In this document: positions 1-64,000 of the stretch, piece by piece | How the letters are laid out: the number at the start of each line of letters is the position of its first letter | How positions within the stretch are numbered: position 1 is the stretch's first letter | Assembly (NCBI RefSeq): GCF_964213995.1 | Contig: NC_135804.1 | Coordinates: 38,564,001-38,628,000, forward strand | Direction: 5' to 3' | Length of the DNA: 64,000 nt | From: Mustelus asterias | Taxonomy: Eukaryota | Notes under the pieces: generated by a model | Databases searched by the model: none | Seen by the model: only the letters and a program-made list of their open reading frames with translations | What the model was told of the DNA's origin: nothing | Translations under genes and position numbers: made by a program

Positions 1-610
1 TGGAGGAATGCAACATTGGACTCATGTGAAGCCATAACTCTTATTTTTATTGTGGTCTTGCTCTATACTCCTTTTTTTCCTTATTCCCTCTTTTTTTGTA
101 CGAGTGCAAAAGAGGCGAATTTTGCAAAACTCCTTCCCACATTTTATGTGTGCGTGAAATAAACCAACCCTCTTATTTTACCTCATCTCAGAGTTGCTGG
201 GGGGTTATTAATAGAGGATTAATAGAGGAATCCTCCAAACTGAAGGACTGGGGAAAATACGCCACCACTTATAAAGAGGGCAATCAGAAATCAAATACAC
301 CTTTCTGTTTTGTAATAAGTCTGCGGCGCAGAGGTCCCTTCACCAAAATCCCTTTTAGAGTGCTATCTGTTCGTAGTCTACTTCTGGGGGTGTCAGAAGA
401 ACTGATATTCCTGGTTAAGTACAAGGCAAAGACTCCCTGAATGGCTCATCAATTGGATCCTTAATCAGGGAATTCATACTCCAATAGGCCAACCTCAATG
501 ACCTGATTGGAGTCATTACATGTTTACAGATGGGTAGCGAGAGGATAAATCAGGGCTATTTATATTAGTCCCCCTCTTGCTGGTAACAAGGACAATATCC
601 TAAAACTTCA
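1..610. mobile_element. Possible LTR remnant(s)
   Basis: 241-610 bounded by TGAAG...CTTCA with a TATA-like tract near 560; 1-240 has AATAAA in an LTR-like context; no coding evidence. Confidence 0.3.
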
Positions 611-1429
611 TTTGGTATTCTCTCTCAGTTGCCAACTGGTCCAGCTATAGAATCTTACCCTCAAAATGTTTGGGATAGGGTTTTCTGCTGATTATTGAAT
701 AACTTCCACTCAGACCTCTCAGCCTAAAATAAACCTAATTGAATCATTTTAATTGTGCGACAAAGATGGAAGATGAGTATTTGCATTAAAAAACAAGGCT
801 CAAATTTTGTCTATATTTACTTGCAGAGACACATAATCGAGGATCAAATCAATTACCTGACCTAAAAGACTCTGAAATTTAGAGGAAAGTGTTTTATGCA
901 TGTAAGTACAATATGCCCAAATCTCCTCCATCTTTTGCTGTGCTGTCTATTGTTAACATTATGCAAACTCATCTCTGCCCAGGAAAGTGGTCTGATCTAC
1001 AAGCTACAGTGTTTCCTATATTCATGATTGCTCTGGGGCTCTCTTCAAATTATACTCAGATTTACAGGTGCAACTGGAAACCATCATATTTCCTTTTTTT
1101 GTTGTAGATTTTTGAGTTTTATGTTTACAGTCATCCTTGAGACTTGCATTGTATTTTCTGTTCCTTTGAATGCATTTTTATGGCATAAATTTGAGTAGAA
1201 TTAAAAATCAATCATCTTTACCAATTTCAGATTATAATCTGTATGAATGATGATGGTTAAATGAGTTGAACAAAACATCTCATACGGCACCTCAAATGAT
1301 GAGCATCTGGACCTTGAATGCCTAACACTCGTTTTGGGTACACACCAATCTTTTTCAGTTTTCATTACATTTCTGCAGCTTTTGGCATAGTCAACTATAC
1401 CAATCTGTTCCTCCTCCAATCACATACAA

Positions 1430-2585
1430 ATAAACATACAAATTAGTAGCAGCAATAGGCCACTTGGTCTTTTGAGCCTGCTCTTCTATTCAATGAGATC
1501 ATGGCTGATCTGATTATAACCTCAACTTCAGATTCCCACCTACCCTCGATAACTTTTCATCTCCTTGCTTATCAAGAAGCTATCAACCTCTGCCTTCAAA
1601 ATATTCAAATACCCTACTTCCACTGCCTTTTGAGGAAGAGAGTTCCAAAGACTCACAACCAACTGAAAGAAAAAAGTTCTCGTCTCTAAGTGGGCAAACC
1701 CTTATTTTCAAGTAGTGGTTCCTTGTACTAGATTCTTCCACAAGAGGAAACATCCTCTCCACACCAACCGTGTAAAGATGCCTTAAGATGTTTCAATCAG
1801 GTTGCCTTTATTTCTTCTAAACTCCAGCATACAGAAGTCTAGCCTGTCTAACCTTTCCTCATAAGACAACCTCACAATCCAGGTATTAGTTTACTAAACC
1901 TTCTCTGAACTGCTTCCAATGCGTATACATCTTTTTAAAATAATGATTCCAATATTGTACACAGTACTCTAGATGTGGTCTCACCAATGCCCTGCATAAC
2001 TGAAGCATAGCGTTCCTACTTTTCTATTCAGTTGCCCTCGCAATAAATTATAAACATTCTAATAGGATTACTTGCTGTACAGACATACTAGTCATTTACA
2101 AGAGGACCCCTAGATCCCTCTGTAATCTTTCACCATTTAGAAAATATGCTTTTTTAATTCTTCCTGCCAAAATGGACAATTCCACACGTTTCCATTTTAT
2201 TAGTGGCTTTTATCCATTCATTTAATCTATCTCTCTCCCTTTGTAGCCTCCTTGTGTCTGCTTTTTGCATATCTTTGTGTAATCAGCAAATTTAGCAACC
2301 ATACCTTTGGTCCCTTCATGCAAGTCATTCATATAAGTTGTAACAAGTTGAGGGCCCAGCACTGATCCCTGTGGCACATCGCCCATTAGATCTTGCCAAC
2401 AGGAAAAATATCCAATTGTGTTAATCCTGTGTTTCCTATTAGCTATCAAATCTTCTATTCATGCCAATATGTTACCCCCCTCACCACAAACTTTTATTTT
2501 TCACAATATCCTTTGATGTGGCACCTTGTCAAATGCCTTCTGGAAATCTAAATACAATACATCCACCAGTCCCCCTTTATCCATG
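1430..2585 (-). mobile_element. Degenerate CR1 LINE (RT and 3' end)
   Basis: ORF 2222..2449 DVPQGSVLGP...KFADYTKI; CR1-type 3' tail at ~1430-1520. Confidence 0.85.
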
Positions 2586-2599
2586 GCAAACAGTGTACA

Positions 2600-3808
2600 A
2601 CAAGAAAGCTGAGTATCAGCTTGGAGTTCGGTAAGTGGGATAATTTAAAGTGTCAATCTTGTTCTTAAAATTTGCAGGATCTGGCAAGTACTGTATACAT
2701 AGGTTAAGTCCTTTCTTTCTAGCAGTTTGGGCAGGGTAAACACCTCTCAGCAGTGGGAGCTGAGTAGTTAATTAGCTAACTAGTTTAATCTGGTTACTGT
2801 AGTCCCAGTTCAGTTTTTTATCAATTCAGTTCATGTAATGCAGCAAAAACAAATGGAGTCCAGCAAGAAGACTGAGTGCAAGCTTGAAGTTTGGTGACTG
2901 GGGGATTTCAGTGAAGGGGCAAAGGAGGTATTTGTTTCCCTTTGTTTTTTCTTTCTTTCTCTCCCTTTAGGACTGGTTCTTACTCTCCTACAGGGAAAGG
3001 ATCTAGTTGTTTGATGAGAATCTGGTAAGTGGGGAACTTGGTAGTGAAGTTAATAAAATATATTAAAAGCACCATAACTAAGTAAATGGCCTAATTAAAT
3101 AATTGTTAAAAACACATTAAGATAACAGGGCCAGTGATGTCCCAAGGCTGAAGCATCTGTGTGTTCCTGAATAACATTGTGATCCAGGAAAATACGTCTT
3201 GAGGAACTTTGACTCAGAGTCATTGAGCTGGAGATTGAACTGTAGACTCTGTGACACATAAGGGAGGGGGAAAGTTACCTAGCTGCTTTGTACCAGGAGG
3301 CAGTCCTGCCTCTTAGGATAGGGTCTTCTGATTTGGTCAGTGGTCAGGGACAGGAGAGTGTGACTGTGAGCAAGGCAGGTAAGGGGACCCAGAGGGCAAG
3401 AGTGCAGGAGTGTCAACTTCTGCAGTTGTCGGTTCTCTCAGCTTGTTTGGATGAGTGGGGGGTCACAGCATGGATGAGCTGACCAACTATAGCACCGCAG
3501 CACAGGAAGCAATTCAAATGGGTGGGGAGCACATAAGAATGTAGTGGTATTAGGGGACAGTATAGTGAGGGGGATTGACACTGTTCTCTATACCAAGGAG
3601 TGCCCAACAAACTTGATTGAATTTTTTGAGGTGATCAGGTGTGTAGATGAGGGTAGTGCAGTCAATGTAGTTTATATGGATTTCAGCAAAGCCTTTGACA
3701 AGGTCCCACGTGGAAGACTTGTAAAGGTGAATACACATGGAATGCAGGGTAACTTGATGAAGTGGATTCAAAATTGGCTCAGTTGTAGGAGACAGAGGGT
3801 GATGACTC
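2600..3808 (+). mobile_element. CR1 5'UTR/ORF1 (GDSL esterase motif) joined to an RT fragment
   Basis: VLGDSIVRGID followed directly by TNLIEFFE...YMDFSKAFDKVP in ORF 3544..3816. Confidence 0.75.
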
Positions 3809-4039
3809 CAGGATGATTTCTAGTATATGATGGTGGAATAACACAGCAGCATGTCTTTTATCTTCAGCAAGTTTACTCTACATCAAGCTCAATCGAGTAA
3901 AAATTCCTTATGAATCTTGCACAGCAATTGTTCCAGTTGTGTCCATTGAAACTATTTTGAAGGTTCAACCAATTATCACTTGTATTTAATAAGGCAATTT
4001 GCTTAACAACATAATTACCAAAGGATGCACTTGAATTTT

Positions 4040-4580
4040 CCAAGTATCCTGTCAATGTAAGACAATTAGGCAGAGTCAATGTGACTTTGTGTGAGGGAAA
4101 TCGTCTTTAACAATTTTATTGGAGTCCTTTAATGGAGTAGCATGGGCTGTGAATAAAGGGGAACTGGTGGATGTACAATACTTAGATTTCCAGAAAGCCT
4201 GTGATAAGTTGCCATATCAAAGGTTATTGCAGAAAATAAAACCTCATGGTGTAGAGGGATAACATGTTCGCATGGATTAAAGATTGGCTAGCTCACAGGA
4301 AACAGAGTTGGCACAAATAGGTCTTTTTCTAGTTGGAAGGATGTAATGAGTGGTGTGCCACAGAGATCAATGCTGGAGCCTCAACATTTTACAATTTATA
4401 TACATGATTTGGATAAAGGAATGAAGGTATGATTGCCAAATTTGCTGACAACACAAGGATAGGTAGGAAAGTAAATTGTGAAGATGACATAAGGAGGCTG
4501 CAAAAGGACATAGAAAGGTGGGTTAAGTGAGCAGGCAAAAATCTGGCAAATGGAGTACAAAGTGGGCAAGCATAAAATCA
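4040..4580 (+). mobile_element. Degenerate CR1 RT fragment
   Basis: LDFQKA, SGVPQ, KFADNT-like codons; KWQM-like motif. Confidence 0.75.
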
Positions 4581-4984
4581 TCTCTCTAATTTTATGTACC
4601 CTATGCCAATTTGCACATGGTTCAGCTTTGATTTCTGCTTTTTAATTTAGTGCGAGTTCCTAATACTCTCTATGCATAATCGCTTTTCTAGTTTTACCTA
4701 TATTGTCAATACCCACATGGGTCACAACAATTGGATCCCTCCCCTCCTTTTGCAAGTTCCTCTCCAGCCCAGAGCAGATGTCCCAAACCCTGATAGTGGG
4801 CAGGCAACACAACAATCTGAACTCTTACTCTTTGCTACAGAGAAAAGAGTCAATCCCCCTCACTATACTGTCCCCGACTTCCAGTTCATTCCTTTTGGCT
4901 CCCCCAATCTTGAATGGCTTTCAGTATCTTGGTGCCATGGTGACTTTCCTCAATAAAATCCACAGCAGCATGAAAGAGTTATTT

Positions 4985-5860
4985 GCATGTCCTAATTGGT
5001 TCCATCCTGCACTTAAATTCACCTTTGAAATGGAGCAGTCAAAGGAACTCCCTTTTCTTGACATACTAGTTAAGAAATGTCAAGGGGTTCTCTCCCACGG
5101 TCTATCATAAGCCTACCTTCATTGGTCAATACATGCATTGTGATTCTGACAGTTCCACAAGCTATAAAATTGCCAACATTGTAAATAGGGCTTAAGCCAT
5201 TTGCTCACCAAGGAAGCTTGATACTGAACTAGGATGCACCAAAGACATCTTGCAAGATAATGATTACCCTAGTCAGATCATTTTGTGTATTGTGCAAACC
5301 CGTGCAAAGGCCCAAGACCATTTTTTTTGGCCATGAAAAGTGCCTATTATACCTCAGATTACACTGGATAGGCAAGGTGTCTCGAACATTTGAGCAACAG
5401 TTGAAGCTCGCCATTTCACACTGCTACTATGCAGGAGCAACACAAGTGCTATTCACCATCAACAGGATATCACCGTCAACAAAAAGACACTGCCAATCAC
5501 ACAAATGAGTAATGTGATATCTAGATTTCAGTACAGTGTGATGCTAGGTACGTAGGTCGTATGTTCCAAAGATTGGTGGATTGTATCTCTCAGCTTGTCC
5601 CAACACTGTTCACAACAGGTAAGGTACAAACTGTACCCAACCAGTGCATGCTCACAAAACTCAAAACAATGTCCAACAATGGAAGTGATTCTGCAATTGG
5701 ACAAATTTGCGAAATAATCCTGAGTGCTAAAAATTATGCAGACAACCAATCTAAGATTGTCGGGCTTGCAGTGTGGCACATTCCCATGTACTAGAAACTA
5801 TATATATGTTAATACATAGGACTCTGTTCCTTACAGACAGAAGGAACATGTACACATGAA
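4985..5860 (+). mobile_element. Old Penelope-like element (RT C-term and GIY-YIG remnant)
   Basis: HPALKFTFEMEQSKELPFLDILV is the PLE RT signature; decayed YVG(R) endonuclease motif near 5545. Confidence 0.7.
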
Positions 5861-6039
5861 TAATTTCTTCTGCAAAATTATCTGGTATGGCATTATATAA
5901 TAACAAAAGGAGCAGGTTTAGGCCATTTTGCCATTCGAGCCTGTTCCACCGTTCATTAACATGGCTGATCTGAAATATTCAATGACTCAGCCTCCATTGC
6001 TCGCCAGAGTAGAGAAGTAGAAATACTTCATTTTGTACC

Positions 6040-6665
6040 CTAAAAGTGGCAACACAAGCGGCCACGGTGATTAAGAAAGCATATGGCATGCTTACCTTGA
6101 TCAGCTGAGGTGTTGAGTACAAGAGTTGAGAAATCATGTTGCAGCTATATAGAACCTTGGTTAGGCTGCATTTGGAGTATTGGTCACCACACTACCAGAA
6201 GGACGTGGACGCTTTGGAGAGAGTGCAAAAGGTTCACCAGGATGTTGTCTGATCTTGAGAATGTTGGCTACGAGGTTGAATAAACTAGGATTGTTTTCAC
6301 TGAAAAGATGGAGGCTGAGAGGAGAACTGATTGAGGTCGACAAAATAATGAGTCTTTTTCTAAGGGTGGAAGTGTCAATTACAAAAGGGCACAGGTTCAA
6401 GGTGAGAGGGGGAAAAGTTTAAGGGAGACGTGCGGGGGGGGGGGGGGTAATTTTTCACAGAGTGGTGGGTGCCTAGAATGCACTGTCAGAGGTGGTGGTG
6501 AAAGCAGGCACATTAGCAACATTTAAGAGGCATATGGATGGGGACATGAATAAGGAGGGAATAAAAGGATACGGATCAAGTGAGGGTTTTTTAAATAAAG
6601 GTCAGTTAGGGCATCATAATCGGCATAGTCTTGGAGGGCCGAAGGGCCTGTTCCGGTGCTTAACT
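6040..6665 (+). mobile_element. CR1 3' fragment
   Basis: LGLFSLKRWRLRGELIEV; TKGHRFKVRG; CR1 3' tail ggccgaagggcctgtt. Confidence 0.85.
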
Positions 6666-8414
6666 TTTCTTTAACTTCAGGAGATTCCTTATTGTGAAAC
6701 TCTCTCTAGCTCCAGATTCCCTACAAAGGAAAAATGTCCTTTTCAATCCCACTCTGTGAGATTTTCTCTGATATCGGCTCTTTATGCCTTTTAGTGTAGC
6801 ACTTAGTGCCAAACATTTGCATGCACAGGTACCATGCTGTACCACTGGCAGATAGTCTCTGATTCAACGGAAGAGGATGAATGGTCTCCATTCCACTGAG
6901 ACAACTTACTCTCATCATTCTCAGATCCATGGCACATCCATAAGGACTTTACTCGGTGCGAGATCAAGGGACACCAGCACTTGGTCTCCCACACATACCT
7001 TCATCTCCCCTGTGGGTTGTGACCTCATCCTATCTACAGCTCCACTCACCACCCATATGCCACATCATCTGGCCTGACAGGCATCCTGCTTACAGTCTCT
7101 CCATCTATCTTCATGCAGGACAAGCTGGCACATAACGAGAGGCATCCCAGACTGGTGGTGGGATGCTGAAACTGAAGGTCCTCATGGACATTAGTAGTTC
7201 TGCTGGCTGGTGAGGACATGAGCCGTCTGAAGGCAATGGTGAGTCAGTGGCAATAAACCAAGTGAGAACCCAGTACAGAGCATCCGTCTGATAACCATGC
7301 TGAGAGTGATGTCTCCTGTTTATCTGGGCCCTGCTATGCACTAATGACTTCTTTTCTTCTGTAGGCACATTGGGAAGCAGCCTTGGGGGTCCACCAACAA
7401 GGTCTGAGGCACCAGCTCAGAGAGCAGCACTAATACGTTTTCAGAACTCTCAATGGGAGACCTAGCACACTGCTCACTCACACCCTCCACCTGCAAAGAT
7501 GGGACCTAGTTTTCGAGCAGCCTTGGGGTCAAACTGGTGGACACATCACAACGTCCGATCCACAGCAGATGGAGGCAGGGACATTGCAGGGTGCTGGCAC
7601 ACTGGAGACCAGGAATCTGCTGAGTCAGAATCTGATGACAAGCCTCTGGACTCAGTCACACCACAATCGCTAGATCTCCAAAATCAAGCTTAGCAAAAGC
7701 AGGAAGGGATGCCTGTTGCACTCCTTGGATTGAAAGGTTGCATGGAGAAGTTACATCCGTCTTCAGTCTGAGGCGATTGCAATGATAGACCAACGCACTG
7801 AGGTCAACACTGGTAGGGTGGCAGCTGCAGTAAGAGACCTTGGTGCAAGACTTCTGTCCAGCATTGCTGCAGGACATGCACTCCATGATATAGGCACTCA
7901 CTGGGTTCCATCAATGCCAAAGGACAGCTGGACTTCTTAAGCTCACTCCAACTGCCCCTCTATCCCAAGGAGGAGAAAGCTAGGGGCCCTCAGGTCAGAG
8001 CATCAGTTGGTTTCCCCCCTCCGGGACCATCCACCCAGGTGACTCTAGTGTCCAGCCCGTTGGAATTCTCTCTTCCTGTATTACCTTTCAAACTAGTCAC
8101 AAATTCAGAATTAAAGAGGAACTGGGGCAACTATTTTAGCTATTATATATCAATGACTAATCATTTATGACTAAATTCACTGAAGGAACTTGACTAACGC
8201 AAGCATTAAATCTGCACTTCCATGCAGTCAGTGAAACAAAAATTAACATTCCTTCCAAGGACCTCAAAATTGTCAAGATGTGCAATGTGTTCTTATCTCA
8301 AATGCAGAAACTGGAAGAGCATTTAAAACACCACAGCTGGAACTTGAGAATCAAGAAAGATAAATTCAAAACATCAATCATATTGCACATCAATAAAAAT
8401 GAAGTTAAGAGCAA

Positions 8415-8712
8415 ATGCACAGTGGTTAGCAGTGCTCCCTCACAGCAAACAGGGGCTCGGGTTTGATTCCTGTCTTGGGTTACAGTGTAGAATTTGCACA
8501 TTATCCCAATGTCTGCATGGGTTTCCTCAGAGTGCTCGGATATCCTTGCACAGCCCAAAGATGTGCAGGTTAGGTGGATTAACCATGGTAAAGGCACAGG
8601 GTTACGGGATGGGGCAGATGGGAAGGCCTGGGTGGGATGTTCTTTTAGAGAGTGAGTGCAGACTCGATGGGCCAAATTGCCCTTTTCTATACTGTAGAGA
8701 TTCTATGGTTCT
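8415..8712 (+). mobile_element. HE1-like tRNA-derived SINE (CR1-type tail)
   Basis: gcacagtggttagc head; central gggtttcctc core; tail gactcgatgggcc...gattctatggttcta. Confidence 0.85.
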
Positions 8713-8843
8713 AAAGTATGAACTGTACAAAGGATCACAATGTTTTTTCCTCTTAAAGGCGCAGGAATTTGCTTTCAGTTCAATGCATTAGATCCAATAA
8801 TTTACATGTTCCAACAAATGCATTACAAAGAAAAAGGGAAACC

Positions 8844-8849
8844 TTTATT
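8844..8849 (-). terminator. Candidate polyadenylation signal of NCOA5-like gene
   Basis: AATAAA on minus strand ~800 nt after the stop, followed by T-rich sequence. Confidence 0.45.
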
Positions 8850-9653
8850 AAGTTCAAACACCTACTTATTCTTCAGTTGTTACAGAAGACATCCCTTTAA
8901 AATACTATCACATTGTAACACACTGAGAACTAAGGTTTCTGAAGTGATTGCGGGTTTTTCTCCCTCTTCCTGCAAAATAATTAGAAACTTCATTAACAGA
9001 GGTGTATATCAATACATTAAAGAAATTAATTACTTCAATTGGGATATACTGAACATATTGTTTCTCATCAAATCAACGCAGCACTGTTACAATGCTCAGT
9101 ACAAAAAAAGCAGTCAAGTGAACAGTTGTACAAATCTGGCCAAGATAATACTGTACGGTGATATTTACTCAATTTACTCCTGTTGATGTAATTGCTTTTA
9201 GCAACAGAAAGATCCGCATGTCAGAGTACTTTAAGTCTCCTTAAAAAAGTATCACCATACAATAAAATCTTTGAAAAAAAGTTCTCAAAACAGAATGGAG
9301 AAATCGTTAACAAGCATCTAACAAATGAAACAACCACCGCGAAAGATACATTTATCAAAGGTTTCTTCAACCCTTTCAAAACCATTCATGGCGACATTTA
9401 AAAGTTACAAAAAAATGGTCCTTATACATGACATTGGGCATACACCTTCAAAAGGAACTTGAACTTACAATGGGATCCTTCTAAAATGCTAAAATACTAC
9501 AGTTTAAAATTCAGTCTGAGACTATTCATCAAGGTGTTTGTGGTATTCGTTCGGTGTGGTGTCTTGTACTTCTGGTGCTCTTCAAACAACGTTGTGGATA
9601 TACAAACTTTTCTTCAAAGCAGGGTGAATTCTGATGCTTCAAGTGGTCACTCC

Positions 9654-9694
9654 TTACTGCAGCTGGAGTCTAGCACCTAGTTTTAACGGATGAC
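9654..9694 (-). CDS. NCOA5-like terminal coding exon (GHPLKLGARLQLQ*)
   Basis: ttttttctgttatag| acceptor; the phase-1 frame is the longest open one; followed by an AT-rich 3'UTR-like tract. Confidence 0.6.
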
Positions 9695-9819
9695 CTATAA
9701 CAGAAAAAATATTTACTTCCTGTACATGAATCTCCACACAATCAAGTTCATGCTGCATCATTTTACAATGCATTTTAAAAAGCAATAAAGGCTGAAGCAC
9801 AGGGCAAGTTCATTCATAA

Positions 9820-10455
9820 CATAACTAGGAGTACGCCATAAAACCCATCAATAATAATATACCCGATTTTGGATCTCCACTTCAATTACCATCCTCCATC
9901 CCCATATTCCTGGATTCCCTTAAAAATATCCATCAACCTCCATTGTGAATATACTTAATGACTGGCCATTTGCAGCAGCCTGGGTCAGAAAATTCCTAAC
10001 ATTCACAACCCTCGGTAAGAAAATGTCGCATCTCAATACGAATCATCTGGTGAACCTTCATTGCATCTCCTTGAAGGCAAGTATGCCCTTCCTTATGTAG
10101 AGAGACCAAAATGGCCCAGTATTTCAAAGGTGTGGTCTCACCAAAGGCCTATATAACTGCAGAAAGAACTTCTTTCTTACCCAAAAATTGCACTATATAA
10201 CATCCATTAACGTTATTTTCTATTCTTCCTACCAAAAAGAGCAATTTAATATTTTCCTCTTGTCACTCAATCTGTCCATCCTTTGCAGCCTCAATATTAT
10301 CCCCACAACTTACTTTCCCACCCAGCTTTATCAGCAGCAAACTTGGATACCTCAGTCCCCTCAGCAGTCATCAATATAGACAATAAATAGCAAAGACCAA
10401 GGCACTGATCCTTGCCAAACCCCACCAGTTACAGCCTACCAACTCAAAAATAACC
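9820..10455 (-). mobile_element. Highly decayed CR1 fragments
   Basis: gcactgatcc/cccacc (GSV-type) and 3' tail-like stretches as in 1430-2585. Confidence 0.55.
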
Positions 10456-11815
10456 AGTTTAATTTTGCAGTTTGCATCGTTGAGCATCCAAAAAAATCAG
10501 AATTATCAACATTGAATTTCTAAACAAATTATTGTCTCTGTAGCTATGCTTTGAGCTCTTTGTTTTACTGATTACTTCAGTCAGTTTCTGTATATTCCAA
10601 CACGCATCCAAGTGAACTCCATCTTTTGTTCCTTCCAGAAGCTCCATCTTTATTTATTTTTTCATTTGTTAATCCATTTATAGTTACCTTTACCTCATCA
10701 GTTGCTAATTCTAAAGATGTATTTTTCCTGCATCCTCAGCTTTTTTTTAAATAAACATAAAAGATGCATTTGCTTCAATTGTTCCTTCACTTCTTTCAAA
10801 TGAGCCCCTTTAAAGATGGAAAAATAGCTCCCAGCATTTGGTACACCTGAAGTAAAGATCATGGCCCAAATAATTCAGGTATCGAGATTATTGGATACAA
10901 GTTGGGAGATGGATGTCAGGACTCTGTGGAGATCCTGATACATACACATGCGCTGAAAGTTTCCTCGAGAAGTTTAAATTACTGATGGTCTGATTTCCAC
11001 TGCCCCAGAACCCACCGTGAATGTCTCAGACATTGAGCTGGATGCCAGAGCCTTCCAGGGTTCATACCTTAAGCTGGTTAATACCTAATTTAAGAGATGG
11101 GCCAGCATAACTCAGAGCACTAGGGCGGACTCCCCAAATCATCTCAACTCTAACCTGACTACGGACTCACTCACTGAAAGACTTGAAACATTAAAAACTT
11201 GCCCTAAATATGGCAGCTACTGTCATGGCAAGGGGGAAAAACGCCCTCTCTTTGCTCATCTTTTTCTTGCGCTCAGTCTTCCCCGTGGATGTCTGCACTG
11301 ACCCAACGATCCTTCAGCCAGAGCTGGATGTCCAGGCTGAAAAATTGCAAAAGGGTTGGATTGCAGAAATCTTCATAGGCAGCGTCAAGATGTGCATCGA
11401 CACTGACCAGCAGAAATTGGCCCATGTTAAATCTGATCATTCTGTAATATTCCTCCACAAGAATAAAAGATGTCATTTTCTGTTCCTTGTCAAGACATGG
11501 ATCAAATTAAAAAATTTACTGAAAGCCTACTTAGTAATATAGTCATTGAACAGAAAATAGATTATTATGTCATTTTTCAGCTGTTGAAAAGTTGCTGGTG
11601 TTGCTGAGTGAAAATATAGTTTTGAAGTAGTTCAGACAATTACCACAAAGTTGTGGATTTTTAACCACAACATGACAATACAGGAAACCATAAAGACATC
11701 CTTGAAATGTAATATCCTTGAAAAAATATGCTCAGAAAATGACAATGATAAAACGTAATATTCTGAAAATTTAGCAGAATGCTGAAGGCGAAGTAATTGG
11801 GAGAAAAATGCTAAC

Positions 11816-12004
11816 CTGGAGCAGGCAAAAGGGCCCTGATTGGCCGATCACCCAAAAGTGGAGGTTTTTTCTGAGAAAGAGGTGCATGACCCAAAAGGGG
11901 TGGCCTGCCTGGTGTTGGAAGGAGGGGTTTAGGCTTGCTGGTGGGTTGCGCAACAGCGCCAACATCATAGTAACCTTCAGTTCCAGTGGGTTGTTGAAGA
12001 GAAG
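11816..12004 (-). CDS. NCOA5-like coding exon 9 (189 nt, Pro-rich LLxxP repeats)
   Basis: ttttccag|...CAG|gttagc, phase 1-1; KPLLPTPGRPPLLGHAPLSQKKPPLLGDRPIRALLPAP. Confidence 0.8.
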
Positions 12005-12371
12005 CTGGAAAATAAAAGTTTAAATCATAGGTTTACACCCAATTTAAATCTTTTAAACACTAAATTCTACTTACTGCTGTTAATGTTTAATTCAAATTGC
12101 TGTATTTTGCACATTAACTTGATGTTATCAGCAGAATACACAAGTACAAAATCAGTAAGTTATTGTATAAATGAAGTACAATTTTTACAAGCACTACACA
12201 TCCAAGATTAGAATAGAAATTTAATGAAGTGAAGGTCCCAAAGTAGTTTCAATGTTCTTTTAGAAAGGAGCTGGACACATTAAAACAATGGAAATTGCAC
12301 TTATACAATGCAGCCTCTTCAAATTATCCATATAAAACATTGCACTAGAATCCTGAAATATGCTCACTTAC

Positions 12372-12437
12372 CTTCATGTGGCCATTGATAATTTTCAGTT
12401 CCCCCTTCCTGAAAGTTTTGCCAATTACTGTTTGCCT
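12372..12437 (-). CDS. NCOA5-like coding exon 8 (66 nt)
   Basis: ttgatag|...AAG|gtaagt, phase 1-1, open. Confidence 0.72.
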
Positions 12438-13411
12438 CTATCAAAACAAATTAATATTAAGTTTGCAACAATCATCAAAACTAACACAAGGCATAAAGCA
12501 CAGAAGTCAAGGCTCTAAATCAGTGATTCAAATCAAACTTCAATAAAAAACTATAGCAGGCATGCCCAAACTGTATCCCTAAAGCCACATATGGCCTGAC
12601 CCCTTGGCAGTCTGGATATCAAAGCTTACACAATAGAATCCTAATTGTGCTTATATTTCCCAGTTGTCGGGTTTCAATTTTGTGGTTTTGGAAGTTTTCA
12701 GTGTGGGTGGACAAATCCTAAAATCTAAATACAAGGTGTGTTAGTAAAAGCAACTCGAGATAAATGTAAATTTCTTGGAAAATGGATTTAAACTACATGA
12801 GTATTGAATGCAGTGCATGGTCCTCTCTTCAGTTTCTGACATGCACTTATCAGAAACAGAGACACCACCAGCAGCTGTCTACCACTGACCCATCCTTTGC
12901 AGGATTATCCCCATGAACAGTGAGCATGAAGCCAGTCTTCTTGTATTTGAAGCAGGCAATTGGATTGAATTAGGGATCTCAGAGCAGACCAATGTTTAGT
13001 GCCAAGGAAGAGGAGCCTGCACAATGAACCCGTTATTGTATTTTGAGCCTCAATGCCAAAGCAGGCAAGAGATTGTTACCGGCAATGATCAGAAAAACAA
13101 TCTGGCAGCTCCTTTAACGACATGGCACTGGTCAGTTGTAATCTTTAGAAATTCAACCATCTCTCAATGTATCTTACCCATGAGAGTTTTGAACAATGTT
13201 AACCAAAAAAGTGCTAAGCCATGATGCTATTTTCCATAAATGGCACATATGATAATCAATTTATACAATAGCTTGAAGTAGTTATAAACAGCATTTATAA
13301 TATTTAATAATGTTAGCAGTGAAATTATTTTCAATAGACAACTGCTGAGATTGAGTGGATTCCAGTAATATGGACTCGGTATGCAGACGGAATTATTAAT
13401 TCTTAACTAAC

Positions 13412-13693
13412 CTCCTTCAAGGTCCTCTTTTCTTTTGTTCAAGTAGTCAACCACTTTTTGAAGCTCTTCAGCATAAAGATGCTTTCCATCACCTAGCAGA
13501 AAGAGGAGATGCCGAACGCTGCTTGGCACAACATGACTTTCATCATAAGACTCACGATGAAGGTAATCATCTGCCAAATTCGCTGCTTTGTGAGCAATCT
13601 CAAGTCGTTCTTTCTCCAAATTTTCACCAAATATGCGTTGGTGCTCACGAGAAATCAGGTCCAAAGCATCTTCCAAAGGCATATTACGATGTT
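13412..13693 (-). CDS. NCOA5-like coding exon 7 (282 nt)
   Basis: EHRNMPLEDALDLISR...EKERLEIAHKAANLADD...LYAEELQKVVDYLNKRK; gagcag| and |gttagt. Confidence 0.93.
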
Positions 13694-13836
13694 CTGCTCA
13701 AGAAAGGTAACTTTATTTTTTGATCTGATTGGAAAACTCTTCAGTGTGTTAAGTACACATTTTTATAATTTGCTAGCATATATTTGGAAATAAACCAACA
13801 CTCGAGATTCAAACAAAATGTAATGAAATGGAATTA

Positions 13837-14134
13837 GGGTAACAGTGGCTAGTACTGCTGCCTCATAGCGCCAGGGACCTGGGCACGATTCCTGGCTTGG
13901 GTCATTGTCTGTGCAGAGTTTGCACGTTCTCACCGTGTCTGCATGGGTTTCCTCCAGGTGCTCCGGTTTCTTCCCACAGTCACAAAGACATGCTGGGTAG
14001 GTGCATTGGCCATGCTAAATTCCCCCTCAGTGTACCGGAACAGACACCAGAGTGTGGCGACTAGGGGATTTTCACAGTAACTTCATTCCAGTGTTAATGT
14101 GAGCCTACTTGTGACACTAATAAATAAACTTAAA
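13837..14134 (+). mobile_element. tRNA-derived SINE, tail type B (...cctacttgtgacactaataaataaac)
   Basis: Same sequence as copies at 18624, 54403, 60541. Confidence 0.9.
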
Positions 14135-15349
14135 CTTGATGAAAAAACAACCAAGATAAGATTTTTTTTATGGACACAATGAAGATGCACAAAAACTAAA
14201 ATTTTCATTTACATCGTATGAAGTGCTCAGGACACGGACTGCAGTCCAAATCAGCCTTCATATGAATCACAAGCTTCAGAGATTTTTAAATTTTGCATAT
14301 GGCAAACTACATGACCCATGGGAGTGGAAAGCAAAATGAGGGAGGAAACTTCAGAGGTATGTCTGTGCATGTCTCTCTGCAGGGAAGGAGATGACGGGCT
14401 TATGTCACGTGTGCATTCGAACAAAAGCATTGGCGTATATCAAGTCTTATTGCAATTTCTGTGCAATAATGATCAGGCCATACAAGAGCTTTGTTATATT
14501 TGATGTGCCCCAGTACAAAAGAGGTTGGGTGCCTCAGTTATAGGTTTCAAGTCAGGCACAGGTTTTTGACAACTTGAGGTGATGAACTGTCTGAGAATGA
14601 AGGATATTATCTTAATGTGTCTGAGAAACAGTATACAACTAGTGAAACAATTATCTAAAATGCAAGCTCTCTGAATCTGCCGATTATTTTCATTACTGAT
14701 GAGACAGTTTTTTAAAAAGTAGCTAATTGGAGAAAGTAATCTTATAAGCCTAACTTTGAAAAGTTAGATATAGCACAGGGAAAATTCAATGCCTTTAATT
14801 AGGGAAGCGGAAGCAAAATTTAAGGTCCCTCTATTAGCTGCCCAGTGATGCCTGGAACTTTGACCACATGGATACCATGAGCTTGTTAATGACAGATCCT
14901 TAGATCGAACAGGATGATTCCACATATTGCTCAGGTTTAAAAAAAAAGAACCGTCACTTAGGCCACAGAAACCATACCCCAATGACAGGTGAAAAACTAC
15001 TGTTCATGTCAATACCAACTTAATTGACGGTGATGAACTGATCTGAAACAAAAATAATCACCTCTCTCCACTGGAATGAAAATAATATGAAGGTTTACTG
15101 TAACAGTTGAGATTAATAATCACACCCTGCAATGTTTTGCCCAATGCAAAAACAAAGTAACTTATGTTCTACTGACTCAAGATACTGCATGCTAAATATG
15201 TCGTCTAGGAAAATGGATTTTGGTCATATCATCTCAGATCTCAAATTTGCAAGGGATAAGGAATCTCAGTCTCGTGCAGACATACGGCAGGTGATATTAA
15301 CTTTTTGCAGTATGGTTAGACCAGATTTTCAGTGAGCTCTAATTTGAGT

Positions 15350-16100
15350 CAGGTAATTAAGTACCAAACAAAGGAGCATAGGAAAAATAAAGGAGCCGAA
15401 TATTATTTAAATTGAGTGCAGAAAGCTGCAGTAGAGGGGGATTTTGGGGGGGGGGGGGGTCCTCATGCATAAGTCACAAAAAGCTAGCATGTAAGTTCAG
15501 CAGGTAATAGGGATGGCAAATGGAATTTTGGCCTTTACTTAAAAGGCAATGGAGTAAAAAAAATTGAAAGCCTTGCTAAAACGATACAAGACACTAGTTA
15601 GATTGCACCAGCAATACTGTGAACAGTTTTGGTCCCCTTATCTAAGATATACTGGCACTGGAGGCAGTCCAGAGAAGGTTCACTAGGTTGATCCCAGGTA
15701 TCGAGGGATTTCATGAGGTTGAGCCTGTACTAATCGAGAGTTTACAAGAATGAAAGGATTCTCAGGGGAGATGCTGAGAGGTTGTTTCTTCTTGTGGGAG
15801 AGTCTAGGACCAGAAGGCATAAATAATCAGAGTAAAGGGTCCCCCATTTAAGATAGAGATGAGGAGGAATTTCTTCTGAGGGTAGCGGAGCTGTAGAATT
15901 CGTTACCGCAGAGAGATGCAGAGGCTGGATCATTATGTTCAAGGCCGAGATAGACAGATTTTTAATCAGTATGTGCATCAAGGGTTATGGGGACAAGGTG
16001 GGAAAGTGGAGTTGAGGATTATCTTATCTGTCATGATTTCATCTCATTGAGTGGCAGAGCAGACTTGATAGGTCGAATGGCCCATTTCTCCTCTGTCTTA
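15350..16100 (+). mobile_element. Degenerate CR1 3' fragment
   Basis: QFWSPY, VQRRFTRLIPG-like codons; 3' tail ggtcgaatggcc. Confidence 0.75.
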
Positions 16101-16448
16101 TGGGCTTCACTACACAAAACACCAAGGAGTAAAATAGTCAGTTCAAGGTGTTCAGACATTCTTCCTTAAAAGCAGAAATCCACTAGCACATCGTTTCTGT
16201 ATCAAATAATAAACTGCACATGATGTAGGAATCAGTTTCAAATATTTTTTCCTAGTTTAAAAAAAACTAGGAAAACACTTTGGAAAGAAATGCCTCAAAG
16301 CCATAAGAAGAATGTAATTTGCCTCAGGAACAACGAGCATTATGTTACACAAAAACACTACAAAGATCTCCATGAAAACATAAGGACATCATTGGGGTTT
16401 TATACCTCAAGAATTCTAGGTGTATCTTTACGGAAAATGAATATGTAC

Positions 16449-16648
16449 CTTTGTGGCCTGCATACAAAATAATCACCGTGCAAGAAGAAAGAGACTGATG
16501 TTCTCCACCAACAACGACACAAAATGGGGAACCTTCTTCTCGAACATCTTTCAAAGCAGTATCAAGAGCCAACTCTAATTTAAGGTACACAAGATCCACG
16601 AGAAGTCCCAGTTCTTGCACACGCCGCCCTACCAGTTTGGCGTAATCC
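16449..16648 (-). CDS. NCOA5-like coding exon 6 (200 nt, anticodon-binding-like domain)
   Basis: DYAKLVGRRVQELGLLVDLVYL...GSPFCVVV...SCTVIILY within ORF 16345..16683; AG/GT flanks. Confidence 0.93.
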
Positions 16649-18623
16649 CTTAAATTGAAAGAGAATATTTTCCAGTTAGGCACTCAAATAAGTTTGAAAA
16701 TGCAATTTCACATGATTGTTTAAAAAATACTCAGTGTAGTGCAAGACCCTAAAAGAACAGTACCATTGCAGATGAGGATTTTCTTTAAAAAACTATTAAT
16801 GGACAAAACTTTGTTTAAATTCTTAATGACAGTGGCCCCTTCCCAAATGCAGACATCTCCCTGGTTGGACAGACATTTAAGCTCTCATTCTTGGTTGTCA
16901 ATGCTTTCAAAAACTAAGTCCGAAGGTTAAATTTAAACAATATTTTACAGCAAGCATTGCAAACAAGAGACTAGTCACAGTGTAACAATTTAATTAAAAT
17001 ATGTTCTGTTCTTAAGCAATTTTGAGTGCAAGCTTAATGTTGGACGATACCCTCAATTTAAGCTTTTAGACCAAGTTTAAATAGCTGGATATCCAATCTC
17101 TATTGCAACATACGATTAATTGTCAAAACTATAGTGGGATGGCTAGTTAGCCAACTGGAATTTAGAATCTAGAACCAATATTCATTGAGAAGTTTAGAAT
17201 TGTGCATAGAACTGAAGCAACTTCATTAAATTGAACTAAACCCCCCCCCCCCCCGCTTCATTGTTATAACAATTAGATATTTAAAGCTGGATTCCTGCTC
17301 AAAAAAAATTAGATAACGCATCAATTGCATATAGACAACATGCTGTTGATCATAATGAAGTGTGTCCACCAACAATCTTGGTACAAGCTTTAGAAGGCTG
17401 GCAATTCCACGGTGATTCCAATTACCCAGGGTTGCCCATTTTTCAGCTTACACTTCACAATGAAACACCCCACCACTGAAGGAAGCTACCCAGGTATCAG
17501 CAACCCTTTTCCCTGCAATATTAATCCTATACAACTAAAGATCAAGAAATTGTAAACTTTGAACATTTCAGCTTCCTTCCCCATACCAGTTTCAAATATA
17601 ATAAAACCAATTTGAACACTTCTCCTTTAGCCATGAAGACACCTTATTCTCAAATTCCAGTTTATAAAATCTGGTTTAAGATTGCTGAAAACTGGCTACA
17701 GCTGATTTCCCAGTCAATTGATTGATTTAGTTACTTCAGATGTAATACTTCAATGTTATCACAGCCATATACAAACTCTACTTCATAAAATTAAATCCTG
17801 TTTCAGGATATAAGAAAAGTGGTGAAATGAACATGCATAATTTACAAATGACAATCACAAATGTTGCGATGAGATATATTCCCTCATAACCTTCATGAAT
17901 CTCAAAACGTACACAAATATTAGCTGCAGCTACCTTGTAATAAGACAATTTTTACTAAAGGCTACTATTTTTGATCTGTTGCAGCTAATGAGGTAGGCAG
18001 TCATGGGATTCAAAAATAACTACTATCAAAATTCACAAACTAAAGTTGATTTTCTTCAACTTACTCAGCCAGCAACATTACAATATGTTCTACAAGGCCT
18101 TTTACAGGCAGATTTGGTTTCCTGATCTGGATATACCGCTGCATATTTTCAGCCCATATTTGCATTATTAAACAACTATGTGGTGACTATTTCCTAATAA
18201 AACTTTGCTTCTAGTTCAACCTCATTCATTGCACAAATCACCAGTTGACTTAAGTACTCAAATTAGGAATGTTGCAACCCATATTATGAATTTTACGAGA
18301 AACACAATGACCCAGATTTTGCAATTTTAATGACAAAACTATTACTCATTGAAACCGATATCAATACCTAGCATCTGCACATGCATGTTTTAACATGGAA
18401 ATCCAGAAGTTGCTTCCTTGCTTCTCCAAAGATTATGCCGAAGTCCTTGTTTTCTTTCACAGATGTGGACATCATTGACTAGGCCAGCATTTATTTCCCA
18501 TCCCTAACTGCCCTTGAGATGGTGAGCAGCCTTTTTGAACTACTGCAGTCCACAAGTTGTAGGAACACACATTGTTGTTTGGAAGGGAGTTCCAGGGTTT
18601 TGACCTTGGAACATGGAAATCTT

Positions 18624-18906
18624 AGCACGGTGGCAGTGGTTAGCACTGCTGCTTCACAGCGCCAGGGACCTGGGTTCAATTCCTGGCTTGGGTCACTGTC
18701 TGTGCGGAGTCTGCATGTTCTCCCTGTGTCTGCGTGGGTTTCCTCCCACAGTCCGAAAGACGTGCTGGTTAGGTGTATTGGCCGTGCTAAATTCTCCCTC
18801 AGCGTACCCAAACAGGTGCCGGAGCGTGGCAACTAGGGGATTTTCACAGCAACTTCATTGCAGTGTTAACAATGTAAGCCTACTTGTGACACTAATAAAT
18901 AAACTT
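18624..18906 (+). mobile_element. tRNA-derived SINE, tail type B, next to a LINE 3'-end fragment (18465-18612, minus)
   Basis: gcacggtggcagtggttagcactgctgcttcacagcgccagggacc head; type B tail. Confidence 0.9.
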
Positions 18907-20279
18907 TAAATTGACGTGGACTTTCATCTTTTGTTTGTCCCATTGTAAAATCTTTCAATTTTTCGAATGAAATGTAACTGGGTTTAAACTGTGCACCAAC
19001 TCAATTACTCCTGACCAGCCTCTGTGGGCTTGGAAAAAATGTTTGCAAAATGCCAAACTGTTTCATTTTGATAAAGAACAGATTTTTAAAATAAAAATCA
19101 TTTTTTAAACAAAGTTAATTTTTCAGTTCCTTTAAACCCAGGAGTATGTGCCAATTTTTATTTCACACTCTTAAAAAGATTCTAAGTGACAGATAATTAG
19201 TGGTATTTACTTCCTGGTTTGCTGCCTGAGAATTTTTCTGATGCCATTGGCTGCTCAGACTACTTAATGGCATCGCTGTTGCCACATGACTAAGACTCCC
19301 TATATATGACACTTGAATGAAATTAACACTTGTAAAGTGAAATCCACACAAAGATCACTAGATTGCTGTAGGCTGTGTTCTTAGCCGTCAGCAGCAAACG
19401 TCACTTTACCACTGACTGCAAACTCGGCCATTAAATGGATGATCAATTGATAAAGCAGTTTTGGAAAGCTTTGCAAATCGTCTGGTCAAACAATTTTCAC
19501 AGACAGGGGCATTTTGTTTCAGAATACTAAAATGAATATCCTGCATTGCATTGAAGTTAAATAATGGAAGCATTAAAGCAAATGCTAGACAATAAGCTCA
19601 CAGTTGGTTCTCAACGGCTTAGATGGTTAAGGCAGTGAACAAATGACAGATTCCTAGCGTGCATGGGCTATACATTTTGTCATACAAAGGTCCAAAATGT
19701 GATCCATGACCTGAACCAGCTCGGGACACAGGCCCATTGGGTTATCAAGCAGAAAATCGCTGGAGCTACCACTCTGGGTTGATATCCAGAGATCTGTGAC
19801 ACATGCACAAACAATTAGCAAATATGGATATACACTTAGGTCAGACCAAGTTAATTCTCCACTCTGATTTATCACCAAATTCCACAACCTCTGAAAGCTC
19901 AAGAATGAATAATGACAATGTTCTATGGAACTATATTCCAAATCAACACCATTAGGAGAGGTGGTGAGGGGGAAATGTGAAGACCATGAAGGACTATGCT
20001 TGATGCATTTTAAAAATAAAGTCTTGAGGCATCAGTTAGAGCTCTTAAGCACCAAGAATTCTACTCCTCCTTTCCATTTATATAGAATTATAGATTAATT
20101 ATTTTTGTGGACTAACATTCCTCCAGTGATTAAGAATGAGTATGGTCCTTATACATTCTCTTCACATGACAGCACCAAGTCTCTCAAATTGCAAACTCAA
20201 ACCTGTATAAAAGTCGGTTTGGTGTCAATTTGCAATATGCAACAAAGAGTGCTAAAGTAATATGCCAAAGGAAGTTTAC

Positions 20280-20409
20280 CCTTGTTGTTTGCTTAGAGCT
20301 ATAACTACACAGTCAGCATGTTTCTCTTTATTGTAGTCATCCTCTATCTCTCTATAGAACTGCTGATAGAGCTCATCTCGGCGACTATCCTCAGGTCTGC
20401 AGCTATCTT
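20280..20409 (-). CDS. NCOA5-like coding exon 5 (130 nt)
   Basis: ttacag|...|gtaaac; EDSRRDELYQQFYREIEDDYNKEKHADCVVIALSKQQ resembles NCOA5 RRREELYRQYFEEI...DCSVIV. Confidence 0.9.
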
Positions 20410-20539
20410 CTGTAAAGAAGAATGTACAATTAAACCAGAATACAAGTTTTATTTTTGTTCCAAAGCAAATATCAGGTTTGCATCTATGTATTGCTTTTCA
20501 TGACCATCAGACAATCCAAAGTGGTTCACAAACAAGTAC

Positions 20540-20845
20540 TTTAAGTTTAAGTCACAGCTGTAATGTGGGAAACACTAGCTAATTTACATACAGGAAGCTC
20601 TTACAAACAGCAAGGAAAATGGCATTTGAAGGATAAAAATTAGCCATGACACAAGGAACAGCTCCCCCATCACCCTTCATTTATGTTCACCTGAGAGCAC
20701 AGCTGAGTTGTTACTTATCACATCTGAAAGACATTGCCTCTGGCAGTACAGCACTCCCTCAGTACTGCAATGGAGTTTCAGTCTAGATTGTTGTGCTCAA
20801 GTCCTGCCTCAGAGACAAGACTACTATTAACAGTCTCGTCTGACA
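20540..20845 (-). mobile_element. Ancient Deu-domain SINE (SacSINE1-like)
   Basis: gcactccctcagtactgca..ggagt..cag.ctagatt motif; similar copy at 61245-61590. Confidence 0.55.
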
Positions 20846-23704
20846 TGGTTTGGCAAGTATTCTATTCAATACAATAACATAAAAGTATGCCCCCTTATCA
20901 TGGGGTGGGAAGATTAGCAAACTTCTGTTAGTTGGCGGAGATTAACAAAACAGTTAATAAATGATTTGCCATGTTATGTATTTGGGGAATGTTAAATGTT
21001 TAAATAATGCCCCACAACTTCCCTCCTGTTAGTAATATTTTCATGCCTGAAGTCAGTTTTAAAATAAAGCAGTATGCCTCTTTGCACATATCTACAATTG
21101 GGCAACTTCAAAACTACTGTGAATTTCAAAGCAGTTGACAATTATTCTACCCATATATTAAAATCTTACATCTTCATAACTCTACTTCCTGCTGTCAGGA
21201 AATTTTCTTGATAGTCAATGATACATTGTTTATACAAGTTTGTTCTCCGGTAATTACACAATCAGGCCACTTGGTGGCTTTCTGGCTAATCTGAACAGCT
21301 ACACAATACAATTCAAAAAAATCATATTATGCATCTATATTATTTTCTGCTTGGGTTAAGTTTTTCTTTCATGCTACTAGTTAGTGAATAATGGGCTGGC
21401 ATGCACTACCACAATGACCAGTTGCCAGAGCAACTTGGCAACTGATGCCCCCACTAAAGAAACACCACCTGGTATCATATCCAGTGAGATAAAACCTCTC
21501 AACTTCAGTCATCAGCAAAGATGCCTGACATGAAGACATCCCATCTGACATGGATTTGTTTACTCTTTCCATCATATTTCATAAATAAAAGGATGCTGGT
21601 ACCCAATGTAATTTATTGCATTTTTCCAACTTGGCAGTCTCTCAGTAATTGGGTCATTAGGCTCACTGTTCCACTCAACAACTCAAACTGGGTTTTATTC
21701 CCCTCCTGGTTTGAACACTTCAATTCTTTCCTTCCACTCGCCAGCACAACTGACAACTATCAATCTTGCACATTTATCTGCCAGCCAAAGTAAATGCTGA
21801 ACTTTAATGTTGTGGCTTGAAGTTGTAGGCTTCAGTTTGCACTGCTAACCAACATCTGACGCAGCAGCACTGAACTGGAATACATGCTTGCAGTCATTGA
21901 CAGAACAATGACTTGACCCAAATGGTACATGCTGTTTAAACGTTTTCTTTTCATCTGGCCAATAAACCTGACAAGTAATGTTTTCCCACCAGTGAACTGC
22001 AGGACACTCACCCCACTGAGAAGCATTTCCTGATATAGAACTCCAGGACACCCCAAATACGATATCTTAAATCCTACTGAGCAGCAGTTCAACAACCAAG
22101 CCACCAACTCATTTATCCCTCCCTCATTGCACAGATTTACATGGCTCATGTCCTGCTCCATATCAGATCCCATATTCTGCCCAATCAAATAGGGCCCTTG
22201 CACTGATTAGCATGTCAATGTCTCAAAACAAACCATCCTCCTAAATAAATATGAGAAAAGAATAGGCCATTCAGCCCCTTGAGACTATTCCACCATTGAA
22301 GAAGATCATGGCTGATCTGGTAATGGCCTCCACTTTCCTGCCCGTCTGCATCCAAAAAAACTTGATGTTTCATGTGCACAGAATATGGAAATCTCATGAG
22401 GTACACAAAATCATCCCAAAAAAAACCAACAGAATGCTGGCCTTTACATTTGGAGGAATAGAATTCAAGGTGGTACCATAGAAAGGTTGCATAGCACAGG
22501 AAGGAGCCATCTGACCCGTTGTAAAAGTTTCTTCCACAAGTGGCAATTTATGCTAGGCCAATTGTTAATTTTAAATCTAGGCTTGATAAGGAATATGGAG
22601 AAAGGTGGGGGTGGAGAGTACATGGAATTATATCACAGATGAACAATGATTTCACTGAATGGTGGAAAGTCTCAAGAGGCTAAACGGCCTGCACCTGTTC
22701 CTATGTTGCAAATGCCTTTCTTGAAAGGGTTATCTTGCAGACAGCCCTATCGCGCATCATGATCTGGTAATTCTAGATGCAACTCATGCATCAAGCCACT
22801 GCCCCCTACCTCTTCTACAAGTTACCCCATTCAATTCTTTTCAGATCCTCCTCCTACCCTCTCCAACTATTCCCACTTCACCATAAAATTAGTTGGTAAT
22901 ATTTTGCCATATGCTGCACCATAGATAAACAGCAAATTGCATTTTTTCCCCTCATGTGACACCTCTAATCATCTCTATTTGATTCTTACATCCATATAAG
23001 ATAGAAATTGGCAATATAAACTTTCCACCTATCCACCACCTTCCAAGTAGTGGTAAGTAAAGTCTGCTTTCCAAGATCTTCAACCTCTACTGCAGAGAAA
23101 CAGCTATGCTCCAACCACTTCCATTCCTCCAATTTCCAAACTGATGCACACCTTCTAGTTAGCTACACAGGTCAGGATTAAAACAAGGACAGAATATCTA
23201 AAATGAGAACTTATGTACATCAGAGCACCCTGATCTAATTATCTTCCACCCTCAATCCCCGATATGTCTGACAGTTGCAACTGGTCTGGACTTGTGTATA
23301 AGACAAGAGAATCAACTAGTTTAAAATCTGTTAAAGAAAGGCATTAGTGATCAATAGTGAAGGCTCTTAAGCTAACCCAAATAAAACACTTACCAAAATA
23401 AAACCTAAGTAAATGCCAAAATTAGGATGATTACCCACAAAATTACACGCTTTCATTTACAGTTTTTTAGGTTAACTGGTAAAATCTTGTGGATTTGGAC
23501 CACATTTGGGACTCCATTTTATTATTGCTTTATAAATAAGCCTAGCTTTGTGTTGAAGAAAAACGGACTCAGCTAGTAGATTTCTAAACAGTGGCAGTCA
23601 TTCAACATATATTGCTTTACATGCCTTTGTCATTGTGTTTTAAAAGTTTTCTAAAGCAAATAGTTGGTACACCATAAACAAGCAGATGCATAACTTAGTC
23701 ATAC

Positions 23705-23781
23705 CGCTCCAGGTGTAGTTGTAATCCTCTGTGTTGTAAGGCTCACCATAACCACCATAATATTCCAACACTTCCTGAGTC
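23705..23781 (-). CDS. NCOA5-like coding exon 4 (77 nt)
   Basis: tttaag|...|gtatga, phase 2-1, Tyr-rich open frame TQEVLEYYGGYGEPYNTEDYNYTWS. Confidence 0.72.
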
Positions 23782-25045
23782 CTTAAAGGGGAGGAAATAA
23801 CTGATTAGCATAGATGCCTAATTTACATCCACTATTACAAATCCTTTATTTTAGTATTGCTTAAATAAAGAGACATGCTGTCAAATCTTTTAGTCTTTAA
23901 GTTCTGCATGAACAAACAACTACTTATTTACTTTGCTTTCTTTTGATGGAAATGATTTCAAGTTTTGGAGTTAACTATTTACAAAAATAAAGTGATTTAG
24001 GAAGACCACTCTAAAATATTAATATAGTTCTGCATTGCAAGCCTCAAAACAACCACTTATGAAAATTGATTTAATTCAGCAGCATGTATTCACCATTCAG
24101 ACGAAGCTGAAAACTGAAGGTGACCAAAAATTTGTTTCCTAGGGGTTTGCAATGGAGGACAGACACATCGACCAGGATTTTGTGGATGGAGTGAGTGACT
24201 TTTTGCACTGTAACTTGCAGGAACTAGAAATTTATTTCAGTGCAGTGCCCTCTAAACAGGATCTGGAACTTGTATGAATAGGGCAAGCAACTATGCATCT
24301 CCTTAACCAGACTGAGGTCTTTGTGAGTAGCACAGTGTAAACCAGGAATGACAAGTTTGGGTATTTAAATCAATACCAAATTGAAAAGGTAATAAAGAGG
24401 GAAAGAAAGCTGGGATTAAGAGAAATTAGAGATAAAACTGGTTCTTAAATTATTTTATGATTTTTATCTTAACTCCATCCAAGAGTCCATTCCATCACTA
24501 TGAACTATTAGCCCCAAATTTGAATCTGTGAACGTGGTCCTACTCTACAAGCCTCTTACTCTTAAGTGTAAAGGCCAGAATTAAGCAAGAGTCCCCAAAA
24601 CATGTAAAAATCCCAAACCCCTTGACATAAAAGTAAAGCTGACAATTATACTGATGACCCCAATTACAAGCTATTCTTAAACCTTCAGATCACTGAAGTG
24701 GATTGGATTGTATCATGGATTGTGCAAGGACTTTTCTACTTGATCTGGTTTGAATATTACATAATTTCCATCTGGAATGTAAAGGTCACAAGTAAAACAA
24801 GTTTGGGCTGTTTCCAATATGTGTTTAAGTATGTTATAAGCCACACAATCAACAAAAGGGTTAAGTTAATTTGTCTCCTCTGCTCAGCAACTAGTTGCAA
24901 TGTCACTTGGATTTTAGGAATACTCAAAGCTGACAGTGTCAAAATGGAAAATGCTCCATGTTTACATTTAGAAATGCCAAATTTCATCCCTGAAAGAATA
25001 ATTAATGCAAGTACTGGAATCAGCAGAATGATATTTATCTGTCAC

Positions 25046-25117
25046 CTGTAAGGATCAACTCTTTCAGCTCCCAAAGGTGATCGGTCTCGCTCTAGATCTT
25101 GCCGAGTCGAGAGGATG
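25046..25117 (-). CDS. NCOA5-like coding exon 3 (72 nt)
   Basis: aatag|...|gtgac, phase 2-2, encodes ...LERDRSPLGAERVDPY. Confidence 0.78.
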
Positions 25118-26032
25118 CTATTAAAAACAGAAAACTAACTTAAGTTGGTTAACGTTTTCATTTAAAAGAAACATTCTAAGGATCAGTACCAAAGAAACTC
25201 CTTTTCAAAGCAAAAGGAGTTTGCAGGGGCCTCGAGCCAGATATTCTTGATTTGGTACAGCACAAAAGTCGCAGGTTAACCAATGTCATCTGGGGTGGTG
25301 GTGAATCACCTTACTCAACTTCAGAATCTACAGACTACTCTTATGATTGATCCTGCCCTCAAATGAAACTTTTCCTCACCCATGATAACTATTCAGTGGC
25401 CTCTACTGAAATTAAACAAAATTGTATGATCACCTAAGACCGAGTCAGGTTCAGTTACAATAGACCCATTAACCAACAGCTTCTTGACACATTGCTACAT
25501 ATCTGGGCCTGGATAAAGAAACTTCAGTGAATTTGTGCCTTAAGAGGCGCTTAATGAAAATAAATCAGGTGGAAGAAAATAAAATACCCCCAAAAGGTTG
25601 TAATTAACAATGTAGTTGTATTAAAGTGTTGATTGCAATCACCCTCAACTCTGAATGCATGGTAAAGGTGGTTTTTTCATATCACTGCTGTGAGAAAGCA
25701 GAGGGCAAGAATTAATGTCCACAATGTAGTAATAGTGGATAAAACATTACTATGACCTAGATTTGCCGTACTGTTTTAATGATGGAAAATGCATTCTCCT
25801 CACTAATGAATCAAGAAGCCAATTTGACCTTTACACAAGTTTTAATTGAGAAACATATGCAACTCACTTCATCTATTGCCAGTATCACACCACAATAACA
25901 TACAACCCTGCTCCTTCTCCACCACCCACAAAGTCCGGAGTGAATTCTTGTCCCATTCTCCAGATCAACACAATGTTATTACAAATGCAATTGGACCATC
26001 TTTGTTGTTAACCTAGAATAAACTTGTCATAC

Positions 26033-26080
26033 CTTGGTATGGATTCTCTTGGAACGTTATATTCTGCTGTTGCAAATGAA
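26033..26080 (-). CDS. NCOA5-like coding exon 2 (48 nt)
   Basis: ctccag|...|gtatga, phase 2-2, open frame SSFATAEYNVPRESIP. Confidence 0.68.
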
Positions 26081-26541
26081 CTGGAGGTGAGAGAAAGAAA
26101 TAGACAAGAGAAATCAATGGCCAGGTCTTTGTATTAAGCCTTTTCTACAAATTAGCCAACAATTTTGTTCTTTCCACTATTAGAGGGTTTCATCAGAAAC
26201 GCGATGACACAGAACAAAGGTACAACCAACCAAAAAGTCAAAAGCTGAAAAGAAAATCAATCATTTTTCACAACATAAAATTAAATTACATTGTTTGTGC
26301 CTACTGAATAGGTTAGGGGTTTTGAATCCTGAATCAGACTGACCAATTTTCATTACAAGGCTTTTTTTTTCAACATCAGCTCGCAATATTGTAATGATCG
26401 ACTGACCACTAGATTAAGTTAGGACTGACAGACAAAATTTCATTAAACTTAGAATATTCACAAATATTTGAATGCAGCGATAATCAAAAACTAAACTTAA
26501 AGACTTTTCTGGGATAACAGGCATTTAAAAAAAACATTTAC

Positions 26542-26600
26542 CTTCCATCTGGGCTGGGTCTGTGTGATGGACCTCCCCTCGACTTTATCCAAGCAGACAT
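26542..26600 (-). CDS. NCOA5-like coding exon 1 (MSAWIKSRGGPSHRPSPDG)
   Basis: tttttag|GTTAAG ATG...GGA AG|gtaaat; RPSP as at the NCOA5 N-terminus. Confidence 0.78.
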
Positions 26601-27189
26601 CTTAACCTAAAAATTAGAAAATTGGTTAAGAAAATGTTGCATTGCTTCAAGTAAGTAAGTGGTATATTGGCACATGCTCCATTTGGAATTCATCCAATAA
26701 TTCCTTTAGATGCACTTGAGTTTAGCAACACTAATTGTAAAGAAACTGTTATATCAAAATGAAGTCTGGCAAAGAGTAGGATGCTAAACTGCACAATAAA
26801 CACCAAGAGATTCACAGGCTCTAAAATACACTTAACAATTTCTTTGAATGATAGAAAATCTATCAGTTGCACTAAATACTGCTGCTTGCACTACACAGGC
26901 AATAGGGTGTTACTTCAATTCTGGAGCTTAAAACTAAATTGTTATCTTTGCAATATCTTTAAATTTTTTCCAATCTAACATGCTTTTCTGATATTCAGCA
27001 ACTCCGATGGTTCACTCAATCTAAAATCATACAGCATCAAGCAGGATTTTCCAGCTGTGAAATCGTATCCATTTATAAATCTAAACAGGGATAATATCCA
27101 GATTACTGCGGAAATGTCCTTCAAGTGTCTCCAAACTTTTTGACAAATAATACTGAATAAATTCAAATGTCTCGGTACACCTTCACATT

Positions 27190-27392
27190 TCAGAATCATA
27201 TAATCCCTACAGTGCAGAAGCAGGCCATTCAGCCCATCAAGTCTGCATCAACTCTCTGAAGGAGCATCTTACCCAGGCCTTATCCTTGCAACCCAACATA
27301 TTAAAGTTGCTAATCCCCCTATCCTACACATTTTGGGACACTAAGGGGAAATTTAGCTCGGCCAATCAACCTAACCTGCACATCTTTGGACA
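27190..27392 (-). mobile_element. 3' half of HE1-like SINE
   Basis: Reverse of the CR1-type SINE tail (aatccctacagtgcagaagcaggccattc...cctaacctgcacatctttgg). Confidence 0.8.
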
Positions 27393-29015
27393 TTTTTCAA
27401 ATGTTAAAAGCATTGTGCTGGATGCTTACAAATGTTATTGTACACAGATGGGCCACAAACAATTCAAATCAATTAATTTGTACTGTATGCGTCCTGAATT
27501 CCCAAATCAAGGGTATTGTTGTACAATTCAAACTCAGACACCAAATAACTGGAAATTTCCAATATTTGGTAGGATGACAGATTGCTATACTGAGTTTCTA
27601 ATGTGTGGTAAAACTGAAATGTACAAATTCAATCATGAGTGGAACCATGGAATAATATTTTGCTTCAATTTTTAGATCTGAAACAGGAACACTGCATTCA
27701 CACCATTATCAATGCACCTAAAATTGTTTTTCCTACTTACTTCTTCAGATTCGTAGGCTATATTTTCATAATGGAAGTTATTTGTCTTGCTAACCCCTCA
27801 AAATGACAAGGGAGCTTTTGCCAATATTTACCAACTCATACATCAAGGGAATCTAGGAAATCCACAGAAGTGCAAACTCCCTTTTTGCATGGAAGAAAGA
27901 CTTCATCCCTCAAATCCTAGCTGCATCTGCGCACTGTGATAAGACAGTACAGGGAAAAAAAGCAACCCAAAAATGGCAGCCTACTGTAATCAGAGTGTGT
28001 TACAACATAGTGCTGGCCTTGTTAACAGTACATCACAGCAAGAATTATATATAATCTATCACTGGTGTTCCAGATTAAAGCAACCTCTTTCATTATCAGA
28101 TCATTTGAATTTGCTGTCAATTTTAGATTGGATGTATTTATTGCAGCTCATCTCTCATTTCGCCTATTGTTTTGATTTGTGCTCTTTTTATTGTGCATGT
28201 TACTGAGCACCCTCCTACAATTTGATATATCAATCAAGCATTTGTCAGTCTGTTAATCCACAAATTCATTTGAGATTGGTGTATCCAATTCTTCAACTCC
28301 TCCCTTTCATTTATTCTATCCCCAACACCTCAACTAAAATGCTTCAAATTCTGACTCCTGGCAGCTTTTAAGTTTCATCCACAAAAATCAATTTTGAGTC
28401 GAAGTCTGATTAAGCATTCGCACTTGCAACACCGTGACTTGTCTTTTCTCATTACAGAAAAATGGGAATTATAACAGAACTTTGGTAAAAACAATTCTTC
28501 AGATGTGAAATATGATTTGAAGCTAGGTGAATGCATTTCCTTTTAATTTCTATATAAAATGTCTAAACTGGAATTGTCAGAAAGTTTGTTTCCCTTAAAG
28601 AACTGATAGATTGGACACTGGTTACACGCTCTTCCAAATGGTTAATTTTTACATGCCTAGACAGCAAGGGAAAAAACCCACCAGCCCAGTTATTCCGTCA
28701 ACTCCCTGCCCAAGAAATACCAACTACATCTAACTCACCATTGCCCAGGAACTTGAATTTGTTTATATGTAAAGATCTATTGCTATCAATTGAGATACTG
28801 AATGTCCCAGAAGTCTTGTTTTAAATGTAGCTTATCTTCAATAATGATATAACTATGCCTTGACAAACCAAGTTGGAATGATGCCCAGCCAAGTGCCCAT
28901 CATAACCAAACTCAAGGTTAAATTTGAGTCAGTACAACTTCGAGTTTTGTTACATATAGCCCCCCCCCCAAAAAAAATGCATAAAACTCAAAGGATTATA
29001 ACCAACAGAACTCAC

Positions 29016-29074
29016 CTTCTGAATGTTAATTATAAATAAGGAGACTTCTCAATCTACACTGCTGAATCTTCAAG
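29016..29074 (-). other. Candidate 5'UTR exon of NCOA5-like gene
   Basis: Consensus donor AAG|GTGAGT and pyrimidine-rich acceptor ctctgtctttggtttccactgttaaag|; no transcript evidence. Confidence 0.3.
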
Positions 29075-29853
29075 CTTTAACAGTGGAAACCAAAGACAGA
29101 GATTAAAGTGGTAACAGAAGGGAGTGTTAAACATAGATGCTAATCTAACTTTTCTCTTCAGATTCGACTGATGAGAACCTCCAACATTTTTTGTACTTTT
29201 ATTGCAGATTACCAACATTTGCAATGTTCAACGTTTGTGAAATGCAACGTCTGAATCATTTTCTAAAAGAAAGTGCGGAATGTGGGGAAATGGTTGATAG
29301 CGTGTGCGTCAAGTTAAAAATAAATAACCCGTCGTCCGATACCAGGCGGGTGCAACGGCGCTGATTTCGGCGGCTGGTGTTCGGGGAGTTTAAAAATCAA
29401 CAGAAGAGGCGACTCGGTCAAACGGGCATCTTCACAACATGGCCACCGAGTCCGGGCCCAATAAAAGTTCGGGGGTGTCGCCTTCGGTCACAGAGACCGA
29501 AATAAATCGGAGCGCGGCTCGAGGCGAGGCCGCCCACAGGCGCGGGGGTGAGGCGGAGAGGCCGGGCCCAGAGCGAGCTGCTCACAAAGCCTCCGCCTGG
29601 GGCAGCAGCGGCGGCGGCGGCCGGGCCCGGGCCTAGGCCTCGCCGCCATCCCCACCAAACAAAGGAACGTTTCCAGCCAAAATTAAACCCGGGGGCGGCG
29701 AGGCAAGACTGAAATAAAATGGAGGATCGGTGGCCGGGCCCGGGTGGCGGGCAGTGTTGTGGAAGCAGAAACCTCCCCTCCCCTCCCCTCACATCAAAAT
29801 GAAAGCCCCATTCACCTCCTGCTGCTGCTCGCTCTGCTCTGCAAGCTGCCAAC

Positions 29854-30048
29854 CTGACCCGGAAACACAAACCAACCGCTCGTCCTCACCCGGAAATACA
29901 AACCAGCCACGCACCACCGCCCTCCCCCCACTTTCTCCCCCTCCTCACCCGGAAATACAAACCAACCAACCCCCTCCTCACCCGGAAATACAAACTATCC
30001 TCACCCGGAAATACAAACCAACCGCCCCTCCTCACCCGGAAACAAGCC
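29854..30048. repeat. Six-copy promoter repeat CTCACCCGGAAATACAAACC
   Basis: Copies at ~29854, 29884, 29943, 29976, 29999, 30030. Confidence 0.9.
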
Positions 30049-30249
30049 AACATCTCTCTCCTCTCCACCCCACCCTCCCCGGATCCGCTTCCTTTCATCT
30101 CCACCAATCGGATCACTCCTTACATAGCCGCCGCCAACATCCAATCAGCCGCGGCTTTGGGAGAGAGAGTGGGTGGGGAGGAGCCGGAGCCGGAGCCGGA
30201 GGGTCAGAGGGCAGCCAGGGCCGGGGGGAGGGGGCTGCGGATTGTGATG

Positions 30250-30274
30250 ATGAACTCGCTGGAACAAGCTGAAG
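30250..30274 (+). CDS. CNEP1R1: CNEP1R1 exon 1 (MNSLEQAE; an extra in-frame ATG lies at 30247)
   Basis: ATG AAC TCG CTG GAA CAA GCT GAA G|gtaaat. Confidence 0.95.
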
Positions 30275-30379
30275 GTAAATGGTGGTGGTGGAAGGGGGGA
30301 TGGGTGTGCGCGCGCCCCGGAGCCGGTTACGCTCCACCGCAGCCTGTCAGATGGAGAATGTGGTTGATTTGTCTTGCAG

Positions 30380-30451
30380 ATCTCAAGGCTTTCGAGAGGA
30401 GGCTGACCGAGTACATCTCCTGCTTACAGCCGGCAACGGGACGGTGGCGAA
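30380..30451 (+). CDS. CNEP1R1: CNEP1R1 exon 2
   Basis: ttgcag|AT CTC AAG GCT TTC GAG...TGG CGA A|gtgagt; [24 protein letters not shown]. Confidence 0.96.
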
Positions 30452-33400
30452 GTGAGTATCCACAGGGTGTGTGTGTGTCCACCCTCAGTGAGTATCCACA
30501 GGGTGTGTGTGTGTGTCCACCCTCAGTGAGTATCCACAGGGTGTGTGTGTGTCCACCCTCAGTGAGTATCCACAGGGTGTGTGTGTGTGTGTCCACCCTC
30601 AGTGAGTATCCACAGGGTGTGTGTGTGTCCACCCTCAGTGAGTATCCACAGGGTGTGTGTGTGTCCACCCTCAGTGAGTATCCACAGGGTGTGTGTGTGT
30701 GTCCACCCTCAGTGAGTATCCACAGGGTGTGTGTGTGTCCACCCTCAGTGAGTATCCACAGGGTGTGTGTGTGTCCACCCTCAGTGAGTATCCACAGGGG
30801 GTGTGTGTGTGTCCACCCTCAGTGAGTATCCACAGGGTGTGTGTGTGTCCACCCTCAGTGAGTATCCACAGGGTGTGTGTGTGTCCACCCTCAGTGAGTA
30901 TCCACAGGGTGTGTGTGTGTCCGCCCTCAGTGAGTATCCACAGGGTGTGTGTGTGTGTGTGTGTGTCCATCCTCAGTGAGTATCCACAGGGTGTGTGTGT
31001 GTGTGTCCATCCTCAGTGAGTATCCACAGGGTGTGTGTGTGTGTGTCCCCTCAGTGAGTATCCACAGGGTGTGTGTGTGTGTGTCCCCTCAGTGAGTATC
31101 CACAGGGTGTGTGCGTGTGTGTCCACCCTCAGTGAGTATCCACAGGGTGTGTATGTGTGTCCACCCTCAGTGAGTATCCACAGGGTATTTGTGCGTGTCC
31201 ATCCTCAGTGAGTATCCACAGGGTGTGTATGTGTGTAAACCCTCAGTGAGTATCCACAGGGTGTGTGTGTGTCCCCTCAGTGAGTATCCACAGGGTGTGT
31301 GTGTGTCCCCTCAGTGAGTATCCACAGGGTGTGTGCGTGTGTCCACCCTCAGTGAGTATCCACAGGGTGTGTGTGTGTGTCCACCCTCAGTGAGTATCCA
31401 CAGGGTGTGTGTGTGTGTCCACCCTCAATGAGTATCCACAGGGTGTGTGTGTGTGTGTCCACCCTCAGTGAGTATCCACAGGGTGTGTGTGTGTGTCCAT
31501 CCTCAGTGAGTATCCACAGGGTGTGTGTGTGTGTGTCCCCTCAGTGAGTATCCACAGGGTGTGTGTGTGTGTGTCCCCTCAGTGAGTATCCACAGGGTGT
31601 GTGCGTGTGTGTCCACCCTCAGTGAGTATCCACAGGGTGTGTATGTGTGTCCACCCTCAGTGAGTATCCACAGGGTATTTGTGCGTGTCCATCCTCAGTG
31701 AGTATCCACAGGGTGTGTATGTGTGTAAACCCTCAGTGAGTATCCACAGGGTGTGTGCGTGTGTCCACCCTCAGTGAGTATCCACAGGGTGTGTGTGTGT
31801 GTCCACCCTCAATGAGTATCCACAGGGTGTGTGTGTGTGTGTCCACCCTCAGTGAGTATCCACAGGGTGTGTGTGTGTGTCCATCCTCAGTGAGTATCCA
31901 CAGGGTGTGTGTGTGTGTGTCCCCTCAGTGAGTATCCACAGGGTGTGTGTGTGTCCCCTCAGTGAGTATCCACAGGGTGTGTGTGTGTGTGTCCACCCTC
32001 AGTGAGTATCCACAGGGTGTGTGTGTGCGTGTCCACCCTCAGTGAGTATCCACAGGGTGTGCGTGTGTGTCCCCTCAGTCAGTATCCACAGGGTATGTGT
32101 GTGTCCACCCTCAGTGACTATCCACAGGGTATTTGTGTGTGTCCACCCTCAGTGAGTATCCACAGGGTGTGTGTGTGTGTCCACCCTCAGTGAGTATCCA
32201 CAGGGTGTGTGTGTGTGTCCACCCTCAATGAGTATCCACAGGGTGTGTGTGTGTGTGTCCACCCTCAGTGAGTATCCACAGGGTGTGTGTGTGCGTGTCC
32301 ACCCTCAGTGAGTATCCACAGGGTGTGCGTGTGTGTCCCCTCAGTCAGTATCCACAGGGTATGTGTGTGTCCACCCTCAGTGACTATCCACAGGGTATTT
32401 ATGCGTGTCCATCCTCAGTGAGTATCCACAGGGTGTGTGCGTGTCCACCCTCAGTGACTATCCACAGGGTATTTGTGTGTGTCCACCCTCAGTGAGTATC
32501 CACAGGGTGTGTGTGTGTGTCCACCCTCAGTGAGTATCCACAGGGTGTGTGTGTGTGTCCACCCTCAATGAGTATCCACAGGGTGTGTGTGTGTGTGTCC
32601 ACCCTCAGTGAGTATCCACAGGGTGTGTGTGTGCGTGTCCACCCTCAGTGAGTATCCACAGGGTGTGCGTGTGTGTCCCCTCAGTCAGTATCCACAGGGT
32701 ATGTGTGTGTCCACCCTCAGTGACTATCCACAGGGTATTTATGCGTGTCCATCCTCAGTGAGTATCCACAGGGTGTGTGCGTGTCCATCCTCAGTGAGTA
32801 TCCACAGGGTGTGTATGTGTGTCCACCCTCAGTGAGTATCCACAGGGTGTGCGTGTGTCCACCCTCAGTGAGTATCCACAGGGTGTGCGTGTGTCCACCC
32901 TCAGTGAGTATCCACAGAGTGTGTGTGTCCATCCTCAGTGAGTATCCACAGGGTGTGTGTGTGTGTCCACCCTCAGTGAGTATCCACAGGGTGTGTGTGT
33001 GTGTGTGTCCACCCTCAGTGAGTATCCACAGGGTATTTGTGCGTGTCCACCCTCAGTGAGTATCCACAAGGTATTTGTGCGTGTCCATCCTCAGTGAGTA
33101 TCCACAGGGTGTGTGTGTGTCCACCCTCAGTGAGTATCCACAGGGTGTGTGTGCGTGTCCCCCCTCAGAGAGTATCCACAGGGTGTGCGCGTGTCCCCCC
33201 TCAGTGAGTATCGACAGGGTGTGTGTGTGTCCACCCTCAGTGAGTATCCACAGGGTGTGTGTGCGTGTCCCCCCTCAGAGAGTATCCACAGGGTGTGTGC
33301 GTGTCCCCCCTCAGTGAGTATCCACAGGGTGTGTGTGTGTCCATCCTCAGTGAGTATCCACAGGGTGTGTGTGTGTGTCCACCCTCAGTGAGTATCCACA

Positions 33401-34562
33401 GGGTATTTGTGCGTGTCCACCCTCAGTGAGTATCCACAGGGTATGTGTGTGTCCACCCTCAGTGAGTATCCACAGGGTATTTGTGCGTGTCCATCCTCAG
33501 TGAGTATCCACAGGGTGTGTGTGCGTGTCCACCCTCAGTGAGTATCCACAGGGTGTGTGTGCGTGTCCCCCCTCAGAGAGTATCCACAGGGTGTGTGCGT
33601 GTCCCCCCTCAGTGAGTATCGACAGGGTGTGTGTGTGTCCACCCTCAGTGAGTATCCACAGGGTGTGTGTGCGTGTCCCCCCTCAGAGAGTATCCACAGG
33701 GTGTGTGCGTGTCCCCCCTCAGTGAGTATCCACAGGGTGTGTGTGTGTCCATCCTCAGTGAGTATCCACAGGGTGTGTGTGTGTGTCCACCCTCAGTGAG
33801 TATCCACAGGGTATTTGTGCGTGTCCACCCTCAGTGAGTATCCACAGGGTATGTGTGTGTCCACCCTCAGTGAGTATCCACAGGGTATTTGTGCGTGTCC
33901 ATCCTCAGTGAGTATCCACAGGGTGTGTGTGCGTGTCCACCCTCAGTGAGTATCCACAGGGTGTGTGTGCGTGTCCCCCCTCAGAGAGTATCCACAGGGT
34001 GTGTGCGTGTCCCCCCTCAGTGAGTATCGACAGGGTGTGTGTGTGTCCACCCTCAGTGAGTATCCACAGGGTGTGTGTGCGTGTCCCCCCTCAGAGAGTA
34101 TCCACAGGGTGTGTGCGTGTCCCCCCTCAGTGAGTATCCACAGGGTGTGTGTGTGTCCATCCTCAGTGAGTATCCACAGGGTGTGTGTGTGTGTCCACCC
34201 TCAGTGAGTATCCACAGGGTATTTGTGCGTGTCCACCCTCAGTGAGTATCCACAGGGTATGTGTGTGTCCACCCTCAGTGAGTATCCACAGGGTATTTGT
34301 GCGTGTCCATCCTCAGTGAGTATCCACAGGGTGTGTGTGCGTGTCCACCCTCAGTGAGTATCCACAGGGTGTGTATGTGTCCCCTCAGTGAGTATCCACA
34401 GGGTGTGTGTGTGTGTCCCCTCAGTGAGTATCCACAGGGTGTGTGTGTGTGTCCCCTCAGTGAGTATCCACAGGGTGTGTGCGTGTGTCCACCCTCAGTG
34501 AGTATCCACAGGGTGTGTGTGTCCCCTCAGTGAGTATCCACAGGGTGTGTGCGTGTCCACCC
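30452..34562 (+). repeat. Compound minisatellite, unit GTGAGTATCCACAGG(GT)nCCACCCTCA (~34-46 bp, roughly 110 copies)
   Basis: Directly visible tandem array starting exactly at the exon-2 donor; variable (GT)n; higher-order periodicities. Confidence 0.98.
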
Positions 34563-35060
34563 TTTTTGATTTCATTTATTATTGTCACATGTATTATCCT
34601 ACAGTGAAAAGTCTTGTTTCTTGCGTGCTATACAGACAAAGCATACCGTTCATAGAGAAGGAAAGGAGAGGGGGCAGAATGTAGTGTTACAGTCATTGGG
34701 TGTAGAGAAAGATAAACGTAATGTGAGGTAGGTCCGTTCAAAAGTCTGACAGCAGCAGGGGAGAAGCTGTTCTTGAGTCGGTTGGTACGTGACCTCAGAT
34801 GTATCTTTTTCCCAACGGAAGAAGGTGGAAGAGAGAATGTCCGGGGTGCGTGGGGTCCTTAATTGTGCTTGGCTGCTTTGCCAAGGCAGCAGGAAGCGTA
34901 GACAGAGTCAATGGATGGGAGGCTGGTTTGCGTGATGGATTGGGCTACATTCACGACCTTTTGTAGTTTCTTGCAGTCTTGGGCAGAGCAGGAGCCATAC
35001 CAAGCTGTGATACAACCAGAAATAATGCTTTCTGTGGTGCATCTGTAAAAGTTGGTGAGA
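34563..35060 (-). mobile_element. Rex1/Babar-like LINE 3' fragment interrupting the minisatellite
   Basis: FYRCTTESIISGCITAWYGSCSAQD (ORF 34859..35089); same 3' end as 59078-59420. Confidence 0.8.
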
Positions 35061-37260
35061 TACACACATACCCTGAGACACATACTCACCCTCGGTGAGT
35101 ATCCAGGATGTGTGTGTCCCTCCTCGGTGAGTATCCAGGGTGTGTATGTGTCCGTTCTCGGTGAAAGGAGAGAGGGGGGTGGGGGTGTAATGCTGTAAAT
35201 AGCAATGGAGGCAGTTGTTTAGAGTTGCACTTCTAGATGCAGTTTTAGTGGTGGGTACATATACTCCAGAGTAGTAGTATCAAGTGGTCCATTAAACATT
35301 CATACAAAAGGAAGGTATTGTGGGTGCTGGAAACCTGACGTAAAAACAGAAAATGCTGTAAAACTGAAATGGAAACAAAAAATTCTGAGAATCTGAACTA
35401 AAAACAAGATTATGTACATCTGAAATAAAAACAAAAGACGTTGCAAATCTGCAATGCAAACAGAAAATGCTGCAAATCTGACATAAAAACAAAAATGGCT
35501 GGTCCACCCTGAAGCGTTAACTCTTCTATTTTCACAAATGCTACCAGATCTGCAGATTGTTTTGAGTATTTTTTATTTTTGTTCTCATTAAATGTGCTGC
35601 AGATTGCTTTATCCCTGGTGAAATGTGATGGATTGAAATAATCGCTGTCATCACATTGGTTCAGTACAGCACCTTGCTTTTCTTCATGTATAGCAACTGA
35701 AATAACATGCTATTAATGCAGCAAAAAAAATCACTAGGATTTTCCAATCCTAGCTTTGAGCATCTATGTTGTACAGGACACTGTCTACATACTCGGGCAT
35801 TAAGAAGTCAACCTCAAAGGTTTCCTCTTTCCACCACCAGCCTACAAACAAATTAAAGAACTTTTATAGTTGCTAAGATGTTCAATGGCTGGAAGGATTC
35901 TCATTTCAGTATTTAAGGTACAAGCAAGTGTTTAGTGTCTTATGGATAATCAATATGAGCCGTACAGACCAGGAACACCAAAGGTTCAATCCCCTGAGCT
36001 TCATTGTCCTTCATTATGGATGGGAAAAATCAGCTAGGATTTCTACTCCTTAGCAATGTTCAGTGACAATTGCAAAATTATAATGTTGTGAACTTCACAT
36101 AGGGCAGAATTAGGTTTCACTGCAATTTTCCGCTGTCCTGAAGTGCTTGAAAAGCCTGCTTTTGATCAAAAAATCCTTCCAAGATTGATTAATCAATCAT
36201 GGCCACTGGGGCAGAATAACAAGTTTCGGCAGTGCCGTGAGACTCAACCCTAGCAAGAATTGAAACCATCGTGAGATCAGGCTGTCAGAAATAATTTAGA
36301 AGAGAAATTGCTTGAAGCAACCCACAAAATCTTATCAATCACCTTCTGAATCTGTGAATTGCCACTCTTTGAAGAACTCAGCCAGGTTTGTAATATTGGG
36401 AGGGTGGTCAGGGCAACCAGTGTGTTCAATGCACAATGATGATATACTTATTGCAACTATGGGTGGGATTTTCCAGCCCCACCCACCACCAAGAGCACCA
36501 GGTCCTGCTGAAAATGAGTGGGCTATGGCTGGCTCATGGCAGGTACTCCCACAGAGGGGCTGAAAAATTTTGGCCTCTGTCTTCCACAGAGAAGCATGCT
36601 CCAACAAGGAGTTTATTAATAATACACAGTATTAAGGGCCTGCCAAATACATTTTCATTATGTGGTGCCGAGCAGTATTGTAGTTAGTTATTGTGTTTCA
36701 ATTGTGCTCAACTCAAAAGTAAACTTCATATCTGTCCATGCATTGTATAAACCAAAACTTGATCTTAATGTGCAAGATATTTCAGTTAGCCTTGTTCAAG
36801 GGCATACAATACACCTCTGTACTATTGGGTATGCATTAGAAATAATATGGCTGGCCTACTGTGTGCTTCAAGCTAGTTAAAATTCCAGGATGGCAGTTTG
36901 TGTAGCTCAGGTTAAAAACTATTAATCTGGGTCATGAAAAAGTAATTACACAGATGCAAGAACTAAGCAGAATTATTTAAAATATAGATATAATTTTCTA
37001 CTTTTTGCTTGAAATAAATATCTTTTGATATGCTTATTGATGAACTTGTGCCATTGTACTCTGACGATTCATAGCACCTTGGACCTGTTCTTCACAAAAA
37101 CAACTCTTTGCCAGAAAGCAGCCTCAGAAACCATATTTTAAATGATTCGAATGGTCGATTTTTTTTTTATTCGTCCCTGGCCTGGCCACAATTTATGGCA
37201 TCCCTAATTGTCCTTGAGAAGTAGTGGTGAGCTGCCGTCTTGAACTGCTGCAGTCCATTC

Positions 37261-37372
37261 GATGTGGAGATGCCAGCATTGGACTCACCTGATGAAGGAG
37301 CATTGCTCCGAAAGCTCGTGATACCAAATAAATCTGTTGGACTCTCACCTGGCGTTGTGAGACTTCTTACTG
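37261..37372 (+). mobile_element. Short Penelope terminal-repeat insertion containing a minimal hammerhead motif
   Basis: Matches the 3' end of the PLE at 55600-55698; inserted in a LINE fragment with ctgcagtc on both sides. Confidence 0.75.
37285..37321 (+). ncRNA. Minimal type I hammerhead ribozyme motif
   Basis: TCAC-CTGATGA-A-GGAGC(ATT)GCTCC-GAAA-GC-TC-GTGA: intact core, stems I and II pair. Confidence 0.7.
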
Positions 37373-37610
37373 CAGTCTATATGTTTTAGGAACACCCGGA
37401 GTGCTGTTCAGAAGGGAGTTCAAGGATTTTGACCCAGCGACAGTGAAGGAAAATAGACACAGCTAACTTCTAGTTAAAAATAAAGATTTCTTAAAGTAAT
37501 TATGATAAGTACATTTAGAATTTTAATTTCCTTGGAATATAAATCTCTGCTATCTTACTGAACCACATCATGAAAATATTGGTAACGGGAGTTCAACTTT
37601 TTATTTGCAG

Positions 37611-37684
37611 TGATTCTCATTGTTGTTTCGGTATGTACTGCCACAGGTGCCTGGAACTGGTTAATAGATCCTGAAACGCAAAAG
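37611..37684 (+). CDS. CNEP1R1: CNEP1R1 exon 3
   Basis: ttgcag|TG ATT CTC...CAA AAG|gtaatt; [25 protein letters not shown]. Confidence 0.96.
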
Positions 37685-38174
37685 GTAATTTGAAGCCTTT
37701 ATACTTGCTTAAAATTGTCAGAAAGTTATGTCTGGTACAAATAATGTGTTTGCTCTTCAGTGGAGGTACACTTTCAGAAGGTTTGTTGGAATTGATTACT
37801 GTTTAACAACAGCTTGAGCAGATTTTCTTTTGCATTCCTACAAATTTCAGAAAGAGGCTTTATTTGGAGAAATGCACTTTACAAAAAAGTGAAACATCAG
37901 CCTCTCCAAAAATAAGGGATTCAAATTCAGTTAGTTTTCTGGCACTTTGTAAGCCAGGAAATGGTCCGAAAGAATACCGAGTGATAGTGTTAACATTTTG
38001 TTAATGTCTCCTGTGAAATTACTGGCTTGTTTGAGCAAGTGTTATGGCAAGGTTTAGAGTGCCCAAAACCCTGCAGGTTGTGTTCACTTGGCCCGAGTAG
38101 AGATGTTGTCACATATTTCTTTTCATTATAGATCTAAATCTTCCAACTTTTGAATTATGAATTCATGATTGAGT

Positions 38175-39035
38175 TATAGAACATAGAAAAGCTACAGCAC
38201 AAACAGGCCCTTCGGCCCACAAGTTGCGCCAAACAATTTCCTTACCTTCTAGGCTCATCTATAACCCTCTATCTTACTAACCTCCATGAACCTATCCAAA
38301 AGTCCCTTAAAAGACTCAATCGAATCCGCTTCCACCACCACTACCGGCAGCCGATTCCACTCACCCACCACCCTCCTGAATGAAAAACTTACCCCTAACA
38401 TCTCCTCTATACTTACTCCCCAGCACCCTAAACCCGTGGCCTCTCGTGACAACCATTTCAGCCCTGGGTAAAAGCCTCTGAGAATCCACTCTATCAATAC
38501 CTCTCAACATCTTATACACCTCTATCAGGTCACCTCTCATCCTTCGCCTCTCCAAGGAGAATAGACCTCGCTCTCTCAACCTATCCTCATAAGGCATACC
38601 ACTTAATCCCGGCAACATCCTCGTAAATCTCCTCTGCACCCGTTCTATGGCTTCCACATCCTTTCTGTAATGAGGCGACCAGAACTGGGCACAGTACTCC
38701 AGGTGGGGTCTGACCAGGGTCCTATACAGCTGCAGCATTATCTCCCGACTTCTAAACTCAATTCCTCTATTGATGAAGGCCAGTAATCCATACGCCTTCT
38801 TAACCACAGCCTCTACCTGTGCCCCCCCCATTTGAGCGTCCTATGAACCCAGACCCCAAGATCCCTCTGTTCTTCCACACTGCCAAGCGTCTTACCCTTA
38901 ATATTATATTCTTCCATCCTATTTGACCTGCCAAAATGAACCACCACACACTTATCTGGGTTGAAGTCCATCTGCCACTTCCCCGCCCAGTCTTGCATCT
39001 TATCTATGTCTCGTTGCAACTGCTGACATCCCTCT
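38175..39035 (-). mobile_element. CR1 (HER1-like) 3' fragment, relatively young
   Basis: ORFs 38361..38831 and 38813..39019: LVRPHLEYCAQFWSP, WAGKWQMDFNPDKC; atagaac tail. Confidence 0.92.
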
Positions 39036-39838
39036 ACATTATTATGAATGGCAAATAACAGTCAACTTTTGATGTTCTGTTTGAAATTATAATGTAGTCT
39101 TCCAGAAAGAAGGAAATGGGCAAAGTTTCAGATTTTCTCTGCTTGCAATCTGATTTTGTTTTGTTCATTTGGCCTGATGGCTATGGCTTCTTATTTCCGT
39201 TATGCATTAAACAATTAAGGCTGCCTTTGTATCAATCTTTTCCCTTTGCTTCCTTTGGATTAAAATTATTCCTGATTCTTCTCTCTATTATGAAAGCATT
39301 AAAACAGTTCTGTGAGATAATCTGGCTTGGTTGGGCATGAGAAGAAGTACAAAATCAGTAAGCTGGACTAACATGCAGTAGCCATCTATAAAGTTTTGTA
39401 GCTTAAACATGCATCTGTCTAGGGTCAAGTTTCTGTCAATGATCTGGCACGCCTAAGAAATATTTGATCCCCTGCCCAGTTTTTGAAAATGTTATTTTAA
39501 TTACTGTGTTTGCAAAAATTATATATTCTAATGTAAGGGATTTGTAAGAGAAATAAAGATCAGCGTGTAGCAAGTTTTGAAATGAATTGAATATGTTTCT
39601 GTAAATTGTGCATGTTGCTGATGTACAGTCAATTAATTGGGAGCCTGAAGAGCCTGTTGCTTTCTCCGTGGCTGTGGCTCATCTATCAGTGTTGACCTGC
39701 CAACGAATCAGTGTCCCTTTCTCCTGTGGTGTACATTGTTGTGATGTTTGGCATTCTTGCATTTGTTCTGATAAGTGCTAGACAAAAAGCATCAACAATG
39801 TGTTTCTCTCTTCAGCAATACTTTTTAAATCTTTTTAG

Positions 39839-39948
39839 GTATCTTTTTTCACATCGCTATGGAATCATCCATTCTTCACCATCAGCTGTATAACTCTTAT
39901 TGGTTTATTCTTTGCTGGAATACATAAAAGAGTGGTTGCACCATCAAT
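39839..39948 (+). CDS. CNEP1R1: CNEP1R1 exon 4
   Basis: ttttag|GTA TCT...TCA AT|gtatcctttc; [36 protein letters not shown]. Confidence 0.96.
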
Positions 39949-41388
39949 GTATCCTTTCTTGGTATGTCACGGACAGAATTTATAGGTTTTCTTTTACTAC
40001 CTGTGATCAATATGTTTCTGTAAGAGGTATATGTTGTTTTACCCTCAGTGTGTCCCAATTCAATAACTCCAGCAGCAAGCTTTTTGTAAATTACAAATGA
40101 AGAAATCTATTTATTATGAAACACCTACCCCAAATTTAGCTCAATGTTTCACTCACTCGTCTCTCTCACAGGTGAATGTCCTGTACTGTTTCAGCTAATA
40201 ATTATCTCAGTCTCTTCGGTGGCAGGCCGGTAAATTTCTAGATGCAATTGATGCCTTAAAGTTGAATTGAAAATCTTGTAAAGTGAGTGATTCTCAACAG
40301 ACTGTGAGTTTTCTCGTCAAATTTCCATGAAACTGGTTCTCGGGTTCATTTTAACTGGAACAGGTTGGGGAATTACCTCAGCTACTTGAGTGACTTGCAG
40401 CTAGTTCAATGGCTTTTGGTGGAACTCCGTCTGCAAGCAGCTTGCAGGTTTTACAAGTAGATAAAATTTTTCCCTCGTCATGTACTTTTGACAAGTTCGA
40501 AGTCCTTTTACCAAATAATGGGGAATGCGTATGTTGATTTCAATCATCTAGTGTTGATTGACAGTTGAGATTTATCCAGCCTAGTTTGGATGGGAGAAAA
40601 CAGTCATAATACAATGGAAGGTTGATGGGACCTATTCACATCTGTCTTACACACCTGGAGCTTTGAAGTCTCCATTTATCCAGAATGAAACAGAAAGTGA
40701 GGTTCTTTCCAAAGTCCTTTTGTGTTGATCCATTCTTAAAGGATTGTGTGAATACTCTCGGTGTCTGTGAATGTCCAGGGTAAATTAGGTATTTCCTTGA
40801 GATTTAAGACTGTCTGAGGCTCAGATGCAAGAGGTCACATGATTTGCAGCAGCCATTTTAATACTCTGTCTAGTTTTTAAAAGTATTGACTGAAAATTCA
40901 TCATCTACTGTGACATGACATGGTGTCTTTCAGATTGCTGTCAACTTGATTTGCAGAATTAGATCATTGCTGTGATGCCTTTTCAAATGCTGACTATGTA
41001 TTTTTAAATTAACTTAGTTATCATCTGCTGAGATGAGTCCTGTCCTCACTCAGTGCAGTCTTCACTCACCCCAGTCCAACGCCGGCATCTCCACATCTTC
41101 ACTCAGTGCACCAATGCTTTGGAATGTTTGGTCTATTATTTACTGTTAAACTGAAAATTACATGTGTTTAACCAGTAGAGAAACTATTAACAGCCAACAT
41201 TCTTTAATTTTATAAAAGTTGTACAGTACAGTTTCCTTCACTGCATTCTGTTGAGTGATTTGTCATTCTTGTAGAGTTAATGAATCTATAATTCCTTATG
41301 CAATCTCTCCCATAAGAACAGAGCCAATATTACATAACTCCAATTTTAATTGATGAAAAATTGATTTTCCTTAACCTGTTGTTTGTAG
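39949..41388 (+). other. CNEP1R1: U12-type (minor spliceosome) GT-AG intron 4 of CNEP1R1
   Basis: 5'SS GTATCCTTT; branch point TTCCTTAAC at 41367-41375, 13 nt before the exon. Confidence 0.92.
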
Positions 41389-41443
41389 TATAGCTGCAAG
41401 ATGTCGAACTGTTTTGGCAGAGTACAACATGTCTTGTGATGAT
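41389..41443 (+). CDS. CNEP1R1: CNEP1R1 exon 5
   Basis: tgtag|T ATA GCT GCA AGA...GAT GAT|gtaagt; IAARCRTVLAEYNMSCDD. Confidence 0.96.
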
Positions 41444-41796
41444 GTAAGTATTTGTTTTCAGAGCCAGAGTGCCTGGAAAATTTACATAAAAATTGCATGG
41501 GTTTTAAAGTTGAAGTCCTCGCTGATTTGAGTCGTCAAGCTATCATTTTCATTTTTAGTATGGAGCACAAATGTTTTGAATTGTTTTGTGTTTTTTTGCT
41601 TTTTAAGTCCTGTTGTGTGATTTATGGGCATTGTATGCATTTTTTTCTTTGTGTAAATTTCTTTTAAAATTGTTTTAAACTTTCTCCCGATGCATGAGTA
41701 GTTGGCAAATTAAGGGGGGGACAAGGTGGTGAGAAATAGTGACCAGTTTAACCATGTTTAAATGTGTGAGAATTGCTACTGATTTGGAAACTTGTA

Positions 41797-42562
41797 CAAA
41801 GAACAAAGAACAATACAGCACAGGAACAGGCCCTTGGGCCCTCCAAGCCTGCGCCACTCCCTGGTCCAAACTAGACCATTCTTTTGTATCCCTCCATTCC
41901 CACTCCGTTCATGTGCCTATCTAGATAAGTCTTAAACGTTCCCAGTGTGTCCGCCTCCACCACCTTGCCTGGCAGCGCATTCCAGGCCCCCACCACCCTC
42001 TGTGTAAAATACGTCCTTCTGATATCCATGTTAAACCTTCCCCCCACCTCACCTTGAACCTATGACCCCTCGTGAACGTCACCACCGACCTGGGAAAAAA
42101 CTTCCCACCGTTCACCCTATCTATGCCTTTCATAATTTTATACACCTCTATTAGGTCACCCCTCATCCTCCGTCTTTCCAGTGAGAACAACCCCAGTTTA
42201 CCCAATCTCTCCTCATAACTAAGCCCTTCCATGCCAGGCAACATCCTGGTAAACCTCCTCTGCACTCTCTCTAAAGCCTCCACGTCCTTCTGGTAGTGTG
42301 GCGACCAGAACTGGGCGCAGTATTCCAAATGCGGCCGAACCAACGTTCTATACAACCGCAACATCAGACCCCAACTTTTATACTCGATGCCCCGTCCTAT
42401 AAAAGCAAGCATGCCATATGCCGCCTTCACTACCTTCTCCACCTGTGCCGTCACCTTCAAGGATCTGTGGACTTGTACACCCAGGTCCCTCTGCGTATCT
42501 ACACCCTTTATGGTTCTGCCATTTATCGTATAGCTTCCCCCTACGTTAGTTCTACCAAAATG
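41797..42562 (-). mobile_element. CR1 3' fragment, young
   Basis: ORF 41921..42460 LVRPHLEYCAQFWSPH...RMRGDLIEVYK; (acaaaga)n tail. Confidence 0.92.
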
Positions 42563-43104
42563 CTGTTTTTATGTGTCTTGAGTTAGGTGCCTGATTAACA
42601 CCCTTTGCTACAAAGACAAAGCAAAATTTTAAGAACTCCAATCATTTTGTGAATCGTTCTTCTGAGCAGAAGTTGGAAATATACAGAGTTCCAGTCTGCT
42701 CTGATTTTGATTTTATAAGCAACTACAATTACATAGATTTGCTGAATTCCATCATTTTCACTCCTCAGTGCATTCATTATTAAAGATAGCTGTAATTGAC
42801 TCCAGCCTAGCCATAAGCAGTGCTGCAACTGTTATTTTTTAAATTGGTCCAAGCTGCAGATCAATAGCTGTAGGGGAATAGTCTAATTTTAGAGCTTGGT
42901 ATTTTGGTTGGTCCAGTACACACAACAATATGAATCTGCTTTTATTTTTGTAAATTGCAGAGGAAGAGATCTCTTCATTTGTATTTTCCACATATCTTGG
43001 CCCTGTACTCTTTTCCAATTTTCAATATGCCAAAGTAGGAATGGAACAATGTCACAACTGTTGCTTGTTAATTGAGTTACTACAATTGTTACTGGAAAAG
43101 AGAT

Positions 43105-44345
43105 AAAATGTACAAAGGTCTTTAACAGAGTCAACTATGAGAGATTATGGAGCATCCTCCTCTATTTTGACTGCCCCCAAAGGTTTGCCACCATTCTCCC
43201 CCTGCTCCACGCTGACATGCAAGCTGTGATGCTGATCAACGGGTCCACCATAGACCCAATTCATGTCTGGACTGGGGTCAAGCAAGGCTGTGTCATCACA
43301 CCAACGCGTTTCTTGACCTTCCTTGCTAAAATGGTCCATCTTGCCCTCATGTTCCCGCTGGAGTGGAGCTAAACTGCAAAGAAAAAATGGAATCTGTTCT
43401 TCGCTGCCTGCAGGCAAGATCCAAGGTCGTCCCAACCTCTGTCATTGAACAACAGTATGCAGACAATGCTTGCATCTGCAGGTTATCAAAATCCACAACA
43501 AGGCCTTGGTCAATGCAGAACACTTCCCATACCTTGGGAACATACTGTCAACAAGGACAGACGTCGACAATGAGATTCAACACCACTTTATATGCCGGTG
43601 CAGCCTTCAGTCGTCTGAGCGGGAGAGTTTGAAGATCAGGACCTCTGACCCGGCACCAGGCTCATGGTCTTCAGAGCAGTAGTGAAACCCACCCTCCTAA
43701 ATGTCTGAGATGTGGATTATATACAGTCAGCACCTCAGAACCCTGGAGAAGTGCCATCAGCACTGCCTCCACAAGATCCTTCAAATCCATTGGCAGGACA
43801 GGCACACCAATTGAGTTGGTTTATTTGTTTTGCCCTAAAAGAAAGACAGGCACACCAAACAGGGTTCTCGCTCAGGCCAACATCCCTAACACCAAAGCAC
43901 TGACCATACTCTTATCAGCTCTGCTGGGTGGGCCACATTGTCTGCATGCCTGATAGAAGACTCCTGAAACAAAGCGCTTTAATCGGAGCTTCGACACAGT
44001 AAGCAAGCCCCAGGAGGGCAGAGGAAACTGTTTATGGACATCTTCAAAGACTCCCTGAAAAAGTACAACGTCCTCAACCTGGGAATCCCTGGCCCAAGAC
44101 CGCCTGAAGTGGAGAAAAAGCATCCAGGAAGGAGCTAAACACCTTGTGTTTCATCACCGATGCAAGCTGAAGCCAAGCACCGACAGTGAAAGGAAGGCAT
44201 GATAACCCAGGCACCCCACCTACCCATTCCTCCGACCACCTGGGACAGAGATTGTAGGTCACACATTGGATTTCTCAGTCACCTAAGAACTCATTTTTGG
44301 CAAGATAGCAAGTCATCCTCGACCCCAAGGGACTGCCGAAGGAGA
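43105..44345 (+). mobile_element. RTE-clade LINE fragment
   Basis: TGVKQGCV, QYADNA, EHFPYLG motifs; 3' end gtcatcctcgacccc.agggactgcc. Confidence 0.8.
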
Positions 44346-45011
44346 ACAATTCTTACTGGATAAGAAATAAAATTTACTGGGCAAAATTTGCCTTCAAATT
44401 TTTTCTCTTCCAGAATTTATCCTTTTTTTAGATTTCCTTGTTGCTGAAATTCAGTGAAAATTGAATCTAATCCAGCAATTACTAATGTGGGTGACTTGAC
44501 TACTCATCTTTTGGTCAGGAGCCAAGACTGTTAATTTTCCTCTGCTACTGCTGGAAGATTGCATTCTTGGTTCCGAGCTCTTAATGCTTCAGGAAGGAAA
44601 TGAATTTCATTCTTCACACGTTTATTGTTCTCTAAATTTGTCGTAGTGATTTTTAAGTGGATTTGTTCCATTATTTATATTACTGATGTAACTATCATCC
44701 AGGAAAGTGTCAACCAACATTTAAATGTCAGCTTTTGGGTACATTTACATTATAACTAGCATAAAGGGATTTCACACTGATACTACAATTGCAATGTAAA
44801 TGGAACCTCATTCGGGACTCGGGGACAGCCCTGCCCTGACACTAAAGACCATTTTAAAAAATTTATTTGTGTGATATGGGTGTTGCTGGCTGGCCAACAT
44901 TTATTGCCCATCCCTAGTTGCCCTTGAGAAGGTGGTGGTGAGCTGCCTTCTTGAATCGCTGCAGTCCACAATGCCTTTAGGGAGGGAATTTCAGAATTTT
45001 GACCCAGCGTA

Positions 45012-47848
45012 TGAACCATAGAACCATAGGAAATTACAGCTCAGAGACAGGCCTTTTGGCCCTTCTTGTCTGTGCTGGACCATTTTTTGCCTAGTCCCAC
45101 TGACCTGCACTTGGACCATATCCCTCCACACTCCCTCATCCATGAACCCGTCCAAGTTTTTCTTAAATGTTAAAAGTGCATTTACCACTTTATGCGGCAG
45201 CTCATTCCACACTCCCACCAATCTCTGCATGAAGAAGCCCCCCCTAATATTCCCTTTAAACTTTTCTCCTTTCACCCTTGACCCATGCCCTCTGGTTTTT
45301 TTTCTCCCCTAGCCTCAGTGGAAAAAGCCTGCCTGCATTCACTCTATCTATACCCATCAAAATCTTATACACCTCTATCAAATCTCCCCTCAATCTTCTA
45401 CGCTCCAGGGAATAAAGTCCCAACCTATTCAATCTCTCTCTGTAACTCAGCTTCTCAAGTCCCGGCAACATCCTTGTGAACTTCTCTGCACTCTTTCAAT
45501 CTTATTTACATCCTTCCTGTAACTAGGTGACCAAAACTGTACACAATACTCTAAATTCGGCCTCACCAATGCCTTATATAACCTTACCATAACACTCCAA
45601 CTTTTATACTCGATACTCCGATTTATAAAGGCCAATGTACCAAAGGCACTCTTTACGACCCTATCCACCTGTGACGTCACTTTTAGGGAATTCTGTACCT
45701 GTATTCCCAGATCCCTCTGTTCAACTGCACTCTTCAGAGTCCTACCATTTACCCTGTACGTTCTACTTTGGTTTGTCCTTCCAAAGTGCAATATCTCACA
45801 CTTGTCAGCGTTAAATTCCATTTGCCATTTTTCAGCCCATTTTTCTAGTTGGTCCAAATCCCTCTGCAAGCTTTGAAAACCTTCCTCACTGTCCACTACA
45901 CCTCCAATCTTTGTATCATCAGCAAATTTGCTGATCCAATTTACCACATTATCATCCAGATAATTGATGACAAACAACAATGGACCCAACACCGATCCCT
46001 GCAGCACACCACGAGTCACAGGCCTCCACTCAGAGAAGCAATCCTCCATGACCACTCTCTAGCTTCTTCCATTGAGCCAGTGTCTTATCCAATTTACTAC
46101 CTCCCCATGTATACCCAGCGACTGAACCTTCCTAACTAACCTCCCATGAGGGACCTTGTCAAAGGCCTTGCTGAAATCCAGGTAGACAACATACACCTCC
46201 TTCCCTTCATCCACTTTCCTGGTAACCTCCTCGAAAAACTCTAATAGATTGGTCAAACATGACCTACCACGCACAAAGCCATGTTGACTCTCCCTAATAA
46301 GTCCCTGTCTATCCAAATATTTGTAAATCCTATCCCTTATCACACCTTCCAATAACTTGCCCACCACCGACGTCAAACTTACTGGCCTATAATTTCCCGG
46401 ATTGCTTTTGGAACCTTTTTTAAACAACGGAACAACATGAGCCACCCTCCAATCATCCGGCACCTCCCCTGTGAATACTGACATTTTAAGTATGTCTGCC
46501 AGGGCCCCTGCAAGTTCAACACTAGCTTCCCTCAAGGTCCGTGGGAATACCCTGTCCGGTCCTGGGGATTTATCCACTCTGATTAGCCTCAAGACAGCAA
46601 GCACCTCCTCCCCTTTAATCTGTAAAGGTTCCATGACCTCCCTACCTGTTTGCCCTATTTCCGTAGACTCCATGCCTGTTTTCTCAGTAAATACGGATGC
46701 AAAAAAACCACTTAGTATCTTCCCCATCTCTTTTGGTTCCATACACAGTCTCCCACTCTGGTCTTCAAGAGGACCAATTTTATCCCTCACTATCCTTTTG
46801 CTCCTAACATACCTATAGAAGCTGTTTGGATTTTCCTTCACTCTGTCTGCCAAAGCAACCTCATGTCTTCTTTTAGCCCTCCTGATTTCCCTCTTAAGTA
46901 GCTTCTTGCACTTTTTATACTCCTCGAGCATCTGATCTGTTCCTTGCTGCCTGTATATTTCATACAACTCTCTCTTCCTCTTAATCAGTGTTACAATCTC
47001 CCTCGAGAACCAAGGTTCCTTATTCCGATTTACTTTGCCTTTAATCCTGACAGGAACATACAAACTCTGCACTCTCAAAATTTCTCCTTTGAAGGCCTCC
47101 CACTTTCCATTTACATCCTTACCAGGGAACAGCCTGTGCCAATCCACACTTCCCAGATCCCTTCACATTTCATCAAATTTGGCCTTTTTCCAGTTCAGAA
47201 CTTCAACCCGAGGACCAGATCTATCCTTATCCATGATCAGGTTGAAACTAATGGCATTATGATCACTGGATCCAAAGTGTTCCCTCACACTCACATCCAT
47301 CACCTGCCCTAACTCATTTCCCAATAGGAGATCCAATATCGCATCCTCTCTAGTTGGCACCTCTATATACCGATGTAGAAAATCTTCCTGAACACATTTT
47401 ACAAACTCTACCCCGTCTAAACCTTTAACAGTATGCGAGTCCCAATCTATATGTGGAAAATTAAAATCCCCTACTATCACAACTTTGTGTTTCTTGCAGT
47501 TGTCAGCTATCTCTCTGCTGATTTGCTCCTCCAATTCTCGCTGACTATTGGGTGGTCTATAATACAACCCCATTAATGTGGTCATACCTTTCCTGTTTCT
47601 CAGCTCCACTCATAGGGCCTCTGTAGACAAGCTCCCTAATCTATCCTGCCTGAGTACCACTGTAACATTTTCCCTGACCAACAATGCCACCCCCCCACCT
47701 TTTATCCCTCTGCCTCTATCCAGGCCCTGGAACATTGAGCTGCCAGTCCTGCCCCTCCTGTAGCCAAGTTTCACTAATGGCTATAATGTCATATTTCCAT
47801 GTGTCTATCCACGCCTTCAGCTCATCTGCCTTCCCCACAATACTCCTG
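45012..47848 (-). mobile_element. Young 5'-truncated CR1 LINE (~2.8 kb), ORF2 endonuclease C-half plus RT with few disablements
   Basis: ORFs 47163..47609 (YRPP, GDFN, SDH), 46059..47147 (NYRPVSLTS, DFSKAFDKV), 45447..46055 (QGSVLGP, FADD); tail aaccatag. Confidence 0.96.
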
Positions 47849-47849
47849 T

Positions 47850-48780
47850 GAAGTATGTGAAGGAACGGTGAAATATCTCCAAATCAGGATGATGAGTGGC
47901 TTGGGGGGAACTAGTAGGTGATAGTGGTGTTCCCATGTACCTGCTGCCCTTGTCCTTCTAGATGGAAGTGGCCGTGGGTTTGGAAGGTGCAGTCCAAGGA
48001 TCTTTGGTGAATTTCTGCATCTTGTAGATAGTACACACTGCTGCTACTGAGTGTCGGTGGTAGAGGGAGTGAATGTGGTGCCAATCAAGCAGGCTGTTTT
48101 GTCTTAGATGGTGCCAAGCTTCTTGTATTGTTGGAGCTGCACCCATCCAGGCATTCCATCATGCTCCTGACTTGTGCCTTGTAGATGGTGGACAAACTTT
48201 GGGGAGTCAGAAGGTGACTTACTCGCCTGCAGTATTCCTAGCATCTGACCTGTTCTTGTCCTGTTTTTATGCAGTGGGTCCTTGGTCAATGGTAACCCCA
48301 AGGATGTTGACAGTGGGGGATTCAATGGCGGTAACACCATTGAATGTCAAAGGGTGGTGGTTAGAGGTCTCTTATAGGTGATGGTTATTGCCTAACATTG
48401 GTGTGGCATGAATGTTACTTGCCACTTGTCAGCCCAAGCCTGGACATTCTCCAGACCTTGTTGCATTTGGACATGGACTGCTTCAGTATCTGAGGAGTCA
48501 CAAATGGCGCTGAACATTGTGCAATCATCAGAAAACATCCCCACTTCTGATCTTATGACTGAGGGAAGGTTATTGATGAAGCAACTGAAGATGGTTGGGC
48601 CTAGGACACTGCCCTGAGGGGCTCCTGCAAAGGTGTCCTAGAACTGGGATGGCTGACCCCACACCCATCTTCCTATGTATCAAGTATGACTTCAACCAGT
48701 GGAGAGTTTGCCCCCTGATACCCATTGATTCCAGTTTTGCTAGGGCTCCTTGATGCCACACTTGGTGGAATGCAGCATTG
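47850..48780 (-). mobile_element. Older LINE RT fragment; its 3' end (44855-45010) is split off by the CR1 insertion
   Basis: AAFHQVWHQGALAKLESMGI; PQGSVLGP-type codons; the contiguous junction gacccagcg...gtgaaggaa is seen intact at ~37431. Confidence 0.75.
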
Positions 48781-48844
48781 ATCTCAATTATGAGAGAAAT
48801 AGTGGGAAGTAAGTTAAACAGCAGTAACTGTGGATAGAGGAACA

Positions 48845-50129
48845 CAGTAAGGAGTCTAACAACACCAGGTTAAATTCCAACAGGTTTATTTGGTAGCAAA
48901 CGCCACTAGCTTTCGGAGCGCTGCTCCTTTGTCAGATGAGTGGGAGATCTGCTCATAAACAGCAAACAGGGCATATAAAGACACAAACTCAATTTACTGA
49001 ATAATGATTGGAATGCGAGTCTTTACAGCTAATCAAGTCTTAAAGGTACAGACAATGTGAGTGGAGAGAGCATTAGCACAGGTTAAAGAGATGTGTATTG
49101 TCTCCAAACAGGACAGCCAGTGAGACTTTGCAAGTCCAGGAAAGTTGTGGGGGTTACAGATAGTGTGACATGAACCCAAGATCCCGGTTGAGGCCATCCT
49201 CATGTTTGCGGAACCTGGCTATCAGTCTCTGCTCAGCAACTCTGCGCTGTCGTGTGTTGTGAAGGCCGCCTTGGAGAATGCTTACCCGAATATCAGAGGC
49301 CGAATGCCCGTGACCGCTGAAGTGCTCCCCAACAGGAAGAGAACAGTCTTGCCTGGTGATTGTCGAGCGGTGTTCATCCATCCGTTGTCATAGTGTCTGC
49401 ATGGTTTCCCCAATGTACCATGCCTCGGGACATCCTTTCCTGCAGCGTATCAGGTAGACAATGTTGGCCGAGTTGCAAGAGTATGTACCATGTACCTGGT
49501 GGATGGTGTTCTCACGTGAGATGATGGCATCCGTGTCGATGATCCGGCACGTCTTGCAGCGGTTGCTGTGGCAGGGTTGTGTGGTGTCGTGGTCACTGTT
49601 CTCCTGAAGGCTGGGTAGTTTGCTGCGGACAATGGTCTGTTTGAGGTTGTGCAGTTGTTTGAAGGCAAAAAGTGGGGGTGTGGGGATGGCCTTGGCGAGA
49701 TGTTCATCTTCATCAATGACATGTTGAAGGCTCCGGGGAAGTACTGGACAACGAAGGGTACTCTGTCCACCGTGTCCTGTGTTTGTCTTTTGAGGAGGTC
49801 GATGCGGTTTTTCGCTGTGGCGCGTCGGAACTGTCGATCGATGAGTTGAGCGCCATATCCTGTTCTTATGAGGGCATCTTTCAGCATCTGGAGGTGTCTG
49901 TTGTGATCCTCCCCATCCGAGCAGATCCTGTGTATACGGGGACTTGTCCATAGGGGATGGCTTCTTTAACGTGTTTAGGGTGGAAGCTGGAGAAGTGGAG
50001 CATTGTGAGGTTATCCGTGGGCTTGCGGTACAGAGGTGCTGAGGTGACCGTCCTTAATGGAGATGCGTGTGTCCAAGAATGCAACCGATTCCGGAGAGTA
50101 GCCCATGGTGAGTCTGATGGTGGGAGTCT
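48845..50129 (-). mobile_element. Penelope-like element 3' part (RT C-term, GIY-YIG endonuclease, terminal repeat) with 12-bp TSD
   Basis: CNSANIVYLIRCRKGCPEAWYIGET...EH...GLNRD; TSD GATAGAGGAACA at 48833-48844 and 50130-50141. Confidence 0.92.
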
Positions 50130-50554
50130 GATAGAGGAACAGATAGAGCAGAAGTAGAAAAGGGAGTGGATATTTAACGGATTTACCACTGCCAACTCCT
50201 TGATGAGTATAAGATTTTGAAAATAGTTGGGTTTTGTGCAAGAAAGTTGAGAAACAGTTAATCCAACAGTTTTGTTTACATTCATTGTCCAGAATAAACT
50301 AGGCTTGTGGTCAGCAGGTGTGCTCTGAAGTCCCTATTTTGAATGCTGCATCTATGGTTTCAGTCCCTTTAGCTTTCACTCATGTGTAGGACATTACTGT
50401 TAGCCTAACTGAAAAACCGAACAGCTAATTAAAGCACATACATATTGCATGTTGTAAGTATTTTGTGTAGTAACTCTTTGTTTTATTTTTATAAGTGTTT
50501 GGAAAATACCTTTGCAACTTCAATTTTTTAAAAAAATCTCTTTCATCTTTCTAG

Positions 50555-50596
50555 ACTGGAAAACTAATATTAAAGCCCAGGCCCCATGTCCAATGA
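50555..50596 (+). CDS. CNEP1R1: CNEP1R1 exon 6 (terminal)
   Basis: ttctag|ACT GGA AAA CTA ATA TTA AAG CCC AGG CCC CAT GTC CAA TGA; TGKLILKPRPHVQ*. Confidence 0.96.
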   Translation, partial: TGKLILKPRPHVQ

Positions 50597-51577
50597 TGAA
50601 TCTACATGCCAGTTCTGTGGCTCTTTTGGAAAACGTGGAAGCAACCTCAAATGCAACACTGCACAAATCCACTGATGCAATGTTCCTTTTGGTATCAACA
50701 TCATTATTTTCAGCTGGCTCAAGCTCCCTAAAGCAGAAAAAATCTTGGCAACAGAAGTGCATTTTCTGAAAAATCTAATGTTACAGCCAACGGGTTAGAG
50801 ATTTTGGAAAACTTGGTATAAGATACAATATTGAACTTGTATTTAAATCTTGCCAGGTTACTTTAATTTATTAGAAAGTTCTCGGTTCTTATATTTTAAC
50901 TTCTGGTTTGGACCGCTCATTTTATTATTGATATGTTTTTGTAACTATTTTGTGACTCAGACTCAAAGTACAACATCAAGGATTTAAAAAAACTGTGACC
51001 GATTCCCATTGTGAGTTGGGCTGAACTATATCAGGAACTGATCCAACAAGATTGCTAAACCATTGTTGCATGCCTTTATTCTTCCAATTCATTACTTTTC
51101 CTTCATATAGAGGCTTTTTTTATATATTATGAGAATGTTCTTTTGCCGAGTTATTTTTACTGTTCACCAATACGATTTATGAGGCATTTGTATTCTCATT
51201 CCATTTAGACTGGAGATAAATTAGAAATGGATTACCAATGCTTTGGGTGAGAACTTCCTTTGATCTGCCAAATTGTGTTGTGTACGAATCTATTTATAGA
51301 AAGAGATAATTTGTTTCATTTGTATTGCAAACTATTGCATATAAAGATTCTAATTTTACTTCTCAATTATGCAGCCTTGTATCACCATGTAGAAATGAAC
51401 GTTTCAATTTTGTAGTTGTTTATGTTCTTGCATTGCAATCTTAGAACCTATTGCAGTTCTACTTTTGCTTCTTTGTATTTTAATGACTTGAATGATTTCA
51501 ACTTTTAAATTTTAAAAGCATCATGACTTTGTAAATGTTTTTCAGGCACCTGAATTTTGTAGGCCTGTGTACATAGC

Positions 51578-51583
51578 AATAAA
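51578..51583 (+). terminator. Candidate CNEP1R1 polyadenylation signal
   Basis: AATAAA ending ~1 kb of AT/T-rich 3'UTR-like sequence. Confidence 0.5.
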
Positions 51584-52614
51584 CAATTTATATGGAAAAG
51601 ATTGAGAAGTGATCATAATGCTTAAATCAATCACATATGCACTGGATAACCAAGAATGGGGTTTACATATTTGAGGTATGATTAGAAAAAAGTGAAAAAG
51701 GTTGTCTGTTGTTGTGCATGAACTAGAAACAACTCCCAACTGAACACCAGAGCGACGAAAGGAATGGTTTAAAGTTGTTACCAAAAACTCTAGCACCTCC
51801 TTTATCCTCCTCACTTGGCCAATCATCCAGGATGTGTGAAATCTCAATCTGTTTGAGAAAGCCGAACTTCAAATTAAATATCTTATCCGTTCTTCACCAA
51901 GACTAGCTTCCTTCCATTTTCACAGCATTGTCTGCCTCCAACACACTGCTGGCAAAATACATATTGATGTTTTTGTCACCTACTGGCTCAATTTCACCAG
52001 TGTTCCATTCTCCTTGAACTCCAACTCGTCCAAAACTTCACAGCTTGTTTCCTTTTTGTTCTGCCATCACCCCGTGCTCATTGATCCACAATGAATCTTT
52101 GTCTCTAAAGCATTGAATAAAAAATCTCAACCTTCTGCTCTTTGCAGGCTTGCCCTATGATACTTCAGGAACTATTTCCAGACTTCCATTTGCTCCTTTG
52201 ACATCTGCACTTCAAAGCATACCTCTATCCCTCCATCCCTCTCCCTTCAATCCACTATTAGTAGCTGAGTCTCCTGCTACCCGGCCCCATCTGATGGAAT
52301 ATCTTCCCCAAATACAATTTCTGTTAACACTTCAATCTTTAAATATTCTCTCAAATCTCCTATCCCTTCTACCAGGGACACTCTCCACCCTTGCTAGTTT
52401 GCCATTCACATATAAAATAGCACCTTTAATTTTAAAGGTGATGTAGCACAAATAAAAAAAAACCTTGCTTCAATCCACAGTGTGTTGAGAATAAGGTCAC
52501 AGCAACTTGGGAAGTTGTTACTAGTCTTGTGCTGCAGAGCACGATCAGTAGATTACCCACTTTGTGCCTCCAGTTGAAAAGCTAATGAGGGAGACCAAAA
52601 TATAGAATCCACTG

Positions 52615-53350
52615 GGAGTGAGTGTAGATCGGTGTGCACAATGGTGTTGGGTGACCTGGGTTTGTTGTGAGAAAGAACAAAGGCAGTAGAGCTCTGGGTG
52701 GCTTGTTTGCAGAGTAGAATGCTGTCTGTCCAGGAGTGCATTGCAATAGTCAAGTCTAGAGGGAACAAAGGTATGGATGTCAGCAGCAGGGGTGGAAGTG
52801 GACAATGTTACAGAGGTGGAAATAGGTGGTCTTAGAGATGACGCAGGTATATAGTTGGAACGTCATCCCTGTCAAATATGAAACCAGGATTGTGAACAGG
52901 CTGATTCAGTCTCGGGCATCTGTAAGAGTGAATGGTCAGTGAACAGTTTGTCACATGGACCGAACACGATGGCTTCAGTCTTCCCAATATTTAATTGGGG
53001 CAAATCTCTGCTCCTCCAGTACTGGAGGTCAGACAAGCAATCTGACAACTTAAGACCATAGGTGGAGAGAGATGAGGTAGCGCTAGATATCATCAGCATA
53101 CATGTGGAGACTAGTGTTGTTTTCAGAAGATGTTGCCAAGGGGCAGCATGTAGATGAGGACGAGGAGGGAGTTGGGAATACATCCTTGGGGGACACCAGT
53201 TGTAACGGTGCAGAAATGGAAAGAGAAGCCATTGCAGGTGACTTGAGCTGCAATTGGATAGATAATGAATCCAGTTAAGTGGAGGCCCTCCCAACTGGAT
53301 AATGGTGGAGAGGTTTTGGAAGAAGATGGTATACTCAACGATGACAAAAA
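52615..53350 (-). mobile_element. L2-clade LINE fragment
   Basis: TTGVPQG, QLNIGKTEAIVFG, SRLDYCNALL motifs. Confidence 0.8.
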
Positions 53351-54402
53351 CTGCACACAATGAGAGTAACAACTTATATTTATGTACAAAATACAAATAC
53401 TGCAAACCATGGAAATCTGAAATAAAAAATACTGGAAATACTCAGCACATTTGGCACCATCTGTGGAGAGAGAGAAAGAGTTAAAATTTCAGGTCTGTGA
53501 CCTTTCAGCAGAACACATTCCTTTAACATAACATACACATCACAGGAGCATTATAAAACAAAATTTGACACCAAGCTACGTGAAGATGTAGGGGCGATCG
53601 AATAAAAGAAATTCTAAGTGCTGAATGAGCGTGATAAAGGGAGAGAATCACGCCCATTTTTTCAGCAAGAGAAAAATTCAAATCTTACGATGCTTAGAGA
53701 AAATAGGAGGCAAAGTGTGATTTGTGCCAGTAGGGGGAGTGGACAGAGTCTATTCATGCCGGGAAGCTGGCTGGTGATGCTAGAGAGCACGATTGTGCAT
53801 TAGTACATAGTGATTTGGGAGATTGTCACTCCCCTGCACCCCAGATTGCCGTCCCAATTGTGGCCCCCAATTACCCCTCCCCTGGCCAATTGCTGCCCCG
53901 ATTTCCGCCACCCCCATTCACCACCTCTCCCCACTCCCCCCCGCCCCCCCTCCCAGTCCATCGCCGCCCAGCAATCCCCAATTGCAAAGTGCGCAGCTCC
54001 CCATGTGATACCTCCCCTTCAGTGCCCCCCCCCCCCCCCCCAGGCCCAGTCCTTTGGCACTGGCTGGTGGGCACATGTGGAATGATGCATTCTGCGTCAA
54101 CATCAAGATTTTTCTGATGGCATACCCTTTTGCATTGTGCAAAATATGAGCCAAAGTGTTGATTGCAACAATGTCCTTTTAAACACCGTTCAGTTTTTGG
54201 TAAACAATGTCCTGCTTTCCATAACTAATACTTGTGTTGTCATCTGAATACCGTGGGAAGTCTCTCTAGGTTGAGATTGATGTTACTGAGTGTGGGTAAT
54301 GCTTCTGCTGCTATTGCTTCCGAGGCTATCACAGAAATCCAACAGTTTGCTGGAACCCCTTCTCAAAATTGAAATACCTCAAAACTGAGGGGAAACACTA
54401 AG

Positions 54403-54660
54403 GGTGGCACAGCGGTTAGCACTGCTGCCTCATAGAGCCAGGGACTTGGGTTCAATTCCTGGCTTGGGTCACAGTGTGTGCGAATTCTGCACATTCTCCC
54501 TGTGTCTGCGTGGGTTTCTTCCCATATTTGAAAGACGTGCTGGTTAGGTGCATGGGCCATGCTAAGCAGTGTACCCGAACAGGTGGCGCCTAGGGGATTT
54601 TCACAGTAACTTCATTGCAGTATTAATGTAAGCCTACTTGTGACACTAATAAATAAACTT
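54403..54660 (+). mobile_element. tRNA-derived SINE, tail type B
   Basis: ggtggcacagcggttagcactgctgcctc head; type B tail. Confidence 0.88.
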
Positions 54661-55143
54661 AAAAAAAACTTTGTTGCAACTGTATCAATAGCCGAAAAGA
54701 TCATTTGTTTTAACGTAATGAAATCTGTAGAGATTTTGGCACGAGAACATTCTCGCTCGATGTTTTTACATTTGTTTACCCACACATCAGGCCTCTGGGG
54801 AGGAGTCACTGTAGATTTCTTTATCAACCTCTGTACTGCAGTCAGTACTCCTATAGGACGGTGGTGCCTCATGACAAGGTAGACTTTCGTAGTTGGAGGA
54901 TATGCATACGATTTAATAAAGGATCTCATGATGATGCACTTGCATTTTCAATGTTAAATTTCTGCTTTTCTGACAAAACGTGCTGATTCACATCTCCCTT
55001 TCCCCAGTGTCTGGTGGTGATATCACATCAGTGCAAATTGATTTTTCTTCCTGTTTTTTGCAATGAAATCACATTCTCTCAAACATTCCAACTTGAACAA
55101 CATCTTTTTCTTCAGCATTTTGTATCTGTGTATGGTGATGGGT

Positions 55144-55698
55144 CCATGCAGACGCTACGACAACGGATGAATGAACACCGCTTGACAATCACCAGGCAAG
55201 AGTGTTTTCTTCTTGTTGGGGAACACTTCAGCGGTCACAGGCATTCGGCCTCTGATCATCAGGTAAGCGTTCTCCAAGGCGGCCTTCATGACACACGACA
55301 GCGCAGAGTCGCTGAGCAGAGACTGATAGCCAAGTTCCGCACACATGAGGACGGCCTCAACCTGGATCTTGGGTTCATGTCACACTATCTGTAACCCCCA
55401 CGACTTGCTGGGCTTGCAAAATCTCACTAACTGTCCTGTCTGGAGACAATACACATCTCTTTAACCTGTGCTTAACGCTCTCTCCACTCACATTGTCTGT
55501 ACCTTTAAGACTTGATTACCTGTAAAGACTCGCATTCCAACCATTATTTTGTAAATTGAGTTTGTGTCTTTATATGCCCTGTTTGTGAACAGAACTCCCA
55601 CTCACCTGACGAAGGAGCAGCAAGCGCTCCGAAAGCTAGTGGCTTTTGCTACCAAATAAACCTGTTGGACTTTAACCTGGTGTTGTGAGACTTCTTAC
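55144..55698 (+). mobile_element. Penelope-like element 3' fragment with 13-bp TSD and hammerhead motif
   Basis: MQTLRQRMNEHR...AEQRLIAKFRTHEDGLN; TSD TATGGTGATGGGT at 55131-55143 and 55699-55711. Confidence 0.92.
55602..55642 (+). ncRNA. Minimal type I hammerhead ribozyme motif in PLE terminal repeat
   Basis: TCAC-CTGACGA-A-GGAGC(AGCAAGC)GCTCC-GAAA-GC-TA-GTGG. Confidence 0.7.
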
Positions 55699-55907
55699 TA
55701 TGGTGATGGGTGTCAGGGTGTAGGTCTGATGAGAACAATACTATGCTCTTTTTCATAGGCACTCATTGACCGCAAAATGATTTCTAATGACTGATATCAT
55801 TATTAGCTAGTGAGGCTGAGAGGACAGCATGGCATAATGTTGAGGGCAGCATCATAATAGGCACAGGTCAGATCCAATAGGACACTTCAAATGGCATACT
55901 CTCCAAC

Positions 55908-56248
55908 TAGAATCCCTATAGTGCTGAAGAGGTTATTTGATGCATCTAGTCTGCACCAACTTTTTGGCAGAGTATCTTACCCAGTCCCTCTCCTCATCCT
56001 TGTAACCCCATGCATTTCCCATGGCTAATCCATCTAACTTACACATCTTGGGATACTAAAGGGCAATTTAGCATAGCCAATCTACCTAACCTGCATATCT
56101 TTGTGGCGGGGAGAAACCAGAGCACCCGGAGAACACCTACGCAGAAATGGGGAGAACGTGCAAACTCCATACAGACCGTCACCCAAGGCTGGAATTGAAC
56201 CCGGATTCCTGGTGCAGTGAGGCAGCAGTGCTAACCACTGTGCTGCCC
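55908..56248 (-). mobile_element. HE1-like SINE (CR1-type tail)
   Basis: Reverse of ggggcagcacagtggttagcactgctgcctcac head through tagggattcta tail. Confidence 0.85.
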
Positions 56249-57399
56249 CGACTGACAAGTAACCAATGGTAGGGTGACCATTTGGATCTGGCAAGCCTCG
56301 AATTGGTTGATTTTGATATCATTCAAACTGGTCGGGGAACGCCCATAAATGAATGAACTGTCTTTCAGGCTGGCTCTCAGCCTTGTGAACAGTGTGAGGT
56401 TCAGAATACCGCACCTAAGGGTGTCTGGTATTCGAACAGGGCTAAATGCACTGAAATCCAAACCGTCCATTACAAAACTGAACATCTGGGCACCCCAGAT
56501 TGGTAGCTGCAGACTTTCTGTGGCAAATGGAGGGCAAAAAGTTAGACAGTTAGAGTTTCGAAAGCTGTAAGTGAATTGAGAAAGAGTTCTTTTCTCAGGG
56601 GCATACACACAAAAGGAATCAGGTTTGGGAGGGAGAAAGGAGAATATGAACTTAGCCTGATACAAAGCCTGATCTAAAATAGGCACCAACTCTAATGAAG
56701 CATCACGCTGACTTGAAATGTTGGCTCTATTCCCTCTCCACACATGCTGTCAGACCTGCTGAGATTTTCCAGCATTTTCTGTTTTGGGATTAATAATAGG
56801 TCTGTCTGTGATTGATAAAACATGAGTAGTGAGGCCACGTGTTATGATAAGGAGGTAACTGTGGAAATGGGTTGGGGGGTTTATATGAGGGACATATTAA
56901 GACAAGATAGGAGGGCAGTGAAAAGAGAGAGAGAGAGCGTGATGAATTAAGATGGAAATTACCCAGGATATTTCTATTTATTTCACATGTAAACTTGTGA
57001 TTGGTGCCTTGGTCATAAAATACATCCATCCAGACCAGTGAAGATTTTGAGAGTGAATCAACCAACCAGTTTTTCTTGGTGCATCTTTATTCACATGTCT
57101 TACCAGGGTTCGAATTAGGAAAAAGCTAATTTCGCTGTTTTAGTCTTTGAAAGTCACTCTTGGGAATAGTCACCTCGAGATCCTAAAAATGTGCAGGGCT
57201 GTGGGGAGAAGAGTGGCACTCGGTGAATTGCTCCTTCAGAGAGCCGGCACAGACACTATGGGCCGAATGTACTGCACTCACACTGCAATGTGATAGAATT
57301 TCCTACTTAGATTTGCGCTAACTTTGCAATTTCCATTTCCCATGGTGGGATTTGAGTCAGTGACCCCAGAGTATTAGCCTATATTTGTAGTTTACCGGT

Positions 57400-57941
57400 T
57401 CAGTGGCCAATCCAGCCACAGGAGGAACCGGCACAGTGTTTAACGGTGGGATTGGGAATCTTCTCGCTGTCACATCACATCCGGATCGTGTTAACTCAGC
57501 GGAATGGTATTTCCCCCTCTCCTAACAAGGGCAGTAAGAGTCCCCCACTCAGTGAGGGCGCAGAGCCCCCAACTCAGTGAGGGTCCCCACAGTGAGTTTG
57601 CAGGCTCCCCTCTCGGTGAGGGTGCAGAGTCTGCCCTCTCAGACAGGTTACTCTCTGTGTTGCATTTTGAATATTCGCACGGTGTCAGCATGATAAACAT
57701 GAAGCCGGGACCAGCTTCCCCCTGCCTCTGCCCCTCATTCTCTGCCTGTCCCTCAATCACTCCCTCAGCCCCTCACCTCCCACTCTCACCCTCTCCCTCA
57801 CTCACCCTCTCCCACTCTCAGTATCTCCTCCCCATTCATTCTGTCTCCTCCCCGGTTGTGACGTTCCTGTGATTCCTGGAGCTGCGGCACAGAGACCGAG
57901 TCCACATGGTGTAGCCCAGCCCGGCCGCCCCGTGTCTGCCT
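57400..57941 (+). promoter_or_regulatory. Probable HEATR3 promoter
   Basis: GC/CpG enrichment; TGACG (CRE-half) next to TTCC at ~57859; upstream of first coding exon. Confidence 0.5.
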
Positions 57942-58567
57942 CCCGCTGCCCAGTCTCTCCCTTCCCGCTGCCCAGTCTCTCCCTCCCCGCTGCCCAGTCT
58001 CTCCCTCCCCGCTGCCCAGTCTCTCCCTCCCCGCTGCCCAGTCTCTCCCTCCCCGCTGCCCAGTCTCTCCCTCCCCGCTGCCCAGTCTCTCCCTCCCCGC
58101 TGCCCAGTCTCTCCCTCCCCGCTGCCCAGTCTCTCCCTCCCCGCTGCCCAGTCTCTCCCTCCCCGCTGCCCAGTCTCTCCCTCCCCGCTGCCCAGTCTCT
58201 CCCTCCCCGCTGCCCAGTCTCTCCCTCCCCGCTGCCCAGTCTCTCCCTCCCCGCTGCCCAGTCTCTCTCCCCCCGCTGCCCAGTCTCTCCCTCCCCGCTG
58301 CCCAGTCTCTCTTCCCCCCGCTGCCCAGTCTCTCCCTCCCCGCTGCCCAGTCTCTCCCTCCCCGCTGCCCAGTCTCTCTCCCCCCGCTGCCCAGTCTCTC
58401 CCTCCCCGCTGCCCAGTCTCTCTCCCCCCGCTGCCCAGTCTCTCTTCCCCCCGCTGCCCAGTCTCTCTTCCCCCCGCTGCCCAGTCTCTCTTCCCCCCGC
58501 TGCCCAGTCTCTCTTCCCCCCGCTGCCCAGTCTCTCCCTCCCCGCTGCCCAGTCTCTCTCTGCCCAG
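57942..58567 (+). repeat. 22-23 bp minisatellite (CCCGCTGCCCAGTCTCTCCCTC)n, ~28 copies, immediately 5' of the HEATR3 ATG
   Basis: Directly visible tandem array ending 5 nt before ATG 58573. Confidence 0.97.
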
Positions 58568-58572
58568 CAGTG

Positions 58573-58704
58573 ATGGGCAAGAAGAAAACCAGCAAATTCC
58601 CCCGCTCGCAGTTCTCCCCAATCGGGCCACCGAATGACACCCACCAGGAAGAGGAGGAGGAGGCTGGAGAAATTTGCTCGCCGGCCCGGGATTTACTGGA
58701 GAAA
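58573..58704 (+). CDS. HEATR3: HEATR3 coding exon 1 (HEAT repeat-containing protein 3); I did not find exon 2 in the window
   Basis: MGKKKTSKFPRSQFSPIG...SPARDLLEK|gtaaat resembles HEATR3 MGKSRTKRFKRPQFSP...AELLEK; CNEP1R1-HEATR3 adjacency matches known vertebrate synteny. Confidence 0.85.
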
Positions 58705-59077
58705 GTAAATTTAAAACTGTTCACTCTTGGTTTGTGTTGGTCCCAGCTGCTCCCTTTTGGACTGAAGGTGGAACTAACTTTATCCCCTGCCTCATTCCTT
58801 TTCTGTCCCATCCCTTTTTAAAAACTCATTCGTGTATTCAATTCTCTCTCCCACAAGCTCTTCAGGCGCCAACAGTTAGAAAGTAACTTTTAAAGTTAGT
58901 TTCTTACAGTTTTAGATGGTAAATAAGATATCCAGTACTGATGGGAGAAGGGGTTATATAGAAGTAGGCATCATCAAACATGTCAGTTTTGTGGAGGGGT
59001 GATGGGGTACAGGCATTCAGAGCGGGCATGCCAGCATGTGGCCTGAGTACGACTAACAACTTTGTGAATAGCATGTT

Positions 59078-59420
59078 TTTTAATTTGATTTATTACTGTC
59101 ACATGTATTAGTGTACAGTGAAAAGTGTTGTTTCTTGTATGCTATACAGACAAACCATACCGTTCATAGAGAAGGAAAGGAGAGGGTGCAGAATGTAGTG
59201 TTACAGTCATAGCTAGGGTGTAGAGAAAGATCAACTTAATATCAGGTAGGTCCATTCAAAGGCTTGATGGCAGCAGGGAAGAAGCTGTTCTTGAGTCGGT
59301 TGGTATATGTCCTCAGACTGTTGTATCTTTTTCCCCGATGGAAGAAAGTGGAAGAGAGTATGCCTGGGGTCCTTGTTTATGCTGGCTGCATCCTTGGCCT
59401 GCAGGATATTGCTGCGGTTC
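59078..59420 (-). mobile_element. Rex1/Babar-like LINE 3' end
   Basis: Near-identical to 34563-34860. Confidence 0.8.
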
Positions 59421-59422
59421 AT

Positions 59423-59722
59423 GGGCGACATGGTGGCACAGTGCTTAGCACTGCGGCCTCTCAGCGCCAGGGACCCGGGTTCAATTCCGACCCTGGGTGA
59501 TTGTCTGTGTGGAGTCTGCACATTCTCGCCATGTCTGTGTGGGTTTTCTCCGGGTGCTCCGGTTTCCTCCCACAGTCCAAAGATGTGCAGGTTCGGTGTA
59601 TTGGTCATGCTCAATTGCCCCTTAGTGTCAGGAGGATTAGCAGGGTAAATACATGGATTAAGGGGATAGGGCCTGGGAGGGACTGTTGTCGGTGCAGGCT
59701 CGATGGGCTGAGTGGCCTCCTT
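59423..59722 (+). mobile_element. HE1-like SINE (CR1-type tail)
   Basis: ggcgacatggtggcacagtg...ggttcaattcc head; tail ctcgatgggctgagtggcc...gggattcta. Confidence 0.9.
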
Positions 59723-60540
59723 CTGCACTGCAGGGATTCTAGGATAATCTGGCCATTGAACAGAAGGTACATTGGCTCAAATCTCTCAATCAGTGTTCAA
59801 ACCCTCATTTCCAGCCCTGAGTAGGCAAAAAAGTTCCCACTTACTTTCCTCCAATTTTTCTGGCCAATCATCCAATGGAGGATCCTGCAGAACTCCCAGT
59901 CAGCACGGAAACCTCGCAGACATCAGTGAAGGGAATCCATGCAGAAACCATGGCCCCTTTACACAGCAGTAGCTGCGATATTCTGATAAGTGCTCACTAA
60001 TACACTGAAAAACTTTAGGACAGTTAAACAGGCCTTCAGTGTGTTAGTGAATGAGTGTTGTCGGGCGGGTGTGGTAAGGGGGGGATAGGGTAGCAGCTGG
60101 ATAAGGTGGGGAGTCAAGGGACAGGGAGGTGGGATGTGTGTGTCGGGGGAGTCGGGTGATGGGGGAATAGTCATGTCACGTCAGGGATAGCTGGGCAGTC
60201 GAGGAGGTGTCGGGGGAGTCAGTTGTATAGTTACCCAGAAGTTACACTTGGATTTTTTTGTCCAACATTTCCTCGGTAACTATTCAGGTAAGTAAGTTGG
60301 AACCATCCAAAGTTTCTGCCTCTAACTCAGAGTTGGAAACTTTTTCAGAGAGACCCCGGGAGGAGGGGAATTGCTCGTCGTGAGTTCAAATTTCTCAGGC
60401 AATTCACATGGAGTCGGGAACACATTCTGGGAGATACGTCTGGTCTCTGATGATCTGGAGACCGGAAGATCTGGACCAATATCAATTAAGGTCTTCTATC
60501 TGCATCTGACAGTGAATCACTAGGCCAGTTGTACAGTCTC

Positions 60541-60815
60541 AGTGGCATAGTGGTTAGCACTACTGCCTCACAGTGCCAGGGACCCAGGTTCAATTCCTGG
60601 CTTGGGCCACTGTCTATGTGGAGTTTGCATGTTCTCCCTGTGTCTGCATGGGTTTCCTCCCAGTCCAAAGACGTGCTGGTTAGGTGCATTGGCCATGCTA
60701 AATTCTCCCTCAGTGCACTCGAACAGGCACCGGAGCGTGGTGACTAGGGAGTTTTCCACAGTAACTTCATTGCAGTGTTAATGTAAGCCTACTTGTGACA
60801 CCAATAGATAAACTT
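60541..60815 (+). mobile_element. tRNA-derived SINE, tail type B
   Basis: Same as 13837/18624/54403 copies. Confidence 0.88.
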
Positions 60816-61244
60816 AAAAAAAACTTTTATCCTCGACATTCTTATAAGGTTGCAGGCCTCAAGTTTAGGAATGCAAGGATAGAATTGCCCAAGGTAGAAC
60901 TGTGAGGGAGTTAAAAAGGATACGGAAAATGAGGGAGGTGTTAAGGGAGGTGAACAGAAGCTGCAGTGTAATGGTTTGTAGAAGGCCAGAGAAGAGGATG
61001 CTTGATAGATTTTTCAGAATAAAGCTTTGGAAATGGGTGGTGAGCTGTCGATGCTGAAGCAAAGAAATGTGATTTGGGGTAAAACAAACGTGTATTTATG
61101 TGTTGCTTTTCACATCCTCAGGATGTTGCAATGGACACACCCATTTACCCAGGTTTAATAGGCTTCGGGGCAGATTGGCATAGCCAATTTTTAGGAAGCC
61201 TCGATTGTGTTGGGGGTACTCCTGGAGTTTAGCAATTGCATAAC

Positions 61245-61590
61245 TGTCACTGAAGTACTTTTGAAGTCTAGTCATTGTTATAATGTAGGAAATGTCGCAG
61301 CTATTTAGAACGCAGTATGTTCCCAGAAACCGCAATGTAATAATGACCAGATAATCTGTCTTTTTAGGTGCTTGAGGATAAATATTGGCCTGGACAGCAG
61401 GGATAATCTCACCACAGAGGGTAGACCAGTCCTCAGTTTAATATCTCATCTGTAAGATGCCATCTTGATGGAGATCACTATACTGCGTTGGAGTGTTGGA
61501 CTAGATTTTTGTATTCAGGTTTCTAGAGTCAGACTTGAACCCACAATCTTGTAATTCAAGCAAGATTGCTACCAACTGAGCTACAGCTCA
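61245..61590 (-). mobile_element. Ancient Deu-domain SINE (SacSINE1-like)
   Basis: Similar to 20540-20845; tRNA-like head (tgctaccaactgagctac, reverse). Confidence 0.55.
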
Positions 61591-62019
61591 AAACCTTCTC
61601 AACAATAGAAAAATGAAAGGTGGCAAGATCTTGCAAGGTGGCAAAAGTGGTTGCAGAAGTTAATCTATAGTCTTCGGTTTGTGTGAGGAGAATGCAGATT
61701 AATTGGAGGAGAAGAGATGGGAAGTGTTTAAATTGAAATCGTCAAAGACAAATTGTTGCTGTATCAGAGAGTATAATGAGACGAGTTTCAGCAAGGAAAT
61801 AGCTATGAAATTTGGAAGAAGTATTAAGTGGTGCTCAAAGGGCCTGTGGAATATTAGAGGGAGATGTGGACCTCTGTTACAGAGCAACTGTTCTATTTGG
61901 ATCAGTTTGCGTTAAATTCATACAATTTGTCTTTGCATAATAACACAAAATGACAAGTAAGTTATGTTTCACCACATTAGTTGTCTGTCTCGACTTAAGC
62001 AAGTTGATTTTTAAACTTT

Positions 62020-62275
62020 GGTTCCAAAGAAGCGTCATATCCGACTCAAAACATTAACTTGGTTTCTCTCTCCACAGATGCTGCCGGACCTACTGGGTTT
62101 TTCCATTATTTTCTGTTTTTAATTCCTAAATACCCTCCTGCATCATAGTCTTACGAACCTGAGAATGTGAAACAAAAACAGAAAATGCTGGAAAATCTCA
62201 GCAGGTCTGACAGCATCTGTGGAGAGGAATAGAGCCAACATTTCGGAGCTGGATGACCCTTCGTCAGAGCTCTGG
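62020..62275. repeat. Inverted pair of ~100-bp hammerhead-bearing short repeats
   Basis: 62020-62120 (+) and 62170-62275 (-) are homologous (ctctccacagatgctg..agacct.ctg..ttt.cca..attttctgtttt); the minus copy retains CTGACGA...GAAA. Confidence 0.7.
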
Positions 62276-64000
62276 CGCTATGTGTCTCTGTTTCTGTTCA
62301 TCTCCCTATGTTCATCAGAGAGCCAATGCCAGACTACCCCTAAAAAGCACCTGATACCAGAGAGTTCCAAACAAAATGGGTGTGTGTGATATGATTATCC
62401 ATTATTGAAACCAGTGAACCAATTGATTATTGTTTTTGATCTTTGGAGAAAATTCTTCAATGTGTACCTCAGGAACATGTTTGTTTAACATGTTTTTTAA
62501 CATCAATTGCTCTGTAACCCTACAATGGAGGTCTGAGGGTCACAGAAAATAGTTTACACTTTTATGTGTTCATCAAACCATCACAATGTGTAGATGATCC
62601 TGAAACAATACTTGCTGTAATTTTCTATGGTTCTATAAGTGCAGGTCAGTGGGACTAGGCATAAAATGGTTCGGCACAGACAAGAAGGGCCAAAAGGCCT
62701 GTTTCTGAGCTGTAATTTTCTATGGTTCTAATACTCAAAATCATTTTTAATGTCATCTAAATCTTCTGCTGTAATTCTTTCTCAACACATTTCTTGGTGT
62801 CTTGTACCTGCTAAGTGGAGTTCATTTTTGTTACCCCCTAGTCTAATTTGTCTGAGCTGAGGGGGATTACTTAACTTACCCAAGTTTAAAGGGCTTAGGT
62901 GCAGATTGGCATTGACCGTGAAGGGGGTACTCCTGGAGTCTAGCCAGCTAAAACTGCGTGACTCACCAGTGCAGAGCATTGCTGCCAGCCAGTACCATCC
63001 CATACTATTTTCTGGTCGTCTACGAATGACAGCTTCATTTTTAGTTCTGGCTTTGTCTGAAGTATAAGCAGTTTGCATACTGTACGACAAACACACGTGA
63101 GAGCAAGTGCAAAAATACACAATATCCATCTTTCCAGGGGACATGTTGTTTCTCCTAAGTTAAGCTATCGTATATGAAAATATTGGGCTGAACCTGGCAG
63201 TTCAGGATGGTAAACAACAGTTACAGGAGGGGCTGTAACACTGAACCTAAAAGGTATCAGTGGCAGGTTCAAAGTGATAATGGACACATCTATTTAAGGG
63301 CTTAGGCACAGATTGGCAGAGCTGAGCTTTAGGAACTTTTGACTGTTAAGGAGGTACTGCTGGAGTCTCGCCAGCTAAAACTGCATAGCTTACCAGTACA
63401 GGGCTTGGTATGCTTGTTCAGCCTGTGCCATCCTAGCCAAGAAGCCATTGGAGTAAAGGAGTTAAGTGAAAAGTTCCTGGGAGGAGGTCTATCTCCTCAG
63501 TTTGGAGCCCAATTGGCAGAACGGTGATCAACAGTGCTCTGGAGTATTGTGGATCTGTCTAAATATCTGTTACAAAAGATCACAAAAGAATGACATGGTT
63601 ATGAGTTTACTTCACTAGTTACGTCACCTTTTAGCCACCTTGACTAAAGAGCTTACCAGACTTTGTCTAAATTACAGTAGTTACTTACATTTATGTAGCA
63701 CTTTTAGCATAATAAAAACCCCCAAGCGCTGCACAGGAGCATTATCTAACGAGGAATGACACCAAGCCACGTCAGCAGATATTGGGTCAGATGACCAAAA
63801 TGCATGTTCAAGGAGATATATTTTAAGGAGTGTCTTAAAGGAGGAATGCAAAGTAGAGAAGTGGAGAGGTGTTGGGAGTGTATTCCAGAACAGGGCACTT
63901 AGGCAACAGAAGGCACAGCCACCAATAGTGGAGCCATTGTAAATCAGACAGAAAACAAGAGGAGAAAAATGATGTGCATCAGCAAGTTGAAGAAGGCTGG

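Follow-up and report, generated by a model that had tools for sequence, protein, structure and literature searches.

The gene CNEP1R1 of the shark Mustelus asterias carries, from the last base of exon 2 onwards, a minisatellite whose units repeat the splice donor of that exon. This raises the questions of how such an array arose and how an intron that opens with so many near-equal donors is spliced. We analysed the whole stretch of 64,000 nucleotides in which the array lies (contig NC_135804.1, forward strand; hereafter the window), and the positions below are those of the window (Table 1).

The CNEP1R1 locus and its donor array

The gene was recognized from its protein. The reading of exon 2 matches PF09771, nuclear envelope phosphatase-regulatory subunit 1, and six exons join into an open frame of 126 aa. 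The promoter region has a GC content of 0.55-0.71 and a CpG o/e of 0.56-1.33 in 200-bp windows starting from 29301 to 30301, and the CpG count drops to 0 in such windows inside the array. The contig at exon 3, which we guess to derive from RNA, comes from a more distant relative (organism C) that shows no unit behind the donor. Two other contigs (X3 and X4) run unspliced through intron 1 and are DNA-like, and a third (X23) contains repeats only. Among the contigs listed for the locus, none was RNA from a species with the array.

Table 1. Features of the CNEP1R1 locus in the window; a slash marks an exon-intron boundary.
Feature	Position	Strand	Basis or remark
CpG-rich promoter region of CNEP1R1, containing exons 1 and 2 and the start of intron 2	29301..30500		GC and CpG o/e
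CNEP1R1 exon 1, coding part	30247..30274	+	ATG ATG ... AAG/GT
CNEP1R1 exon 2, 72 nt, encoding most of the CTDNEP1-binding helix	30380..30451	+	Match to PDB 8UJL; available text of PMC11145253
Authentic intron-2 donor GAA/GTGAGTAT, probable seed of the array	30449..30459	+	Organism C matches through GTGAGT to 30457; A/GTRAGT in bony-fish read-through models
Minisatellite, 110 units	30451..34563	+	92 intact TCA/GTGAGT copies, each followed by GGG and a (TG)n tract
Second donor (cut between 30487 and 30488)	30485..30495	+	+36 nt, in frame
Higher-order repeat, 11-unit block of 408 bp, about 3 copies	33203..34353	+	20 consecutive identical units at lag 11
High-copy interspersed repeat between array and relic	34565..35060		9775 candidates; at least 39 other places at 91-93% identity
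Inverted, altered single unit at the insertion junction	35060..35093	-	Local alignment to array units
Relic: two older units with TCG/GTGAGT donors, then a final partial GTGA	35095..35160	+	76-85% alike to array units
CNEP1R1 exon 3, 74 nt	37611..37684	+	Contig of organism C, guessed to be RNA, aligns from exactly 37611
CNEP1R1 exon 4	39839..39948	+	
CNEP1R1 exon 5	41389..41443	+	
CNEP1R1 exon 6, coding part to stop	50555..50596	+	

TRF reports the array with a period of 38 and 110.0 copies, and a unit-by-unit parse also gives 110 units, of 32-46 bp each and of 39 types; the array makes up 57% of CNEP1R1 intron 2. The first-pass annotation had let it begin at the first base of the intron, but TRF places its start (30451) on the final base of that exon (A/GTGAGT) in exon 2, that is, exon position -1 and not intron +1. 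The first monomer accordingly spans the exon-intron boundary, as it does in F7, CBS, IFI6 and ABCA7 in human. The copies of the 408-bp block in the distal part probably originated by recent unequal exchange.

Over the 110 units, the donor hexamer reads GTGAGT in 93, GAGAGT in 6, ATGAGT in 4, GTGACT in 4 and GTCAGT in 3. The 93 comprise the authentic GAA/GTGAGT and 92 copies of the form TCA/GTGAGT, and the hexamer is damaged in 17 units. GTGAGT is thus kept in 92 of the 109 downstream units, with -3 and -2 unlike those of the real donor, and GAGTATCCA has 102 matches compared with 0.41 expected by chance. The earlier count of about 110 tandem U1 sites is therefore correct for the units, and falls to 92 for the intact copies. 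It had also been claimed that real donor and copies are of similar predicted strength, and this agrees with the predicted U1 duplex energy of -7.6 kcal/mol for both, computed with what we take to be the U1 motif; the real donor has one more match to the consensus, the A at -2. Splicing at the second donor (30488) would add 12 residues in frame and splicing at the third (30526, +74) would shift the frame, both as first annotated. Among the 92 copies 28 are in frame, and a premature stop is avoided by only four (30488, 30602, 30638 and 30674). There is no signal of donor erosion by selection: four kinds of donor-damaging variant, compared by eye, stand beside a similar number of variants elsewhere in the unit.

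Three further properties of the units were considered and rejected. Recursive-splicing (ratchet) sites would be expected to bear a long pyrimidine tract, which is missing around the CAG/TGAG (with the AG overlapping the donor G) and CAG/GGT that the units provide. U12-type donors were sought in the unit, which offers GTATCCAC without the TT. The copies are about three-fold less accessible in predicted RNA structure than the real donor, but shuffled-unit arrays are equally occluded: in 31 of 60, the value did not exceed the real one.

Origin of the array at the exon-2 donor

All exact matches of the unit in the 3.68-Gb genome (64 of 64) fall inside this array. A dispersed satellite, a transposon-borne repeat and a genome-wide repeat family were rejected, as the unit is found at no other locus of the genome. 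The pattern of the two relic units has only two matches in the genome, at 35095 and 35127, both beyond the interspersed repeat, which is presumably a LINE-like 3' end. The relic closes with a partial GTGA, which would be expected if the first ~35 intron bases had been duplicated.

The array is shared with a close relative. Organism B, whose intron shows 31 differences over 1168 letters, has an array behind the same donor, and its contig spans from the promoter into the first unit. In organism C, exon 2 and GTGAGT match and no unit is present in the next 30 letters. A/GTRAGT also stands at this donor in read-through models of gar and other bony fishes. Because organism C has the donor without a following unit and the fishes have A/GTRAGT, the donor is old and the array younger, which supports the exon-2 donor as the seed of the array. 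The proposal in the first-pass annotation that the array was built from this donor is strengthened by these comparisons, by the restriction of the unit to one locus and by its decay into relic units. The words CGTTCT and AAAGGA occur both in the 30 letters behind the donor in organism C and at the end of the relic, a hint that the relic may mark the old intron start.

We suggest that duplication of the start of intron 2, (TG)n tract included, gave rise to a few units, that insertion of the interspersed repeat cut off the distal two, and that the proximal units expanded by slippage and unequal exchange. The amplification itself would likely have come from the repeat instability seen at promoters of this genome. 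TRF analysis of 464 kb around the window yields four minisatellite loci, three of which lie at gene starts: the CNEP1R1 array, a 22-bp array before a HEATR3-like start codon, and an array with 34-bp units immediately upstream of the next CpG-island promoter, whose gene we assume from its N-terminus to be TENT4B. A promoter motif was then used on a wider scale, with 87 genomic sites and 0 control hits. Among the 70 sites examined (2 near-duplicates were skipped and 15 not fetched), 9 have a minisatellite within 1.5 kb, compared with 2 of 120 windows 50 kb away (P = 0.002, Fisher's test), where the control windows came from 40 stretches and were not GC-matched and some of the motif sites are CpG-poor. 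Given this promoter-proximal enrichment, such arrays are expected by-products in this genome.

Judged by eye, 5 of the 9 promoter minisatellites start on the putative donor of a first exon or a short distance downstream of it. In one of these nine loci (L183), the array opens precisely on an AGG/GTGAGT and has 154 donor-like hexamers over 4.5 kb; Mad3/BUB1 exons were found ~25 kb downstream on the same strand in a scan of 126 plus-strand frames of 324, and L183 is a putative second donor array at a BUB1-family gene. Two results speak against a special role for donors. Donor-like triplets are not enriched in tandem arrays genome-wide over reversed controls, with 3853 against 3286 and 4830 against 7405. 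Of 22 other donor-like arrays taken from the first matches listed on C1 and C2, none clearly begins at a coding exon end by eye, although the exons could be UTR exons.

Donor choice and the weight of other readings

We consider it likely, and hold the view with some confidence, that the array is a single-locus minisatellite of the exon-2 donor and ~35 intron bases, that it grew through promoter repeat instability, that the first donor is almost always used by virtue of its position and that the array is near neutral. As the copies do not surpass the real donor in predicted strength, the precedents of F7 and ABCA7 suggest that the first donor dominates at CNEP1R1 with a small in-frame leak to 30488, which would be the likeliest place for minor leakage; donor choice is here read from mammalian precedent. 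Exon definition across the 72-nt exon 2 and the 5'-to-3' order of co-transcriptional splicing would commit the first donor. A few per cent might leak to the second donor, which would place the 12 residues after the CTDNEP1-binding helix, and nearly all other donor choices would be removed by NMD. The insert is absent from all 12 top-scoring homologues, none of which is known to bear an array. Of 120 listed homologues (144 matches), 98 have 0-1 residues at the protein junction between exon 2 and exon 3, 4 read through a long piece of intron, and 18 could not be fitted to the junction pattern; since no array-bearing species is known in this set, the insertion-free junction argues only weakly against a +12 isoform.

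An assembly artefact, the alternative that had been named at first, would mean that the repeat was inflated or mis-joined. The exact length of the array does rest on the assembly. However, its 39 unit types stand in ordered higher-order blocks, the contig of organism B runs from the promoter into the first unit, and in two samples with the same species label (S2 and S3) the array contigs lie far above single-copy depth; in S2, a variant with 6 occurrences in the assembly has a depth of 54 compared with 7.6-13.7 for unique sequence. An artefact is thus extremely improbable. The first-pass annotation also held that the copies must be silenced or resolved by TDP-43 or CELF proteins on the (UG)n tracts, so that the copies would be live competitors and loss of TDP-43 would move splicing into the array. 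Each copy is visibly flanked by a UG tract on both sides and the real donor on its downstream side only, where a (TG)5 lies beside the splice site, comparable in type to the tract of CFTR, whose exon 9 provides the precedent for such silencing (PMC10078293). The longest tract reaches at least 6 repeats in 31 of the 110 units and at least 5 in 54. Tracts of (GT)n behind the units, as first described, are thus present, but many are short or interrupted, and those with fewer than 5 repeats (56 of 110 units) are mostly in the distal part of the array. Moreover, the real donor and the copies are followed by the same tract, and the BUB1-family array has no (UG)n. In the available account of F7, position is enough to keep identical downstream copies out of use and a cis silencer is unnecessary (PMC1557585), which suggests that silencing would not be required at CNEP1R1 either. 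We give this reading little credence.

The array had further been proposed as a rheostat tuned by its length. Acting through the array donors, such a rheostat is made less plausible by ABCA7, in which use of the second donor is about 2% whatever the length, while an indirect effect on a neighbouring exon is conceivable (PMC5954066, available text). In that case the first donor would be used, a longer array would lead to skipping of exon 3 or exon 2, and length would tune the amount of functional CNEP1R1, in the way that skipping of ABCA7 exon 19 grows with VNTR length. The array fills more than half of the intron, and both skipping events would have consequences: loss of exon 3 shifts the frame and puts a stop 76 nt upstream of the last junction, which is predicted to trigger NMD, and loss of exon 2 gives an in-frame product of 102 aa without most of the CTDNEP1-binding helix (conserved region 1 in the available text of PMC11145253). 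In S3, a contig of the pure 36-bp unit stands at ~47 times single-copy depth, whereas 31-mer multiplicity in the assembly averages 23; as contig depth is not copy number, this hints only weakly at length differences between alleles. However, monomer number from 1 to 12 has no effect in F7 (PMC1557585, available text), and exon 3 sits 3 kb past the array and does not adjoin it. We regard an ABCA7-like modifier of dose as unlikely.

A broader proposal, that the lineage has recurrent kb-scale donor-seeded arrays at housekeeping first introns (CNEP1R1 and the BUB1-family gene) and that CNEP1R1 allele length is a TDP-43-dependent heritable dial for skipping, appears to us likewise unlikely. If recurrence were true, 1 of 70 sampled promoter sites could mean a hundred or more genes; if the dial were true, length would shift either skipping of exon 3, which leads into NMD, or skipping of exon 2, with loss of the CTDNEP1-binding helix. 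A nuclear sponge for U1 snRNP or TDP-43 would draw on 92 U1-pairing sites and ~100 UG tracts per pre-mRNA, but this is one locus with a short-lived intron, thousands of similar motif triplets exist in other arrays of this genome, and both factors are very abundant; such a role is highly improbable.

Our best reading is that the array is likely a largely neutral promoter-proximal expansion. Several observations speak against neutrality. The array's copies outnumber those tested in F7 about tenfold, and it has (UG)n tracts in addition; in ABCA7, a longer repeat does increase skipping of the following exon (PMC5954066, available text); and retention of the array in two species could reflect selection. 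The relic donors are predicted to be stronger than the real donor (-11.3 kcal/mol), and perfect downstream sites won in F7; the relic lies 4.6 kb away.

Relation to known donor repeats

Our literature search, mainly of openly accessible papers, found no study in which a repeat affects the splicing of CNEP1R1 and none that describes donor arrays in sharks, and the comparisons below draw on the available parts of the cited papers. In human, CpG islands and the regions upstream of genes are enriched in VNTRs (PMC8096271). The CNEP1R1 array is likewise a single-locus array at a CpG-rich gene start, but most of those minisatellites exclude the donor itself. With respect to the tracts, CFTR exon 9 is silenced when TDP-43 binds a (TG)n repeat, one of the splicing-associated tandem repeats of human (PMC10078293); there the repeat lies at the 3' site and the effect is demonstrated, whereas the CNEP1R1 tracts lie behind 5' sites and may bind TDP-43. 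Short UG motifs near downstream 5' sites accompany TDP-43-dose-dependent skipping of constitutive exons (PMC11163724).

By its structure the array belongs to a known class, represented in human by F7, CBS, IFI6, LMNB2, PDGF and ABCA7. In ABCA7 intron 18, the unit of a 25-bp VNTR begins with the donor GT and alleles reach 9.7 kb (De Roeck et al. 2018, PMC5954066). Both arrays thus have units carrying a donor GT and extend over several kb. The second ABCA7 donor is used at 2 +/- 1%, independent of length, and skipping of the next exon (exon 19) rises with VNTR length (PMC5954066). Retention of one unit via the second donor gives a frameshift in ABCA7, as observed, and is predicted to stay in frame in CNEP1R1. 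Length polymorphism and exon 19 skipping are demonstrated in ABCA7, whereas polymorphism and skipping would be hypothetical at CNEP1R1. CNEP1R1 is a highly conserved regulator of lipid synthesis in the ER and nuclear envelope, and its array would count as a splicing VNTR if exon skipping depended on array length. The minisatellites of IFI6 (6-16) intron 2 and CBS intron 13 leak only to the two nearest copies, and those of LMNB2 and PDGF intron 4 use the first donor only (PMC1557585). All four have a repeated donor behind the authentic one, as in CNEP1R1, but are mammalian and have 10-25 copies compared with 92 intact ones here.

The closest comparison is with human F7 intron 7 (IVS7), where the donor recurs 5-9 times in a VNTR of 37 bp (Borensztajn et al. 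2006, PMC1557585). Splicing there takes the most upstream donor exclusively, without a cis silencer, and use of this donor was unchanged when downstream copies were strengthened to CV 91 or when 1-12 monomers were present; only downstream sites of perfect consensus competed, winning 70-90% of splicing (PMC1557585). F7 and CNEP1R1 share a first monomer that spans the boundary, a similar unit size and a donor reiterated down the intron. The F7 copies are identical from -3 to +6, whereas the CNEP1R1 units contain one exon base only, so that the A at -2 is lost, and the 5-9 copies of F7 contrast with 110 units bearing (UG)n. CNEP1R1 therefore offers a large natural case for 5' splice-site choice, with 92 near-equal competitors compared with at most 11 downstream monomers in F7, in which first-donor priority could be examined at this scale outside mammals.

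A second putative donor-seeded array

The array that begins in L183, a stretch elsewhere in the genome, starts on AGG/GTGAGT, ~200 bp downstream of a promoter motif. Downstream of the array, the same strand carries Mad3/BUB1 exons. GTGAAT is the hexamer in 127 of its 154 units, followed by GTAAGT (24) and GTGAGT (3). From the sequence, its origin is putatively donor-seeded, with AGG/GTGAGT as the predicted exon boundary. Promoter-proximal minisatellites are also found in four other stretches (L134, L140, L165 and L195), starting ~8-80 bp downstream of putative first-exon donors, and the exon at L195 resembles the N-terminus of LLGL1.

Repeats around CNEP1R1 and elsewhere

Positions of repeat features (L081, L082 and L096 are stretches from the 464 kb around the window)
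Feature	Position	Setting
Second putative donor-seeded array, 154 units, 4.5 kb	L183:2703 to L221:2868 (contig G000:C18:16826395-16830868)	
23-bp tandem pair with CCGGAA box	window 29975-30018	CNEP1R1 promoter
22-bp x 29 minisatellite, pyrimidine-rich	window 57920-58565	3' end 7 bp upstream of HEATR3-like start codon (58573)
34-bp G-rich array, ~4.6 kb	L081:8898 to L082:3524	immediately upstream of next gene's CpG-island promoter
Compound minisatellite, 5 kb	L096:2300-7490 (contig G000:C4:38416301-38421490)	very GC- and CpG-rich

The CCGGAA box, which is of ETS type, occurs in several dispersed copies within short repeats of the CNEP1R1 promoter (window 29850-30045). Every unit of the 22-bp minisatellite has a pyrimidine run closing in CAG. 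This array probably lies in the 5' UTR, and its units look like reiterated splice acceptors. The gene after the 34-bp array has its ATG at L082:3882 and is, to judge by its N-terminus, TENT4B. The compound minisatellite consists of several unit types, one after another, and no gene start is evident there.

Relic hairpin and intron 4 of CNEP1R1

Pairing between the inverted unit and the first relic donor gives a perfect 9-bp hairpin, ATACTCACC-CTC-GGTGAGTAT (window 35060-35103), which could hide this donor. The 5' arm of the hairpin is antisense to the donors of the CNEP1R1 array as well. Intron 4 (window 39949-41388), with the 5' site GTATCCTTT and a branch box TTCCTTAAC 13 nt upstream of the AG, looks U12-type when judged against the consensus.
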